Shown in pieces: positions 1 through 64,000 of a DNA stretch of 64,000 bases (positions within the stretch are counted from its first letter, which is position 1; every line of letters starts with the position of its first letter). Location of the stretch: assembly GCA_016191105.1 (NCBI GenBank), contig JACPPH010000004.1:1230-65229 (forward strand), read 5' to 3'. Position numbers and translations under genes: made by a program. Source of the stretch: Candidatus Saccharimonadota bacterium. GTDB taxonomy: Bacteria; Patescibacteriota; Saccharimonadia; CAILAD01; BJGX01. Below the pieces are notes generated by a model that saw only the letters and a list, made by a program, of their open reading frames with translations, ran no database searches and was not told the DNA's origin.

Positions 1-349
1 CACGCCCTCGCCAGTGAGCTTAATGCCGTCATATTTGCCGGGGTTGTGGCTGGCTGTAACCATTGCCCCGCCGGCCAAGCCAAGGCTACCGACCGCATAG
101 TACATCATGTCGCTGGTGATTAAGCCCAAACTTATAACCTCTCGATCTTGCTTAACCAGCCCAGAAATAATAGCCTCTGCCAAAGCTCTAGAGTCGGCGC
201 GCATGTCCCAGCCCACTGCTACCACGCCACCGGGCAAGTGATCGGCCAGCGCTCGACCAATGGCATAGGCCACCGGCGGATTCAGCTCTTGCGGGCTCAA
301 GCCACGAATGTCGTAGGCCTTAAATATGTTTGGATTAAATTTCACAAGT

Positions 350-1102
350 CTATTCTACCCCATAGTTTTTATTGATGTCGTCAGCTATAACCTTACTTCG
401 GTTTCCGGCAAGTTTTTTGCCATAGGCATAATACAAAAAAGACTCAGCGTAATCTTCCTGGGGAGCACTGTCGCCATACCTGGTGGGTGCTTCGCCCTCA
501 AAAGTTGGGGTGGAACTGTGTCCATGCACTCTTTCATCTAAAATATGGCCAACTTCATGTACCAGATTGGTTTCTGCGACCAAGCTAGCACCACTCTCCC
601 CAGATAAGCGGGTCCAGTCACCAGGGTTGAGAAAACCAAGCTCAACTGTAGTTGTCTCTGCATCTTGCACCGAAAGTAAGCCTTTTTGTCGGTCAACAAT
701 AACGGCATTTTGTTTGCCAAGAGCCAGTCCGCCACCCTCGATTACTCCATCGGCGACATATACCTTCAACCCAGGCATGGCTTTATCGAGCGAGGTGCCA
801 AAAACCGCCTCTAATCGGCTGGTGGCATTTTGAACAGCCTCTAAGAGCTGGGGTGGTGCTTGTTCGGATCCACACAAGATTACTTCTGCCGCATCGCTAC
901 CTTCTCCTTGTTTGATCAGGGTAGTCTGCTGGTCGGGTGGATAGAGCGATTCCAGTTTGGTCAGGACGGCTCGTTCCTCTGCGGATTTCTGTAGCTCGTT
1001 CTTGAGTTGATGTGCTCCCTCGGGAGCTCCATTGGCGGGTTCTATGTTGTGTACTGTCTCGGCCATCGTATCTCCTAGTAAAACAAATTCTTGCGTAGCC
1101 AC
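350..1102 (-). CDS. Putative zinc metalloprotease-like protein (HEXXH motif HEVGH)
   Basis: 250-aa ORF with an HEVGH zinc-binding motif. No other family signature recognised. Confidence 0.45.
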   Translation of the reverse strand: MATQEFVLLGDTMAETVHNIEPANGAPEGAHQLKNELQKSAEERAVLTKLESLYPPDQQTTLIKQGEGSDAAEVILCGSEQAPPQLLEAVQNATSRLEAVFGTSLDKAMPGLKVYVADGVIEGGGLALGKQNAVIVDRQKGLLSVQDAETTTVELGFLNPGDWTRLSGESGASLVAETNLVHEVGHILDERVHGHSSTPTFEGEAPTRYGDSAPQEDYAESFLYYAYGKKLAGNRSKVIADDINKNYGVE

Positions 1103-2127
1103 ACTTCGCGCTTTACCGCCAAACGCTCACCAAATTTTTGCCAGCGGGCGTACTTACTGGCATTTAGTGGCCAGTCGTACACGCCTACGTACTCGGTAAC
1201 TTCGGCGTTAAAGCCTTGTTTAAAACGCACTAGCCCGGCTAATGGGTGGCTATCATCTTCGAGCTTATTGCGCGGCGGCATGCCGTGCAGGTCGTACTTA
1301 GTTACACCGTGCCCTTTTAGCCACTTCATAACCTCCCACTGGGCCAAGTAAGGTGCCATGAGGTTGCTGTGAGTGCGGGTGGAGCCACCGTCTTTGTAGA
1401 GCGCACGAGTGCCTAGCCAGGTGGCAAAGACACCGCTTAAGATCTCGTCGCCCATGTAAGCAAAGAACATTTGCCCCTGCCCTGCCCTGCTGTAGAGCTT
1501 CCAAAATGTACTCATGTAATTCCAGCTACGCATATGAAAACCATTGCGCTTTTGGGTTTCCAGCAACAGACCATACATGGTGCGCATGTTGGCCTCGGTT
1601 AGTTCCATTGGTCTTACTACCACCCCTTTGCGGGCCGAGAGGCGAATGTTGTAGCGGTGTTTTTGCTTGAAGCTCTGCAGAATTTCGTCTTCGCTCGGCG
1701 AGAGATCGACCACAATGGTGGATTTATTCCATTGCAGATCGAACCTAGCCTTGGCTAGACCCAAGTCAGTTAAATCGGTTAATAGAGTTTTGTCGAGCAT
1801 TAGCTCGGGCTCGAATTTAACCAAGAAGGCATTCTTGAGCTCATCTTTGAGCCCACTCATTATGTCTTTGAGTTGGGCGGGGGAGCTAATGGCAGGACCT
1901 TTGGGGCAATACCAGATTTCGCCAAAATGGGGGAGGTTGCGAACCAAAAACAGCATGGCAATTTGGCGGCTGCCATCTTCATATACCAAATGTTTGGGTT
2001 GCCAGCCGAAACGGGACTTAAACTCGCCATACACCTTAGCTTGCAAGGGCTCGTCGTGCAGCGGATTGGTGGCTAGCAGTGCATCCCAATTGGCGAGTTC
2101 AGCATCTGTGGCAGTGCGAATGCTCAT
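1075..2127 (-). CDS. FemAB-family peptidoglycan interpeptide-bridge peptidyltransferase
   Basis: 350-aa ORF with a FemAB-like architecture (lipid II aminoacyl-tRNA transferase family). It sits in tandem with a paralog. Confidence 0.65.
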   Translation of the reverse strand: MSIRTATDAELANWDALLATNPLHDEPLQAKVYGEFKSRFGWQPKHLVYEDGSRQIAMLFLVRNLPHFGEIWYCPKGPAISSPAQLKDIMSGLKDELKNAFLVKFEPELMLDKTLLTDLTDLGLAKARFDLQWNKSTIVVDLSPSEDEILQSFKQKHRYNIRLSARKGVVVRPMELTEANMRTMYGLLLETQKRNGFHMRSWNYMSTFWKLYSRAGQGQMFFAYMGDEILSGVFATWLGTRALYKDGGSTRTHSNLMAPYLAQWEVMKWLKGHGVTKYDLHGMPPRNKLEDDSHPLAGLVRFKQGFNAEVTEYVGVYDWPLNASKYARWQKFGERLAVKREVWLRKNLFY

Positions 2128-3098
2128 TAGCCCTTACCTAGTTTTTTAGCAATTCCATACAATTTGTATTTACCTTTTGAGATCGGCATATCCCAAGTGC
2201 CAGCACCTTTTACAATCTCGCCACCGAATCTGGCTTTGAACTTGGTGTGCCCTATCCAAGGATGATCCTCCCAATCGAGCGGCACCACGCCGCCATAGTC
2301 AAAAGCTCGCAGGCCATGCTTCTTGGCGTCTTCGACCGACCACCATAGCAAAGCAGGCCCGGCGTGAACTTTGCGGTTGAGATAATCGTTGGTTGCGGCG
2401 TAAACGTAGTAGCGGGTACCATTCCAGTCAATGCAGATTGAGCTAGCCACATAATCTGAGTCGGTGCGGGCAAAGTAGAGCTTGCAAGCGCCAAGGGGCA
2501 TAAGGGTATTTAGCAGAGCTTCGTAGTAGCTATCGGGGTGCATGGTTATGCCTTGGCGTTTGGCGGTGATGGCTTGTTGAGCCAAAAACTTGGGTAAATC
2601 AGCTGGGTTGTTGCTAATCTCGAGTCGCAATCCCCGCTTGGGCGCGGTGTTTACATAGTTGCGATGACTGCTGCTTACGTTGCGCCAGAGTTCATCGCGC
2701 TCGGGGGTGAGATCCAAAATCATGCGGTAGCGTGGCTGCATTTCTTTGACTTCGGTTAGGCCAGCTTGTTTTAGGCTGGTTTCTGGCATATCTAAGATTG
2801 GATCCATGCGCACAAAGGCTACTTTGGCTTGTTCGGCTGCTTGTTTAACCGACTCAAGCGAGGCTTTAAAAGCCGCCTCGTCTTTTAAGGTTGGCCCATA
2901 CGACAGATACAAATAATTTAACTTGGCTGCGCTAGTGCGAACAGCGCCCAGCCAGCTCCAGCCATGGCCAAAGTCTTGCAGAGTATGTCGGCCCTGAGCT
3001 TGCTGAAACTTTTTCCACAAACTGGATTGGTAAAGGTGACCGCCGAGCTGTTTGAGCTGTTCGTCCCACTGTTTATCATCAACTTCGTGCATGAGCAT
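2127..3098 (-). CDS. FemAB-family peptidyltransferase (second tandem paralog)
   Basis: 323-aa ORF similar in pattern to the upstream Fem-like ORF. Its stop is coupled to the start of the neighbouring gene. Confidence 0.65.
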   Translation of the reverse strand: MLMHEVDDKQWDEQLKQLGGHLYQSSLWKKFQQAQGRHTLQDFGHGWSWLGAVRTSAAKLNYLYLSYGPTLKDEAAFKASLESVKQAAEQAKVAFVRMDPILDMPETSLKQAGLTEVKEMQPRYRMILDLTPERDELWRNVSSSHRNYVNTAPKRGLRLEISNNPADLPKFLAQQAITAKRQGITMHPDSYYEALLNTLMPLGACKLYFARTDSDYVASSICIDWNGTRYYVYAATNDYLNRKVHAGPALLWWSVEDAKKHGLRAFDYGGVVPLDWEDHPWIGHTKFKARFGGEIVKGAGTWDMPISKGKYKLYGIAKKLGKG

Positions 3099-3130
3099 AT
3101 TGTAACAGTTTGAATCATCACTATTCTACT

Positions 3131-3159
3131 TGACTAAAGGAGTGTTTTATTGTAATATC
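3131..3159 (+). promoter_or_regulatory. Sigma70-like promoter (TTGACT-N17-TAATAT)
   Basis: Near-consensus -35 and -10 hexamers with 17-nt spacing, about 70 nt upstream of the ATG at 3231. An RBS GGGAGG lies before the start. Confidence 0.45.
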
Positions 3160-3230
3160 TACCAAGTTCGCTAGTCCCAAACTCTTAAGGGACTGGCAAC
3201 AGCTCCTTACTATTTGACCGGGAGGTCATT

Positions 3231-3602
3231 ATGCTAGATAGTGTTGCAAAGGCAGCGAGGGCACTCGCAGCTTGGCGAGCAGTCGAATCAGATGCTGTCG
3301 AAGACATGGATGCCGCAGTAAAGAAGGCCTCGATTGCTACGGCTCATGAAATGTTCCTTCGGGAAGTCTACGCCATTGCCTTCGATTTGGTTCCGAAGAT
3401 TCTGGATCACGGTGAGATTGCCGTGGTGAGCGAAGTTCACTACAGCGCCGTTGCGGGGGGCGGTGGGTTCATCGTTCAAAATATGAACTTCGACCACCAG
3501 AGCCTCGGTGTTCTATTGATGCCAAACCAAGTTTCGATCGAGAACTGGCTTCAGCTCATGATCGATCTGCCCGAGATCCTCGAGACCTTGGGTGTCAAGT
3601 AG
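3231..3602 (+). CDS. Hypothetical protein (first gene of a GC-rich two-gene operon)
   Basis: 123-aa ORF with RBS gggagg 6 nt upstream. GC is higher than the flanking genes. No recognisable domain. Confidence 0.5.
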   Translation: MLDSVAKAARALAAWRAVESDAVEDMDAAVKKASIATAHEMFLREVYAIAFDLVPKILDHGEIAVVSEVHYSAVAGGGGFIVQNMNFDHQSLGVLLMPNQVSIENWLQLMIDLPEILETLGVK

Positions 3603-3640
3603 TTCCAAACAACGATCCGACCCAAAAGGAGGTCACAGCA

Positions 3641-4114
3641 ATGCCCCACTCATTCGTTCTTGCCAGCCCGGCTGCGCAAGACACGCTCATTGACGCCCTA
3701 GACGCAGATAACGCAGAAGAGCAATTTCTCTACATGACTGCACTGGGCGTTGCAGACGTCTTCAATCGGATTGTCGACGAAAAGCTCGTGCCCGGTGAGA
3801 CATCACTTGCGCACATTGTAGTTCGCCGCCGCTCCATGCCAGCAGACCTCGTGGTGATCACTGAGGCCGACTGGACCGAAGATCGAGTTGACTATTTCGA
3901 CGAGCTTCAAGAGGGTCTGCACGACGAGCTACGTGACACATTCGCAATCTGGGATGAGTCACCGCTCAAACTCGAATCCCACCTCGTCATTGTTGGCATG
4001 CCTCCGCAAGCAGGACCTCACGGCGTCTTGCCGCGCCTGCCCGACAAAGACAGCACGCTCACGGTTCCCGAGACAGCTCGACTCGAACACTGGCGCGGGC
4101 TCTCGGGTCCGTAG
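3641..4114 (+). CDS. Hypothetical acidic protein (second gene of the GC-rich operon)
   Basis: 157-aa ORF with a strong RBS aaaggagg 7 nt upstream. A hairpin follows the stop (about 4140-4170). Confidence 0.5.
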   Translation: MPHSFVLASPAAQDTLIDALDADNAEEQFLYMTALGVADVFNRIVDEKLVPGETSLAHIVVRRRSMPADLVVITEADWTEDRVDYFDELQEGLHDELRDTFAIWDESPLKLESHLVIVGMPPQAGPHGVLPRLPDKDSTLTVPETARLEHWRGLSGP

Positions 4115-4204
4115 TCAGAAGAGGTGCAGTAGTAAGGAGCACCCGACTCGACCCTCGTGGCCGGGTCGGAGTGACTCCCAAGCTTATAATTCGCTTGTAA
4201 GTTT

Positions 4205-4460
4205 AGGAGTTTACTGAACTCCGGCATTAAAGCAATCAGCAGCACCGGCTGGTCTAAACGCTTCTGTTTCGAGCACGAGCGCCGTCTTTGCACAGAACAG
4301 AAAGTGTAGACTAGTTGGTGTTAGCTAGATTGTGTCCATGCCGGACGGTTTTGCTACCTTTTGCCAAGACAAAAGGTAGTCGTGCACCGAAGGTGTATGA
4401 AAACAGATTCTTCGACTTTCTGCTGAGCAGGATCGCTCAGAATGACAGCAGCTATGGATT
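4205..4460 (+). repeat. Intergenic modular repeat, copy A (partial)
   Basis: Its 5' motif ctccggcattaaagcaatcagca is shared with copy B. Hairpin module X (aacgcttctgtttcgagcacgagcgccgtctttgcacagaacagaaag) is shared with copies B and C. Confidence 0.7.
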
Positions 4461-4463
4461 CGA

Positions 4464-5177
4464 CTAAAACAGATCCTTGGTGTATTCTACCGATCGTTCT
4501 ACAAACACATCTTTGGCGTTTACAATGTCAATCTCAATATCGAAACTCGTGAACACCTTGGGCTGCTTGAGCGCATCGGCCCTAGTCATCCATTTGTTGC
4601 GACCACCCTCGAACTTGGTGAGTAATTTACCCGCAGTTTTGGTGCAGCGCACCACAAAGAATATTTTGTCTTCGAGCTGATCGCCGGTTTCTTGCTGATA
4701 AACCAGTTCGTGGTAGACCCCCGAAATTTTATGATCGGCCGTTAGGCCTGTTTCTTCCATAAGCTCCCGGGCGGCGCATTGCACGATCGTTTCGCCCCAG
4801 CGGATTTTGCCAGTTGGCAGACCCCAGAATCCAAAGTAAGGGTGTTTAAGCCGTTCTTGAAACAAGTACTCTTTTTGACCTTTACTGTTCTTACGCTCAG
4901 CGCACAGAATTACCGCCACCTTGGGCTGACGCTCAATGGTGTTGTTGTCGGTATCGAGTTTGTTGGCGTGCTCTTTGCCGCGGGGTGTGAGCGCGTAGGT
5001 GCCGCGAGCCACCTTCTCGACCAATCCCAGCTCCACCAGCTTTTGAATGTGAAAGTTAAAGTGGTCACTACTCATGCCGGTGCTTTTTTGTAGCTTGGCA
5101 AAGTTGGCTTTCGGGTGAAACAGCAACTCACGCAATATCGAAGTCTGAGCGTCATGGATCTTTACTTCATGACTCAT
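4464..5177 (-). CDS. Winged-helix DNA-binding domain fused to a Nudix hydrolase domain
   Basis: The N-terminus is HTH-like (ILRELLFHPKANFAKLQKSTGMSSDHFNFHIQKLVELGLV). The C-terminus has a Nudix box GKIRWGETIVQCAARELMEETGL. Confidence 0.7.
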   Translation of the reverse strand: MSHEVKIHDAQTSILRELLFHPKANFAKLQKSTGMSSDHFNFHIQKLVELGLVEKVARGTYALTPRGKEHANKLDTDNNTIERQPKVAVILCAERKNSKGQKEYLFQERLKHPYFGFWGLPTGKIRWGETIVQCAARELMEETGLTADHKISGVYHELVYQQETGDQLEDKIFFVVRCTKTAGKLLTKFEGGRNKWMTRADALKQPKVFTSFDIEIDIVNAKDVFVERSVEYTKDLF

Positions 5178-5389
5178 TAGTTGTCCCCTTTCTCTTATAG
5201 TTCGCGCTTGTCACCTTATTGTCTAAAACGACGAAACGCGCGCTTATCTTAAGAGAGCTCTCACCTTGCACTATAGACTGAGCTAAAAGATAAAAAAAGT
5301 AAAGTCGACTTCAGGTTTGCTTGAACTTTGTTCACATCTGGAGTAAAGTAACGGCGATCCCATTCAGCTAGACCCCTAGGAGGTTCGGG

Positions 5390-5776
5390 ATGTTCCGAAA
5401 AGTAGCCGGCGAGAAAGTCTGGAGGCAAACCAGCTTCTGCGGTCTTGGGCACGACCTGCTCCAGGGCGGTGCTCTGATTGCCCATCGAACCACGATCGGC
5501 AAGTGCCTGAAAGTGGGCTTCGGGGTGGTGGTCGTCCACGATGCCGAGATCGGTGACAATGTCACCTTGGAAATCATGTCCCATGTGGGGCAAGGCTCCA
5601 AGATCGGCAGCAACACCACAGTGAAGTACGAAGCTCGCATCGGCGACAACTGCATCATCGGTGAGCGTTGTCTGATCGGCCGTCGTAGCATCGTTGCCGA
5701 TGGATCGGCGGTGCCCAATGGCACCGTCGTGGAAGACAACACCTGGTTCGCGCCGACGTTCGCACAAGCCGGTTGA
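5390..5776 (+). CDS. Hexapeptide-repeat (left-handed beta-helix) acyltransferase/gamma-carbonic-anhydrase-like protein, short
   Basis: Repeated [LIV]GxxxxI hexapeptide pattern (IGDNVTL, IGSNTTV, IGDNCIIGERCLIGRRSIV). Strong RBS aggagg 7 nt upstream. GC-rich. Only 128 aa, so it may be truncated. Confidence 0.55.
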   Translation: MFRKVAGEKVWRQTSFCGLGHDLLQGGALIAHRTTIGKCLKVGFGVVVVHDAEIGDNVTLEIMSHVGQGSKIGSNTTVKYEARIGDNCIIGERCLIGRRSIVADGSAVPNGTVVEDNTWFAPTFAQAG

Positions 5777-5792
5777 CGGCGGGTCAGCTGAC

Positions 5793-5831
5793 GGGAGTAG
5801 GGCCGCAATGCGGCTCTGCTCCCTTCGCTTT
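5793..5831 (+). terminator. Rho-independent terminator
   Basis: GC-rich hairpin gggagtagggccgcaatgcggctctgctccc followed by ttcgcttttt. Confidence 0.5.
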
Positions 5832-5864
5832 TTAGTAGATAATTAATCCTATATACTTTTATGC

Positions 5865-6965
5865 ATGAATATTCTAGCGATCGAAACTAGTTGCGATGAA
5901 ACAGCTGCTGCCGTAGTTCAGGATGGCAGCAAGGTTTTGAGTAGTGTGGTGAATTCGCAGGTCGAAATTCATGCGGCTTATGGTGGTGTGGTGCCCGAGG
6001 TGGCAGCTCGCAGTCACATCGAAGTCATCTTACCGGTGATCGAACAAGCCCTGAGCGACGCCAAAGCAACTTGGGACGACATCGATGCCATTGCCGTAAC
6101 TCGTGGCCCGGGTTTGATCGGCTCACTCTTGATCGGTGTTCTTACTGCCAAAACCTTGGCGTTTGCGAAGAACAAACCACTTATTGGGGTGAATCACATT
6201 TGGGCTCATGCTTTTGCAGCCTTCTTGACCCCCACTCCCCCAGCCTTCCCTTTCTTGGCGTTGACCGTTTCGGGCGGCCACACTACCCTTTCGCTGTATC
6301 GCGAAGACTTAACTCGAGAGGTCTTGGGCCAAACGCTCGACGATGCCGCTGGCGAGGCCTTCGACAAAGTTGCCAAGCTGATTGGCCTGCCCTATCCTGG
6401 CGGGCCTCACATATCCAAGGCAGCAGAGAATGGTGACGAGAATAAATATAAGTTTCCGATAGCCAAAACTCCAGGCAAATATGACTTTAGCTTTTCGGGT
6501 TTAAAGACCGCGGTATTACGACAAGTGCAAGAGATTACCGGCGTTAACCCAGGTAACTCTAGGTCTGTCATTCTGAACTCGAGTGAAGAATCTCAGAGAT
6601 CCTTCGGCAGGCCTCAGGATGACAATAAAGGCAAGCTCACTAAAACCTATACCCTAGACAAACAAGTCCAAGCCGATATTGCGGCTAGCTTTCAAAAAGC
6701 TGCTGTGCAGGCCTTGGTGCAAAAAACTTTGAGTGTCTATACCGTGACCCAGCCAGCCAGCATGGTGGTGGGCGGCGGTGTGGCCGCCAACAAATATTTG
6801 CGCACCAAACTCACACAGAGCCTACCTAACGCGCTTTTTTTGCCGTTTGAGTTGTGTACCGACAACGCGGCTATGATTGGCGCTATGGCCGCCAAAATGG
6901 CCGAGCACAAGCGTTACAGTTCGATCGACGAACTAACAGCCGATTCGAGTTTAGAAGAACTCTAG
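5865..6965 (+). CDS. tsaD: tRNA N6-adenosine threonylcarbamoyltransferase TsaD (Kae1/Gcp family)
   Basis: N-terminal MNILAIETSCDETAAAV, plus GPGLIGSLLIG and VSGGH motifs. Contains a roughly 40-aa hydrophilic insertion relative to typical TsaD. Confidence 0.85.
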   Translation: MNILAIETSCDETAAAVVQDGSKVLSSVVNSQVEIHAAYGGVVPEVAARSHIEVILPVIEQALSDAKATWDDIDAIAVTRGPGLIGSLLIGVLTAKTLAFAKNKPLIGVNHIWAHAFAAFLTPTPPAFPFLALTVSGGHTTLSLYREDLTREVLGQTLDDAAGEAFDKVAKLIGLPYPGGPHISKAAENGDENKYKFPIAKTPGKYDFSFSGLKTAVLRQVQEITGVNPGNSRSVILNSSEESQRSFGRPQDDNKGKLTKTYTLDKQVQADIAASFQKAAVQALVQKTLSVYTVTQPASMVVGGGVAANKYLRTKLTQSLPNALFLPFELCTDNAAMIGAMAAKMAEHKRYSSIDELTADSSLEEL

Positions 6966-6974
6966 GCGGCTACT

Positions 6975-7375
6975 TCTCCGGCATTAAAGCAATCAGCAAG
7001 TGAAAATAGTTTTAACGCTCAGTGTTCGAGGACTGTTTGATCCGCATGCCAGCGGAGAGTTCCGCAGCTTCAGCTTGAGAGCAAGCAGGCTGCCACCGGT
7101 TGTGAGCCTATGCCAGAAGCTTTGGCAACTTTCCGCTACAAAGAAGGCCAGTGCGGACAGCACAAGATTCAGCTTTCGGCCGAATGGCCGACTTACTTTT
7201 TAGCAGTAAAAAGTTAAGCAAAAACTGCCGACATGGGCTCAAATGCTGGAAACGCCAACGGCGGCTTCATTTTCTGTTCTGCCGCAGAGACGGCGCTCGT
7301 GCTCGAACAGAAGCGTTCAGCCTTGTTGACTTTCTGATTTTCGAATGTCGGAGAAAGGAAAAGCAAATTATTTAC
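6975..7375 (+). repeat. Intergenic modular repeat, copy B (full length, about 400 bp)
   Basis: Contains the head motif, core module Y (caaagaag...agattcagctttcggccgaa) and hairpin module X. Its 3' half is the reverse complement of the 5' part of copy C. Confidence 0.75.
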
Positions 7376-8150
7376 TAACGACTTGGCGGAGGCCATCAAT
7401 GCGCTTTTGCACTTCGGCCTTCTTGGCGTTGTGAGTGTCGATCTCTTTTTGCAGGCTCTGGATCTGTGTGGTCTTGTCGGCAATCTGCTCGTCGAGGCGC
7501 TTGCTCTCGCCCTCGAGCTTCTCGATCATCTGGCCCACGTTTTTGTCGACGTCTTCGACAACCTCTTCACTGCCCTCTTCTTCTGTGCTGGCCGGTTCGG
7601 TGTCAGTACTGTCCTCGTCGTCGGTTACGGTTAGGCCGTTGTCGTCTGGCTGTTCGTCGGTAGTTGCCTCGTCGCTGGCGGGTTCGGGAGAACCAATCGT
7701 TGCAGCTGGCTTGTCATCCACCTTGTCGGCTGGGCTGACTGGCATTTCGGTGGTATCGGCCTCTTCGGCTTGTACTTTATCGTCGCTGGCAGCTGGGTTA
7801 ACATCGTCGTCGCTGGCTTCGGGTACTGGAGTGGTATCATCACCCATCATCTTGGCGGCAGCGGCATCGTCGCTATTGCTGGCAGCGGCATTGGCCTCCG
7901 ACGGCTTGTATTGGGGTTCAAAAACCTGACCCATTTGTGGTGCATTGGTGCCAGCATCATCGGTTTTGATGTGTGAGATTGCCGGCGCTGGTGCGGCCGA
8001 TTGTAGTGGTACCGTGTTGGCGGCCGGATGTGGTGTAGCGCCAACTACGGCCGGGATGTCATCGGCTATCGTGGGTGTGCCATCATCAACCATCGGTGCA
8101 CGTTGATCCCACTGATCATCTATTTCGAGCGGACTATAAATATCTTTCAT
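7368..8150 (-). CDS. Acidic low-complexity protein with C-terminal coiled coil
   Basis: D/E/T/P-rich body and a C-terminal heptad-like region (QIQSLQKEIDTHNAKKAEVQKRIDGL). The ORF continues to 8225, but an RBS gggagattgg supports the ATG at 8150 (MKDIYSPLEI). Confidence 0.45.
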   Translation of the reverse strand: MKDIYSPLEIDDQWDQRAPMVDDGTPTIADDIPAVVGATPHPAANTVPLQSAAPAPAISHIKTDDAGTNAPQMGQVFEPQYKPSEANAAASNSDDAAAAKMMGDDTTPVPEASDDDVNPAASDDKVQAEEADTTEMPVSPADKVDDKPAATIGSPEPASDEATTDEQPDDNGLTVTDDEDSTDTEPASTEEEGSEEVVEDVDKNVGQMIEKLEGESKRLDEQIADKTTQIQSLQKEIDTHNAKKAEVQKRIDGLRQVVSK

Positions 8151-8225
8151 TGCGACTCCAATCTCCCCCATACTGTCGTACCTCTTTTGCTTATTGTAAA
8201 GATACCAAGGCCAACTGTCAAACAT

Positions 8226-8254
8226 TCTTATGCTTGGAATTTAACCTGAAAATG
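8226..8254 (+). promoter_or_regulatory. Candidate extended -10 promoter for valS
   Basis: ttggaa-N16-TGgTACAAT immediately upstream of the valS start. Confidence 0.3.
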
Positions 8255-8262
8255 GTACAATT

Positions 8263-10650
8263 GTGGTAATGAAAAAGGCAAACAAAGTGGAGTTAGCCAA
8301 AGCTTATGAGCCGGCCAAATACGAGGCCGACATTTATTCTTTGTGGGAGAAATCAGGTGCATTTAAGCCCAGCCCTAACGCCAAAGGCGAACCGTTTTGC
8401 ATCATAATGCCACCGCCCAACGCCAATGGCAGCCTGCATGCTGGACACCTAATGTATGTGGTCGAGGATATTGCCGCTCGCTATGCGCGCATGCAGCAGC
8501 GCCCCACCCTTTGGCTACCGGGCACCGATCACGCTGGCATTGAGACACAATTTGTCTACGAACAGGTGCTGGCCAAGGAGGGCAAGACCCGTCATGATCT
8601 GGGCCAAGAGGCTTTTTACAAGGCAGTATGGGATTTTGTGGAGGCTCATAAGGGGAATATTGGCAAACAAATGCGCTCCATGGGCTTTTCGGCTGACTGG
8701 GGCAAAGAAAAATATACTCTCGATCCAGATATAGTTGGGATTGTTTACGATACCTTCGAGAAACTTCACAAGGACGGACTGATTTATCGCGGCAACCGGA
8801 TTGTTAATTGGGATCCAACCACCAAATCAGCTTATGCTGATATTGAAATTACTCATCGTGAGCAAGAAGATGAGCTCTACACTCTCGACTATGGCCCCGT
8901 TCAGATCGCCACTGCTCGCCCCGAGACCATTTTTGCCGATGTGGCCGTAGCTGTTCACCCAGCCGATAAGCGTTTTAAGAACTTGGTGGGTACTGAGGCC
9001 GTTATACCCCTGGTAGATCGACCCATTCCAATAATTGCCGACGACTACGTTACTACAGATTTCGGCACCGGTGCGCTTAAGATTACACCCGGGCACGACA
9101 AAAACGACTATGAGATCGGGCTGCGTCACAACTTGCCACAAATTAGTGTGATTGATCTGGAGGGCAAAACTATCAACATGCCCGAAAAGTATGTAGGTTT
9201 GGATGTAGATGAAGCCAGAAAACTGGCTGTAGAAGACCTCAAGCAGGCTGGTAAGCTTATTAAAACCGAAAAGCTGGTTCACCAGGTGGCAATCCAAGAT
9301 CGTAGTAAGGCTAGAATTGAGCCGTTGATTACCGAGCAGTGGTTTTTGCGGGTTACCGAGCTTAACAAAGCCGTGGTTAAGGCTATCGAGAGCGATCAGG
9401 TTAAATTCTACCCAGCCCGGTTCAAAAAACTAGCTCTCGATTGGTTGGCACAAGAGCACGACTGGTGCATAAGCCGCCAGATCTGGTGGGGCATTCGCAT
9501 ACCGGTTTACTACAAAACCTCTTCGGATCCAAGCAAAGATGCCTATATAATCGCTCGATCGGAAGAAGAAGCCGAAAAATATTATGGCAAAGGTAACTAC
9601 CGAGCTGAAACTGACACCTTCGATACTTGGTTTTCATCTGGTCAATGGCCATTTGCCACACTTATGAGCACTGGTGAGTTTGACCAGTTCTACCCAACCT
9701 CGCTTATGGCCACTGCTCGCGACATCTTACACAAGTGGGTTACCCGCATGATTATGTTTGGCCTGTACAAAACTGGCGAAGTCCCCTTTCGCGATGTTTA
9801 CCTCTGGGGAATGGTTACAGATGAAAAAGGCCAAAAACTGTCTAAATCTAAGGGCAACTACGACGACCCTATGAAGATTACGGCTGAGTATGGAACAGAT
9901 GCCTTGCGGTTGGCTCTAAGTATTGGCATTACACCTGGAAATGATGGAAAGATTAGCGACGAAAAAGTTAAGGGCTACCGTAATTACTGCAATAAGGTTT
10001 GGAATGTTGCCCGCTTTGCGCTGAGCTCCCTACCAGACAGCTTTGACCCTAGCAAGATCGAGCTTAAAACCCCAGCCGACCACTGGATAGTCCAACAGAT
10101 AAACCAAGCCATAAAAGGCTCTACCCAGAGCCTTAACAGCTACAAATACTCCGAAGCCGGGCAAACAGTCTATTCCCTACTCTGGGACGATCTGGCCGAT
10201 AAGTACCTAGAGCATTCTAAGTCTGATCTAAACCCGGCAGTTTTGGTTTACGGATTGGAGACGGTTTTGCGACTTCTCCACCCCTTTGCCCCGTTTGTAA
10301 CCGAGACTATCTGGCAGCAGTTGCCTTGGACCAACTCAAATCTTATAACCGAACAATGGCCGAAAGTTGTCCACAAGCCATCCACAGCTATCGCGCTGAA
10401 GTTTGATCTGGAAATCATCGAAATTCTAGCAGGCAAGCAAAAAGAAGTGGATAAAACCAAAACGCTCAAGCTCAAAAAAGAGATTGAGGCCAAGCAGAAT
10501 CTTGTTAAGATCACTAAATCTAAGCTCGAAAACAGTAGTTTTGTAGAAAATGCCCCCAAAGACGTAGTAAAGGGAGAGCGAGCCAGATTGGTTGAGGCAA
10601 AAAAGCAATTAAAAGAGCTCGAGGCGGCGCTTGAAGAAGCCAACTCCTAA
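8263..10650 (+). CDS. valS: Valyl-tRNA synthetase
   Basis: Class I aaRS HIGH-region variant PPPNANGSLHAGH and KMSKS variant KLSKSKGN. C-terminal coiled coil. The first ATG is at 8269. Confidence 0.9.
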   Translation: MVMKKANKVELAKAYEPAKYEADIYSLWEKSGAFKPSPNAKGEPFCIIMPPPNANGSLHAGHLMYVVEDIAARYARMQQRPTLWLPGTDHAGIETQFVYEQVLAKEGKTRHDLGQEAFYKAVWDFVEAHKGNIGKQMRSMGFSADWGKEKYTLDPDIVGIVYDTFEKLHKDGLIYRGNRIVNWDPTTKSAYADIEITHREQEDELYTLDYGPVQIATARPETIFADVAVAVHPADKRFKNLVGTEAVIPLVDRPIPIIADDYVTTDFGTGALKITPGHDKNDYEIGLRHNLPQISVIDLEGKTINMPEKYVGLDVDEARKLAVEDLKQAGKLIKTEKLVHQVAIQDRSKARIEPLITEQWFLRVTELNKAVVKAIESDQVKFYPARFKKLALDWLAQEHDWCISRQIWWGIRIPVYYKTSSDPSKDAYIIARSEEEAEKYYGKGNYRAETDTFDTWFSSGQWPFATLMSTGEFDQFYPTSLMATARDILHKWVTRMIMFGLYKTGEVPFRDVYLWGMVTDEKGQKLSKSKGNYDDPMKITAEYGTDALRLALSIGITPGNDGKISDEKVKGYRNYCNKVWNVARFALSSLPDSFDPSKIELKTPADHWIVQQINQAIKGSTQSLNSYKYSEAGQTVYSLLWDDLADKYLEHSKSDLNPAVLVYGLETVLRLLHPFAPFVTETIWQQLPWTNSNLITEQWPKVVHKPSTAIALKFDLEIIEILAGKQKEVDKTKTLKLKKEIEAKQNLVKITKSKLENSSFVENAPKDVVKGERARLVEAKKQLKELEAALEEANS

Positions 10651-11485
10651 ACCAGAACAAAAGTTTAATTTTTGGCTGCTAGCGAGCTTGGTATTAGTAG
10701 CTTTGGGGCTGTTGATTGCTACCTGGACACCTCAGATAATCAGCTGGCGAAGCAAGCTAGTCGATAAACTGGTGGCGGAGTCGAATACCCAGAATACACT
10801 TGGCTATCTGAAAGCCGCACACGCCCTGGCGCCAACCGACTCAGTGGCCACCGAGGCTTTGGCCAAATATTATGCCAGGCAGGGTAGTGGCACGGCAGTG
10901 CTCGCAACCTATGAACAGGGCATAAAGCAGCCCAATCAGATTTATCTGGGGAATTTGGCGTTGAGCCTGCAGCAATACGACCAAGCCTTGCAGCATTTTT
11001 ATGTGGCTGAGCGCCAGCAGCCAAGTGCGGCTAGCTTGAGTGGCCAAGCGGCAGTTTTGTTTAATCTAGGTAGGGTAGAGGAGGGCTGTGTTAAGGCCGG
11101 CAACGCCCAAAAACTTAATCTAAATAACACCCAAGCCGCTGGAATGCTACAGATCTGTAATCTACTCAAGGCCAACCCTAATGAGGGCTCTAGGGCCGAC
11201 GCTCAATTGCTAGTTCAAAATCAAATAGCCAGAGTGGGGGAGAAGTGGTTGCTGGCCACAAATGTTAAAACGCCCAATGATTGGCTAAACCTAGCTCGCC
11301 TAGCTGCAGCCCGTGGCGATGCCAAGCTTGCCATAACCCGCGCCGAAGAGGGGATTAAGCTCGATCAAGCTAGTTTGCAACTCAATGAGGTGCTGGTCCA
11401 GTACTACAAATGGGCGGGGGACAGTTCTAACGCTCAAAAATACCAGCGGCGCGCTCAGCAACTGGAGTTCGAAGCCTGGCAATAG
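10631..11485 (+). CDS. Membrane-anchored TPR-like repeat protein (hypothetical)
   Basis: N-terminal transmembrane helix (FWLLASLVLVALGLLIATW), then an A/L/Q/Y-rich helical repeat region. Overlaps the valS stop by 20 nt. Confidence 0.5.
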   Translation: MKKPTPKPEQKFNFWLLASLVLVALGLLIATWTPQIISWRSKLVDKLVAESNTQNTLGYLKAAHALAPTDSVATEALAKYYARQGSGTAVLATYEQGIKQPNQIYLGNLALSLQQYDQALQHFYVAERQQPSAASLSGQAAVLFNLGRVEEGCVKAGNAQKLNLNNTQAAGMLQICNLLKANPNEGSRADAQLLVQNQIARVGEKWLLATNVKTPNDWLNLARLAAARGDAKLAITRAEEGIKLDQASLQLNEVLVQYYKWAGDSSNAQKYQRRAQQLEFEAWQ

Positions 11486-11543
11486 GTTCCACAGGCAATA
11501 ATTTGGTGATTTGTCAAGTTTAAGGCATAAGTACTATTTTCGG

Positions 11544-11582
11544 TTATAAACGAGAGACGCCCCTTGCGGGGAGCCTCTCGTC
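11544..11582 (-). terminator. Rho-independent terminator (minus strand)
   Basis: Minus-strand hairpin cgagaggctccccgcaaggggcgtctctcg followed by tttataa. Confidence 0.5.
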
Positions 11583-11634
11583 GATTGTAGACGAAAGCCC
11601 GAGGGGGGCGTGTGTTCTGGTGACCGGCTTGCGG

Positions 11635-11730
11635 TTAGTGAGCGGAGCTGCCGACAGACGTGTCAGTGACGAGCATGTCGCCGGCTACAAGATCGAGTGA
11701 CTTGAACTTCTTTTTGCTGAGAAGACCCAT
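11635..11730 (-). CDS. Micro-ORF, 31 aa (MGLLSKKKFKSLDLVAGDMLVTDTSVGSSAH)
   Basis: RBS ggagg 5 nt upstream of the ATG and a terminator downstream. Sits in a GC-rich patch. Too short for the ORF track. Speculative. Confidence 0.3.
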   Translation of the reverse strand: MGLLSKKKFKSLDLVAGDMLVTDTSVGSSAH

Positions 11731-11820
11731 TGGTGCCTCCAAGGGTGGTTGGCTGGCCAAAACCAGCAAACGGATTTGAACACTGCGATTCTACTATAAA
11801 TCAGATTGATAATCAATCAA

Positions 11821-11846
11821 AAAAGACCCTCTTTCGGGTCTTTTTA
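11821..11846. terminator. Bidirectional hairpin terminator
   Basis: aaaaa-gaccctctttcgggtc-ttttt, a symmetric A/T-flanked stem-loop. Confidence 0.5.
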
Positions 11847-11854
11847 ATAGTTCC

Positions 11855-11872
11855 TGGCGGAGAGGGTGGGAT
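11855..11872 (-). repeat. 18-nt duplicate of the tRNA-Ser 3' end (tggcggagagggtgggat)
   Basis: Identical to the 3' end of tRNA-Ser(TGA) at 12026-12043, 154 bp away. This is an att-like direct repeat. Confidence 0.65.
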
Positions 11873-12115
<243 letters not shown>

Positions 12116-12389
12116 AGGCTATTTGTTGCTTCGTTTGTGGTTGATCCAAATATTTTTGAGCCAACCTAACGACAATGTCGAAAGTACAAAACCAATTGTT
12201 GGGATAACAGCATTCAGATAGAACTTATCTACTCCTAACAAGTAAAACAGCATGGCCATAAGTAGATAAGTGAGAATCATTATGGCAAACAACCTTGTTT
12301 TACTAGTCTCCCAAGCCTTATCTAATTCAACTCGGTTGTTGCGAGATTGCTTGAATTTCTTTTTCTAAGTCTGCCATTTTGATAATTTC

Positions 12390-12482
12390 TGGCGGAGAGG
12401 GAGGGATTCGAACCCTCGCGGGGGATTACTCCCCCCTACCGGATTAGCAATCCAGCCCCTTCAGCCTCTTGGGTACCTCTCC
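12390..12482 (-). tRNA. tRNA-Ser (anticodon GCT)
   Basis: 93-nt type II tRNA with anticodon loop TTGCTAA and CCA encoded. Confidence 0.9.
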
Positions 12483-12583
12483 GTGCTGGCTTAAAAAGTA
12501 CCGTGTAATTATACTCTACAGGTTGGGAATTGCCAAGAGTAAGTCGTGGACAGGCGCGGGGGAATATAGGATAATAAAGTTCA

Positions 12584-13651
12584 ATGAACGACGATCCAAA
12601 ACCAGGCCAAATTATTGAGCCGGGGTCAGGCTCAAACAGTACGGGCGGCAACAATGCACAACCGACTGGTTTTAGACCTGCGCCTAATCCGTTCGAAACC
12701 CATGCTGGCGCGAGTGCGGCACCAAGTGACATGCCGACAGCCCCAGCGGCACCACCACCAGTGCCACCAGTGCAACCACCGCCTCCACCCAGTATGGAGC
12801 CAGCAGTAAGCCCAGCCGAGACACCACCCACACCAGGATCTGGACACCCGGCTACACCTGAGCCAGTAGTTCCGACACCACCAGTTCCAGCAGCTCAACC
12901 CGCTCCGGTGCCCCAGCCACCCGTTGCTCCTACTGTTGCACCAACCGACAACCCATTGAATACCCAAGACGCAACTCCAACTCCGCCACCAATTGCTCAA
13001 ATGCCCACAGATATGGTTAATACAGAACCACTTCCACCCGCGGCAGCGGCTCCTGTATCCCAAACCACCGAACCGCAGGCGACCCAAGATGATGGCAAAA
13101 AAGCCAAAAAACCAGGGCTTTTGGCCAAATTAGGTCTTGGCGGCAAGAAACCCGAAGCCGATAAACCTCAGCCAGCCGGCCCGCCTGTGCCCGAGGGTAC
13201 GCAGATTAGCTGGCAAGCGCCAGAGTTTGTGCAAACTCACAAGCCGGTTGGCTGGTATTTGCTAGTTGCTGGATTTTTTGCGGTTCTAATTGCCCTGGCC
13301 ATACTGACCCGACAATGGCTCTCGATTGGGCTGTTTGCTCTAATGGGCGCAACTTTGGCAGTCTATGCCAATCGCAAACCGCGAGTTTTAAATTATGAAA
13401 TGACCAATAATCACTTAATGGTTGGCCAAAAACGATACGGCTACGGCGACTTCAATGCTTACTATCAAGGCCATGACTATAACCAGACTGTATTTGATTT
13501 GGTGCCAGACAAACGCTTTGGTACCCTGGTGAGTCTGCCGGCGCCGCACGACATGATCGATCAGATAGATGGGGTATTGGCTGGCAGCTTGCCCAAGGTC
13601 GAACCGCACGACGATGCGATCGATAAGTTCTTTCGAGCCCTTCGCTTTTAG
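12584..13651 (+). CDS. Proline-rich membrane protein (hypothetical)
   Basis: N-terminal P/A/T-rich low-complexity region, two transmembrane helices (WYLLVAGFFAVLIALAIL, LFALMGATLAVYA) and a C-terminal globular part. Confidence 0.55.
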   Translation: MNDDPKPGQIIEPGSGSNSTGGNNAQPTGFRPAPNPFETHAGASAAPSDMPTAPAAPPPVPPVQPPPPPSMEPAVSPAETPPTPGSGHPATPEPVVPTPPVPAAQPAPVPQPPVAPTVAPTDNPLNTQDATPTPPPIAQMPTDMVNTEPLPPAAAAPVSQTTEPQATQDDGKKAKKPGLLAKLGLGGKKPEADKPQPAGPPVPEGTQISWQAPEFVQTHKPVGWYLLVAGFFAVLIALAILTRQWLSIGLFALMGATLAVYANRKPRVLNYEMTNNHLMVGQKRYGYGDFNAYYQGHDYNQTVFDLVPDKRFGTLVSLPAPHDMIDQIDGVLAGSLPKVEPHDDAIDKFFRALRF

Positions 13652-13720
13652 CTATTGACTAAAAGCACCAAAAGTTGTATTATACTCCAGATCTTTGTTC
13701 ATCGACGTCTGGAGATTTAT

Positions 13721-14332
13721 ATGAATACGCAAGACAAGCGCAGTGTGGCTCTAACCGGAGCCATGGTGGCCGCAGGCTTCGTGGCGTACCCCAACATGAG
13801 AAGGGGGGTTGCGCTCGGTGCCCGCCGCTGGCGCAATGATTGGCGAGCAACTGGCTTCGACATCTTGTTGTCCACCAGTGGCCAGGCGTTCTTCTGGACG
13901 CTGGGTCAGGACTTCATTGGTCTGAGCATGCGACCCAAGTGGCTACCAGGCGTGGGGCACGTGCTGGCACGCAAGTTGCAGCCACTCATGCCGCAGACTG
14001 CCAGCTTTGCCTGGACCATGAAGTTTGCCGAGATTGCCTGCGACGCCTTGAAGATGCCGGTCGAAGGCAGGCTGTACAGGCAGTCCGGCATCATTCCCGA
14101 CGGCTGGGCCTGCTTGATTACTCAGCCAGGCTGGAGCTTCATCGAGGTGGCCGACAAGCTGGCCGGGGTGATCCTTTGCCCCGAGCTGGTCAATGACCAC
14201 CAGCAGGTGGAGGACAGCATGAGCAGCATCTACGGCTCAGTCACCCGGTTGGCCCTGTGCTCGTTGTTCTTCTCGACCTTCGGTTCCAAGTCGCTCGAAC
14301 GCAAGCGCCATCCGCAGAAGGTGTTCGGCTAG
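13721..14332 (+). CDS. Hypothetical protein (GC-rich)
   Basis: The ORF track starts at 13655. The ATG at 13721 has an RBS ctggag. GC is about 60%, against about 45% for neighbours. Confidence 0.4.
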   Translation: MNTQDKRSVALTGAMVAAGFVAYPNMRRGVALGARRWRNDWRATGFDILLSTSGQAFFWTLGQDFIGLSMRPKWLPGVGHVLARKLQPLMPQTASFAWTMKFAEIACDALKMPVEGRLYRQSGIIPDGWACLITQPGWSFIEVADKLAGVILCPELVNDHQQVEDSMSSIYGSVTRLALCSLFFSTFGSKSLERKRHPQKVFG

Positions 14333-14463
14333 ACCAAACCAACGCCCACTTCTTAGCGAGCGAATTACGCCCCTAGGAGGTGGGCGCAATTCGTTTAGTT
14401 GTCATTTCGACCAATGTAGATAAATCCGCAAGTAGATCTCTCGACTTCGCTCGAGATGACAAG

Positions 14464-14540
14464 TGGCGCGCCCGGCAGGATTCGAACCTGCGGCCTCTGG
14501 CTCCGCAAGCCAACGCTCTATCCAACTGAGCTACGGGCGC
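14464..14540 (-). tRNA. tRNA-Arg (anticodon GCG as read)
   Basis: 77-nt cloverleaf GCGCCCGTAGCTCAGTTGGATAGAGCGTTGGCTTGCGGAGCCAGAGGCCGCAGGTTCGAATCCTGCCGGGCGCGCCA. The anticodon loop TTGCGGA reads GCG. Confidence 0.75.
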
Positions 14541-14749
14541 TTGTTAGACAACTACTGATAATCCCACAAAAGTTTGCTAATTCTTGTTGAGGTAGTCGCA
14601 AGTTGTCTTTCTCTCAATCCGACAAACAACTTATTTGATTGGTTGGACTGATTAGAGACAAATAATTTTAACTTGGGAATTATAGCTTATTTTTGTTAAG
14701 AAATAAATACTAACTGTATAGATGGGGGCGGGCAGGGTATAATCTCAAT

Positions 14750-16234
14750 ATGACAAAGCTCTTTGGTTGGTTAAAAAAATACCGGCTCAACTTTGCGGCT
14801 TTTGTAAATGGAGCTGTCGTTTTGGTAACAGAGCTAGTGGCTGTGCGGTTATTGTCGCCTTATTTTGGCAGTAGTTTTTTTGTCTGGACTAGTATAATTG
14901 GAGCAATATTGCTTAGCCTTAGCATTGGCTACTGGCAAGGTGGCAAATTGGCCGACAAAACACCAACCTCCAAGTTGTTGGTGATGATTTTGCTAACGGC
15001 CTCTTCTTTGCTGCTGGTATCAGTAGTTGTCCAGCGTGCTGTACTTGGTTGGAGCGTAGGTTTGTTGGGTGGAGAGGTTAGGGTGCAATCTTTGGTGGCT
15101 GCGCTGCTGCTTTTCGCGCCAGCCAATGTGTTTTTGGGTATGGTTAGCCCATTTATTGCCCGCCTAGAACTTCATAGGGTTAGCCTTACTGGCGAAACTG
15201 TTGGCAATATCTTTGCAGCTGGTACCGTGGGCAGTATTGTGGGTGTATTTTTGACTGGTTATGTATTGTTTGGCCTGGTTGGTAGTACGAGACTACTGAT
15301 AGCAATGGCACTGCTTTGCATACTCAATACTTTTTTGGTTGACACGAAAAGCCTATTGCTTTGTAGAACTATCTTGCTGGTAACAGCTCTAGTATTGTTG
15401 TTACGACCGCCAAGCTTTAAGCAAGCCGGCTTTGAAATCCTGGCCGACGTCGATACAGCTTACAGCCGCTATATTGTGAGTAATATTAACTACAAAAATA
15501 GCAAAGCTAGGATCTTACAGACCGATCTGCGGTCTGCTCAGTCGGGTATTGACCCAGCAAAGCCCGGGGAGCTCATATTTGACTATGCCAAGGCTTTTGA
15601 TATTTACAAACTGTGGTTGCAGCCCAAGCGGGCAGCTCTCATAGGCGGGGGAGCCAGTATATATGCTAGTCATTTTGCGGCTCAAAACCCCAACTCTCAG
15701 ATAGACGTAGTAGAAATAGACCCGGCTTTGCAGCAGATTGCGACACAGTACTTTGATTTTGCACCGAGACCAAATATAGATCTGGTGAGCCAAGACGGCC
15801 GGGTGTTCTTGCGGGCAGCCGCAGACAAAAGTTACAACGTAATCTTCGTAGATGCTTATAACAATACTTCGATTCCATTTCAGCTGGTTACTAGGCAAAT
15901 GGTTGAGCAGATGAGTCGGGTGCTGGCCGACGACGGAATTGTGGTAGCAAATGTTATAAGCCAAAACAATCCTACCAAACAGCAGTTTTTGAATGCAGTT
16001 GCCCAGACATACCAGTCGGTCTTTGTAAGTCTAAAAGTTTATCGGGCACCAGAGTTGGCTTACACCGAAGGAAAGGCTAACTATATTCTTGTTGCCCAAA
16101 AACAGACTACGGCACCGAGCCCGACCGAAGATGCGTTTATAAAGCAGCTGCTTAATCGAAAGCTTAGTTTGCGAGGTGGCGGAATGGTTTTGACCGATGA
16201 GCTAGCTCCGGTTGAACAGCTACAAATTGATTAG
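14750..16234 (+). CDS. Membrane-anchored spermidine-synthase-like (aminopropyltransferase) protein
   Basis: N-terminal multi-transmembrane domain, then a C-terminal SpeE-like fold (LIGGGASIYASHF, VDAYNN, DGIVVANV). Confidence 0.65.
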   Translation: MTKLFGWLKKYRLNFAAFVNGAVVLVTELVAVRLLSPYFGSSFFVWTSIIGAILLSLSIGYWQGGKLADKTPTSKLLVMILLTASSLLLVSVVVQRAVLGWSVGLLGGEVRVQSLVAALLLFAPANVFLGMVSPFIARLELHRVSLTGETVGNIFAAGTVGSIVGVFLTGYVLFGLVGSTRLLIAMALLCILNTFLVDTKSLLLCRTILLVTALVLLLRPPSFKQAGFEILADVDTAYSRYIVSNINYKNSKARILQTDLRSAQSGIDPAKPGELIFDYAKAFDIYKLWLQPKRAALIGGGASIYASHFAAQNPNSQIDVVEIDPALQQIATQYFDFAPRPNIDLVSQDGRVFLRAAADKSYNVIFVDAYNNTSIPFQLVTRQMVEQMSRVLADDGIVVANVISQNNPTKQQFLNAVAQTYQSVFVSLKVYRAPELAYTEGKANYILVAQKQTTAPSPTEDAFIKQLLNRKLSLRGGGMVLTDELAPVEQLQID

Positions 16235-16247
16235 TTGCCATATAAGC

Positions 16248-16292
16248 CTATAAACGAGAGAACCCCGCCCCAAGGGGACGGGATCCTCTCGG
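16248..16292 (-). terminator. Rho-independent terminator (minus strand)
   Basis: Minus-strand hairpin cgagaggatcccgtccccttggggcggggttctctcg followed by tttata. Lies downstream of the dipeptidase gene. Confidence 0.55.
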
Positions 16293-16328
16293 AGCGGGGT
16301 TGTGGTATTGCAGTAGGCGGGCTGAGCT

Positions 16329-17351
16329 CTACTCGGGCAGGTTGGCGAGAAGCCACCGGCGAAGTGACTCGCCAAGGATGTCTTCTCGCACTTCCGCTGG
16401 TCCAAGGTGAGCCGCCACGAGACTGGTCTTGATGCGGGGCATGCGCTCGACTGTGTTGAACTGCGGCATGGTGTCAGGGCTGCGGGAGCCTTTCACACCA
16501 GTGGGGTCGAGCTTGGCACGCATCTTCTCGAACTGCACAGCTTGCGCCCCGGTGTCGACTTCGTGATAGACGGCGTCGCTGCCGATGCACACATTGGCGG
16601 AACCGAGCTCGCGGACAGCCTTGCTCAGATGCCACAGGAATGGGCCGATGCCATCGTGAGACTCATCCAGCCCGAAGGTGAGGGTGTAGATGCCCACTAG
16701 GCCACCGACGGCTACTAGTCGCTTGAGCAAGTCGAGCGGCAGGTTGCGAGGGCGCGCCGGATCGGTGGTGCCGGCAAAGATGTCGGCAATACCGCCGTGG
16801 CTGGCCATGAGCTTCGGCTTGCAGTCGGAGTTGTGTCGCAACTCTCCGAAGTGCAGAACGCTTTGGGCGCTCATCAGCCCCACATGGCTGAGGTCGATGA
16901 TCATGCCCAGCTGAGCGCTCTGCTCGATCAAGTGCCAGCCCTCTTCTGTGAGGGGCTGCTGGGGTGTCAGAAACCCACCACCGAAATTGTTGGTGTCTTC
17001 GTAGCATGGCGTGAGGACTCGCACACCTGCGTCGTAGAACTGCTTGAGACCATTGGCGATGCCGTTGTCAGGCGTGGGCATGTTCTGCAAGCTGAGCACC
17101 ACGCCCGTAACGCCGCTTACTCGGCTGAGATATCGAAGATCTCCCTGGCTCAAGATGAGCTGCAAGTGATCTTGTTTCTCGATGCACAAGCGAAAGTCAT
17201 GGACGCTCTCGAGGGTCTGCCCGAAGTTCAGTCCAACCGGGATGGCAGCCGTGCAGATTGCGAGGTTGAGATGCTGCGGCAGTTCGGGTACGGCGATAGG
17301 CGGCTGCATGGGAAGGTTGAGAAATGCAAGAGAATCGGCATAGAAAGTCAT
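16329..17351 (-). CDS. Membrane dipeptidase (peptidase M19-like)
   Basis: GMIIDLSHVG and MASHGG motifs resemble the M19 renal-dipeptidase family. The gene is about 60% GC, unlike the backbone. Confidence 0.6.
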   Translation of the reverse strand: MTFYADSLAFLNLPMQPPIAVPELPQHLNLAICTAAIPVGLNFGQTLESVHDFRLCIEKQDHLQLILSQGDLRYLSRVSGVTGVVLSLQNMPTPDNGIANGLKQFYDAGVRVLTPCYEDTNNFGGGFLTPQQPLTEEGWHLIEQSAQLGMIIDLSHVGLMSAQSVLHFGELRHNSDCKPKLMASHGGIADIFAGTTDPARPRNLPLDLLKRLVAVGGLVGIYTLTFGLDESHDGIGPFLWHLSKAVRELGSANVCIGSDAVYHEVDTGAQAVQFEKMRAKLDPTGVKGSRSPDTMPQFNTVERMPRIKTSLVAAHLGPAEVREDILGESLRRWLLANLPE

Positions 17352-17571
17352 TGCGGTCTCCTTGTGGAGTCGAGGTTGAGTAGAAACGTAAACTGCAAAG
17401 AACCCATGAAATCATCAAAAGCGTAAGCTTCAGATCATCTCACGAATGTGCTAGATATTACAATAAAAGGTTTAGAAAGTCAATGTTATAATTTTATGCT
17501 TGATAATTGTTTTGGTGGTGGTACGATTTGATTGTCCACACACGACTAAAAACAAAGAAACGGAGGAAATC

Positions 17572-17871
17572 GTGGGGGACACGGCGACTGGGCAGGCGCA
17601 AACGACCAGCGAGATTGCTGCGGCAATCGCTGAGAAGGAAAAAGAGGGGCGGCAAGACGTCCTGACATACGAGCAGAAAAGAGCCAAGAAGTACCAAGAC
17701 CTGCTGGACAACTATCCATATGTGGGGTTGTTGCCGGCGGATTCGGTCGACTTCAACAAGACCTACCCTGGGCTTTTTCCGAAAGAAGTCTTCAATCCCG
17801 ACGGCAGTCGCAAGTCGGGCATGAAGACCAAGGCAGAAAAGATGGCTGAGGCCAGTTCTGCTTCAAGCTGA
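17572..17871 (+). CDS. Hypothetical hydrophilic protein (GTG start)
   Basis: RBS aaacggaggaa 5 nt before the GTG. 99 aa. No recognised domain. Confidence 0.35.
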   Translation: MGDTATGQAQTTSEIAAAIAEKEKEGRQDVLTYEQKRAKKYQDLLDNYPYVGLLPADSVDFNKTYPGLFPKEVFNPDGSRKSGMKTKAEKMAEASSASS

Positions 17872-18434
17872 GAGCAACTCGAGCTCAAAGCAACATTGGC
17901 GAGGGGCATCGATGATCTCTCGCCATCAGGGTCGCGAAGTAATGTTCGCGGCTCTTTGCATTGGCAATAATTTAGGGCGTATACTTACGGTGACCCTATC
18001 ACCCTATCCGGAGGTATTGTTTGTACCAACATCATACTTACATCCAGAGACGACATTGAGCAGCACCGGCACGGGGGTGCCGGAGACTTCTCGGTGTTTG
18101 TACTCATATCCGAGGTACCGGCTCTGCACGAGCTGGGTTTCGTCCGCAGTGCCCACTGCGAAGTCTGCTTTGATTGGCACTTCCGGGTCGTAACACCGCA
18201 AGGAGTTGAACTCCACGCGGAAGAAAGCGACTTCAGGGATCTGGCCGAGGCAGTGATCGCGTTGATCGAGGTGAGCTCGTTCCTCGTTGACTTTGATCGG
18301 CAGGGTACTGCCAGGGCGGCGTGACGGCTGAAACCCGAACTGTGCACAGGAAGCTAGCTGTGCCTGGGCACCCCGTGTCCAGGCACAGCTTCTTGCCCGA
18401 GCTATTAACTAGTTTGACAGTTTGGCCAAGAACT

Positions 18435-27923: not shown

Positions 27924-29096
27924 GTGAAGGTTGTAATTGTTGGCGGTGGCTTCGGCGGAGTGCGGGCGGCTCTCAATTTGGCTAGGCGGCCGGGGTTTGA
28001 TGTTACCCTTGTTTCCAAACAGAGCTACTTTGAGTATCACCCTGCTCTTTATCGTTCGGCTACCGGGCGCTCGCCACTCGAAGTTGCCATACCGTTGGCC
28101 GACTTCTTTGCCAGTGACAACAATCTTGAAGTGGTTGAGGACGAAATCGTGAGCCTAGATCACCAAAAAAAGTCTGTGACCGGCAAGTCCGGATCAGTCT
28201 TTCGGTATGACGCCCTGATTTTGGCTACGGGGGCGGTGACACAGTACTTTGGCATCAAGGGCTTGCGCGATTACTCTTACGGCATCAAAACGATCCAAGA
28301 AGCTTTGGAGCTAAAACGCCACCTGCACGAGGATTTGGTTGCTGGGCACCGCGCTGAGCGTAGCTACGTAGTCATTGGCGGCGGAGCCACCGGTGTTGAG
28401 CTGGCAGGTGAACTGGTTGGCTATCTTAATCATGTGCGCCGTCGCCATGGTATTAATACAAAATTTAGTGTCGATCTGGTTGAGGCCAGTCCGCGTGTGC
28501 TACCCAGTTTGCCAGAAAGCTTTACCAACCAGATCGAGCGACGATTGCAGCGCCTGAGAGTAAAGTTGCACCTGAAAACACTGGTAAAAAGTGAGTCCGC
28601 CGACCAGATAAAACTGCTCCGGGGCGATATTGAGTCGCATACGGTTATCTGGACAGCCGGCATAGCCAATAATCCATTTTTTGCCCAAAACCCCAACGCA
28701 TTCAAGCTTGATAAGAGCGGCAAGGTGGTGGTTAACGAATACCTGGAGGCTATGCCGGGGGTATATGTGATTGGTGATAGTGCCGCGACCCAGTTTAGTG
28801 GCATGGCTCAAACCGCCATTCACGACGCTAACCTTGTAACCACCAATCTCAAACGGCAACTGAAGCACAAAACACGGCTGCCTTACCAGCCGGCCAAGCC
28901 GATCTATGCTATCCCGGCTGGGCCAGGTTGGTCTGCGGTGCTTTGGGGTAGGACTAAAATCTATGGTCGCCCAGGCTGGCTGCTGCGTCGCTTGGCTGAC
29001 CTGCGGCTTTACCTAAGATTCTTACCACTTAAGAAAGCCCTGACTACCTGGAGGTACGGTTTTGATCTGGAGGAATCATGTCCGATATGTCGCTAA
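27924..29096 (+). CDS. Type II NADH dehydrogenase (NDH-2)-like FAD/NAD(P)-binding oxidoreductase
   Basis: GTG start after RBS aggagg. Rossmann motifs VVIVGGGFGG and VVIGGGATGVELAGEL. Confidence 0.7.
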   Translation: MKVVIVGGGFGGVRAALNLARRPGFDVTLVSKQSYFEYHPALYRSATGRSPLEVAIPLADFFASDNNLEVVEDEIVSLDHQKKSVTGKSGSVFRYDALILATGAVTQYFGIKGLRDYSYGIKTIQEALELKRHLHEDLVAGHRAERSYVVIGGGATGVELAGELVGYLNHVRRRHGINTKFSVDLVEASPRVLPSLPESFTNQIERRLQRLRVKLHLKTLVKSESADQIKLLRGDIESHTVIWTAGIANNPFFAQNPNAFKLDKSGKVVVNEYLEAMPGVYVIGDSAATQFSGMAQTAIHDANLVTTNLKRQLKHKTRLPYQPAKPIYAIPAGPGWSAVLWGRTKIYGRPGWLLRRLADLRLYLRFLPLKKALTTWRYGFDLEESCPICR

Positions 29097-29247
29097 CTCC
29101 AAAATATTTCTTGAGCCGGCCAGCTGATACTCGCTTGGCTTATGTCTTCGGGGTCTTCTTAAAAGAGTTGGATTTACTGGCCACGCCGCCGGTATTCGTG
29201 TTTTTCAGACTATGCTACTGGCCTGTTGAAAGAAGGGTGATGAACAG

Positions 29248-30138
29248 ATGTGTTTAGCTTGCCAGCAAATTGAGAAACTACTAGCACCGACCAGAATTCA
29301 AATTAACGGCAATCGGTCTCATGACATCCAGGTACATGATGAACGCTTGTATTACCGAGTGTTGCTCTACAGATCCCTGGGCTTTGGCGAGGCCTACACG
29401 GACGGCTGGTGGGATAGCGAACGCATTAACGATCTGATTTTTAGGCTTATAAAAAATCATGTTGGGCACCGCGCTTTATGGCCTACCCTGGCGTTGTACG
29501 TAAGTGTCAACTTAACAAACAAAGTCAGTTTTGGCGGCTATGTTGCCGAAAAACACGGTGCTCGTGTAACTGTTATGACTGTGTCGAAGGAGCAGGTAAC
29601 TCCCGACTGCCGCAAGCTCAAACATTTGCCTGTGACTTTTGTCCTCCAAGACTATCGGCAGGCTTCGGGTAGTTTTGACCATGTTGTTTCACTCGGTATG
29701 GTCGAACATGCTAGAACCAGTAATTACACTGCGCTCATGAAAGTTGTGGACAGGGTCATGAAACCGGCTAAGGTGCTTCTGCTGCATACTATTGGCTACA
29801 ACCTTAAAACCTCTGAAGTTGATCCGTGGATTGAACGCTACACTTTCCCTGGCGGCATAATTCCTGGAAGGCACAATTTGGCAACTGTCGTTGAGAAGAT
29901 GTCCGCCATCGAAGACCGGCATAATTTTGGTGTGGGCTACGATACGGCACTTCGAGCTTGGCATCATCGGTTAGAGTCAGCCTGGTCTAACCTTGAGAAA
30001 ACTTATGACGAACGGCTCTACCGTATGTGGCGATACTGCCTGTTGGCCGGCGCCGACGTCTTTCGGGCGCTAAATGTAAAGTTGTGGCAAGTGGTTTTAT
30101 GTCGCGGTAAGTCAGGAGGTTATGAAAGTGTCAGTTAA
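29248..30138 (+). CDS. Degenerate cyclopropane-fatty-acyl-phospholipid synthase paralog
   Basis: Aligns with the Cfa at 32922-34139 but lacks about 100 aa that include VLDIGCGWG, the SAM-binding glycine-rich motif. AT-rich like the backbone. Confidence 0.55.
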   Translation: MCLACQQIEKLLAPTRIQINGNRSHDIQVHDERLYYRVLLYRSLGFGEAYTDGWWDSERINDLIFRLIKNHVGHRALWPTLALYVSVNLTNKVSFGGYVAEKHGARVTVMTVSKEQVTPDCRKLKHLPVTFVLQDYRQASGSFDHVVSLGMVEHARTSNYTALMKVVDRVMKPAKVLLLHTIGYNLKTSEVDPWIERYTFPGGIIPGRHNLATVVEKMSAIEDRHNFGVGYDTALRAWHHRLESAWSNLEKTYDERLYRMWRYCLLAGADVFRALNVKLWQVVLCRGKSGGYESVS

Positions 30139-31813
30139 CGATTTCTTAGGCCGAAAAACCGCCAGTGATTTAAACCGCTTGCGTGTTATTGCTTCGACTC
30201 TTTTTGAAGAAGGTTTTGCGTTTTTGGTGAGTAAGTTGAATCTTTCCTGGGCGGTAACGCTAGAATGTCGGATTAGGTGTTTTGTCAAATTCTGCCGCGG
30301 GCATTGGGTGCGTCAGCCCAGCGCCGCCGAACTGCCCGTCCGGCTGCGACTGGCGCTCATTAAGCTAGGTCCAACTTTTGTAAAACTGGGTCAGGTTTTG
30401 AGTCTACGCCCAGATATTGTACCATCAGATGTTGCCACCGAGCTGTCTAAACTCACCAGCCAGGTACCGCCAGTACCATACGAAGAAGCTAAGGCTGTCA
30501 TTGAGGCGGAGCTAGGCCAGCCAATCAGCCAACTGTTCAAGGAATTTGAGCACCAATCATTGGCGGCCGGCTCACTGGCGCAGGTGCACAAGGCAGTGTT
30601 GCCTGACGGGACGCGTGTAGCGGTTAAAATTCAGCGCCCCGGTATCAAGAAGCTTATCCAAAAGGATATTAGAATTTTGACCAAGCTAGCTGGTCAGGCC
30701 GAAAAACGGCAGCCGGAGTGGCGAGCCTATCGTCTGTCTGGCCTGGTGGACGAATTCGCTGATACTATTGCTCGCGAACTGGATTTTACAACAGAGGCGA
30801 TCCATGCCAAACGTTTTGCGCTGATGTTCGAGGGTGATCCCACTGTTAAAGTAGCGGCAGTGTTCGCGGATTATTCTTCGTCGCGGGTGCTAACCATGGA
30901 ACTAATAGAGGGGGTACGGCTGGATAACGACAGGGCGCTGGCAAAAGCCGGCATTGATAAAACGGTTTTAGCTCAGAACGGCGTTAAGGCGTTGCTCAAG
31001 CAGGTATTTGTTGAAGGGTTTTTTCATGCCGATCCGCACCCCGGTAACTATTTTGCACTGCCGCACGGAGTTTTTGCCTTTATAGACTACGGTATGGCCG
31101 GCCGTCTGACACTCAAAGACCGGCTGGGGTTGGCTTCATTTTTTATAAGTTTTCTCGATCAGGATTCCGAGTCGGCCATCAGTCATTTACTGTGCTTGGC
31201 CGATACCAAAGAAGCTACCGATCTGCCGTCGCTAGAGCACGATATTGACGACATTTTGCACGAGTGGTATGGTATCAAGCTCAAAAAAGTAAACCTGGCG
31301 AATACCTTTTATCGCATTATCGAAAGTGGCCGCAGACACCAGGTTTATTTTCCGTCATCTTTTGCTTATCTTGGTAAGGCTCTGCTCACCACCGAAGCCA
31401 TGGGACGATCGCTTGATCCAGAGTTTGATATCGCCGTCCAGCTTAAGCCTTACGCCCAAAGTATCATCAAGGCAGAACTGAATCCGGCGAAACTGAAACG
31501 TCTAATTAGCAGTCAAAGCTTGTCGCTGGCCTACTTTGCCAGGTCTTTGCCGCAGCTGGTCGGCACATTGCTTGAGCGGCTGGCTAGCGGCGAGATAAGC
31601 GTGCGAGTCAACCAATCAGAACTGAAAAGCCTTCAAAAAAGTATTAGCGCCGAAGGTTCTAAGCGACTAGCTACAACGGTACTACTGGTCGTAATCATCG
31701 CGGCCGGCATAAGCTATCTAATACAGGCCAGTATTGTTAATCTGCACTTTTCGCCCGGGATTTTTGGTCTTGTACTTTTAGTAGTTATGCTTTGGTGGAT
31801 AAGGAGAAGCTAA
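30122..31813 (+). CDS. UbiB/ABC1-family atypical kinase
   Basis: AarF/ABC1 motifs (LGPTFVKLGQVLSLRPDIVP, AAGSLAQVHKA, VAVKIQRPGI) and C-terminal transmembrane helices. Confidence 0.8.
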   Translation: MKVSVNDFLGRKTASDLNRLRVIASTLFEEGFAFLVSKLNLSWAVTLECRIRCFVKFCRGHWVRQPSAAELPVRLRLALIKLGPTFVKLGQVLSLRPDIVPSDVATELSKLTSQVPPVPYEEAKAVIEAELGQPISQLFKEFEHQSLAAGSLAQVHKAVLPDGTRVAVKIQRPGIKKLIQKDIRILTKLAGQAEKRQPEWRAYRLSGLVDEFADTIARELDFTTEAIHAKRFALMFEGDPTVKVAAVFADYSSSRVLTMELIEGVRLDNDRALAKAGIDKTVLAQNGVKALLKQVFVEGFFHADPHPGNYFALPHGVFAFIDYGMAGRLTLKDRLGLASFFISFLDQDSESAISHLLCLADTKEATDLPSLEHDIDDILHEWYGIKLKKVNLANTFYRIIESGRRHQVYFPSSFAYLGKALLTTEAMGRSLDPEFDIAVQLKPYAQSIIKAELNPAKLKRLISSQSLSLAYFARSLPQLVGTLLERLASGEISVRVNQSELKSLQKSISAEGSKRLATTVLLVVIIAAGISYLIQASIVNLHFSPGIFGLVLLVVMLWWIRRS

Positions 31814-32028
31814 TACGAAAGCAGCTCGTGATAATGAACTATCGATGGAACAGCTACAGCCAAGCGTGTTGATTGTTGTCTTATGGCTTATGATCGCCCA
31901 TTTTACCGGGCACTATCTACGCCTTAGTAATACTGGGCTTCTTTGCAATTAGTGAACTACATGACTGGCATAATTCCTATCTATTATTCCGTTTACTGGT
32001 TCACACGATCAAATATTTAGAGCGGTTT

Positions 32029-32220
32029 TTATTTGGCCAAAATGTGACACTGTGCAAACACAGCCGGGCTGTGTGTTCCATCTTCATATGATTTTACAAA
32101 AAAAGCACAACCGGTCTGGTTGCGAACCATTTTAGCCACCAGACTATATGGGGCAGAAACAGAGTGAAAGCTGCCATACCCGAATGTCTTGCCACGGTGG
32201 AATATTGCTGTTGCTTGCAT
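32029..32220 (-). CDS. Small hypothetical ORF (63 aa)
   Basis: Isolated ORF in a 500-bp intergenic region. Weak evidence. Confidence 0.2.
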   Translation of the reverse strand: MQATAIFHRGKTFGYGSFHSVSAPYSLVAKMVRNQTGCAFFVKSYEDGTHSPAVFAQCHILAK

Positions 32221-32311
32221 GTACAGAAAAGTTTATGTACATTTCAGCAGATATAACATTTTTGCGTAAACAAACATTTGTTTAAACGCTTGATCAGGTT
32301 AAAATAAAGTT

Positions 32312-32839
32312 ATGACAATTTTGCTACAAATTATTAGTTTTACATTTATTGGCCCTCTATTTGTGGAGGTGGGTGGTTACTTTTGGCACCGTTTTGCCGA
32401 GCATCAAGGTTGGCTAGGAGAGTCGGTACGGGCTCGTCACATCGTGCATCATCAAGAAGATTATCCAGTTGAGGCTCTGAGGCCGGCAAAGCAGAAATAT
32501 CAGAGCGCTAACTCGTGGAGCTGGTATGTGTTGGCACTAATTTTGATGGCCTTGGCTTATGTGTTGTTTCCACCCAAATACAGCTTACTAATGATAGCTG
32601 GTGGTTTGCTGTACGCCACCTTTGTGGTTAGCAAGTTTCATAAGAGCTTTCATTTGCAACGCACCTGGCTCCAGCGCTTTGCTTGGTACAAAAAGTTAGT
32701 TAAACTGCACGATATTCACCACTATGCGCCCGTAAACTACGGCATTAATTTCTTTTTCATGGACAGATTGTTTGGAACCTACCAGGAAACCCAGCCACAA
32801 AAAGCCCTACCAACCTTTACCAAACCAAAACATGCTTAA
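32312..32839 (+). CDS. Fatty-acid hydroxylase superfamily (sterol-desaturase-like) membrane protein
   Basis: Three histidine boxes (HRFAEH, HHQEDY, HDIHH) in a transmembrane protein. Confidence 0.6.
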   Translation: MTILLQIISFTFIGPLFVEVGGYFWHRFAEHQGWLGESVRARHIVHHQEDYPVEALRPAKQKYQSANSWSWYVLALILMALAYVLFPPKYSLLMIAGGLLYATFVVSKFHKSFHLQRTWLQRFAWYKKLVKLHDIHHYAPVNYGINFFFMDRLFGTYQETQPQKALPTFTKPKHA

Positions 32840-32921
32840 GCTGTACAACAGATAGAAAAATGTTATACTATTGCCCAGGCAAAAGCCAAAAAACCCGAAC
32901 AAACCAAAAAGGAATGACAGG

Positions 32922-34139
32922 ATGACAACCGAACGCCAAATGAAGTTCCGCAAGCGTGCCGAAAAGCTGCTACGTGGCACCGGGGTCAAATTGATCTGGC
33001 CTGGTTCCCGCACCCCTGCTCAGCCCTGGGACATCGTGGTCCACAACGAAGACCTGTACGAACGGGTCTTCAGCGCTGGATCCCTTGGTCTGGGTGAGGC
33101 CTACATGGATGGCTGGTGGGATTGTGAGGATCTGTCCGAGATGTTCAGCCGGGTTTTGAGGGCGAACATCCAAGATCGGGTAAGCCGCAACTTGCCCTCG
33201 CTGTGGCTGATCGCCCGCTACCACTTGCTGAACCTGCAGGCCGGTCGCCGAGCCGCAGCCAACGCCAAGGCTCACTATGACATCGGCAACGACCTGTACG
33301 AGCCAATGCTGGGGCCAACCATGGCTTACAGCTGCGGCTACTGGTACCGCGAGGGCATGACGCTCGATGAGGCTCAGCGGGCCAAACTCGAGCTGATTTG
33401 CCAGAAACTCAAGTTGCCTCGAAAGGGCAGCGGCAAGCCCATGACCGTTCTCGATATTGGTTGTGGGTGGGGCAGCTTCTTGTTCTACGCCGTTGAGCAC
33501 TACAACGTCACCGTTGTAGGCATTACACCGGCCGAAGAACAAGTTGCCTACATCAACGCCCGGATCAAGAACGAAGGTGTGGGCAACGTGCGTGTGGTGC
33601 AAACCGATTCGCACAGCTTTGCTCGCAGCCGGCGACGTCAGCGCTTCGATCGGATTGTGAGCGTAGGCATGTTCGAGCATGTTGGGCCCAAGAACTACCG
33701 CCAGTTCTTCGAGGACTCCAACAAGCTCCTGGCCGACAACGGGCTCATGCTGTTGCACACCATCGGCAACGAAATCCCTACTCAGGCGGGCGATCCATGG
33801 ATCGACCGCTACATCTTCCCCGGGGGAGTCATTCCCAGCAACGGCCAGATCGCGGCGGCGCATGAGGGCATTCTCCACCTGGAGGACTTGCACAACTTCA
33901 GTGCCCACTACGACCCCACGCTCATGAGCTGGCATGACAACTACGAGAAGGCTCGTTCACAGCTCGACCACGACAAGTACAGCGAGCGAGAACACCGCAA
34001 GCAGGAGTACTACCTGCTGCAGTGTGCCGGCATGTTCCGGGCGCGGCGAAAGCAGCTGTTCCAGTATGTGTTCAGCAAGGACGGCATGCCCGGGGGCTAC
34101 AAGAGCGTTCGCGACGAGATTTTCGCTGACGCAGCCTGA
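32922..34139 (+). CDS. cfa: Cyclopropane-fatty-acyl-phospholipid synthase
   Basis: SAM motif VLDIGCGWG and C-terminal CFAS signature. About 60% GC. The ORF track begins at a TTG at 32871 in AT-rich leader sequence. I prefer the ATG at 32922. Confidence 0.8.
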   Translation: MTTERQMKFRKRAEKLLRGTGVKLIWPGSRTPAQPWDIVVHNEDLYERVFSAGSLGLGEAYMDGWWDCEDLSEMFSRVLRANIQDRVSRNLPSLWLIARYHLLNLQAGRRAAANAKAHYDIGNDLYEPMLGPTMAYSCGYWYREGMTLDEAQRAKLELICQKLKLPRKGSGKPMTVLDIGCGWGSFLFYAVEHYNVTVVGITPAEEQVAYINARIKNEGVGNVRVVQTDSHSFARSRRRQRFDRIVSVGMFEHVGPKNYRQFFEDSNKLLADNGLMLLHTIGNEIPTQAGDPWIDRYIFPGGVIPSNGQIAAAHEGILHLEDLHNFSAHYDPTLMSWHDNYEKARSQLDHDKYSEREHRKQEYYLLQCAGMFRARRKQLFQYVFSKDGMPGGYKSVRDEIFADAA

Positions 34140-34166
34140 GCCCCAAGCAGTTCGGTTTTAGGTTGA

Positions 34167-34193
34167 GGGGGGTGGGTCTGTGGACCCACCCCC
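34167..34193. terminator. GC-rich hairpin between convergent genes
   Basis: ggggggtgggtc-tgtg-gacccaccccc (11-bp stem). Confidence 0.4.
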
Positions 34194-34202
34194 TTGGCCG
34201 AG

Positions 34203-35495
34203 CTACTTAATTGTTACATCGGTTTCAAATGTAAGAGATGGTTTTTGATAAGCTTCTAGCTGCACAAAATTAGTTTGTGGATCCATAAGCTTAGCAAAAA
34301 AGTCACCAGTAATTACACAGTTTACCGCGCCTACAATGCTGCCATTTTCAAAATAAAGTGCCGATGGCACTGGCAGGGAGTAGGTGCCAATCACTTCGTT
34401 AAGTGTGTGAATCCCCATGGGTGTAAGTAATAAAATGAACTTAGGGTTCTTTTTGGTGTAATCTTCAAGACTCTGTGCAGCAATCTGTGCTCTCGAAAGC
34501 GACCCCAGGGCTCTAGGTGGCACGCCCAGTTGCTTGGCCGACTGCAAATTGCAGATTGGATCTGTTAAGCAGCCATTTTTTATCACATCGAACTTTTGGG
34601 CCACTACACCTTCGCTGGTGAAGTTAAAGCTCTCGGGTTTCATTGCTATGGTTTGGTCAACGCTCAAATTAAAGTCATCTTTGGCTATTTTTTTACGCTT
34701 CTTGAAGTCTTGGGCATCAAATCTTGTAACGCCAGCCTCGACTGATACCCCACGGATGTTGTTAAAAATATAACAGTCTAGTAGGCCAAAGCCACCATAA
34801 GGCTCAAATACTACCGGATAAGTGCCGGATTTTATCTCGGCCTTGGCTCCTCGCAAGGCGTTGGCATACTCTGCAATCGTCTGGAGCTTGCTGAGTTCGG
34901 TTTGATCCACCAATCCATTGGCGCGTTCGCTCGCTCCGATCTCAGTATTGTATTCCACCCCAAACTCATTAAGTGTTTCTGAAGATTTCATATCTAGACC
35001 TTGAGAGCCTGCAAATCTTTGCCGTGCATGCTTGAGTTCTACCTCCCCCTCAATGTTATCAAGGCCATAACTTAGCTGAGTCTGCATGAAGTTCTTGGCA
35101 AGCTCGGTAATTTTTTCTGGCTGGCTTTCAATAATGTCTATAACCTCTTGGTCTGCCAGCTTTGTTGGCTTAAATGCGGACTGTACGGGTGCCAACTGGG
35201 CCTCAGTGGCCAATTTAGTGGCCGAGTTTTTAATAAACACAGCTAACTGGTTGATATCTTTGAGCCGCTCCGGGCTAGCATTGCCTTGCGCCACTCGACC
35301 ATCCTGCAAAACTACCAAATACTGAATACCACTATTGTGATGTTCTTGAATTGGGCGGTAAATCATACCAAGCTGATCTTGTAAGAATCCAGCTTTGAGA
35401 GAGGTGTTTTGGTGAGCAAATAGCTGCCAATCCTTAACTTCAGCGTCACGATCGAGCTTGGTTAGTAGTTGGTCGAAGCTGTCTGCAAAACTCAT
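34203..35495 (-). CDS. TldD/PmbA-family metalloprotease (PmbA/TldE-like)
   Basis: Peptidase U62-like. Its stop overlaps the start of the tldD-like gene. Confidence 0.7.
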   Translation of the reverse strand: MSFADSFDQLLTKLDRDAEVKDWQLFAHQNTSLKAGFLQDQLGMIYRPIQEHHNSGIQYLVVLQDGRVAQGNASPERLKDINQLAVFIKNSATKLATEAQLAPVQSAFKPTKLADQEVIDIIESQPEKITELAKNFMQTQLSYGLDNIEGEVELKHARQRFAGSQGLDMKSSETLNEFGVEYNTEIGASERANGLVDQTELSKLQTIAEYANALRGAKAEIKSGTYPVVFEPYGGFGLLDCYIFNNIRGVSVEAGVTRFDAQDFKKRKKIAKDDFNLSVDQTIAMKPESFNFTSEGVVAQKFDVIKNGCLTDPICNLQSAKQLGVPPRALGSLSRAQIAAQSLEDYTKKNPKFILLLTPMGIHTLNEVIGTYSLPVPSALYFENGSIVGAVNCVITGDFFAKLMDPQTNFVQLEAYQKPSLTFETDVTIK

Positions 35496-37036
35496 TAGGC
35501 TATACTCACCTGATTAGTTGGTGCAAAAAACATTAATTGATTGCCGCCGGTGTTTACATGGGCAACTTGTTCAGATTTACCACAAAAACCAGCTACATTC
35601 TTTTGTACTTTGCCCAGTCCAAACTCTAGCGACTTAAGCGCCTCTACTACATTACCTGAGAACGAAACTGGCTTGTAAGCAGTCACCCCTTGCTCGCTCA
35701 GTTCATAAACAAACCCTGTGCCAAACATAAAGTCGCCAGTTGCGGTACTAACGGCGCCACCAGTCATTTGACGGAGCAAAACTACCTTGGGATGTTTAGC
35801 AAAGAAGCCATCATTCTTGAGCTCTACTTGCAGAGTCTCTGGATCGAGCAAGTCCTTTTGGTCGGGGTTGGCTAGCTCTTGTAGCTTAGTCATGTTCACA
35901 AAGGTATTGCTCATGCGTGGAATGGCCGGCGCATAATAGCCTTCGCTTCGTTCGCAGTTCTTATTGGTTACTCCAGTTTTACTGGCGGTAAACACATCGC
36001 TAATCGACTCACTCAAAACCCCATCTTTAATAATCGTAACTGGCTGGCGAGCATTGCCAAAGGCTCCGTAGGGGTGGAAGCCGTGGGCCAGCTCATCTTC
36101 GTGGTCCTCGATTGTTACGTCTTTAGCGGCAACCATAGTGCCAGCAATGAATTTTTTCTGTTCATTACCTAACGCACTACCGCCACTAGCCACGAGATCC
36201 GATTCGGCTGGGTGGCCCAAGGCTTCGTGAGCTACCATTCCGCCCAAATCAGCATCGACCAAAATTGGATAATGACCCGCTGCTATGCTCGGCGCACCGA
36301 GTTGACTGCGCATTTGTTCTACCAGTTCCCCAACATCTTTTTTGTGTTGTTCTATAGAGCCAAACATTAGCTCGGGTGAGTTGTCGATGAGGCGTATGCG
36401 TCCACTGGCGGTGCCGCTCTTACTCTTAATTGTGAGCGTTAGGTACATGCGACTTTTGGGCACGCACCAATCTACATCGGTGCCGTCGCTACGGACTACC
36501 CGCCAAGTATCGATATCGGCATGGAACTGCAGCAGTGTACTAGCCCCGGGGTCGATTGATTTAGCAAAACCTTCGAACTTACCAAGATTGGTAGCAATCA
36601 GTGCAGGGTCGAGCTGAGCGACATCGTAGGTTTGGTAGTGTAGTTTGTCTTGGCCAAGGTTTTCTTGGGGACCCAGTTCGTAAACTTGCTCGGCTGTGGC
36701 CAAACCGGCTGCCTCATTGGCATCGGCTATCTTGGCAAGATCGGCGGCCAAGGCTAATACACTTTCTCGACTAAGATCGTTGCTAGAGCCAAAAGCTACA
36801 TGGCCCGATTTGGTAAACACGTAAATGCCGGTGCCGACATCGCCATCAATGCTTAGTTTGTCGATAGCACCGTTTTTAAATACTACATTGTAAAAATCTT
36901 TGCGGTGCAAGCGCATAACGGCGTAGTGCCCGGTGCTTTTAGCCTGGGCCATGACCGCCTCAATAACTTCATCATACTCGCGCAATAATTTGCTCATAAG
37001 TTCATTATACAGCTGATCAACAGATATGAAAACCAA
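35495..37036 (-). CDS. tldD: TldD-like metalloprotease
   Basis: HExxxH-type motif MVAHEALGHPAE and a U62 domain. Confidence 0.75.
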   Translation of the reverse strand: MVFISVDQLYNELMSKLLREYDEVIEAVMAQAKSTGHYAVMRLHRKDFYNVVFKNGAIDKLSIDGDVGTGIYVFTKSGHVAFGSSNDLSRESVLALAADLAKIADANEAAGLATAEQVYELGPQENLGQDKLHYQTYDVAQLDPALIATNLGKFEGFAKSIDPGASTLLQFHADIDTWRVVRSDGTDVDWCVPKSRMYLTLTIKSKSGTASGRIRLIDNSPELMFGSIEQHKKDVGELVEQMRSQLGAPSIAAGHYPILVDADLGGMVAHEALGHPAESDLVASGGSALGNEQKKFIAGTMVAAKDVTIEDHEDELAHGFHPYGAFGNARQPVTIIKDGVLSESISDVFTASKTGVTNKNCERSEGYYAPAIPRMSNTFVNMTKLQELANPDQKDLLDPETLQVELKNDGFFAKHPKVVLLRQMTGGAVSTATGDFMFGTGFVYELSEQGVTAYKPVSFSGNVVEALKSLEFGLGKVQKNVAGFCGKSEQVAHVNTGGNQLMFFAPTNQVSIA

Positions 37037-37101
37037 TTTAAAACGACGTGGCCGGCGCAGGGAGCTCTTGCGAGCACCCCGCTCCGGCCGTCGTCATCGT
37101 G

Positions 37102-37392
37102 CTACTCAGGATCCAAGGCCCGAAGTACTGCTGCTTCTTCGGGTGAAACCGGGAAGTCCTGAAGAAACTGAGTAGCCTTACGGCGGAAAGGATGGCTGAA
37201 GAATAGATGGTACAGACCATTAGCTCCAGGGAGCCGCCAGACCCATCCGGGCCAGCGGTCCCCACAGAGCCAATGGTGGGTAGCCACATCCAGCCGTAAC
37301 AGCGCAATATGGACCGGAGGCGCCCACCAAGGGACATCTACGATCCAGACAACGTCCTTATCCTCCCGCCGAAGTAGATACCAAGTACGCAT
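37102..37392 (-). CDS. Small hypothetical protein (GC-rich)
   Basis: 96-aa ORF with an upstream ggaggg. GC-rich. Uncertain. Confidence 0.3.
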   Translation of the reverse strand: MRTWYLLRREDKDVVWIVDVPWWAPPVHIALLRLDVATHHWLCGDRWPGWVWRLPGANGLYHLFFSHPFRRKATQFLQDFPVSPEEAAVLRALDPE

Positions 37393-37531
37393 GGTGCCCT
37401 TTCAGGCCGCCCTCCCCGGTGGAGGGCTGTCGCCTTGCGCTCATGGCTTCTCCTTTCCGTAGGCGGAGCGATGACAGGCCGATTATAGGCCTGTTTTATC
37501 TGCAGCGCAAGCTTTTGCTATACTAAAAGCT

Positions 37532-37942
37532 ATGGAAGATCACGCAGTCTATGTGGTGGTGCGCGACGGCAAATGCTTGTTTGTGCAGCGCAGTAAGCAA
37601 AAAAAGGTTCTGCCGGGCGCCTGGGCCTTTGCTTCGGGCACTGTAGAGCCAGGCGAAAGCTTGTTCCAAACCGCTGAGCGCGAGGCCATGGAAGAGGTGG
37701 GTATGAAAGTTAAAGCCAAAAAGCTGCTAACCAAACGCGACCTGCCAGACGTTGGGGTTAGATTGAACTTTGTGATTTGCGAACCTTTAGGCAAACCAAC
37801 CAAGCTTGACCCAGCCGAGGCCGAGCAATTAGCCTGGATGAGCATGACTGATTTTTTTGATAAGTACACTGACGAACAAATTGGACACGGCCTGCGCTGG
37901 CTGCGCACACAGCCCAAAATCTGGAAAGCCGAAGGGTTGTAA
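37532..37942 (+). CDS. Nudix hydrolase
   Basis: Nudix box GTVEPGESLFQTAEREAMEEVG. Confidence 0.7.
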   Translation: MEDHAVYVVVRDGKCLFVQRSKQKKVLPGAWAFASGTVEPGESLFQTAEREAMEEVGMKVKAKKLLTKRDLPDVGVRLNFVICEPLGKPTKLDPAEAEQLAWMSMTDFFDKYTDEQIGHGLRWLRTQPKIWKAEGL

Positions 37943-37956
37943 CCTATAATCTACTT

Positions 37957-38565
37957 ATGAAACTTACTGTTATTTGTGCTAACTCGCGAAAGGATTCGGA
38001 GTCACTCAAGGTCGCCAAGTGGTTTAAAGGGGCTATTGGCAACGACGGTCAAACTGTTAACTTGATAGATCTACATGTCTCACAGTTGCCGCTAGAACTC
38101 GATAAGTTGTGGGACGAAGACCCCGACACCATGTTGATTTGGAATCCAATTAAGGACGCGCTTACAGCTGCCGAAGCCTACGTGGTGGTAACTCCAGAAT
38201 GGAACGGCATGGCCAACCCCTCGTTTTTTAACCTAGTGGACTATACAGATGGCGAAATGGCCTATAAGCCCGCGCTTTTAGTAGGTGTTTCAGCCAGTCG
38301 CGGCGGTGCCTATCCAATCGCCCAAATTAAGGGCTTTGCTAGCAAGAATACTCACATCGACTTTATCCCTGAGCATGTACTTATTCGCGACGTCGAAAAA
38401 GTGTTTAATAAGTTTGAGCCCGAAGAAGAATCAAAATATGGCGATGCCTACCTAAAAGATCGTTCCAAATATGCGCTGAAAGTTTTGTATGAATATGCTA
38501 AGGCCCTAAAAGGCTTGCGCGATAGCGGCGTAATTGATCATAAAACCTACCCCAATGGCATGTAG
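37957..38565 (+). CDS. NAD(P)H-dependent FMN reductase / flavodoxin-like fold protein
   Basis: Resembles the NADPH-dependent FMN reductase family by ORF length and composition (202 aa). The opening MKLTVICANSRKDSESLKVAKWF is flavodoxin-like. Confidence 0.6.
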   Translation: MKLTVICANSRKDSESLKVAKWFKGAIGNDGQTVNLIDLHVSQLPLELDKLWDEDPDTMLIWNPIKDALTAAEAYVVVTPEWNGMANPSFFNLVDYTDGEMAYKPALLVGVSASRGGAYPIAQIKGFASKNTHIDFIPEHVLIRDVEKVFNKFEPEEESKYGDAYLKDRSKYALKVLYEYAKALKGLRDSGVIDHKTYPNGM

Positions 38566-38717
38566 CTAGCTCGTGCTAATCCATCGCCACGAGGCATAAA
38601 CAAAATATAGCAAGAATGGTAAGTGAACCACCCAGCCAAACCACGGCACCAAGTGAGCTTGCCAGGCACCAAATAGGGTTGTTGTGAATACGCCGTTAAA
38701 AATGCATAGTGTAAGGG

Positions 38718-39107
38718 CTATTGTTTCTTTTTTAAATCGAGCGCAGCAGAGTTAATGCAAAATCGTTGGCCTGTAGTTTCTTTGGGGCCATCCTCGAACA
38801 CATGGCCCAAGTGAGCGCCACAGTTGCTGCAAACAACTTCCGTACGATGCATGCCATGTGAGTTATCGGCGATCATTTTGACCGAGCCAGGCACTGCTTG
38901 GTCGAAACTTGGCCAGCCGGTGCCACTATCAAATTTAGTGCCGCTCTTAAACAGCTTCTGCCCGCAAACCGCGCAATGATAGGTGCCGTCGGCATGTTCG
39001 TTCCAATACTTGCCGCTAAAAGCTGCCTCGGTGCCCTTGTTTTGGGTAACCTCGCGAGTTTGTTCGGCGAGTGAATTTATTTTCTTTTTAAGCTCATCTT
39101 GATTCAT
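38718..39107 (-). CDS. msrB: Peptide methionine sulfoxide reductase B
   Basis: SelR motifs [26 protein letters not shown]. Confidence 0.85.
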
Positions 39108-39190
39108 AAGCTTATTCTATACTGTTCGAGCTTATGTGAGAACCAGTTCTCAGCTTTGCCTCGAACAATAGAGCACTTTGCCGTACAATA

Positions 39191-39949
39191 ATGCTTATGG
39201 AGATAGCACCCCGACCTAGACCCAAAACTGATGACGAAATCGATGCTGGCATGCGCTCGAGAATTCGCAATCTGAGTCGAGTGGGGGCACTTGGCTTGGG
39301 CGCTATGGTTGCGGCCACTGGCTATCAAGCTACACATACCGAACCCACGCCAGCTAGCGAGAGGGTAGAGGCCGCCACAACCACAACCCTGGCACCAGAG
39401 ACTACTACCACGACCGAGCAACAAACCACGCCAGCCAACTGGCTGCCCGAAGGTGTAAAAGCCAAATGGCCGCTGATAGTTGAGGTTGCCAAAGGCTACC
39501 AGATTGACCCACAACTGGTAGCAATTATCATAGCCGAAGAATCGGGTGGCAACGAACACGCTGTAAACCCCAGTGGTGCCAAGGGGCTATTTCAGTTAAT
39601 GCCAGACACCGAGAAGGTTATGGCTAGCAAGCTTGGCTATACGAACTATAATATCTACGACTCCAAGACCAACCTAGAGCTTGGTACGGCACTAATCCGT
39701 TATCTCAACGACCACTACATTGCGCCAGCCGGAGTTGATCTGGAGACTCCACAAGGAATTGCTATGCTGGCTTACGGCATGAGTGGCGGCGAGGGTGATT
39801 TGCAGACATTTATTCGTACCGGCTCACTTAATTCAACCAGCTATGCTAAGCAAAACCAGGCGGTAGCCAACCTTTGGGTGAACATGTGGAGCGACCGGGG
39901 TGAGCCTACGAGCCCAACATTTGAACAACTAAGAGGAGTACAGAAGTGA
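39191..39949 (+). CDS. Lytic transglycosylase (SLT domain)
   Basis: SLT motifs ESGGN...AVNPSGAKGLFQLMPDT. N-terminal transmembrane segment and a T-rich linker. Confidence 0.75.
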   Translation: MLMEIAPRPRPKTDDEIDAGMRSRIRNLSRVGALGLGAMVAATGYQATHTEPTPASERVEAATTTTLAPETTTTTEQQTTPANWLPEGVKAKWPLIVEVAKGYQIDPQLVAIIIAEESGGNEHAVNPSGAKGLFQLMPDTEKVMASKLGYTNYNIYDSKTNLELGTALIRYLNDHYIAPAGVDLETPQGIAMLAYGMSGGEGDLQTFIRTGSLNSTSYAKQNQAVANLWVNMWSDRGEPTSPTFEQLRGVQK

Positions 39950-40125
39950 GTCGAAACAAAAAATCATCTAAGTTCTTGATAGTATTAGTCTTGATTGTGG
40001 CTGTTGCAGTCGTCGTGATCTATCTGGTGGCGAAGGCCATGTCGTCGAACACTGACTGTCAGCAGAAGCTCAAAGACGTTCAGGCTTTAAGCCAAAATGG
40101 CTCAGCTGTTTCTTGCCAAAACTAA
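39946..40125 (+). CDS. Small single-transmembrane protein (59 aa, GTG start)
   Basis: RBS aagaggag 7 nt before the GTG. The start overlaps the slt stop. Confidence 0.35.
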   Translation: MSRNKKSSKFLIVLVLIVAVAVVVIYLVAKAMSSNTDCQQKLKDVQALSQNGSAVSCQN

Positions 40126-40526
40126 GGTAGTTGGGCTATCTCCGACATTCGAAAATCAGAAAGCCAACTAGGCTGAACGCTTCTGTTCGAGCACGAGTGC
40201 CGTCTCTGTCACAGAACAGACAGTGAAGCCGCCGTTGGCGATTCTAGATTTGAGCCCATGTCGGTGAGTTTGCTTCTTTGCTCATTCAAAGAAGCCCCGT
40301 GCGGGTAGCACATAGATTCAGCTTTCGGCCTGAACGGTCGACCATTCTTTTGAAAACACCATAAAGTTGTGCAAAAGTGTTTTGGCCTGTACTACGATTC
40401 TATCAGCGCTCAGCCAGTCGCAACTTCCTGTTGCTGTGCGGTTCGCCAGCCAGCGAATTCTCGCAACAAAGAGCGTTGCTTAGTGGCTTCGCTTGCTGAT
40501 CGCAGCAACGGCCGGAAGAGCAGTTT
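40120..40526 (-). repeat. Intergenic modular repeat, copy C (full length, inverted relative to B)
   Basis: Its 5' 130 nt are the reverse complement of the 3' end of copy B. Core module Y is in the same orientation as in B. Confidence 0.75.
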
Positions 40527-41180
40527 TTAGTCGCTGCTGGCTTTTTTGGCCTCGGCAATTAACTCATTTAAATTAGTTGGGATCGGATTGTCTTGGATTA
40601 GTTTGGCCATATAGATGGTGTTGGCCACCATGTAGCGGCAGGTTTTGTTGGTGTACAGGTGCTTATCGCCACCGGCCTCTATGTAGCTGGGGCCGGGGCC
40701 GGCATTGCCCACCCAATAGCAGTCAACGTTGGGTGGCACCGTGCAGCCTAGGTGGGTGAGGTTGAATAACGTATTGGCGGCTACATCGTGAGCACCATCT
40801 TCGTTGCCAGTAACAATCACTCCGGCCACCTTGTTGTATAGCGGGAACTGGCCAGTTTTGGTATCGCCCTCGTCGTAGGTGCCGTCGAGTCGCTCCAGCA
40901 CCAACTGACTAACGCTACCGCGCACCCCAAACCAAATTGGTGTGCCAATTATCAAAATGTTGCAGTCTTTGATCTTACTTAAAATCTCGGGCCACTGATC
41001 GCCCTCGCCCTCGTTGGAACTAACACCAAACTTAACGTCGTAATCACGTACTCGCACTACTTCGGTTTCGACACCTTGAGCCTTGTAAAGCTCCACGGCC
41101 TTGTCGATTAGAGCGCCGGTGTTGCTAACTGACGGCGAAGGTTTAAGGGTGCAGTTTAAGAATAGTGCTTTTAAAGCCAT
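40527..41180 (-). CDS. Flavodoxin-like NAD(P)H-dependent oxidoreductase (FMN reductase / quinone reductase family)
   Basis: NCTLKPSP and ILIIGTPIWFG motifs. Confidence 0.6.
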   Translation of the reverse strand: MALKALFLNCTLKPSPSVSNTGALIDKAVELYKAQGVETEVVRVRDYDVKFGVSSNEGEGDQWPEILSKIKDCNILIIGTPIWFGVRGSVSQLVLERLDGTYDEGDTKTGQFPLYNKVAGVIVTGNEDGAHDVAANTLFNLTHLGCTVPPNVDCYWVGNAGPGPSYIEAGGDKHLYTNKTCRYMVANTIYMAKLIQDNPIPTNLNELIAEAKKASSD

Positions 41181-41210
41181 AGTGTTTCCTCGTTATCATT
41201 ACATTTTAGC

Positions 41211-41540
41211 ATGGGTTATAATGGTGGCATGAGTGAACTACCGCCAGATAGTGGCGATAACAATAAACCCCAAGAACCTACTGAAGGCGAAAAAATGGCT
41301 GCCGATGAGTGGGAGGGTCGCTCGGCTGATGCGGTCGAAAAAGATCGGCAAAAACTTTTGCGAAAGGTAGAGGCAGAGCAAGCCAATCATTCCCGACCTA
41401 CGCCATATGAAAAAACTGGCCACCAGAGGCCAGCCTGGACTGATGACCCAGAAGAAAGGCAAAAGAATTACGAAAAATGGGTAGACGAGATTAGAAGAGA
41501 ACAAGGCCTTAAACCTAAGTACGAGGAACAAGATGAGTAA
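41211..41540 (+). CDS. Hypothetical charged protein
   Basis: 109 aa, K/E/R-rich, no recognised domain. Confidence 0.4.
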   Translation: MGYNGGMSELPPDSGDNNKPQEPTEGEKMAADEWEGRSADAVEKDRQKLLRKVEAEQANHSRPTPYEKTGHQRPAWTDDPEERQKNYEKWVDEIRREQGLKPKYEEQDE

Positions 41541-41850
41541 AAGTATGCAAGAATTCCAAGAACAGATAAGGCTCTACGATGCCGTTTACTATTTCCCAAA
41601 AGAGTCCAAAGGATGGCAAATGCGTCATGCGCTTGGACACTTAAATAAGTCCTTGGCAGTAATCGCTACTTATTTGGATGATGTTGATCACGGCCGAGAG
41701 CCGTCGCGTGATGACATGGTCGACAAAGCGATTCCTGATTTGCTGCAGTATGCTTTAAGGCTATCAAATATGTTTGAAGTTGATCTAGAGCAGCAGTTTG
41801 CAAAACGGCAAGACGCAATAGAGGAGAGCAAGAAAAATGCCAAAAACTGA
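41533..41850 (+). CDS. MazG-like nucleotide pyrophosphohydrolase domain protein
   Basis: All-alpha pattern (HALGHLNKSLAVIATYLDD...IPDLLQYALRLSNMFEVDLE) resembling small MazG/NTP-PPase proteins. Confidence 0.4.
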   Translation: MSKSMQEFQEQIRLYDAVYYFPKESKGWQMRHALGHLNKSLAVIATYLDDVDHGREPSRDDMVDKAIPDLLQYALRLSNMFEVDLEQQFAKRQDAIEESKKNAKN

Positions 41851-42313
41851 ACTAGCTGACTTTGGCGGCGGCTGTTTTTGGGGTGTTGAGGAAGTTTTTC
41901 GGACTGTGCCTGGCGTAGTAAAAACCGAAGTTGGCTATGAGGGTGGCCACGTCGACCATCCAACTTACGAGCAAGTTTGTAGCCACACTACTGGGCATGC
42001 CGAGACCCTTCAAGTTACTTTTGACCCCACCAAAGCTAGCTACGAAAAGCTACTCGATCTGTTTTTTGAACACCACAACCCAACTCAGCTAAACCAACAG
42101 GGCCCAGATGTAGGTGAGAATTATCGGAGTGTAATTTTTTATCATAACGACGAACAAAAACGGGCGGCAGAGGCCAAGATTGAGCAGTTAACAGCTGCCA
42201 AAAAGTTCAAAAAGCCAATTGTAACCCAAGTGGTGCCGGCCAAAACTTTTTGGCGCGGCGAAGAATACCACCAGCAATACTTGCATAAGCGCAACTTAGG
42301 CGTTTGCTACTGA
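41837..42313 (+). CDS. msrA: Peptide methionine sulfoxide reductase A
   Basis: Active-site motif GGGCFWG. Confidence 0.85.
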   Translation: MPKTELADFGGGCFWGVEEVFRTVPGVVKTEVGYEGGHVDHPTYEQVCSHTTGHAETLQVTFDPTKASYEKLLDLFFEHHNPTQLNQQGPDVGENYRSVIFYHNDEQKRAAEAKIEQLTAAKKFKKPIVTQVVPAKTFWRGEEYHQQYLHKRNLGVCY

Positions 42314-43059
42314 ACGTTATTCTTGTCGTGGGTCTCGATTTTGTGTTCTAGTTCTTGCACACGTTTTACAAAATTACGGCGCACCTGCTTGGCAAACGAA
42401 TTGTAATTTTGAATAGTATGAAACAGCTCTATAGAGTCGTTTTGCAAGTTACCCCGAACGGCTTGTAAGAGTTTGTATGACTTTGTGGGCAATTTAAGCT
42501 CAGGCAGCGGCAGATTGTTGAGGCTGCGACTAATCAGGTGGGTGAGTGCTAGCGCGTAGGCCATCTCGCGATCGTGATCTTCGGGCGAAATTTCAACAAC
42601 TTCTAACTCCAATGCATTTTGCAAAAAGTCTTTGATCCTGGCCAAGGTTTTGGCGTCAATCCGAACCGGGCAAAGCGCTACTGGCAGGCCAGCAATGCCA
42701 TGTTTACCACTCTCTGGGCCAAACACGGGGTGTGTGCCAAGCACCTGAACATTGGTTGGCAGTATTTTGTTCATAAGTTTAACCGGCATAACTTTTACCG
42801 AGCAAACATCAATAACCAATGTGCCTGGTCGCAGCAGAGGCTTAATTTTTAGCAACACTTCTTCTATGGCCTGGGCATTAACCGACAAGACTACAATGTT
42901 GCAGTTAGCAGCCTGCTCGAGGCTAACAAAACTAACACCTTTGGGCGGGTTGCCAACTTTCCGGCGAGTCGAAACCAACACCTCGAAATGCCGTGCCAAA
43001 ATCGGCGCAATAAAGGCGCCAAAGGCGCCAAAACCAATAACTCCAATTGATTTTTTCAT
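42307..43059 (-). CDS. Prephenate/arogenate dehydrogenase (TyrA-like)
   Basis: N-terminal Rossmann fold IGVIGFGAFG and catalytic-region motif GTHPVFGPESG. Confidence 0.65.
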   Translation of the reverse strand: MKKSIGVIGFGAFGAFIAPILARHFEVLVSTRRKVGNPPKGVSFVSLEQAANCNIVVLSVNAQAIEEVLLKIKPLLRPGTLVIDVCSVKVMPVKLMNKILPTNVQVLGTHPVFGPESGKHGIAGLPVALCPVRIDAKTLARIKDFLQNALELEVVEISPEDHDREMAYALALTHLISRSLNNLPLPELKLPTKSYKLLQAVRGNLQNDSIELFHTIQNYNSFAKQVRRNFVKRVQELEHKIETHDKNNVQ

Positions 43060-43092
43060 CTAACAGATTATAGTTGAGGTTTACGTAGCTGT

Positions 43093-43905
43093 CTAATCTG
43101 CGTGTTGGGCAACAATTTGGCGCAAACCTGCAATATCGATCTGGTTATAGTCGCTAATAATCTTTTCGGCTCCGGCTATGGTTTGGGCCGAATTAAAGTT
43201 ATTTACGTAACCAATTATGGCCATGTTGGCGGCATGGGCGGCGCCAACATCGTTGGCTGAATCGCCAACCACCACGCACTTTTTGGCGCTTACGCCGAGT
43301 TTTTTGGCAGCTAGCTCGAATGTATCGGGGGCTGGCTTGTCGTTACTGACATCGTCTGAGGTTACCACGGCCGAGAAGTATTGCGAAAGCTGGTTGTGGT
43401 TGAGCAGCAGCTGCGAAAGTTGATGGGTGGAGCCGGTGCCAACTGCCATTGGCACCTTGTGTTCTTGCAAGGATTTGAGTAAGGGTATCAAATGAGGGCT
43501 AATAACCAAGTCGTGGGTGGAGTAGTATACCAAGCGCTTGGTGTTAATTGCAGCTGCCATTTCGAGCGGGTGGGTATCGATGTTAAAGGTTTCTTTAAAC
43601 ACCTTAGAGGTCACCTGAATTGGTTTGCCGAGCATCGATATAAACAAATTCCTATCGGGCTTAATGCCAAACTCGGCCAGGTACTCTTGCCAAAATTTGT
43701 AATTAACCGGCAGGGTGTCGACCAGTGTGCCGTCCATGTCGAAAATAACGCCCAAATCGTGTGCTTCTCTCATACTTTTGATTATAAGGTTCACTGCCCT
43801 GGCTGTCGAATGAAAGCTAAAATTGGGGTACAATCTAGTTAATAAAGGAGTTGAGTCAATGCATATGAAGCGAAGGTCGTTACTTGCAATATTTTTGTTA
43901 AACAT
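43093..43905 (-). CDS. HAD-superfamily hydrolase (HAD-IA phosphatase)
   Basis: Motif I FDMDGTLVDT and motif IV GDSANDV. The likely start is the internal Met before LGVIFDMDG. Confidence 0.75.
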   Translation of the reverse strand: MFNKNIASNDLRFICIDSTPLLTRLYPNFSFHSTARAVNLIIKSMREAHDLGVIFDMDGTLVDTLPVNYKFWQEYLAEFGIKPDRNLFISMLGKPIQVTSKVFKETFNIDTHPLEMAAAINTKRLVYYSTHDLVISPHLIPLLKSLQEHKVPMAVGTGSTHQLSQLLLNHNQLSQYFSAVVTSDDVSNDKPAPDTFELAAKKLGVSAKKCVVVGDSANDVGAAHAANMAIIGYVNNFNSAQTIAGAEKIISDYNQIDIAGLRQIVAQHAD

Positions 43906-44281
43906 AGTTACTCTCGGGTTGTACCAAATCTATTGGTACTTTATTACCAAGACGGAGATGAACACCCTAAATGCCAAAGCGCTCAAGGTGCCGTTCTTTT
44001 TGTGGTTCTTTATTCCAATTATCGACATCTGGTGGTTTTGGCGTTTTGCCAAGGCAATCGAAGCCACCACCAAGGGCGCAATTGGCCGCTGGGCAGCCTT
44101 TTTGGCACCGGTAATAATTTGGGTGGTGGTAGGCATATTCTTTGGCTTTACCCGCAGCATATTCATATCACCTCATAGCCTAGTCGATTCCTCGCTCTGG
44201 ATAAGCCTGGCCATCACCAACGTTCTTATTCTTCTGCCAATCTTCTATTATCAATCCAATCTCAACAAAGTTGCACGGTAG
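43859..44281 (+). CDS. Small multi-transmembrane protein (DUF-like)
   Basis: RBS aaaggag. W/F-rich transmembrane helices. Confidence 0.5.
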   Translation: MHMKRRSLLAIFLLNIVTLGLYQIYWYFITKTEMNTLNAKALKVPFFLWFFIPIIDIWWFWRFAKAIEATTKGAIGRWAAFLAPVIIWVVVGIFFGFTRSIFISPHSLVDSSLWISLAITNVLILLPIFYYQSNLNKVAR

Positions 44282-44285
44282 TTTT

Positions 44286-44361
44286 ATTGTTCGAGGATCT
44301 GCTAGCTGGCGGAGACGAGAACTATTTCTTATGATGTAGTTCTCACCAAGGCTCGAACAAT
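44286..44361. other. Nested inverted-repeat structure
   Basis: Outer 12-bp perfect inverted repeat ttattgttcgag/ctcgaacaataa. Inner 8-bp gagaacta/tagttctc plus a gctagc palindrome. Sits at the edge of a GC-rich island. Confidence 0.5.
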
Positions 44362-44436
44362 AAAGCCAGTGCTTGAATTGTCTCAGTTTGCTGGTATTAT
44401 GATGTCCAAGCTCATTGAGAAGTCGAGAGAGGGGAA

Positions 44437-44766
44437 GTGAGAGTATGGGAATGTACGGCAAGGATGATGTCGACCCGACAATCGAGCGCGAGATGCGGGA
44501 GGGTTGAAAGCCTCCCGCGACGGCTCTTGGCTGTACCGGACTTTGCTGTCGAGCTGGAACTGAGCCAGCTCGAACAGGAGCTGGTAGCCTGTGCGGGCTG
44601 TGGTTTTGCCCTCTTGCCTGGCGAGGATCGCAAGACTGTGCAGTTCGAAGACGGCTCGGAGGCTCTAGAGGCCGTGGTTCACAACACAGTGTGTGAGAAC
44701 CGCTGGCGACAGCGCGTATCGTTAGAACAAACAGAGGAAGGAAAGGATCTGCCCTCCATGCCCTAG
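44437..44766 (+). CDS. Hypothetical Cys-containing protein (GC-rich island, GTG start)
   Basis: 109-aa ORF. A long ORF on the opposite strand looks like a shadow. Confidence 0.3.
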   Translation: MRVWECTARMMSTRQSSARCGRVESLPRRLLAVPDFAVELELSQLEQELVACAGCGFALLPGEDRKTVQFEDGSEALEAVVHNTVCENRWRQRVSLEQTEEGKDLPSMP

Positions 44767-44795
44767 CGGGCCGAACCAGAGAAAGGAAGACGCAG

Positions 44796-44969
44796 ATGGA
44801 GAACCATCCAAGCCCTTGCAGTAGGTGTGAGGAGGTCGGCGGGCCAACCGAAGGCATGACCCAAAGGTGTCGGTACTGTGCACAGAGCTTCTGTCTCGGA
44901 CACATCGACGCTCATGAGAAACAGTGCGATGGTCCATTCCGTCCGATGCTCGATGGGTCGATGCGATGA
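44796..44969 (+). CDS. Small Cys/His-rich zinc-finger-like protein (57 aa)
   Basis: RBS gaaaggaag. Pattern C-x2-C-x13-C-x2-C-x4-C-x2-H-x3-H-x3-C, which is AN1-like. Confidence 0.4.
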   Translation: MENHPSPCSRCEEVGGPTEGMTQRCRYCAQSFCLGHIDAHEKQCDGPFRPMLDGSMR

Positions 44970-45053
44970 CCTGCCTGGGGAGTCCCAGGCGGGCTCCCTT
45001 CTGAGGGTTTAATGTTTTTGATTAAATCTTGAGAAGGGAAGTATAATTAAGCT

Positions 45054-46301
45054 ATGAATTTGGAGCAGCTCAAACAAATCAGCCATTCCGTGCACCTAGC
45101 CCGTGGCGGCGGCGGCGGCTCTAGTTCGGGCGGCGGCGGAGGCGGCGGGTTCTCGGGCGGGTCGAGCTATTCGTCTAGCTCATCTGGTTCTGGCTCATCT
45201 AAACCTTTGACTGGTTGGGGCTTGTTTTTCTTCTGGGGGTTCTGGGCGGTTTTTATAATCTGGATACTCTGGGCAGTGTTTAGTAAGTCTAAGGGCGCAA
45301 AAAAGCTTGGCGGCACCCCGGAAGGCTATATAGACCCCAAAAAATCCGGCACCGACGAAGAAAAAAAGTTGGCTGAGCAGGTTTCGAGCACATTTTTTGG
45401 ATTCCAAAAAGCTTGGAGTGAGTTCGATGCCAAAACTATGCAAAAGTTGTGCAGCCGCGAGTACGCCAAGCGTATGGTACTAGAACTGACTGTGCTTCAA
45501 AACTATGGCCGTAAAGACCAAATGAGTAGTGTAAAACTCAACCAAGTGTTGCTAAAAAAACAACAAGACTACTCGCAGGGCTTCGAGGTTATAACTGATG
45601 GCCAGGCCAAAGACCAGCTGATCGATCAAAAAGCCAATAAAGTACTGTTTACCGACTCTAGTCCGTGGCGCGAGTACTGGGCCTTTGTAAAAGAGGACGG
45701 TAGCTACAAGCTTGATCTCATCCGACAAGACACCGCCGAGGCTAGCAAATTCGATGCTGGCATAGCTGAATTTGCTACCCAACAAGGCTTTTACTACGAC
45801 CCAGACTTTGGTTGGCTTATGATGCCCAACCGTGGCGCAATCTTTGGCCCAGCCGGCTTTGGCAATGCCGACATTAACAACCATGTGGTTGGCTATTACA
45901 AGAACAATGTAGTGGAGTTTTATAGCTACGAGCCCAAAGCTGGAGCTGGCATGCAGCCTATTACGGTGGCTCAAGCTATATTGCCCAAAAATTACGATGA
46001 CATTTTGGTAACAATGAAGAGCTGGTATGGCTTTAAACCGAAGCTCAAAGGCCTTAACAAGGTTGAGACCGAAAGCGTGGAGTTCAACAAAAAGTTTGCA
46101 GTCTGGGCGGCCAATCAAGATCAGGCCACCAGCTTCGAGCTACTGGCCACCAACTTTATGGAAAAGATCTACGCGCTCGAGTTCGAGATCAACATCGAAG
46201 TGGTCGACAACGTATTGTACTTATATAGCCCCAGCAAAAACATTGCCTACCAGGACATGCTCGACGTATTGATTTGGGCTTTTGCCGAGATGAAGCTTTA
46301 G
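45054..46301 (+). CDS. Membrane protein with Gly/Ser-rich N-terminus and Tim44-like region (hypothetical)
   Basis: G/S low-complexity region, a transmembrane helix, then a globular domain. Confidence 0.55.
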   Translation: MNLEQLKQISHSVHLARGGGGGSSSGGGGGGGFSGGSSYSSSSSGSGSSKPLTGWGLFFFWGFWAVFIIWILWAVFSKSKGAKKLGGTPEGYIDPKKSGTDEEKKLAEQVSSTFFGFQKAWSEFDAKTMQKLCSREYAKRMVLELTVLQNYGRKDQMSSVKLNQVLLKKQQDYSQGFEVITDGQAKDQLIDQKANKVLFTDSSPWREYWAFVKEDGSYKLDLIRQDTAEASKFDAGIAEFATQQGFYYDPDFGWLMMPNRGAIFGPAGFGNADINNHVVGYYKNNVVEFYSYEPKAGAGMQPITVAQAILPKNYDDILVTMKSWYGFKPKLKGLNKVETESVEFNKKFAVWAANQDQATSFELLATNFMEKIYALEFEINIEVVDNVLYLYSPSKNIAYQDMLDVLIWAFAEMKL

Positions 46302-46376
46302 CTTTCTTTTATAGACTAATGGCGAGATAATAAACTCGAGATATCCGATAATCGAATAAGGTAGGTGTGAGTTATC

Positions 46377-46799
46377 ATGGCGACCAAGGTCAGCAAGAAA
46401 GATGGGGCGCGGGTGGCCGAAGTTCAGAAGTGGAGTGAAGACCAGAAGGAGCAGTGGCGGAAGCTACCAGGGCTGTGTGGTCAGCTCAACACGATAGCCC
46501 TTGCCCATGGCGTACAGAGCGGGTTGGTTTACTCGAGCCCAGACTTCAGACTTTGTGCTTACGAACGGATTTGGGTAATCCGTGATTGGGAAGGCGGAGG
46601 CTCAAGACTGCTAGTCGATACCGACACTCTAGTGATCCATACCCACACCAAAGGGTTGCCAAATAAAGGCCACAGGAGACGGTTCTTGGGGATCGCTGAT
46701 TCAGCCGACATCTTGTGGCTGGCTGGCCACCTTGACTTGATCGATGTTGCTCCGATCGTCAAGGACCTAAAGCATCGGATAGCAGTAAGGGGCGGGTAG
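46377..46799 (+). CDS. Hypothetical protein (GC-rich)
   Basis: 140-aa ORF with GC clearly above its neighbours. Confidence 0.4.
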   Translation: MATKVSKKDGARVAEVQKWSEDQKEQWRKLPGLCGQLNTIALAHGVQSGLVYSSPDFRLCAYERIWVIRDWEGGGSRLLVDTDTLVIHTHTKGLPNKGHRRRFLGIADSADILWLAGHLDLIDVAPIVKDLKHRIAVRGG

Positions 46800-46865
46800 A
46801 GTGACTAGCAGGGGTTCGAAGATTGGGTCTTCGGGCCCTTTCTTCGTTTGGTATACTATTAAGCA

Positions 46866-47504
46866 ATGGATATTCAACGCTTCGATATAGCAAAGCTCTA
46901 CCCAGGGCTGTATGCAGCTGAGCAAAAGCGCCCCAAAGTAGTACAGGTGCCAGCTCTGAGGATTTTGGCAGTTCAAGGCCAAGGCGACCCAGGAACTGAG
47001 TCTTTCCAGCACTCGGTCGAAGCCCTATACGCCACGACTTACGCCATTAAGTTTATGCCCAAGAAAGGTTACGAGGTCGAAAACTATGAGGATTTTAAAA
47101 CTTCAGCCTTAGAGGCTCTGTGGAGCATGCAAAACGGCCAAGAGTTCGATGTTAAACGCAAAGATCTATGGCAGTGGGAGGTGTTTATAGTGGTGCCTGG
47201 ATTCTTCACTCCCAATCTAGTGGCTCAGGCAACTAATATGTTAAAACCCCGTAAGCCCAACCCTAAATACGAAGATCTGCATATTAAAACGCTCGAAGAA
47301 AAGCAGGCTGTGCAAATACTACATGTGGGTAGTTATGAAAACGAAGCAGCCAACCTAAAGCTTCTACAGCAATTCTTAGATAAAAATAATCTAAAAGTCT
47401 CGGGCCCACACCACGAGATTTATCTAAGTGATCCTAGACGAGTGGCCGAAGGCCGACTTAAGACCATCTTGCGCTGGCCGGTGGTAAAAGAGAGTGTGCA
47501 ATGA
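46866..47504 (+). CDS. GyrI-like small-molecule-binding domain protein
   Basis: C-terminal pattern ILHVGSYENEAANLKLLQQFLDKNNLKV...HEIYLSDPRR. Confidence 0.6.
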   Translation: MDIQRFDIAKLYPGLYAAEQKRPKVVQVPALRILAVQGQGDPGTESFQHSVEALYATTYAIKFMPKKGYEVENYEDFKTSALEALWSMQNGQEFDVKRKDLWQWEVFIVVPGFFTPNLVAQATNMLKPRKPNPKYEDLHIKTLEEKQAVQILHVGSYENEAANLKLLQQFLDKNNLKVSGPHHEIYLSDPRRVAEGRLKTILRWPVVKESVQ

Positions 47505-47926
47505 ACAGTAGTACAAAATCTTCGGCCAAAACTCCAGCAGACTACATTAATCAGCTAGAAGAGCCGCGCAAGAGCGAAATTGCTGAACTCAATAATCTTA
47601 TTCGGGCCACTGTGCCAAAACTTAAGCCATTCATGCAATCTGGCATGTTGGCTTACGGCAAATATCGATTTAGATATGCCAGTGGTCGTGAGGGTGACTG
47701 GATGGTGATAGGTCTTGCCAGCCAAAAGAACTACATATCGCTATATATTTGCTGCATTTTGGCAGATACTGGTCAATATTTAGCTGAACAATACAAAGAT
47801 AAGCTACCTAAGGCCAGCATTGGTAAAAGTTGCATTCGCTTTAAGCACTTGGGGGATGCCGACGAACAGGTGATTAAGGAAATTCTAAAGAAAGCCGAAA
47901 AACTAGGAGGAATGTCGGCCGTATGA
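47501..47926 (+). CDS. DUF1801 (YdhG-like) domain protein
   Basis: Pattern typical of the family. Coupled overlap with the upstream gene. Confidence 0.55.
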   Translation: MNSSTKSSAKTPADYINQLEEPRKSEIAELNNLIRATVPKLKPFMQSGMLAYGKYRFRYASGREGDWMVIGLASQKNYISLYICCILADTGQYLAEQYKDKLPKASIGKSCIRFKHLGDADEQVIKEILKKAEKLGGMSAV

Positions 47927-48486
47927 GCCCAAGCCAAGCCCTAAAACAAGCTTGTGAAGTTGCGAGCAAGCAAATTGATATGATCAAGCCTGGCCAATGG
48001 CATGTTGTTACGCCCAATACTGATTGGGATTTGACTGCTCTGGTTAAGCACATGGTTTACGAGGTGCTTTGGGTACCCGACCTAGTTGAGGGCAAGACGG
48101 TTAAAGAGGTGGGTGATAAGTATGATGGTGACATATTGGGCAAAGATGCCAAAAAAGCCTGGCTAGCAGCCTCGCAAAAGGCCGTGGCGGCATTTACAGA
48201 TCCAGGCGCCATGACCAAAACAGTCCATTTAAGCTACGCCAACGTGATGGGTGAGCATTATTGCAGCGAGATTGCTAGCGATGTGTTTATTCACTCTTGG
48301 GATGTGGCCAAGGCTGTTGATACAAATACCGATCTAGATAAAGAATTGGCGGAATTTACTTACAAATTCATGCAGCCCCGAGCTGCCGAAATGCGCCAAA
48401 GTGGCCTGTTTGGCTCGGAAGTCAAAGTGGCAAACGATGCTGATTTGCAAACTAAGCTACTAGCTTTATACGGTCGTAGAAACTAG
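47923..48486 (+). CDS. DinB/MDMPI-like (TIGR03086-type) protein
   Basis: Helical-bundle pattern with conserved Trp and His positions. Confidence 0.45.
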   Translation: MSPSQALKQACEVASKQIDMIKPGQWHVVTPNTDWDLTALVKHMVYEVLWVPDLVEGKTVKEVGDKYDGDILGKDAKKAWLAASQKAVAAFTDPGAMTKTVHLSYANVMGEHYCSEIASDVFIHSWDVAKAVDTNTDLDKELAEFTYKFMQPRAAEMRQSGLFGSEVKVANDADLQTKLLALYGRRN

Positions 48487-48864
48487 CTAGTCTATAACAC
48501 GGTCGTGGGTTGTGGCTGCTTTAGATTCTTTTGATTTACCGCTGCCACCACTAAACACCGTAGCAATTACTGCAAAGCCAATCAGAATAAATATGGCTGA
48601 TTCTAGCCACTGTACTGATGCAAAAAGACCCAATCGGTCGAGTAACAAGACAATACCAACGCCCATGATCCCAAGCGGGATGCCAATATGCTCACTATTG
48701 CTACCAATGGCAATCACACCCACAAATATTAACAGCATGGGCCAATATTGCCCAAGCGCACTGGTTACGGCTAGCTTTTGGCCAAGCAGTGAAAGTACGT
48801 ACAGGCCCAAAACGATGATCGCTGCTCCCAACACCAATTGTGCTACGCGTGACTTCATAGCCAA
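48487..48864 (-). CDS. Small membrane protein
   Basis: Four predicted transmembrane helices. Confidence 0.5.
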   Translation of the reverse strand: MAMKSRVAQLVLGAAIIVLGLYVLSLLGQKLAVTSALGQYWPMLLIFVGVIAIGSNSEHIGIPLGIMGVGIVLLLDRLGLFASVQWLESAIFILIGFAVIATVFSGGSGKSKESKAATTHDRVID

Positions 48865-48865
48865 A

Positions 48866-49255
48866 TCATACTCCCTTTAAACTTTTATAAAAGCACAGCT
48901 TATAACCATCGGGATCGCGCAACACAAATTCGCGATTGCCCCAGGGCCAATCGCGCGGCTCGCTAGAAGGTTTTAAACCTTTATCAACCAATCCGCGGTA
49001 AAAGCCGTCGATTTCGTCGACGTTTAGATATATATACAATCCAGCACCCTTATCTTTAGCCAGTGCGTCGGCCTCGAACTCTTTATTGCCTTTGGCGGTG
49101 GCTTGATTTACCAGCCAGAGCTTAAAACCGTTAAGATCCATTATGGCAATGTCGTCGTCGCTGTGGTCTACACTAAGGCCTAAATCCTCATAGAACTCGG
49201 CTGATTTTAAGTGGTCGGTCACATATAGAGTAATAATATCTAGTTTCTTGATCAT
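48866..49255 (-). CDS. VOC-family (glyoxalase/bleomycin-resistance fold) protein
   Basis: Start taken at the internal Met (MIKKLDIITLYVTD). Shows a betaalphabetabetabeta pattern. Confidence 0.6.
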   Translation of the reverse strand: MIKKLDIITLYVTDHLKSAEFYEDLGLSVDHSDDDIAIMDLNGFKLWLVNQATAKGNKEFEADALAKDKGAGLYIYLNVDEIDGFYRGLVDKGLKPSSEPRDWPWGNREFVLRDPDGYKLCFYKSLKGV

Positions 49256-49292
49256 ACTCGTATTGTAGCACTCGTCATGCCAAAGTAGTATT

Positions 49293-49826
49293 ATGAGCTT
49301 GATGGCAAGAAGCACCAAAAAGATTCAACTTATTTGGTTGGCGGTGGCTACAATTTTGGGACTTATTTTGGTAGCCGGGCTGGTAGTGATATTGGTTAAC
49401 CGCCAAAAAAAGCCCACTTACTTTAACGACAATTCGGTTAAAATTATCGACTTCGAAAGTAGCACCGGACCAGTTAGTCCACAGTATCAGTCTAGTCGGT
49501 CGCTCATAATTACACCCACCAGCTGTACCTACATTGTTACGAACTTTGGTCAAAACGCAGCTCCGGTTACCACTAATTGCCAGATAAGCCAACAAGGGTT
49601 CGAGGCTATAGCGGCTGCCTACAAAGACCAGGATGTTCAAAACAAGCTCGGTGGCAAGCAAACCCAGAATAATTTAATCGGCGGTCCAACCAATACAATT
49701 ACCATTACTACTGCCGATGGCAATCAACTGAAAGCCAACGTAACACCCGAGCTTAAGAATCAGATTAGTAGTTGGCTAAAAACCGTACAACAATATGTGC
49801 CGCAAGTTGGCGAGATGCAGTACTAG
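49293..49826 (+). CDS. Membrane-anchored hypothetical protein
   Basis: N-terminal transmembrane helix. Its last 47 nt are duplicated at 50243-50289. Confidence 0.5.
   Translation: MSLMARSTKKIQLIWLAVATILGLILVAGLVVILVNRQKKPTYFNDNSVKIIDFESSTGPVSPQYQSSRSLIITPTSCTYIVTNFGQNAAPVTTNCQISQQGFEAIAAAYKDQDVQNKLGGKQTQNNLIGGPTNTITITTADGNQLKANVTPELKNQISSWLKTVQQYVPQVGEMQY
49780..49826 (+). repeat. Direct repeat, left copy (47 bp)
   Basis: aaaccgtacaacaatatgtgccgcaagttggcgagatgcagtactag. Confidence 0.8.
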
Positions 49827-49849
49827 TTTAAGGAAGGTATAATAAGTAC

Positions 49850-50170
49850 ATGTTTTTTATATGGAGTTCAGGCAAACGACGCAGGGCTCATAAGCTCAAA
49901 GAAAACCAATATGTGGTCTATGTTTATTCAAGCTTTAGACTCTTTTTTGTTTTCTCATCGGTGTCGAAAGGACAATATTACTTAATCGGCAAGGATAGAA
50001 CAAAAGACAAAGAAATAAGTTTAGACGAGGCTAATAAACTCTGTGGTGACAAACTTCCACAAAACACCTGGTGGGAACGTTATGGCTTAGCAGTATTTGT
50101 TGGAGCTATTGGGATACTTGTTATATTTGGCGTGTTATCTAGCCTCATAAGCAACCCCTATCTATACTAG
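49850..50170 (+). CDS. Small membrane protein carried on the inserted segment
   Basis: AT-rich 106-aa ORF with a C-terminal transmembrane helix. Lies between the 47-bp direct repeats. Confidence 0.35.
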   Translation: MFFIWSSGKRRRAHKLKENQYVVYVYSSFRLFFVFSSVSKGQYYLIGKDRTKDKEISLDEANKLCGDKLPQNTWWERYGLAVFVGAIGILVIFGVLSSLISNPYLY

Positions 50171-50242
50171 GGTTATTTATTCTTAGTAAATCTTAGTATC
50201 TTTTAGCTCATTGGCCATAAGGGCAGATCAATAGCTGACTGC

Positions 50243-50289
50243 AAACCGTGCAACAATATGTGCCGCAAGTTGGCGAGATGCAGTACTAG
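50243..50289 (+). repeat. Direct repeat, right copy (47 bp, one mismatch)
   Basis: aaaccgtgcaacaatatgtgccgcaagttggcgagatgcagtactag. Confidence 0.8.
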
Positions 50290-50745
50290 CTAGAGATTAT
50301 CAAACGAGCTTGTTACTATTTCTGGATTTTTGATTCCAAGTTCTTTCGTAACAAATTCAATTTTTGGATTTTTACCTTTTAGAATCAGAAAGTTCCCGAC
50401 AACCTTTATATTGTTTAAGGATATCTTCATTTGTGGATGCTTGAAGAACTTGCGACGGTTGATGATAATCCTCTTTAAGCCGAACTTTTCATCTAGGTTT
50501 GCCAGTGTTTGTTCCAAATCTTGGATAACATCCTTACTTTTTATTACGAACTTACCATGTACTTTCTCCATCACAATCAAGAAGCTACCTCTTTCATTTT
50601 CACTGATTTTTAGGATTCTATCATCGGGCTGATTGAAATATGTATAAGTGGAAGTTCTTTCTTTGCTCAGAGGGCAGCCTAAGCTTTTCAACTTTGCTTC
50701 AATCTTGTGCGGATCATTAACTCTAATTTTTAGTTCTTTTTGCAT
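50290..50745 (-). CDS. CYTH-like (triphosphate tunnel metalloenzyme) domain protein
   Basis: N-terminal ELKIRV...IEAKLK pattern and alternating beta-strand charge pattern. AT-rich. Confidence 0.45.
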   Translation of the reverse strand: MQKELKIRVNDPHKIEAKLKSLGCPLSKERTSTYTYFNQPDDRILKISENERGSFLIVMEKVHGKFVIKSKDVIQDLEQTLANLDEKFGLKRIIINRRKFFKHPQMKISLNNIKVVGNFLILKGKNPKIEFVTKELGIKNPEIVTSSFDNL

Positions 50746-50747
50746 GC

Positions 50748-52046
50748 TTAGTCTTCAAAAATCTTAATATCTTTTAACTCATCGGGTAAAAAGCCCTTAA
50801 GGTGCTTAAAGCCCGATTCCCATTTAGTGCCTTTTTGGTAGCCAAGATCCTTCATAAGCTTAGTCGGGGCGTTGCGCAAATGTAGTGGTACTGGTGCGTC
50901 TGGGTGGTCGCCAGCAGCCTTAAATGCCTTGGCCATGGCATCTGTAACACCCCGGGACTTCTTGCTCTTTGCTAACACAACCGCACATTCAAACAAATTA
51001 AGCTGGCATTCGGGCAGGCCAATGCGCTCCACGGCCAGAAAGGTTGAAACAGCTAAGTTGAGTGCTGCCGGAGCGGCTAAGCCAATATCTTCGCTTGCAA
51101 AAATTATATTGCGGCGGGCAATAAACTTGGGGTCTTCACCCCCCTGTAGCATGCGAGCCAGATAGTATAGCGTGGCGTCGACATCAGAGCCGCGCATAGA
51201 TTTGATGTAAGCAGAGATAAGATTGTAGTGATACTCGCCACCCTTATCGTACTTAGCAGTCATAGCCTGCATGGCTTGCTTAATGTCCTCGGGCTTAATA
51301 ACTCGCTTTGTGATGGCTGCGGCGGCCTCCAGGCCGTTGAGAGCCATACGGGCGTCTCCTCCGCTGAGATCGGCTAACAGCTCTACGGCTTCGGGTTTAA
51401 CGCCCTTGCTCTTTAGCTCTTGCACAGCCCTAACAATAATGGTTTTGATATCATCTTTGCTAAGGGGTTCCAGAACAACCACGCGCGAACGGCTGAGTAG
51501 GGGGCCAATAACCTCAAAGCTTGGGTTCTCGGTGGTGGCGCCTATCAAAATAACAGTGCCGTTCTCGACATGGGGCAAAAAAGCATCTTGCTGGGCTTTG
51601 TTGAATCTGTGAATCTCATCGACAAACAATACCGTCTTTCTGGGCTTGGCGCGCTGCTGCGTTAACGACTGCGATGCGCCTTTGCTGTATTTCGAATACA
51701 GCTCAGTTTGCTTCTCGTCGCTGCCTTGCATCGTATCCAACCCAGAAAGCCGTTTTTCAGCTTCATGAATAATTTTTCTTACATCTGCCAAGGTGGCCGT
51801 AACAGCCGAGATCTCAACATACTCAAAATCGCCCGAGCGAGCAATAATCCGCGCCAAAGTGGTTTTGCCGCTTCCAGGTGGCCCCCACAGAACCATACTA
51901 ACAGGCTCGCCTTGCTCGATTACAGTACGCAAAAATTGGTTTTTGCCGACAATATGCTCTTGGCCAACTACCTCTGAGAGGGCAGAGGGCCGCATTTGGT
52001 CGGCCAATGGATTAAGACAGTGGCTTTTCACCACATTAGTATACAA
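50748..52046 (-). CDS. rarA: Replication-associated recombination protein A (AAA+ ATPase)
   Basis: Walker A GPPGSGKTT, Walker B VLFVDEIHRFNK and a MgsA C-terminal domain. Confidence 0.85.
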   Translation of the reverse strand: MYTNVVKSHCLNPLADQMRPSALSEVVGQEHIVGKNQFLRTVIEQGEPVSMVLWGPPGSGKTTLARIIARSGDFEYVEISAVTATLADVRKIIHEAEKRLSGLDTMQGSDEKQTELYSKYSKGASQSLTQQRAKPRKTVLFVDEIHRFNKAQQDAFLPHVENGTVILIGATTENPSFEVIGPLLSRSRVVVLEPLSKDDIKTIIVRAVQELKSKGVKPEAVELLADLSGGDARMALNGLEAAAAITKRVIKPEDIKQAMQAMTAKYDKGGEYHYNLISAYIKSMRGSDVDATLYYLARMLQGGEDPKFIARRNIIFASEDIGLAAPAALNLAVSTFLAVERIGLPECQLNLFECAVVLAKSKKSRGVTDAMAKAFKAAGDHPDAPVPLHLRNAPTKLMKDLGYQKGTKWESGFKHLKGFLPDELKDIKIFED

Positions 52047-52256
52047 TTAAGGCGTACAAAAACCAAAAGTATGGCCTGTGCAGCCGGCACTTCTTTGTAG
52101 CCAAAGAAGCAAAGCTTCCGGCATGGACGCAAAACAAGAGCGCTAGCTAACCTCTCGCTTCCAGTTCTGCGGAACTCGCTTAAACGCTCAAACAGTCCTC
52201 GAACGTGGGGCACTCAAGCTTAGCCAGCTTTCTGTTTGCTTTAATGCCGGACAGAA
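52047..52256 (-). repeat. Intergenic modular repeat, copy D (partial, inverted)
   Basis: Its reverse complement matches the copy B head (ccggcattaaagcaa, gttcgaggactgtttga, gagttccgcag, atgccagaagctttgg...caaagaag). Confidence 0.65.
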
Positions 52257-52580
52257 CTATTTTTTGTGATTGGGTTTTCCCGAAGCAACATGCCAATGTA
52301 GGTGCTTAGAGTCTTGATACTCGCCAAGGTTAGTTAGTACTTGGCATTTACCATGTTTGGCAACCACATCTTGGGCAACTGTTTGAACCACATGAAGGAT
52401 AGCTAAAAGTATATCGTCATCAGCCTCCAATAACGATTCGACATGCTTTTTCGGAACCACAACAATGTGTACCGGCCAGTGTGGCTTAGTGTGTTTAAAA
52501 GCCAGCACTTTGTCGGTTTCTAAGACCTTTTCAACCTTGGTTTTGCCGCTGAAGACTTCATCGCAGTAAAAATCATCCAT
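52257..52580 (-). CDS. HIT-family (histidine triad) protein
   Basis: HLHWHV histidine-triad motif. Confidence 0.8.
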   Translation of the reverse strand: MDDFYCDEVFSGKTKVEKVLETDKVLAFKHTKPHWPVHIVVVPKKHVESLLEADDDILLAILHVVQTVAQDVVAKHGKCQVLTNLGEYQDSKHLHWHVASGKPNHKK

Positions 52581-52589
52581 GAATGACTT

Positions 52590-53606
52590 TTACTTTTTAT
52601 GAGCGGCTTTGTGGTGGGCGCGGTGGTGGCGGGGGCCGATGTACTTTTTCCAGAGGCGCTTGGAGAGCTCGACACCCTTGGCTATCAGATCGAACCGTTT
52701 AAGAACGTAGGCGATTATGGCAATCAGCACAAAGAACAGGCCGTAGCTACGGGTTTGATTAAACAAGAAGTTGGTAACATTGGCCATTAAGTCGTTGAGT
52801 TGGCCACCAATGAGTGCGTCGGTACTCTGTGGAACAACAAGTGTCAGGATTGGTGGGAACATATATGAGGCAACCACAATGAATAAGCCGGCCGCACCAA
52901 ATGTCCACGCGGCAGTATGTAATAATCGACGGTACTGGCGCCACGATAGGGCAATAATGCCCAGAATGTCGAGAATAATAATCCACCACATAAGTGTTAC
53001 ACCGGCATTGATCATATTTAAGGTGTTGCGCATGCGGATCATCAGCACCAACGGGTTGGTTTGGCTGTCTTTCACGTTACTAACTAGCGTGAGTTGATTT
53101 GGTGTTGCCTGAATGATCGAATCGATCGGTTGGCTCAGCACTTCTGGTAGTTTGGCACTACCCACAAACTGTTCGGCTTGGGTTTTGTATTGTTGAGTGT
53201 TTAGCACGACCTGGTTGTTTTGGATTTCTGTTGGTGCTTTTGTTGTTACCTGGTAGGCGATCTTAAGGCCGGGCTCAGCGACCTTGGCCAGATTCTCGGG
53301 TGTAACAATTATGTCGAGTAGCTTCTGAGCTATAGCATTTTTAATAAAGTTGTTCTTGATGCCGTCGGGCAACTTATCGTTAACTTCGGCCTTGATGATA
53401 TCGGCACTACTCTCGAGTACTTTGGCGCCACGCAAGAAGACCATTGTTTTGGCGGCGGTCGAAAAGTTAGCTTGTAAAACGCTGAGGTAACTGCACAGAA
53501 TCAAGGCCACCACAAGCACAAAGCCCAGAAAACGCAACCAGCCAGTATGAACTTTTACTGGCTGGGTTGAGCGCTCAGATTTGTGAGCAGGCACTTTATT
53601 TGCCAC
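52590..53606 (-). CDS. Membrane protein (hypothetical)
   Basis: N-terminal transmembrane helix, a periplasmic region, then four C-terminal helices. Confidence 0.5.
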   Translation of the reverse strand: MANKVPAHKSERSTQPVKVHTGWLRFLGFVLVVALILCSYLSVLQANFSTAAKTMVFLRGAKVLESSADIIKAEVNDKLPDGIKNNFIKNAIAQKLLDIIVTPENLAKVAEPGLKIAYQVTTKAPTEIQNNQVVLNTQQYKTQAEQFVGSAKLPEVLSQPIDSIIQATPNQLTLVSNVKDSQTNPLVLMIRMRNTLNMINAGVTLMWWIIILDILGIIALSWRQYRRLLHTAAWTFGAAGLFIVVASYMFPPILTLVVPQSTDALIGGQLNDLMANVTNFLFNQTRSYGLFFVLIAIIAYVLKRFDLIAKGVELSKRLWKKYIGPRHHRAHHKAAHKK

Positions 53607-54138
53607 CTTTGAGCTTAGGATAGGCGAATAGGGCTAGAATTCCCAGGACCGCACCCGACACCATGGCGTACAAGCCAATTACCCAAATTAGGGCAAGTAT
53701 GCCAGAGAGCGGATTAAACAGCAGGTAGATGCCGAATATTAGAGCGAGAAAGCCAACAATTATTAATAACCAGGTACCAGGCAACTCTTTTCGCTGGGTG
53801 ATGCCAACGTAGAGGTCGACCATGCCAAAAAACAGAGCCCAAACAGCTACCAATAGTACAATAATGTCGCCAGTTAGTTGCGGGCGACCAAGCAAGAATA
53901 TACCTACGATTGCTAACACCACACCCATTATTACAGTCAGCCCGGCGTGTTTGTTTTGCTTATCAAAAGCAGGCTCAAACACCATAAACAGCCCTGATAT
54001 TAAAAAGTTTAGGGCAAACAAAAATATCACCACCAACAGGGTAATTCCTGGCCAGGCAATAACTAATGCGCCTAAGATAATATTTACCAACGCGCGAACC
54101 AAGAGGGCGGCACGTGATGGCATGTAAGCGACTTCCAT
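53596..54138 (-). CDS. HdeD/DUF308-like membrane protein
   Basis: Six transmembrane helices with a repeated GxxxLxxG pattern. Confidence 0.5.
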   Translation of the reverse strand: MEVAYMPSRAALLVRALVNIILGALVIAWPGITLLVVIFLFALNFLISGLFMVFEPAFDKQNKHAGLTVIMGVVLAIVGIFLLGRPQLTGDIIVLLVAVWALFFGMVDLYVGITQRKELPGTWLLIIVGFLALIFGIYLLFNPLSGILALIWVIGLYAMVSGAVLGILALFAYPKLKGGK

Positions 54139-54223
54139 TTTTTACTCTCCTAACTTTATTGTTGTTTTGATTGTATAAACATTTTGGTCAGTTAGCAACT
54201 TAATAGAGCTTGGGCTGTTATAA

Positions 54224-54895
54224 TTGTTGCGTATGCAAGAAACACTGGTTAAGCTTTTGCCGGTCGCGGTGGCTTCGGCAGTTAGCCCACTACTACTCAC
54301 AGCTTCGATATTTGTATTGGCTAGCCCCAAGCGGCCAGTTGCCAAAGCATTTATGCTGGCAGTTGGCGGCCTGTTGGTACTGGTACCGGTTAGCATTTTT
54401 ATTGTCTTTTTTGATAACCAAGTTGCAGCTATTCAGGCTGGCCCGAGTGGTAACGGTCGTGATGTGTTACACATGGTGGCTGGGGTGCTGCTGGTTGTGC
54501 TGATTTTGCATGATCTAAAGAAGAGAAAGACCAAAAAACATCAAAACCTACTTACGAAATCCAACGAGCTATGGAAGTATGTGGTTGGCGGTTTTGGTTT
54601 AATGTTGGTCAATGTCACCACACTTATGATGTACGTGCCAGCCGCAGCCATACTAAATCAATCCGGCCTAAGCGATGCCGGCCGGCTGTTGGGTTTGGCT
54701 GAGATGGTGGCTTTCTCGCTACTGCCGTATTTGATTGGGCCAGTTTTGGTGATTTTACTCGGCAAACGTTCGGGCTTGGTACTAAAACCACTAAGCCACT
54801 TTATGGATCGCTACGGCAACGATTTGATAGCTGTAATTTTTGGCATACTGGGTGTGTACTTATTCATTGAGGGCTTGTTAAACTTTATAAAGTAA
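54224..54895 (+). CDS. Membrane protein (hypothetical)
   Basis: Six predicted transmembrane helices. Confidence 0.5.
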   Translation: MLRMQETLVKLLPVAVASAVSPLLLTASIFVLASPKRPVAKAFMLAVGGLLVLVPVSIFIVFFDNQVAAIQAGPSGNGRDVLHMVAGVLLVVLILHDLKKRKTKKHQNLLTKSNELWKYVVGGFGLMLVNVTTLMMYVPAAAILNQSGLSDAGRLLGLAEMVAFSLLPYLIGPVLVILLGKRSGLVLKPLSHFMDRYGNDLIAVIFGILGVYLFIEGLLNFIK

Positions 54896-54896
54896 C

Positions 54897-55115
54897 ATGA
54901 GAAAACTTCAACATTCTGAAACCACCGGCCGCTCGGTTGTAAAGAGCATTACTTATAGGATTTGCATTATTATTTCGATTTTTATTGTTAGCTACGTAAC
55001 TACTGGCAAGCTCGATACAACTCTGCAAATAACCGGCATCACTACTGTTACTGGCATAATAATTTACTTTATTCATGAGCGAGTTTGGAGCTTAATAAGG
55101 TGGGGGCGTAAATGA
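54897..55115 (+). CDS. Small membrane protein (DUF2061-like)
   Basis: 72 aa with two transmembrane helices. Confidence 0.4.
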   Translation: MRKLQHSETTGRSVVKSITYRICIIISIFIVSYVTTGKLDTTLQITGITTVTGIIIYFIHERVWSLIRWGRK

Positions 55116-55417
55116 GCGGGGAGTATTATTCAGTGCCAGAGCCAACTCGCAAGGAGCTCAGGTCTGAGAGACTACGCATAAACGTGGGTCCGCCTGAACA
55201 GAACACCGAGGCTGGCCTGCGGGTTGGCCAACAGCTTGTGCAGAGGGACGGTGGTGAAACTTGGAGTGTCGGTGCAATTAACACAGTCGACAAAGGTCCG
55301 CTAAGCGGTGAAAAAATGGTTCAACTGCAAGATGCTAACGGCAATACGTTTAATACCCCCCTGAGTAGGCTGCAAGAGATTTTGAAGACAGAGGGTGGAG
55401 CCTGGCGGCTAGCTTGA
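55112..55417 (+). CDS. Hypothetical protein
   Basis: 101 aa. Coupled overlaps with both neighbours. Confidence 0.4.
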   Translation: MSGEYYSVPEPTRKELRSERLRINVGPPEQNTEAGLRVGQQLVQRDGGETWSVGAINTVDKGPLSGEKMVQLQDANGNTFNTPLSRLQEILKTEGGAWRLA

Positions 55418-56121
55418 GTGTGCCAACGCTTAAAAGCCAGCTTAAAGCTGCTGGTAGCCCAGAACGGGCCAAGACCAGTGCTTACCTTTTTAAGACCGGC
55501 AAAGGCCAGTATGGCTATGGCGATGTTTTCTACGGTGTGAGCGTGCCACAGCAGCGCAAGATTGCCAAACAATTTCGTGATTTACCGCTTAAAGAGGTCG
55601 AGAGGTTACTGCAATCCAAAGTCCACGAGGAGCGCTTAACGGCCAGTATAATATTGGTTGATCAATACAAGAAGGCAGATGAAAAAATTAAGACTGAAAT
55701 TTACAATTTTTATCTGGCTAATACCAAATACATAAACAATTGGGACATTATTGATGGCTCAGCGGAATTTATTGTAGGTGACTATTTGCAGGATAAAGAT
55801 AAGGCAGTTCTAGTTAAGTTGGCAAAATCAAAGTCACTTTGGGAGCGGCGAATAGCCATTTTGAGCACCTTTGCCTATATAAAGCAGGGCGAATCAGCCG
55901 AAACGCTTAAAATTGCAGGGATTTTACTCCACGACCCAGAAGATCTAATTCAAAAAGCTGTCGGTTGGATGCTACGTGAGGCTGGCAAGCGTTGCAGCCG
56001 AGAGGAAGAAGAAAGCTTCTTGCAAGCTCACTACAAAACCATGCCACGAACCATGTTGCGCTATGCCATAGAACACTTCGATGAGCCCAGGCGCCAGGCC
56101 TACTTAAAAGGTACAGTTTAG
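55414..56121 (+). CDS. DNA alkylation repair protein (AlkD/AlkC-like HEAT-repeat glycosylase)
   Basis: HEAT-like repeats, WDIIDGSAEFIVGDY and WMLREAGKR motifs. Confidence 0.65.
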   Translation: MSVPTLKSQLKAAGSPERAKTSAYLFKTGKGQYGYGDVFYGVSVPQQRKIAKQFRDLPLKEVERLLQSKVHEERLTASIILVDQYKKADEKIKTEIYNFYLANTKYINNWDIIDGSAEFIVGDYLQDKDKAVLVKLAKSKSLWERRIAILSTFAYIKQGESAETLKIAGILLHDPEDLIQKAVGWMLREAGKRCSREEEESFLQAHYKTMPRTMLRYAIEHFDEPRRQAYLKGTV

Positions 56122-56192
56122 ACTTCAAAAATCTAAGCTTATCTGGTATAATCCACCACTGAGTACCCAAGAGCCCAAATAAAGGGGGAGTG

Positions 56193-56369
56193 ATGAAGAA
56201 GGTACTGTTCATTGTTGGTCTGATTGTCCTGGGTGGGTTCTTTCTTGTGCTGCGTAGCGGTAGAAGTAAGTACCCTTCGGGATGTTGTCCAAGATGTGGT
56301 AGAGAGCTGGTGGGGGACAAGTATGAGACATACAAGTCGTGCCCCAAGCACGGCTTGTATATTCCATGA
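56193..56369 (+). CDS. Micro-protein: transmembrane helix plus zinc ribbon (58 aa)
   Basis: RBS aaagggggag. Transmembrane helix, then CCPRCG...CPKHG. Confidence 0.45.
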   Translation: MKKVLFIVGLIVLGGFFLVLRSGRSKYPSGCCPRCGRELVGDKYETYKSCPKHGLYIP

Positions 56370-56381
56370 AGGAGGATAGGT

Positions 56382-56576
56382 ATGATCCGTCGATCCTGGC
56401 CATTTGCGATCGTCGCGGGAGTGGCGTTCTTCTGGCAGCGTTCAAGAAGCCGATGCCATGACTGCAAGAAGGGACGCATGCGACGGTCGGAGCTTCACAG
56501 CCTCCGCAGTGGCCGTTGGTGTACGAACTGCGGCAGACGAACTGACACAGTTCCGGCGTTGAGCTGGCGGTTCTAG
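56382..56576 (+). CDS. Micro-protein: transmembrane helix plus zinc ribbon (64 aa)
   Basis: RBS gaaggagga. Transmembrane helix, then CHDCKKG...CTNCGRR. Confidence 0.45.
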   Translation: MIRRSWPFAIVAGVAFFWQRSRSRCHDCKKGRMRRSELHSLRSGRWCTNCGRRTDTVPALSWRF

Positions 56577-56800
56577 TGCAAGGTGCATACGAACAGCTGC
56601 GCGTAAAGGTTGCGCTCACGGACGGATGTGCCAACCTAAAACGTGCCGAGGGTCTGGAGGGTGGCCGCATGGTCTTCTTTCGCTGGCACAGTCCAGTTAA
56701 TGGCCGAACGTTTCATATCTACGGCTTCGGCTCTAGCCTCGACGAGGCCGCAGCCGAGGCCCTGGAGTGGGAAGGATTCAAGCAAGTCCAAGACAAGTAG
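56576..56800 (+). CDS. Small hypothetical protein (74 aa, GTG start)
   Basis: The GTG overlaps the upstream stop. Confidence 0.35.
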   Translation: MQGAYEQLRVKVALTDGCANLKRAEGLEGGRMVFFRWHSPVNGRTFHIYGFGSSLDEAAAEALEWEGFKQVQDK

Positions 56801-56825
56801 TTCGAGACCCGAAAAGGGGGAAGCA

Positions 56826-57059
56826 ATGAAGTGGAAGGTAGTACTGTTGACCGTGGGGGCTGTGACGGCAGCTGTAGCTGTTGTTGTGCTCAGAGCCCCT
56901 CAGGCCGATACCAGGACGAACCGCAGACGGCAGAGGGCCAACGACCGAGCCAACCGGCTCTATGGCGGCGTCTACGGCTCGTGCTCTCCGGGTCCTCGCC
57001 GGCCCATCCTGCAGTCACTGTTCGACCCAAGCCCAACGGGGGTCTTGAGCCCCCACTAG
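56826..57059 (+). CDS. Small single-transmembrane protein with Arg-rich tail (77 aa)
   Basis: RBS aaaagggggaag before the ATG. Transmembrane helix, then RTNRRRQRANDRANR. Confidence 0.4.
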   Translation: MKWKVVLLTVGAVTAAVAVVVLRAPQADTRTNRRRQRANDRANRLYGGVYGSCSPGPRRPILQSLFDPSPTGVLSPH

Positions 57060-57078
57060 TCACCGAGGAGGTGAGAAA

Positions 57079-57165
57079 ATGAAGAAGCTCGTCTTCGGGC
57101 TTGTCTGCTTCGCCGCTGGAGTGTTCGCTGGCATCGTGGGGCAGGCCATCTACGAGACGAAGTGA
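57079..57165 (+). CDS. Micro transmembrane peptide (28 aa)
   Basis: RBS ccgaggaggtgag before the ATG. MKKLVFGLVCFAAGVFAGIVGQAIYETK. Confidence 0.3.
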   Translation: MKKLVFGLVCFAAGVFAGIVGQAIYETK

Positions 57166-57189
57166 AGGACGGGGTAACTCGTTGTTCAC

Positions 57190-57225
57190 AAGAAGGGGCA
57201 CGACTACCTAGGTCGGCCCCTTCTT
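57190..57225. terminator. Hairpin between convergent genes
   Basis: aagaagggg-N18-ccccttctt (9-bp stem). Confidence 0.45.
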
Positions 57226-57228
57226 CGA

Positions 57229-64000: not shown

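What the first reader, a model, noticed from the sequence alone, without database searches (positions are those of the whole stretch)
6975..7375. Four-copy, modular, GC-rich intergenic repeat family with inverted modules
The four copies are B (6975-7375), C (40120-40526), A (4205-4460) and D (52047-52256). Each fills an entire intergenic region. B and C are full length, about 400 bp. The 3' 130 nt of B, which include the hairpin module aacgcttctgttcgagcacgagcgccgtctctgc(g/a)gcagaacagaag, are the reverse complement of the 5' end of C. The core module (caaagaag..agattcagctttcggcc) is in the same orientation in both. So modules are shuffled or inverted relative to each other, not simply copied. 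A and B share an identical head motif ctccggcattaaagcaatcagca. The reverse complement of D matches the B head. All copies are more GC-rich than the surrounding backbone. This mosaic organisation resembles BIME/REP-type elements or MITE decay products, or an unrecognised structured-RNA family, in a genome type not known for them.
Basis: seen in the sequence. Interest (0 to 1): 0.75.

Follow-up and report, generated by a model that had tools for sequence, protein, structure and literature searches.

The report
Hairpin repeat family behind Saccharibacteria genes
A small non-coding DNA element that folds into a long hairpin has been copied six times into the gaps just after genes in this tiny-genome (Saccharibacteria/TM7) bacterium; it is a new family of a well-known kind of bacterial "junk/regulatory" repeat (like ERIC, REPIN or SPRITE elements), not a shuffled modular structure.

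Summary
The "shuffled or inverted modules" reading is wrong, though. The four regions hold SIX copies of ONE 125-150-nt unit, three on each strand. B and C each hold two convergent copies. A 3' tail follows each unit: a short CTTTTG..CAAAAG hairpin, often a GTGC-N5-GCAC hairpin, and in B1 and C1 a terminator. The regions are not GC-rich (0.48-0.51 against 0.49 for the window).

The unit folds into a ~50-bp interrupted rod. Pairing is kept despite sequence change: 85.7% of cells are paired against 33-37% when partners are slid, and 19 of 28 pairs show compensatory changes. No reading frame is conserved and nothing matches in Rfam.

Orthologous spacers in relatives are empty: 46-63 nt against 402 nt after TsaD, and 44 nt against 210 nt after HIT. 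True copies exist at other loci in related metagenomic Saccharibacteria, and copies exchange sequence by gene conversion. Eight of nine copies point the same way as the gene just upstream, and the sense strand folds better in 9 of 10.

Best reading: a non-autonomous hairpin repeat of the ERIC/REPIN/SPRITE kind, co-transcribed as a 3'UTR RNA. I found no target-site duplication and no transposase. It is a new member of a known kind and of moderate interest.

The parts
4215..4360 (+). Copy A, long-hairpin unit. The closing stem is TCCGGCAT at 4220-4227 paired with ATGCCGGA at 4338-4345.
   Evidence: Covariance model R1 scores it 126 bits. MFE is -64.7 kcal/mol with z=-8.2.
4346..4440 (+). Copy A 3' tail. 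It has a TTTTGC tract, hairpin 2 at 4353-4379 (GCTACCTTTTG..CAAAAGGTAG), a CACC-GAA-GGTG hairpin, an AGATTC motif, and a hairpin CTGAGC..GCTCAG at 4423-4440 that has no T-run.
6972..7132 (+). Copy B1, long-hairpin unit. It starts 11 nt after the TsaD stop codon.
   Evidence: R1 scores it 108 bits. Alignments.
7129..7201 (+). It has hairpin 2 at 7129-7143, hairpin 3 GTGC-N5-GCAC at 7151-7163, and a terminator-like hairpin at 7176-7191 followed by a T-run.
7195..7357 (-). Copy B2. The unit runs 7357-7214 and hairpin 2 runs 7214-7195. It starts 15 nt after the stop of the 285-aa gene 7368-8225(-). It is 91% identical to C1.
   Evidence: R1 scores it 130 bits..
40136..40280 (+). Copy C1, long-hairpin unit. 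It starts 15 nt after the stop of the annotated 59-aa gene 39946-40125.
   Evidence: R1 scores it 136 bits. MFE is -52.5 kcal/mol with z=-5.1.
40272..40351 (+). C1 3' tail. It has hairpin 2 at 40272-40295, hairpin 3 at 40299-40311, and a terminator-like hairpin at 40325-40341 followed by a T-run.
40347..40520 (-). The unit runs 40520-40372 and hairpin 2 runs 40377-40347. It starts ~10 nt after the stop of the flavodoxin-family gene 40527-41180(-).
   Evidence: R1 scores it 88 bits. Same rod-like fold, z=-3.1. Alignment.
52069..52272 (-). Copy D with its tail. The unit runs 52256-52102, hairpin 2 runs 52109-52090 and hairpin 3 runs 52090-52078. About 204 nt here replace 24 nt of the sister genome. 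There is no terminator. It lies between the co-directional HIT and MgsA genes.
   Evidence: R1 scores it 145 bits. Filled-versus-empty site comparison with L023. No terminator found.

Best explanation
This is a family of small non-coding, non-autonomous repeat elements. Each element is a 125-150-nt imperfect long hairpin followed by a short 3' tail, ~165-230 nt in all. The elements have been inserted into intergenic spacers of this Candidatus Saccharibacteria genome, typically a few nucleotides after a stop codon and pointing the same way as the gene.

Shown: there are six copies, absent from the same sites in relatives. They have conserved ends, covarying stems and no coding capacity. Copies undergo gene conversion, and the family occurs in other Saccharibacteria-like metagenome contigs.

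Inferred: each copy is read through by transcription of the upstream gene, so it exists as a rod-like RNA in the 3'UTR. The closing GC-rich stem plus U-rich tail, and in full-length copies a dedicated terminator hairpin, end and/or protect the transcript, as REP, ERIC and SPRITE elements do. Selection at the RNA level keeps the pairing and favours the sense orientation.

How it spreads is not shown. The absence of a target-site duplication, and a 3' boundary that lies beyond the inverted repeat, argue against a classical cut-and-paste MITE. They are more compatible with mobilisation of a folded single strand (HUH/RAYT-like) or with recombination-mediated copying.
For: - Repeat family: self-BLAST E values 1e-44 to 5e-4. 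All 'modules' align as one unit. The covariance model finds exactly six hits at 88-145 bits and the next best hit is below 10 bits.
- Structure: the copies fold as long hairpins with z down to -8.2. Over 10 copies, 85.7% of cells are paired against 33-37% with slid partners. 19 of 28 pairs have changes on both sides, and 0 of 500 shuffles reach the observed score.
- Non-coding: stops in every frame. No Rfam match at E<=10.
- Insertion or mobility: the TsaD spacer is 55 nt in fully syntenic L014, 46 nt in L016 and 63 nt in L015, each holding a plain terminator hairpin, against 402 nt here. The HIT-MgsA spacer is 44 nt in colinear L023 against 210 nt here.
- Copies at unrelated loci elsewhere: L015 at 69.6 bits. 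L018 at 46 bits and L019 at 63 and 35 bits. L022 at 61 bits.
- Gene conversion: L022 equals the 5' half of L018 plus the 3' half of L019a.
- RNA-level and orientation evidence: the sense strand is more stable than the antisense strand in 9 of 10 copies. There are 22 G.U cells against 11 A.C cells. Eight of nine independent copies are co-oriented with the nearest upstream gene, and five of the six window copies start 5-15 nt after its stop codon, with A at ~105 nt.
- Terminator-like hairpins close B1 and C1, none is found in D between co-directional genes, and there are no promoter-like sites inside.
- Known analogues behave this way: REPIN hairpins show compensatory changes (PMC3116915). ERIC at gene 3' ends, Correia/RNase III, SPRITE terminator-like elements and QMITE2 in 3'UTRs are described in PMC10969869.
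Against: - No target-site duplication was found at any copy or at the filled/empty D junction.
- No transposase, integrase, HUH or RT gene was found among 60 window proteins. Only ~74 kb of the genome could be inspected.
- Only 11 copies are known in all. None was found in 185,579 species-representative genomes with a strict pattern, so high copy number and active mobility are unproven.
- The conserved asymmetric apical motifs (GTTCGAGGACTGTTTGA ... GAGTTCCGCAG) and the sense-orientation bias are not needed by a purely selfish palindrome, and they hint at a host function.
- One copy (L019a) lies antisense to its neighbouring genes.
- Transcription was not observed.
Confidence: 0.6

Rival explanations
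1. This is a host-beneficial cis-acting 3'UTR RNA module: a structured terminator or mRNA-stabiliser cassette. It has been duplicated behind several genes because it is useful, and is maintained by selection for its RNA function rather than by selfish mobility.
For: - Orientation is sense in 8 of 9 copies, and five of the six window copies start 5-15 nt after stop codons.
- The sense strand is more stable in 9 of 10 copies, and G.U cells outnumber A.C cells 22 to 11.
- Unpaired and apical motifs are conserved across lineages.
- B1 and C1 have terminator hairpins, and D has none where a terminator would split co-directional genes.
- A U-rich tract follows the closing stem in most copies.
Against: - Relatives manage with a plain ~20-nt terminator hairpin at the same sites.
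- The distribution among relatives is patchy: 0 copies in ~52 kb of L014, L016 and L023.
- One copy lies antisense to its neighbours.
- This genome also uses canonical terminators, for example at 11838-11815.
Confidence: 0.2
2. The structure acts at the DNA level. It would be a folded single-strand or cruciform site recognised by a recombinase, transposase or nucleoid protein (attC-like, IS200/IS605-PATE-like or REPIN-like), and the RNA would be irrelevant.
For: - The ends are the most conserved parts, at 0.81-0.82 column identity.
- The unit is a long hairpin with compensatory changes, as in REPINs (PMC3116915).
- There is no target-site duplication, which is typical of HUH single-strand transposition.
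- Copies sit next to each other and next to terminator hairpins.
Against: - The ends are not REP-type palindromes, z about 0.
- There are no attC core sites (RYYYAAC / GTTRRRY) at the ends, and the flanking genes are convergent housekeeping genes.
- There is no replication-strand bias: 3 copies on + and 3 on - while GC skew stays positive across the window.
- The sense/antisense folding asymmetry and the G.U excess favour RNA.
- No recombinase gene was seen.
Confidence: 0.12
3. This is a family of independently transcribed trans-acting small RNAs (sibling sRNAs or a protein sponge).
For: - The structure is conserved, with conserved loop motifs.
- Some copies carry several GGA-containing motifs, for example L015.
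- B1 and C1 end in terminators.
Against: - No promoter-like sites were found inside or upstream, and units start 5-15 nt after stop codons, so any promoter would have to lie inside six different coding regions.
- The GGA motifs are absent from the A, B2 and C1 subfamily.
- Relatives have empty sites.
- Copies are only ~60-90% alike, with no shared single-stranded seed.
Confidence: 0.05
4. These are chance similarity, or remnants of a duplicated protein-coding gene.
For: None beyond the presence of short spurious ORFs.
Against: - BLAST E values go down to 1e-44.
- The covariance model separates hits at 88-145 bits from background below 10 bits.
- Stops occur in all frames, and indels are not in multiples of three.
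- A protein-database search with translated copies found only one more translated copy.
Confidence: 0.01

Closest known systems
ERIC / IRU elements (enterobacterial repetitive intergenic consensus, ~127-bp imperfect palindromes)
   Same: Both are dispersed, non-coding, ~130-nt imperfect palindromes in transcribed intergenic DNA. Both occur in either orientation and are present or absent at orthologous sites between relatives. At gene 3' ends both act through the RNA (PMC10969869). By my recollection of Wilson & Sharp 2006, ERIC also shows RNA-type compensatory substitutions.
   Different: This family has a different phylum (CPR/Saccharibacteria) and an asymmetric 3' tail of small hairpins and a terminator. 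No sequence similarity is evident by eye, but the copies were not aligned to the ERIC consensus. No TA duplication was seen. Copy number is unknown.
REPINs (REP doublets forming hairpins, mobilised by RAYT transposases)
   Same: Both form a long hairpin with two highly conserved ends and a less conserved interior that shows compensatory changes. Both are extragenic and lack a target-site duplication (PMC3116915).
   Different: The ends of this unit are not themselves REP palindromes. The unit is longer and has conserved asymmetric apical motifs and a 3' tail. No RAYT gene is known for this genome, and that could not be tested.
[quoted passage not shown]
   Same: Both are a small repeat that looks like, or carries, an intrinsic terminator, and elements sit next to one another in the same spacer (PMC10969869).
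   Different: The sequence and host are unrelated. Here the terminator is a separate tail module after a ~50-bp rod.
Correia elements (Neisseria) and QMITE2 (Coxiella)
   Same: Both are ~100-200-bp elements with terminal inverted repeats that are co-transcribed with neighbouring genes. The paired ends form double-stranded RNA, which RNase III cleaves in Correia. QMITE2 lies mainly in 3'UTRs (PMC10969869).
   Different: Correia has 26-bp inverted repeats, a TA duplication, promoters and an IHF site. None of these is seen here.
Integron attC sites
   Same: Both are imperfect palindromes of ~60-140 nt placed just after a gene's stop codon in a fixed orientation. Both show structure more conserved than sequence.
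   Different: This unit has no R''/R' core sites. The flanking genes are housekeeping and convergent, not a co-directional cassette array. No integrase was found, and one pair of copies lies back to back.

Membership tests
MITE (miniature inverted-repeat transposable element) | Small (under ~500 bp), non-coding, multi-copy | tested here: met
   Six copies of 125-150 nt, ~165-230 nt with the tail. Stops in all frames.
MITE | Terminal inverted repeats | tested here: met
   TCCGGCAT pairs with ATGCCGGA perfectly over 7-8 bp, extendable imperfectly to ~17-20 bp, and the pair covaries (CCGACAT/ATGTCGG, TGGCAT/ATGCCA). However, the element's 3' boundary lies beyond the repeat.
MITE | Target-site duplication flanking the insertion | tested here: not met
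   No direct repeats flank any copy. None is seen at the D filled/empty junction against L023. Caveat: that relative is only ~75% identical at the nucleotide level.
MITE | Presence/absence at orthologous sites (evidence of insertion) | tested here: met
   The TsaD spacer is 46-63 nt in three relatives against 402 nt here. The HIT-MgsA spacer is 44 nt against 210 nt.
MITE | A parent autonomous IS or transposase with the same ends | not testable with these tools
   None was found among 60 window proteins or in the fetched loci.
REP / BIME / REPIN | Each end is a short REP palindrome, and the element is a doublet of inverted REPs | tested here: not met
   The first and last 35 nt of each copy do not fold better than shuffles, z about 0.
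REP / BIME / REPIN | Long hairpin with conserved ends and compensatory changes in the interior | tested here: met
   Compare PMC3116915.
REP / BIME / REPIN | An associated RAYT (Y1 HUH) gene in the genome | not testable with these tools
   None is present in the window. The whole genome was not available.
IS200/IS605-type palindrome-associated element | Orientation bias relative to the replication direction | tested here: not met
   There are 3 copies on + and 3 on -, while cumulative GC skew rises monotonically across the window.
Integron attC | R'' (RYYYAAC) and R' (GTTRRRY) core sites at the ends, co-directional cassette array, intI nearby | tested here: not met
   The ends read TCCGGCATT... 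and ...CCATGCCGGA. The flanking genes are convergent housekeeping genes (TsaD, HIT, MgsA, flavodoxin). No integrase was found.
Any Rfam RNA family | Covariance-model match | tested here: not met
   The gathering-threshold scan finds only 4 tRNAs. Nothing matches at E<=10 in regions B and C.
ERIC | Homology to the 127-bp ERIC consensus, in an enterobacterial or vibrio host | not tested
   No ERIC consensus was available in the tools. The host is Candidatus Saccharibacteria, so membership is implausible. The claim here is 'works like', not 'is'.
SPRITE-like terminator repeat | The repeat itself has the form of an intrinsic terminator (GC stem plus U-run) | tested here: inconclusive
   The tails of B1 and C1 carry terminator-like hairpins. 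The closing stem of A plus GTTTTGC is also flagged. D has none. In most copies the U-rich tract begins 3-4 nt after the closing stem.

The most novel reading that the evidence does not exclude
The element is a self-propagating '3'-end cassette': a structured RNA rod plus its own terminator. It installs itself in sense orientation right behind stop codons by a mechanism that leaves no target-site duplication and is not bounded by its inverted repeat. That would be a new mode of mobility, for example RNA- or single-strand-mediated. Its conserved apical motifs (GUUCGAGGACUGUUUGA / GAGUUCCGCAG) would bind a specific protein, giving a functional RNA class specific to Saccharibacteria/CPR.
Probability: 0.15. 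Interest if true: 0.6.

Novelty: new member of a known kind. Interest (0 to 1): 0.35.

Why it matters
CPR/Saccharibacteria genomes are tiny and tightly packed, and they are rarely discussed as hosts of dispersed repeats. Two targeted searches of the paper library turned up no description of such elements in them.

A hairpin repeat family expands several spacers here from ~50 nt to 200-400 nt. It sits in 3'UTRs and breaks metagenome assemblies at its copies. That is relevant to MAG assembly and binning quality, to 3'-end RNA biology in organisms with reduced RNase and terminator toolkits, and to the question of which mobile-DNA mechanisms operate in episymbionts.

The covariance model and the copy list give a direct handle for counting the family across Saccharibacteria genomes and for looking for its mobilising enzyme. 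It remains one more example of a phenomenon that is well known from Proteobacteria, Firmicutes and others.

Tried and rejected
- Rfam: the gathering scan of the whole window, and E<=10 scans on B and C, gave only tRNAs.
- Strict three-block pattern scan of 185,579 representative genomes: 12 single hits in unrelated phyla, all at or below 12.6 bits with the model, so chance. The window genome is not in that collection.
- Metagenome scan: 5 loci, of which 2 hold true members (L018, L019) and 3 are chance.
- Viral-contig scans with two patterns: only chance 17-mer hits.
- Fishing translated copies out of the protein database: one hit, leading to L022.
- Conserved ORF or decayed gene: rejected.
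- Target-site duplication: none found.
- REP-doublet architecture: rejected.
- attC: rejected on sequence and context.
- CsrA-type sponge (GGA motifs): present in some copies, absent from the A, B2 and C1 subfamily.
- K-turn at the first internal loop: no tandem G.A pairs by inspection.
- Relation to the tRNA-Ser-linked repeat, which shares the 11-mer TTCGAGCACGA: the model gives no hit there, and an 11-mer match is near chance expectation. I treat it as a separate element.
- Mobility genes: none among 60 window proteins.
- Extension into the next 10 kb of the same genome: no more copies.
- Filters-off model search of the relatives' loci: no diverged copies.

Full report
**1. Checking the observation**

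- C 40136-40264(+) matches B 7357-7228(-) at 91% over 130 nt, E=1e-44.
- C 40287-40376 matches B 7139-7223 in the same orientation at 78% over 90 nt.
- A 4254-4362 matches the same module of B and C at 77-80%.
- D 52090-52251 matches the reverse complement of B 6977-7146 at 70% over 177 nt.
- The A and B heads are identical over 23 nt.

The repeats are therefore real and far beyond chance. Two statements in the finding do not hold.
- GC content of the four regions is 0.48-0.51, against 0.49 for the whole window.
- The family is not four modular copies with shuffled parts, as section 2 shows.

**2. Anatomy**

Both the 'head' module and the 'hairpin' module start with TCCGRCATT and end with CCATGYCGG. 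When put in the same orientation they align end to end. So there is one unit of 125-150 nt.

Reading the right-hand part of C on the minus strand revealed a sixth, more diverged copy, which I call C2. A covariance model built from the six copies and run over the whole window with filters off gives these scores:
- D 52256-52102(-), 145 bits
- C1 40136-40280(+), 136 bits
- B2 7357-7214(-), 130 bits
- A 4215-4360(+), 126 bits
- B1 6972-7132(+), 108 bits
- C2 40520-40372(-), 88 bits

The next best hit is below 10 bits. The reverse strands of the copies also score below 10 bits.

B is therefore B1(+) followed by B2(-), and C is C1(+) followed by C2(-). These are two convergent copies, each behind its own convergent gene. 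This arrangement is what looked like 'inverted modules'.

Every copy is followed by a U-rich TTT(T)GC tract and a short A/U-rich hairpin, hairpin 2, of the form CTTTTG..CAAAAG with covarying variants.
- B1, C1 and D continue with GTGC-N5-GCAC, hairpin 3.
- B1 and C1 continue further with AGATTCAGCTT and a terminator-like hairpin plus T-run, at 7176-7191 and 40325-40341.
- A carries a diverged version of the whole tail, with no T-run after its last hairpin.
- D lies between the co-directional HIT and MgsA genes and has no terminator.

**3. Structure**

Each unit folds into a long interrupted hairpin of ~45-55 base pairs. MFE ranges from -44 to -67 kcal/mol and z-scores from -1.8 to -8.2.

I aligned ten copies from the window and from other sources and scored 28 consensus pairs.
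- 85.7% of cells form standard pairs, against 33-37% when the partners are slid by 1-3 columns.
- 19 pairs show changes on both sides.
- None of 500 shuffles reaches the observed covariation score.

The closing stem covaries: CCGGCAU/AUGCCGG, CCGACAU/AUGUCGG, UGGCAU/AUGCCA and CCGGCUA/UAGCCGG.

Conservation is highest at the two ends, at 0.81-0.82 column identity. It is intermediate at the apex, where the motifs GTTCGAGGACTGTTTGA and GAGTTCCGCAG flank a variable apical hairpin. It is lowest in the middle stems.

No reading frame is open across copies. There is no Rfam match at E<=10.

**4. Context and organism**

The window comes from a Candidatus Saccharibacteria (TM7, CPR) MAG. The genes flanking the copies are ordinary housekeeping genes: TsaD, ValRS, NUDIX, HIT, MgsA, an SLT-domain protein and flavodoxin-family proteins.

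Each of the six window copies points the same way as the gene just upstream. Distances from the stop codon are 11 nt for B1, 15 nt for B2, 15 nt for C1, ~10 nt for C2, 5 nt for D and ~105 nt for A. No sigma-70-like promoter is found inside the regions.

Sixty window proteins were scanned against Pfam. None is a transposase, integrase, HUH/RAYT enzyme or reverse transcriptase.

**5. Comparison with relatives**

The nearest TsaD homologues are at most 75% identical. In three relatives the spacer after TsaD is 55, 63 and 46 nt (L014, L015, L016) and contains only a plain terminator hairpin. The spacer here is 402 nt. L014 is syntenic on both sides.

A closer relative, L023, is colinear with window 41.8-59.3 kb at 73-78% nucleotide identity. 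It has a 44-nt HIT-MgsA spacer, against 210 nt here.
- Identity runs up to ...GGAAAACC in the HIT 3' end and resumes at TTTTGGTTTTTGTACGC.
- Between these points L023 has 24 nt and the window has ~204 nt: the unit, hairpin 2 and hairpin 3.
- There is no target-site duplication.
- The last HIT codons differ (NHKK* here, VGYKS* in L023).

The model finds no copy in L014, L016 or L023, about 52 kb in all. It also finds none in the next 10 kb of the same genome.

True copies exist elsewhere at unrelated loci.
- L015, a Logan contig whose TsaD is 69% identical, scores 69.6 bits.
- Two JGI metagenome contigs carry copies: L018 at 46 bits and L019 with two copies at 63 and 35 bits.
- L022 is the same locus as L018 in another sample.

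L022 equals L018 in its 5' half and L019a in its 3' half. Seven clustered differences all match L019a, against two differences in ~100 nt of flank. So copies exchange sequence by gene conversion. One of those changes passes through a G.U intermediate: U-A in L018, U.G in L022 and C-G in L019a.

The L018/L019a comparison also places the 3' boundary of the element after hairpin 2, beyond the inverted repeat. In L019 the two copies lie back to back, and one of them is antisense to both neighbouring genes. The orientation rule is therefore a bias: 8 of 9 independent copies, one-sided binomial p about 0.02.

Neither the pattern scan of representative genomes nor the viral-contig scans found anything beyond chance matches.

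**6. RNA or DNA?**

- The sense strand, co-oriented with the upstream gene, folds more stably than the antisense strand in 9 of 10 copies, by 6-16 kcal/mol.
- In the consensus pairs there are 22 G.U cells against 11 A.C cells. A.C cells would be G.U on the other strand.
- Together with the orientation bias and the sense-strand terminators, this favours selection on a transcribed RNA.

The evidence is moderate only. The copies share ancestry, and REPINs, which may act as single-stranded DNA, also show compensatory changes (PMC3116915).

**7. Interpretation**

The best-supported reading is a non-autonomous hairpin repeat of the ERIC/REPIN/Correia/SPRITE kind. It has inserted behind genes and is carried in their 3'UTRs as a rod-like RNA, with a tail that in full-length copies supplies a terminator. 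By analogy with REP, ERIC, Correia and SPRITE elements (PMC10969869), it probably ends and/or stabilises the upstream transcript, or exposes it to RNase III or RNase E.

How it spreads is unknown. Three observations argue against a classical DDE-type MITE: there is no target-site duplication, the 3' boundary lies outside the inverted repeat, and the left junction is imprecise. These leave HUH-type single-strand mobilisation or recombination-mediated copying as candidates.

Membership tests against other families gave the following.
- The strict REP-doublet architecture is not met, because the ends are not palindromic.
- attC features are absent.
- There is no replication-strand bias.

The main rival, at about 0.2, is that the module is host-beneficial and retained for its RNA function. 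The conserved asymmetric apical motifs are the strongest hint in that direction.

**8. Novelty and score**

Two targeted searches of the paper library turned up no description of such elements in Saccharibacteria/CPR. No Rfam family matches. The phenomenon itself is well known in other bacteria. I rate this a new member of a known kind, with interest 0.35. The most novel reading still open is a self-installing 3'-end RNA cassette with a new mobility mechanism and a protein-binding apex, which I put at about 0.15 probability.

Noticed in passing
window 19197-19345 (+) and 12025-11869 (-); direct repeat at 11866-11850: A second, unrelated ~150-nt structured repeat lies directly 3' of tRNA-Ser(cga) and tRNA-Ser(tga), at 78% identity over 249 nt including the tRNA. 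It opens with a 17-bp hairpin whose stem covaries between the two copies. The copy after tRNA-Ser(tga) is followed by a second copy of the tRNA 3' end, (AT)CCCACCCTCTCCGCCAG. This is an att-like duplication, as if a miniature element or a relic had integrated into the tRNA 3' end. tRNA-Ser(gct) at 12482-12390 has no such tail. No Rfam match at the gathering threshold, and no copy in the fetched loci.
   Followed up: partly
L015 260-1060 (-), between the PGM gene stop (1268) and the L015 copy of the hairpin unit: An ORF-less stretch of ~0.8-1 kb has GC 0.58-0.62, against ~0.48-0.50 around it. It folds as a chain of long near-perfect hairpins, with MFE -371 kcal/mol and z=-6.9. There is no Rfam hit at E<=1 and no similarity to the window or to other loci. 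Its nature is unknown: a large structured RNA or an array of other hairpin elements.
   Followed up: partly
window 49761-49826 and 50224-50289: This is a 66-nt direct repeat at 89% identity. The first copy is the 3' end, including the stop codon, of ORF 49293-49826. The second copy abuts the stop of ORF 50290-50745(-). Together they flank the 106-aa ORF 49850-50170, which suggests a small insertion or duplication event.
   Followed up: no
L001 end (= window 7139) and L035 end (= window ~40200): Independent Logan assemblies of the same organism (SRR12113392) break inside or next to the repeat copies. The family therefore fragments short-read assemblies of this genome.
   Followed up: yes
L019 1090-1120: The two back-to-back copies in this metagenome contig have their 5' ends ~10-20 nt apart, around a perfect palindrome TGAAAATTTTCA. 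Many copies have a pyrimidine-rich TTTTC-type leader just 5' of the closing stem.
   Followed up: no
window 4115-4218: The first ~105 nt of the spacer upstream of copy A are not part of the repeat. They contain several small hairpins, for example GGTGC..GCACC, CCGAC..GTCGG and GGAGT-G-ACTCC, of unknown significance.
   Followed up: no
window 5865-6965 (TsaD): TsaD here is 366 aa, while most close homologues are 341-350 aa. The extra length looks like a low-complexity insertion around residues ~230-260 (…NSSEESQRSFGRPQDDNKGKLTKT…). This was not examined.
   Followed up: no

Follow-up and report, generated by a model that had tools for sequence, protein, structure and literature searches.

How should two intergenic loci be read when they match each other in inverted orientation over one block and directly over the next? 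This question is raised by locus C (40126-40526) of a Candidatus Saccharibacteria MAG, which pairs in this mixed way with locus B (6966-7367) of the same window, the 64-kb stretch of DNA analysed here. The initial annotation had noticed the pattern and read it as a hairpin module of about 50 nt that sits on opposite sides and strands of a common core, placed there either by site-specific inversion or by independent insertion of a small palindromic unit. The mixed match itself is confirmed, far beyond chance: when the window was compared with itself by blastn, 40136-40264 matched 7357-7228 on the minus strand (90.8% over 130 columns, E 9e-47), and 40287-40376 matched 7139-7223 on the plus strand (77.8% over 90 columns, E 6e-11). 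A separate repeat search of the window recovered the inverted pair as 7246-7357 and 40136-40247 (112 nt, 90%). The coordinates first given were 10-30 nt off, and the identity of 85% first given for the inverted block was too low. The direct match lies in a segment, Y, that has a definite orientation: Y(C) aligns with Y(B) at z=23.9 directly and at z=1.5 as the reverse complement, and nhmmer pairs 40281-40376 with 7133-7223.

The inverted block is not a module of about 50 nt but a whole hairpin element of ~129 nt, which we call the rod, and the units of its family measure 125-150 nt. Opposite placement on the two sides and strands of the core holds for the rods C1 and B2; what had been missed is that both loci carry a second, diverged copy of the element on the other side (B1, 6977-7118, + strand; C2, ~40384-40517, - strand). 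Each locus fills the whole spacer between two convergent genes, that of C (401 bp) lying between a 59-aa ORF and a flavodoxin/FMN-reductase gene and that of B (402 nt) between tsaD and a 285-aa gene. The two loci have a common layout: rod(+), a short hairpin H, an oriented centre of ~50 nt, a second hairpin H', and an inverted rod(-) (Table 1). The centre of each contains a 6-bp hairpin and a T-rich run on the + strand (7176-7191; 40325-40341), and in a simple scan the count of terminator-like sites in these regions was not clearly above that of shuffled sequence. The crosswise 91% match arises because the X-subtype rod is the left one in C and the right one in B, while the centre matches directly. 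At low stringency B and C align over their full length in both orientations, because each locus is a quasi-palindrome. A mixed direct and inverted match between two quasi-palindromic mosaics is thus not, by itself, the sign of an invertible switch.

Table 1. Rods, hairpins and central segments at the four loci of the window, with profile matches, covariance-model (R1) scores and folding energies.
Feature	Positions	Strand	nhmmer extent	R1 score	MFE	Remarks
Rod C1	40141-40265	+	40135-40274(+)	145 bits over 40141-40298	-52.5 kcal/mol, z -4.5	X subtype; 125-nt hairpin
Hairpin H of C1	40272-40295	+				GCTTCTTTG-CTCATT-CAAAGAAGC; no T-run after it; read from the sequence and folded
Segment Y(C)	40266-40383	+				Linker, H, oriented ~50-nt centre, second hairpin; direct match to locus B
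Central hairpin of C	40325-40341	+				TCGGCC-TGAAC-GGTCGA, then CCATTCTTTT; terminator-like on + strand
Rod C2	40384-40517	-			-59.1 kcal/mol, z -4.5	Diverged inverted copy
Rod B1	6977-7118	+	6972-7125(+)	84.9 bits	z only -1.3	Chimera
Segment Y(B)	7119-7226	+				Includes central hairpin 7176-7191, then CTTACTTTTT
Rod B2	7227-7352	-	7218-7358(-)	118 bits over 7189-7352		X subtype; partner of C1 in the inverted match
Solo unit A	4220-4379	+	4215-4354(+)	138 bits	-64.7 kcal/mol, z -7.4	Rod 4220-4345, H 4353-4379
Solo unit D	52086-52251	-	52108-52257(-)	152 bits	-60.4 kcal/mol, z -4.0	Rod 52117-52251 (Z), H 52090-52109

The rods at B and C belong to a dispersed set. A third partial match at 4254-4344 (A) and the match of 6977-7146 to 52090-52251 proved to be copies of one and the same element. 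With a five-copy profile, nhmmer finds A, B1, B2, C1 and D in the window at E values of 6e-38 to 8e-28, and no further copy below E=1. These five copies score 85-152 bits under a covariance model, R1 (168 positions, 50 pairs), which over the 64 kb with filters off returns no other significant copy and leaves C2 undetected. Because R1 misses C2, its family membership rests on pairwise evidence: in oriented semi-global alignment C2 reaches z=10.2 against A and 11.5 against the left rod of L044 (a contig of a second lineage, described below), with values of 0.1-2.2 in the opposite orientation. The window thus contains five clear copies and a sixth, diverged one. Two of the clear copies, A and D, are solo units of rod plus H. 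Beside the NUDIX gene there is a possible rod remnant (5315-5368), with marginal support (z 3.6). Locus A itself lies at a synteny break beside this gene, which is absent from that site in the relative L020.

The copies within this one genome have diverged to a mean column identity of 58-64%, with arms that are still complementary. Their GC content is ~50%, most copies have stop codons in all frames, and six-frame translations of the five units gave no hits in a protein search. A literature search found no published description of such repeats in Saccharibacteria or other CPR bacteria. With Rfam 15 at the gathering threshold, only four tRNAs were found in the window; at E<=10 nothing relevant was found over loci A-B and C, and contigs L044, L046 and L047 gave no match. 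Plasmids and phages showed no match by blastn, and viral contigs showed chance 16-mer matches only and no R1 hits. A strict three-motif DNA pattern, scanned over genome contigs (a collection in which the host species is absent) and metagenome contigs, gave single chance-like matches in unrelated taxa, with the exception of one metagenome contig, L013. The 125-150-nt rod is a previously undescribed family of dispersed, non-coding palindromic repeats in this Candidatus Saccharibacteria MAG.

Every copy folds as one long imperfect hairpin (-44 to -65 kcal/mol, z -2.0 to -7.4), with the exception of B1 (z -1.3), whose arms pair poorly because they come from different subtypes. The rod starts with TCCGRCAT and ends with ATGYCGGA, is flanked by YTYC and RGYTTTGCT, and has an apex of the form TTCGAG...CAGAAC and a middle stem that is variable but self-complementary. 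Its base is an 8-bp helix, UCCGGCAU/AUGCCGGA (UCCGACAU/AUGUCGG in the X subtype). Above the base helix there is, in most copies, a 4x4 internal loop UAAA/GUCC (TAAA/GTCC in DNA); a second conserved helix, GCAAUC/GAUUGU, has 1-2 bulged bases on its 3' arm; and the upper rod consists of a long stem of copy-specific sequence, closed by the conserved apex UUCGAG...CAGAAC. On the 3' side of each rod follow a conserved linker, TTTGCT, and the short hairpin H, which is without a T-run; the same H stands behind C1, D, L013/L044 and A.

This structure was obtained from a majority-of-MFE fold, pair counts and a chimeric-arm test, since a plain MAFFT alignment of all copies loses register at the bulges; the rod set as a whole comprises nine rods from three lineages. 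In the six-copy alignment, standard pairs occupy 79% of the cells, a share that falls to 35-42% after sliding the partners by 1-3 columns, and 19 of the 51 pairs have changed on both sides, compared with 4-11 when slid; none of 500 shuffles reaches the observed values. The alignment-free arm test points the same way: in A, D, C2 and C1 no other combination of 5' and 3' arms is as stable as the native one. The sense strand has the lower MFE in eight of nine rods, a promising asymmetry, but a strand-neutral count of appositions gives 33 of the G.U type and 27 of the A.C type (p=0.26), and we make no claim of a strand-specific RNA fold. A k-turn or T-loop reading of the GUUCGAG/CAGAAC apex was rejected, because Watson-Crick pairing GUUC/GAAC fits better. 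Also rejected were SECIS, retron msd, group II intron domain V and SRP/6S RNA, which are wrong for the copy number, the context and the absent Rfam match.

Within the window, five of the six copies start 5-15 nt past the stop codon of a co-oriented gene. C1 starts 15 nt past the stop of the 59-aa ORF (39946-40125), C2 ~9 nt past that of the flavodoxin/FMN-reductase gene (40527-41180, - strand), B1 11 nt past that of tsaD, B2 15 nt past that of the 285-aa gene (7368-8225, - strand), and D 5 nt past that of the HIT gene, upstream of the MgsA/RarA gene. The exceptions are A and the rod of L013, which lie 105-115 nt from a stop codon; A is found 6 nt past a conserved hairpin (4171-4213) that is present in L020 too. 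In L044 the right rod points towards the region upstream of dprA, antisense to both of its neighbouring genes; a position behind a stop codon is therefore not a rule. With a stop codon immediately before most copies, transcription of the gene would continue into the rod and yield a long 3'-UTR hairpin. By analogy with ERIC, Correia and REP elements, for which an effect on 3'-end formation or mRNA stability is documented (PMC3184786), such a hairpin could alter either process. MITEs likewise form long RNA stem-loops, often at the 3' ends of genes, and are co-transcribed (PMC3184786).

Relatives show what the same spacers look like with and without rods. At the site of locus B, two syntenic relatives have tsaD spacers of 55 nt (L020) and 46 nt (L021), compared with 402 nt here; the ends of both flanking ORFs are conserved, and these short spacers contain only a GC-rich hairpin with T/A-rich flanks, that is, a plain terminator hairpin. 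At the site of locus D, the HIT-MgsA spacer is 44 nt in L042, a closer relative whose HIT protein is 88% identical, compared with 210 nt here, and the homology resumes at TTTTGGTTTTTGTACGC, directly past the tail of D. R1 finds no copy in the available stretches of these relatives (11.5 kb of L020, 21 kb of L021, 19.5 kb of L042), and a long inverted-repeat scan of the same stretches finds no other rod-like hairpin. Because spacers of 44-55 nt occupy the same sites in related genomes, we conclude that the elements are insertions.

A second lineage carries the family in the same composite form. The metagenome contig L013, extended by L044, has a Z-type rod (145 bits) followed by H, Y and an inverted rod of a third subtype; a 161-aa gene and dprA flank the composite. 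Collinear alignment of the L044 spacer extends over 6970-7324 of B (E 1e-13) and over 40139-40402 of C (E 4e-9), and Y(C) shows a direct match to the tail of the L013/L044 rod (z=14.8). The orthologous site differs between organisms, being filled in L044 and L047 and empty in L046 and L048. L047 contains an X-like rod and H (26.8 bits, E 2e-5; z 11.7 against C1), in which the basal helix has changed on both sides, from CCGACAU/AUGUCGG to CCGACUA/UAGUCGG. The two filled contigs bear different rod subtypes at the same orthologous site. Judged from these alignments, at least three lineages share the family, with its trailing hairpin and composite architecture, and presence or absence varies within each group.

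The rods fall into subtypes. The X subtype comprises B2, C1, the apex of A, and L047; the Z subtype comprises D, the left rod of L013/L044, and the 5' arm and apex of B1; and a third is represented by the right rod of L044 together with the 3' arm of B1. C2 falls into none of these; its nearest rods are A and the left rod of L044. Read by subtype, locus C is X(+) Y(+) other(-) and locus B is Z(+) Y(+) X(-). Two rods are chimeras: arm identities show a Z-like base and an X-type apex in A, and in B1 a Z-like 5' arm and apex (5' arm 78% identical to the left rod of L044) joined to a third-type 3' arm (71% identical to the right rod of L044, 55-65% to others). In the recent copy shared by B and C, high identity extends over the rod and 5 nt upstream only (40136-40264), and apart from TTTGCTT, C1 and B2 have neither flanks nor trailing hairpins in common. 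Since the 91% identity stops at the rod edges, the recently copied or converted unit is the rod alone.

We therefore consider it probable that 40126-40526 is a mosaic of dispersed non-coding palindromic repeats in which rods spread or are replaced as units, a history that needs no inversion. This agrees with the second of the two origins proposed at the outset, independent insertion of a palindromic unit, which is borne out by the confinement of the 91% match to the rod, by the dispersed family and by the empty sites of relatives. The rods would spread, or overwrite one another, as separate units of ~129 nt, either through non-autonomous transposition, dependent on an enzyme whose gene lies elsewhere, or through conversion of one copy by another. 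Pfam identifies no transposase, recombinase or reverse-transcriptase domain among the ~60 ORFs of the window. Target-site duplications are absent at the boundaries of the rod, of the rod plus hairpin unit and of the composite, and from the comparisons of filled and empty sites; old insertions could have lost them. A role as a folded single strand, whether of RNA or of DNA, is probably what preserves the complementarity of the arms.

Could the rods instead be selected functional structured RNAs, such as cis-acting 3'-UTR elements that act on mRNA ends or stability or bind protein at the internal loops, and not selfish DNA? The extensive compensatory change, with conserved loops and apex, is what such a function would leave, and the switch of the basal helix (P1) in L047, the position of most window copies just past the stop of a co-oriented gene, the more stable sense fold of eight rods and the two subtypes at one orthologous site in L044 and L047 are all in its favour. 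However, close relatives do without rods at the same sites, with unchanged genes, and the six copies in 64 kb stand beside unrelated housekeeping genes. B1 and C2 are examples of chimeric or decaying copies, in L044 the right rod runs antisense to both neighbours, the G.U and A.C counts are not asymmetric, and no Rfam family corresponds. We regard an RNA function as a rather unlikely alternative to the mobile-repeat origin; it is compatible with that origin, since domesticated repeats are known.

A bolder proposal is that the rods represent a new class of folded-strand element in Saccharibacteria (CPR): either a hairpin recombination site, comparable to attC or CTX attP, which a host tyrosine recombinase would insert at YCGGC^TAT pseudo-sites right after genes, or a conserved modular 3'-UTR RNA cassette of rod, hairpin and terminator that spreads between genes. 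If true, it would explain the layout of base, loop and helix, the complementarity of the arms despite turnover, and the motif seen at two empty sites. At the empty site of A, L020 reads TCCGGC^TATGTTCAAT (TCCGGC^TAT), divided exactly where the rod starts; this is the only CGGCTAT in the 11.5 kb, and the homology between the window and L020 runs through the TCCGGC of rod A. At the empty site of D, L042 reads TGTCGGC^TATAAG where the rod begins. These motifs resemble the rod terminus and could reflect site-specific insertion, but they were picked after being seen, and no such motif is present at the empty sites of B in L020 and L021. We hold this class to be decidedly improbable.

Its narrower form, in which the rods are folded single-stranded DNA recombination sites of the attC or CTX phage attP(+) type, inserted at chromosomal pseudo-sites by a host tyrosine recombinase, draws on a layout that parallels attC: above the base helix come the unpaired 4x4 spacer, the second helix, bulged on its 3' arm, and the variable terminal stem. 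The junctions TCCGGC^TAT and TGTCGGC^TAT, and the synteny break at locus A beside a NUDIX gene missing there from L020, would also fit. Against it, the window contains no attC core motifs (RYYYAAC/GTTRRRY), no cassette array and no integrase; the junction motif suffers from its choice after the fact and its absence from B's empty sites; the HIT proteins can be aligned at their C-termini, codon by codon, with no appeal to this motif; and the mismatch counts show no strand asymmetry. We consider recombination sites of this type very unlikely.

The remaining alternative is inversion itself: the centre or one rod would be invertible, by recombination between the inverted rods or at a core such as CCATGYCGG, and B and C would be opposite states. 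By rod subtype, the reverse complement of C reads other-type(+) Y(-) X(-), against Z(+) Y(+) X(-) for B, and the whole-locus alignment score of C is indeed higher with the reverse complement of B (116) than with B (67), but this excess is due entirely to the C1/B2 rod pair. B1, with arms of two subtypes, is the expected product of an apex crossover between unlike inverted rods; its neighbour B2, however, is an intact X rod and not the reciprocal chimera. Crossover in unlike rods would leave mismatched arms, and since C1 and C2 both have matched arms, none has taken place inside the rods of C. Short-read (Logan) contigs from this sample match the window at 100% identity and end within the repeats of loci B and C (at 7139, 40200 and 40417), but such breaks are expected from repeats alone. 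The paired rods of one locus are only 69-75% alike (z about 5), and the orientation of Y relative to the left rod is identical in B, C and L044, whatever the rod subtypes, three composites being too few to separate free assortment of subtypes from a past flip of the centre statistically. With the shared collinear architecture, these diverged rods, the matched arms of C1 and C2, and a scan of window ORFs that finds neither a recombinase nor an invertase domain, the site-specific inversion first suggested is highly improbable.

On the favoured reading, a mosaic of mobile palindromic repeats, the phenomenon itself is a familiar one, that of palindromic intergenic repeats; the family itself had not been described, and its degree of structure is unusual for a CPR genome. 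Genomes of Saccharibacteria and other CPR bacteria measure about 1 Mb, yet the stretch examined has one large structured repeat roughly every 10 kb, in gene-end spacers that hold a plain terminator hairpin in relatives. The family breaks short-read assemblies of these organisms, and its insertion polymorphism is usable as a source of strain-tracking markers. The natural rod variants provide a ready set for testing the effect of a long 3'-UTR hairpin on transcript ends, in a lineage with few known regulators.

How do the rods compare with known systems? Invertible segments of the Hin, Gin and Fim type share with B and C an oriented segment between inverted repeats, but they have short identical sites in place of long diverged hairpins, and no invertase gene was found among the window ORFs. 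The attC and CTX attP(+) sites are imperfect palindromes of 57-141 nt that lie just after an ORF and have conserved ends, an unpaired spacer, bulged bases and a variable middle; in attC the order is R box, unpaired spacer, L box, extrahelical bases and variable terminal structure. The rods are like attC in being post-ORF palindromes with conserved ends, an unpaired spacer, bulges and a variable middle whose structure is conserved. They differ in their ends (TCCGRCAT/ATGYCGGA), in having, within the window, no core sites, array, integrase or cassettes, and in the dispersal of their copies among syntenic housekeeping genes. In REPINs, a hairpin-forming doublet is the copied unit, mobilised by a RAYT, and its pairing is kept by compensatory change. 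The rods, too, would be copied as hairpin-forming units, with their pairing maintained by compensatory change; in contrast to the two short palindromes of a REPIN, each is one continuous long hairpin, and no RAYT gene was identified in the window.

Among MITEs, ERIC (about 127 bp) and Correia elements (104-157 bp) each form one long imperfect hairpin and carry no transposase gene; they occupy intergenic sites, frequently gene 3' ends, are co-transcribed, and differ in presence or absence between related strains (PMC3184786). The rods share with them the size, the single long hairpin, the intergenic position, the variable presence and the want of a transposase gene. ERIC and Correia elements, however, have TA target duplications and fairly uniform copies, whereas no duplication was found at the rods, which differ widely among themselves, and a conserved trailing hairpin is part of their unit. 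They are not ERICs, since their flanks are YTYC and RGYTTTGCT rather than TA and the host is no enterobacterium. As in MITEs generally, the rods have terminal inverted repeats and complementarity through the whole element, are small and multi-copy, have no transposase ORF and vary in presence; they depart from the strict definition in having no flanking target-site duplication.

REP/BIME elements are extragenic palindromic units of several subtypes that occur alone or as mosaics in opposite orientation, with linker motifs; they are found at the 3' ends of genes, cluster as mosaics, favour convergent gene pairs and are tied to recombination and mRNA stability (PMC3184786). The subtype mosaics, alternating orientation and conserved linkers are all found here, as rod(+), Y, rod(-) in B, C and L044. 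The differences are that REPs are GC-rich stem-loops of 20-40 nt, whereas the rods measure 125-150 nt at ~50% GC and have no sequence similarity to them, that the 64-kb window encodes no RAYT (Y1 transposase) domain, and that the host is a Saccharibacterium. The closest counterparts of the rods are REP/BIME elements in organisation and the ERIC and Correia MITEs in size and single-hairpin form.

Comparison with a relative's contig carrying a rod-free site (L020) shows that synteny is broken at locus A, the site of the first copy of the dispersed 125-150-nt hairpin repeat (rod). In L020, a hairpin common to both contigs is followed immediately by a gene of 135 aa; in the window, first rod A and then a minus-strand NUDIX gene separate the same hairpin from a gene of 128 aa. 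Within this region, at 5315-5368, there is weak similarity (z 3.6) to the tail of rod B2. At the empty sites of L020 and of L042, a closer relative's contig compared at locus D, we observed motifs resembling the rod terminus, located at the exact position where the rod starts in the window (4220 for A, 52251 for D). These motifs may represent an insertion target or a coincidence.

Logan contigs, assembled from the short reads of sample SRR12113392, match the window at 100% identity; their ends fall within the tail of B1 and within rods C1 and C2. Assemblies of the host organism are fragmented by this repeat family. At other gene ends we found ordinary short GC-rich hairpins; thus conventional terminator-like hairpins are used where rods are absent.

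Coordinates of the features (in the window unless a relative's contig is named)
Feature	Coordinates	Remark
Synteny break, locus A	4171-5389	
Common hairpin	L020 8147-8186	
TCCGGC|TAT	L020 8193-8210	empty site, rod A
TGTCGGC|TAT	L042 10308-10322	empty site, rod D
Logan contig ends	7139; 40200; 40417	B1 tail; C1; C2
Gene-end hairpin 1	5793-5823	T-run
Gene-end hairpin 2	16261-16301	
Gene-end hairpin 3	18356-18390	
Gene-end hairpin 4	19195-19235	
Gene-end hairpin 5	44995-45039	
tsaD	5865-6965	
tRNA-Ser 3' end, CTGGCGGAGAGGGTGGGAT	11842-11872; 12013-12043; 12377-12407	
Inverted repeat, 134 nt, 81%	11983-12116; 19106-19239	spans tRNA-Ser genes and flanks
Direct repeat, 66 nt, 89%	49761-49826; 50224-50289	spacing 463 nt; TAG at end
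dprA-upstream hairpin, AAAGGGAGTAATCTGCTCGCGAGATCTAAAAGGAGGGTGAGTTTTAGATTTGGCCTCGCGGAGCAGATTACTCCCTT	L044 1256-1332; L046 812-888; L048 about 1578-1654	

Beyond the rods, the window contains an inverted repeat, a direct repeat and three copies of the tRNA-Ser 3' end, the first of which lies outside any called tRNA and could be a tRNA fragment left behind by an integrated element. The small ORFs around the direct repeat have no Pfam match. The TsaD encoded next to locus B is 366 aa long, compared with 343 aa in most homologues, because it carries an insertion of about 23 aa (NSRSVILNSSEESQRSFGRPQDDNKGK); this insertion is internal rather than a terminal extension.

A near-perfect hairpin of ∼80 nt was also observed upstream of dprA in the second lineage, within a conserved non-coding stretch of ∼200 nt. 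Two organisms share its exact sequence, although the protein encoded next to it is only 60% identical between them; a third organism has a single-base difference. The hairpin folds at about -44 kcal/mol and displays in its loop a Shine-Dalgarno-like sequence, AAGGAGGGUGA. It has no match in Rfam, and may be an undescribed structured RNA.
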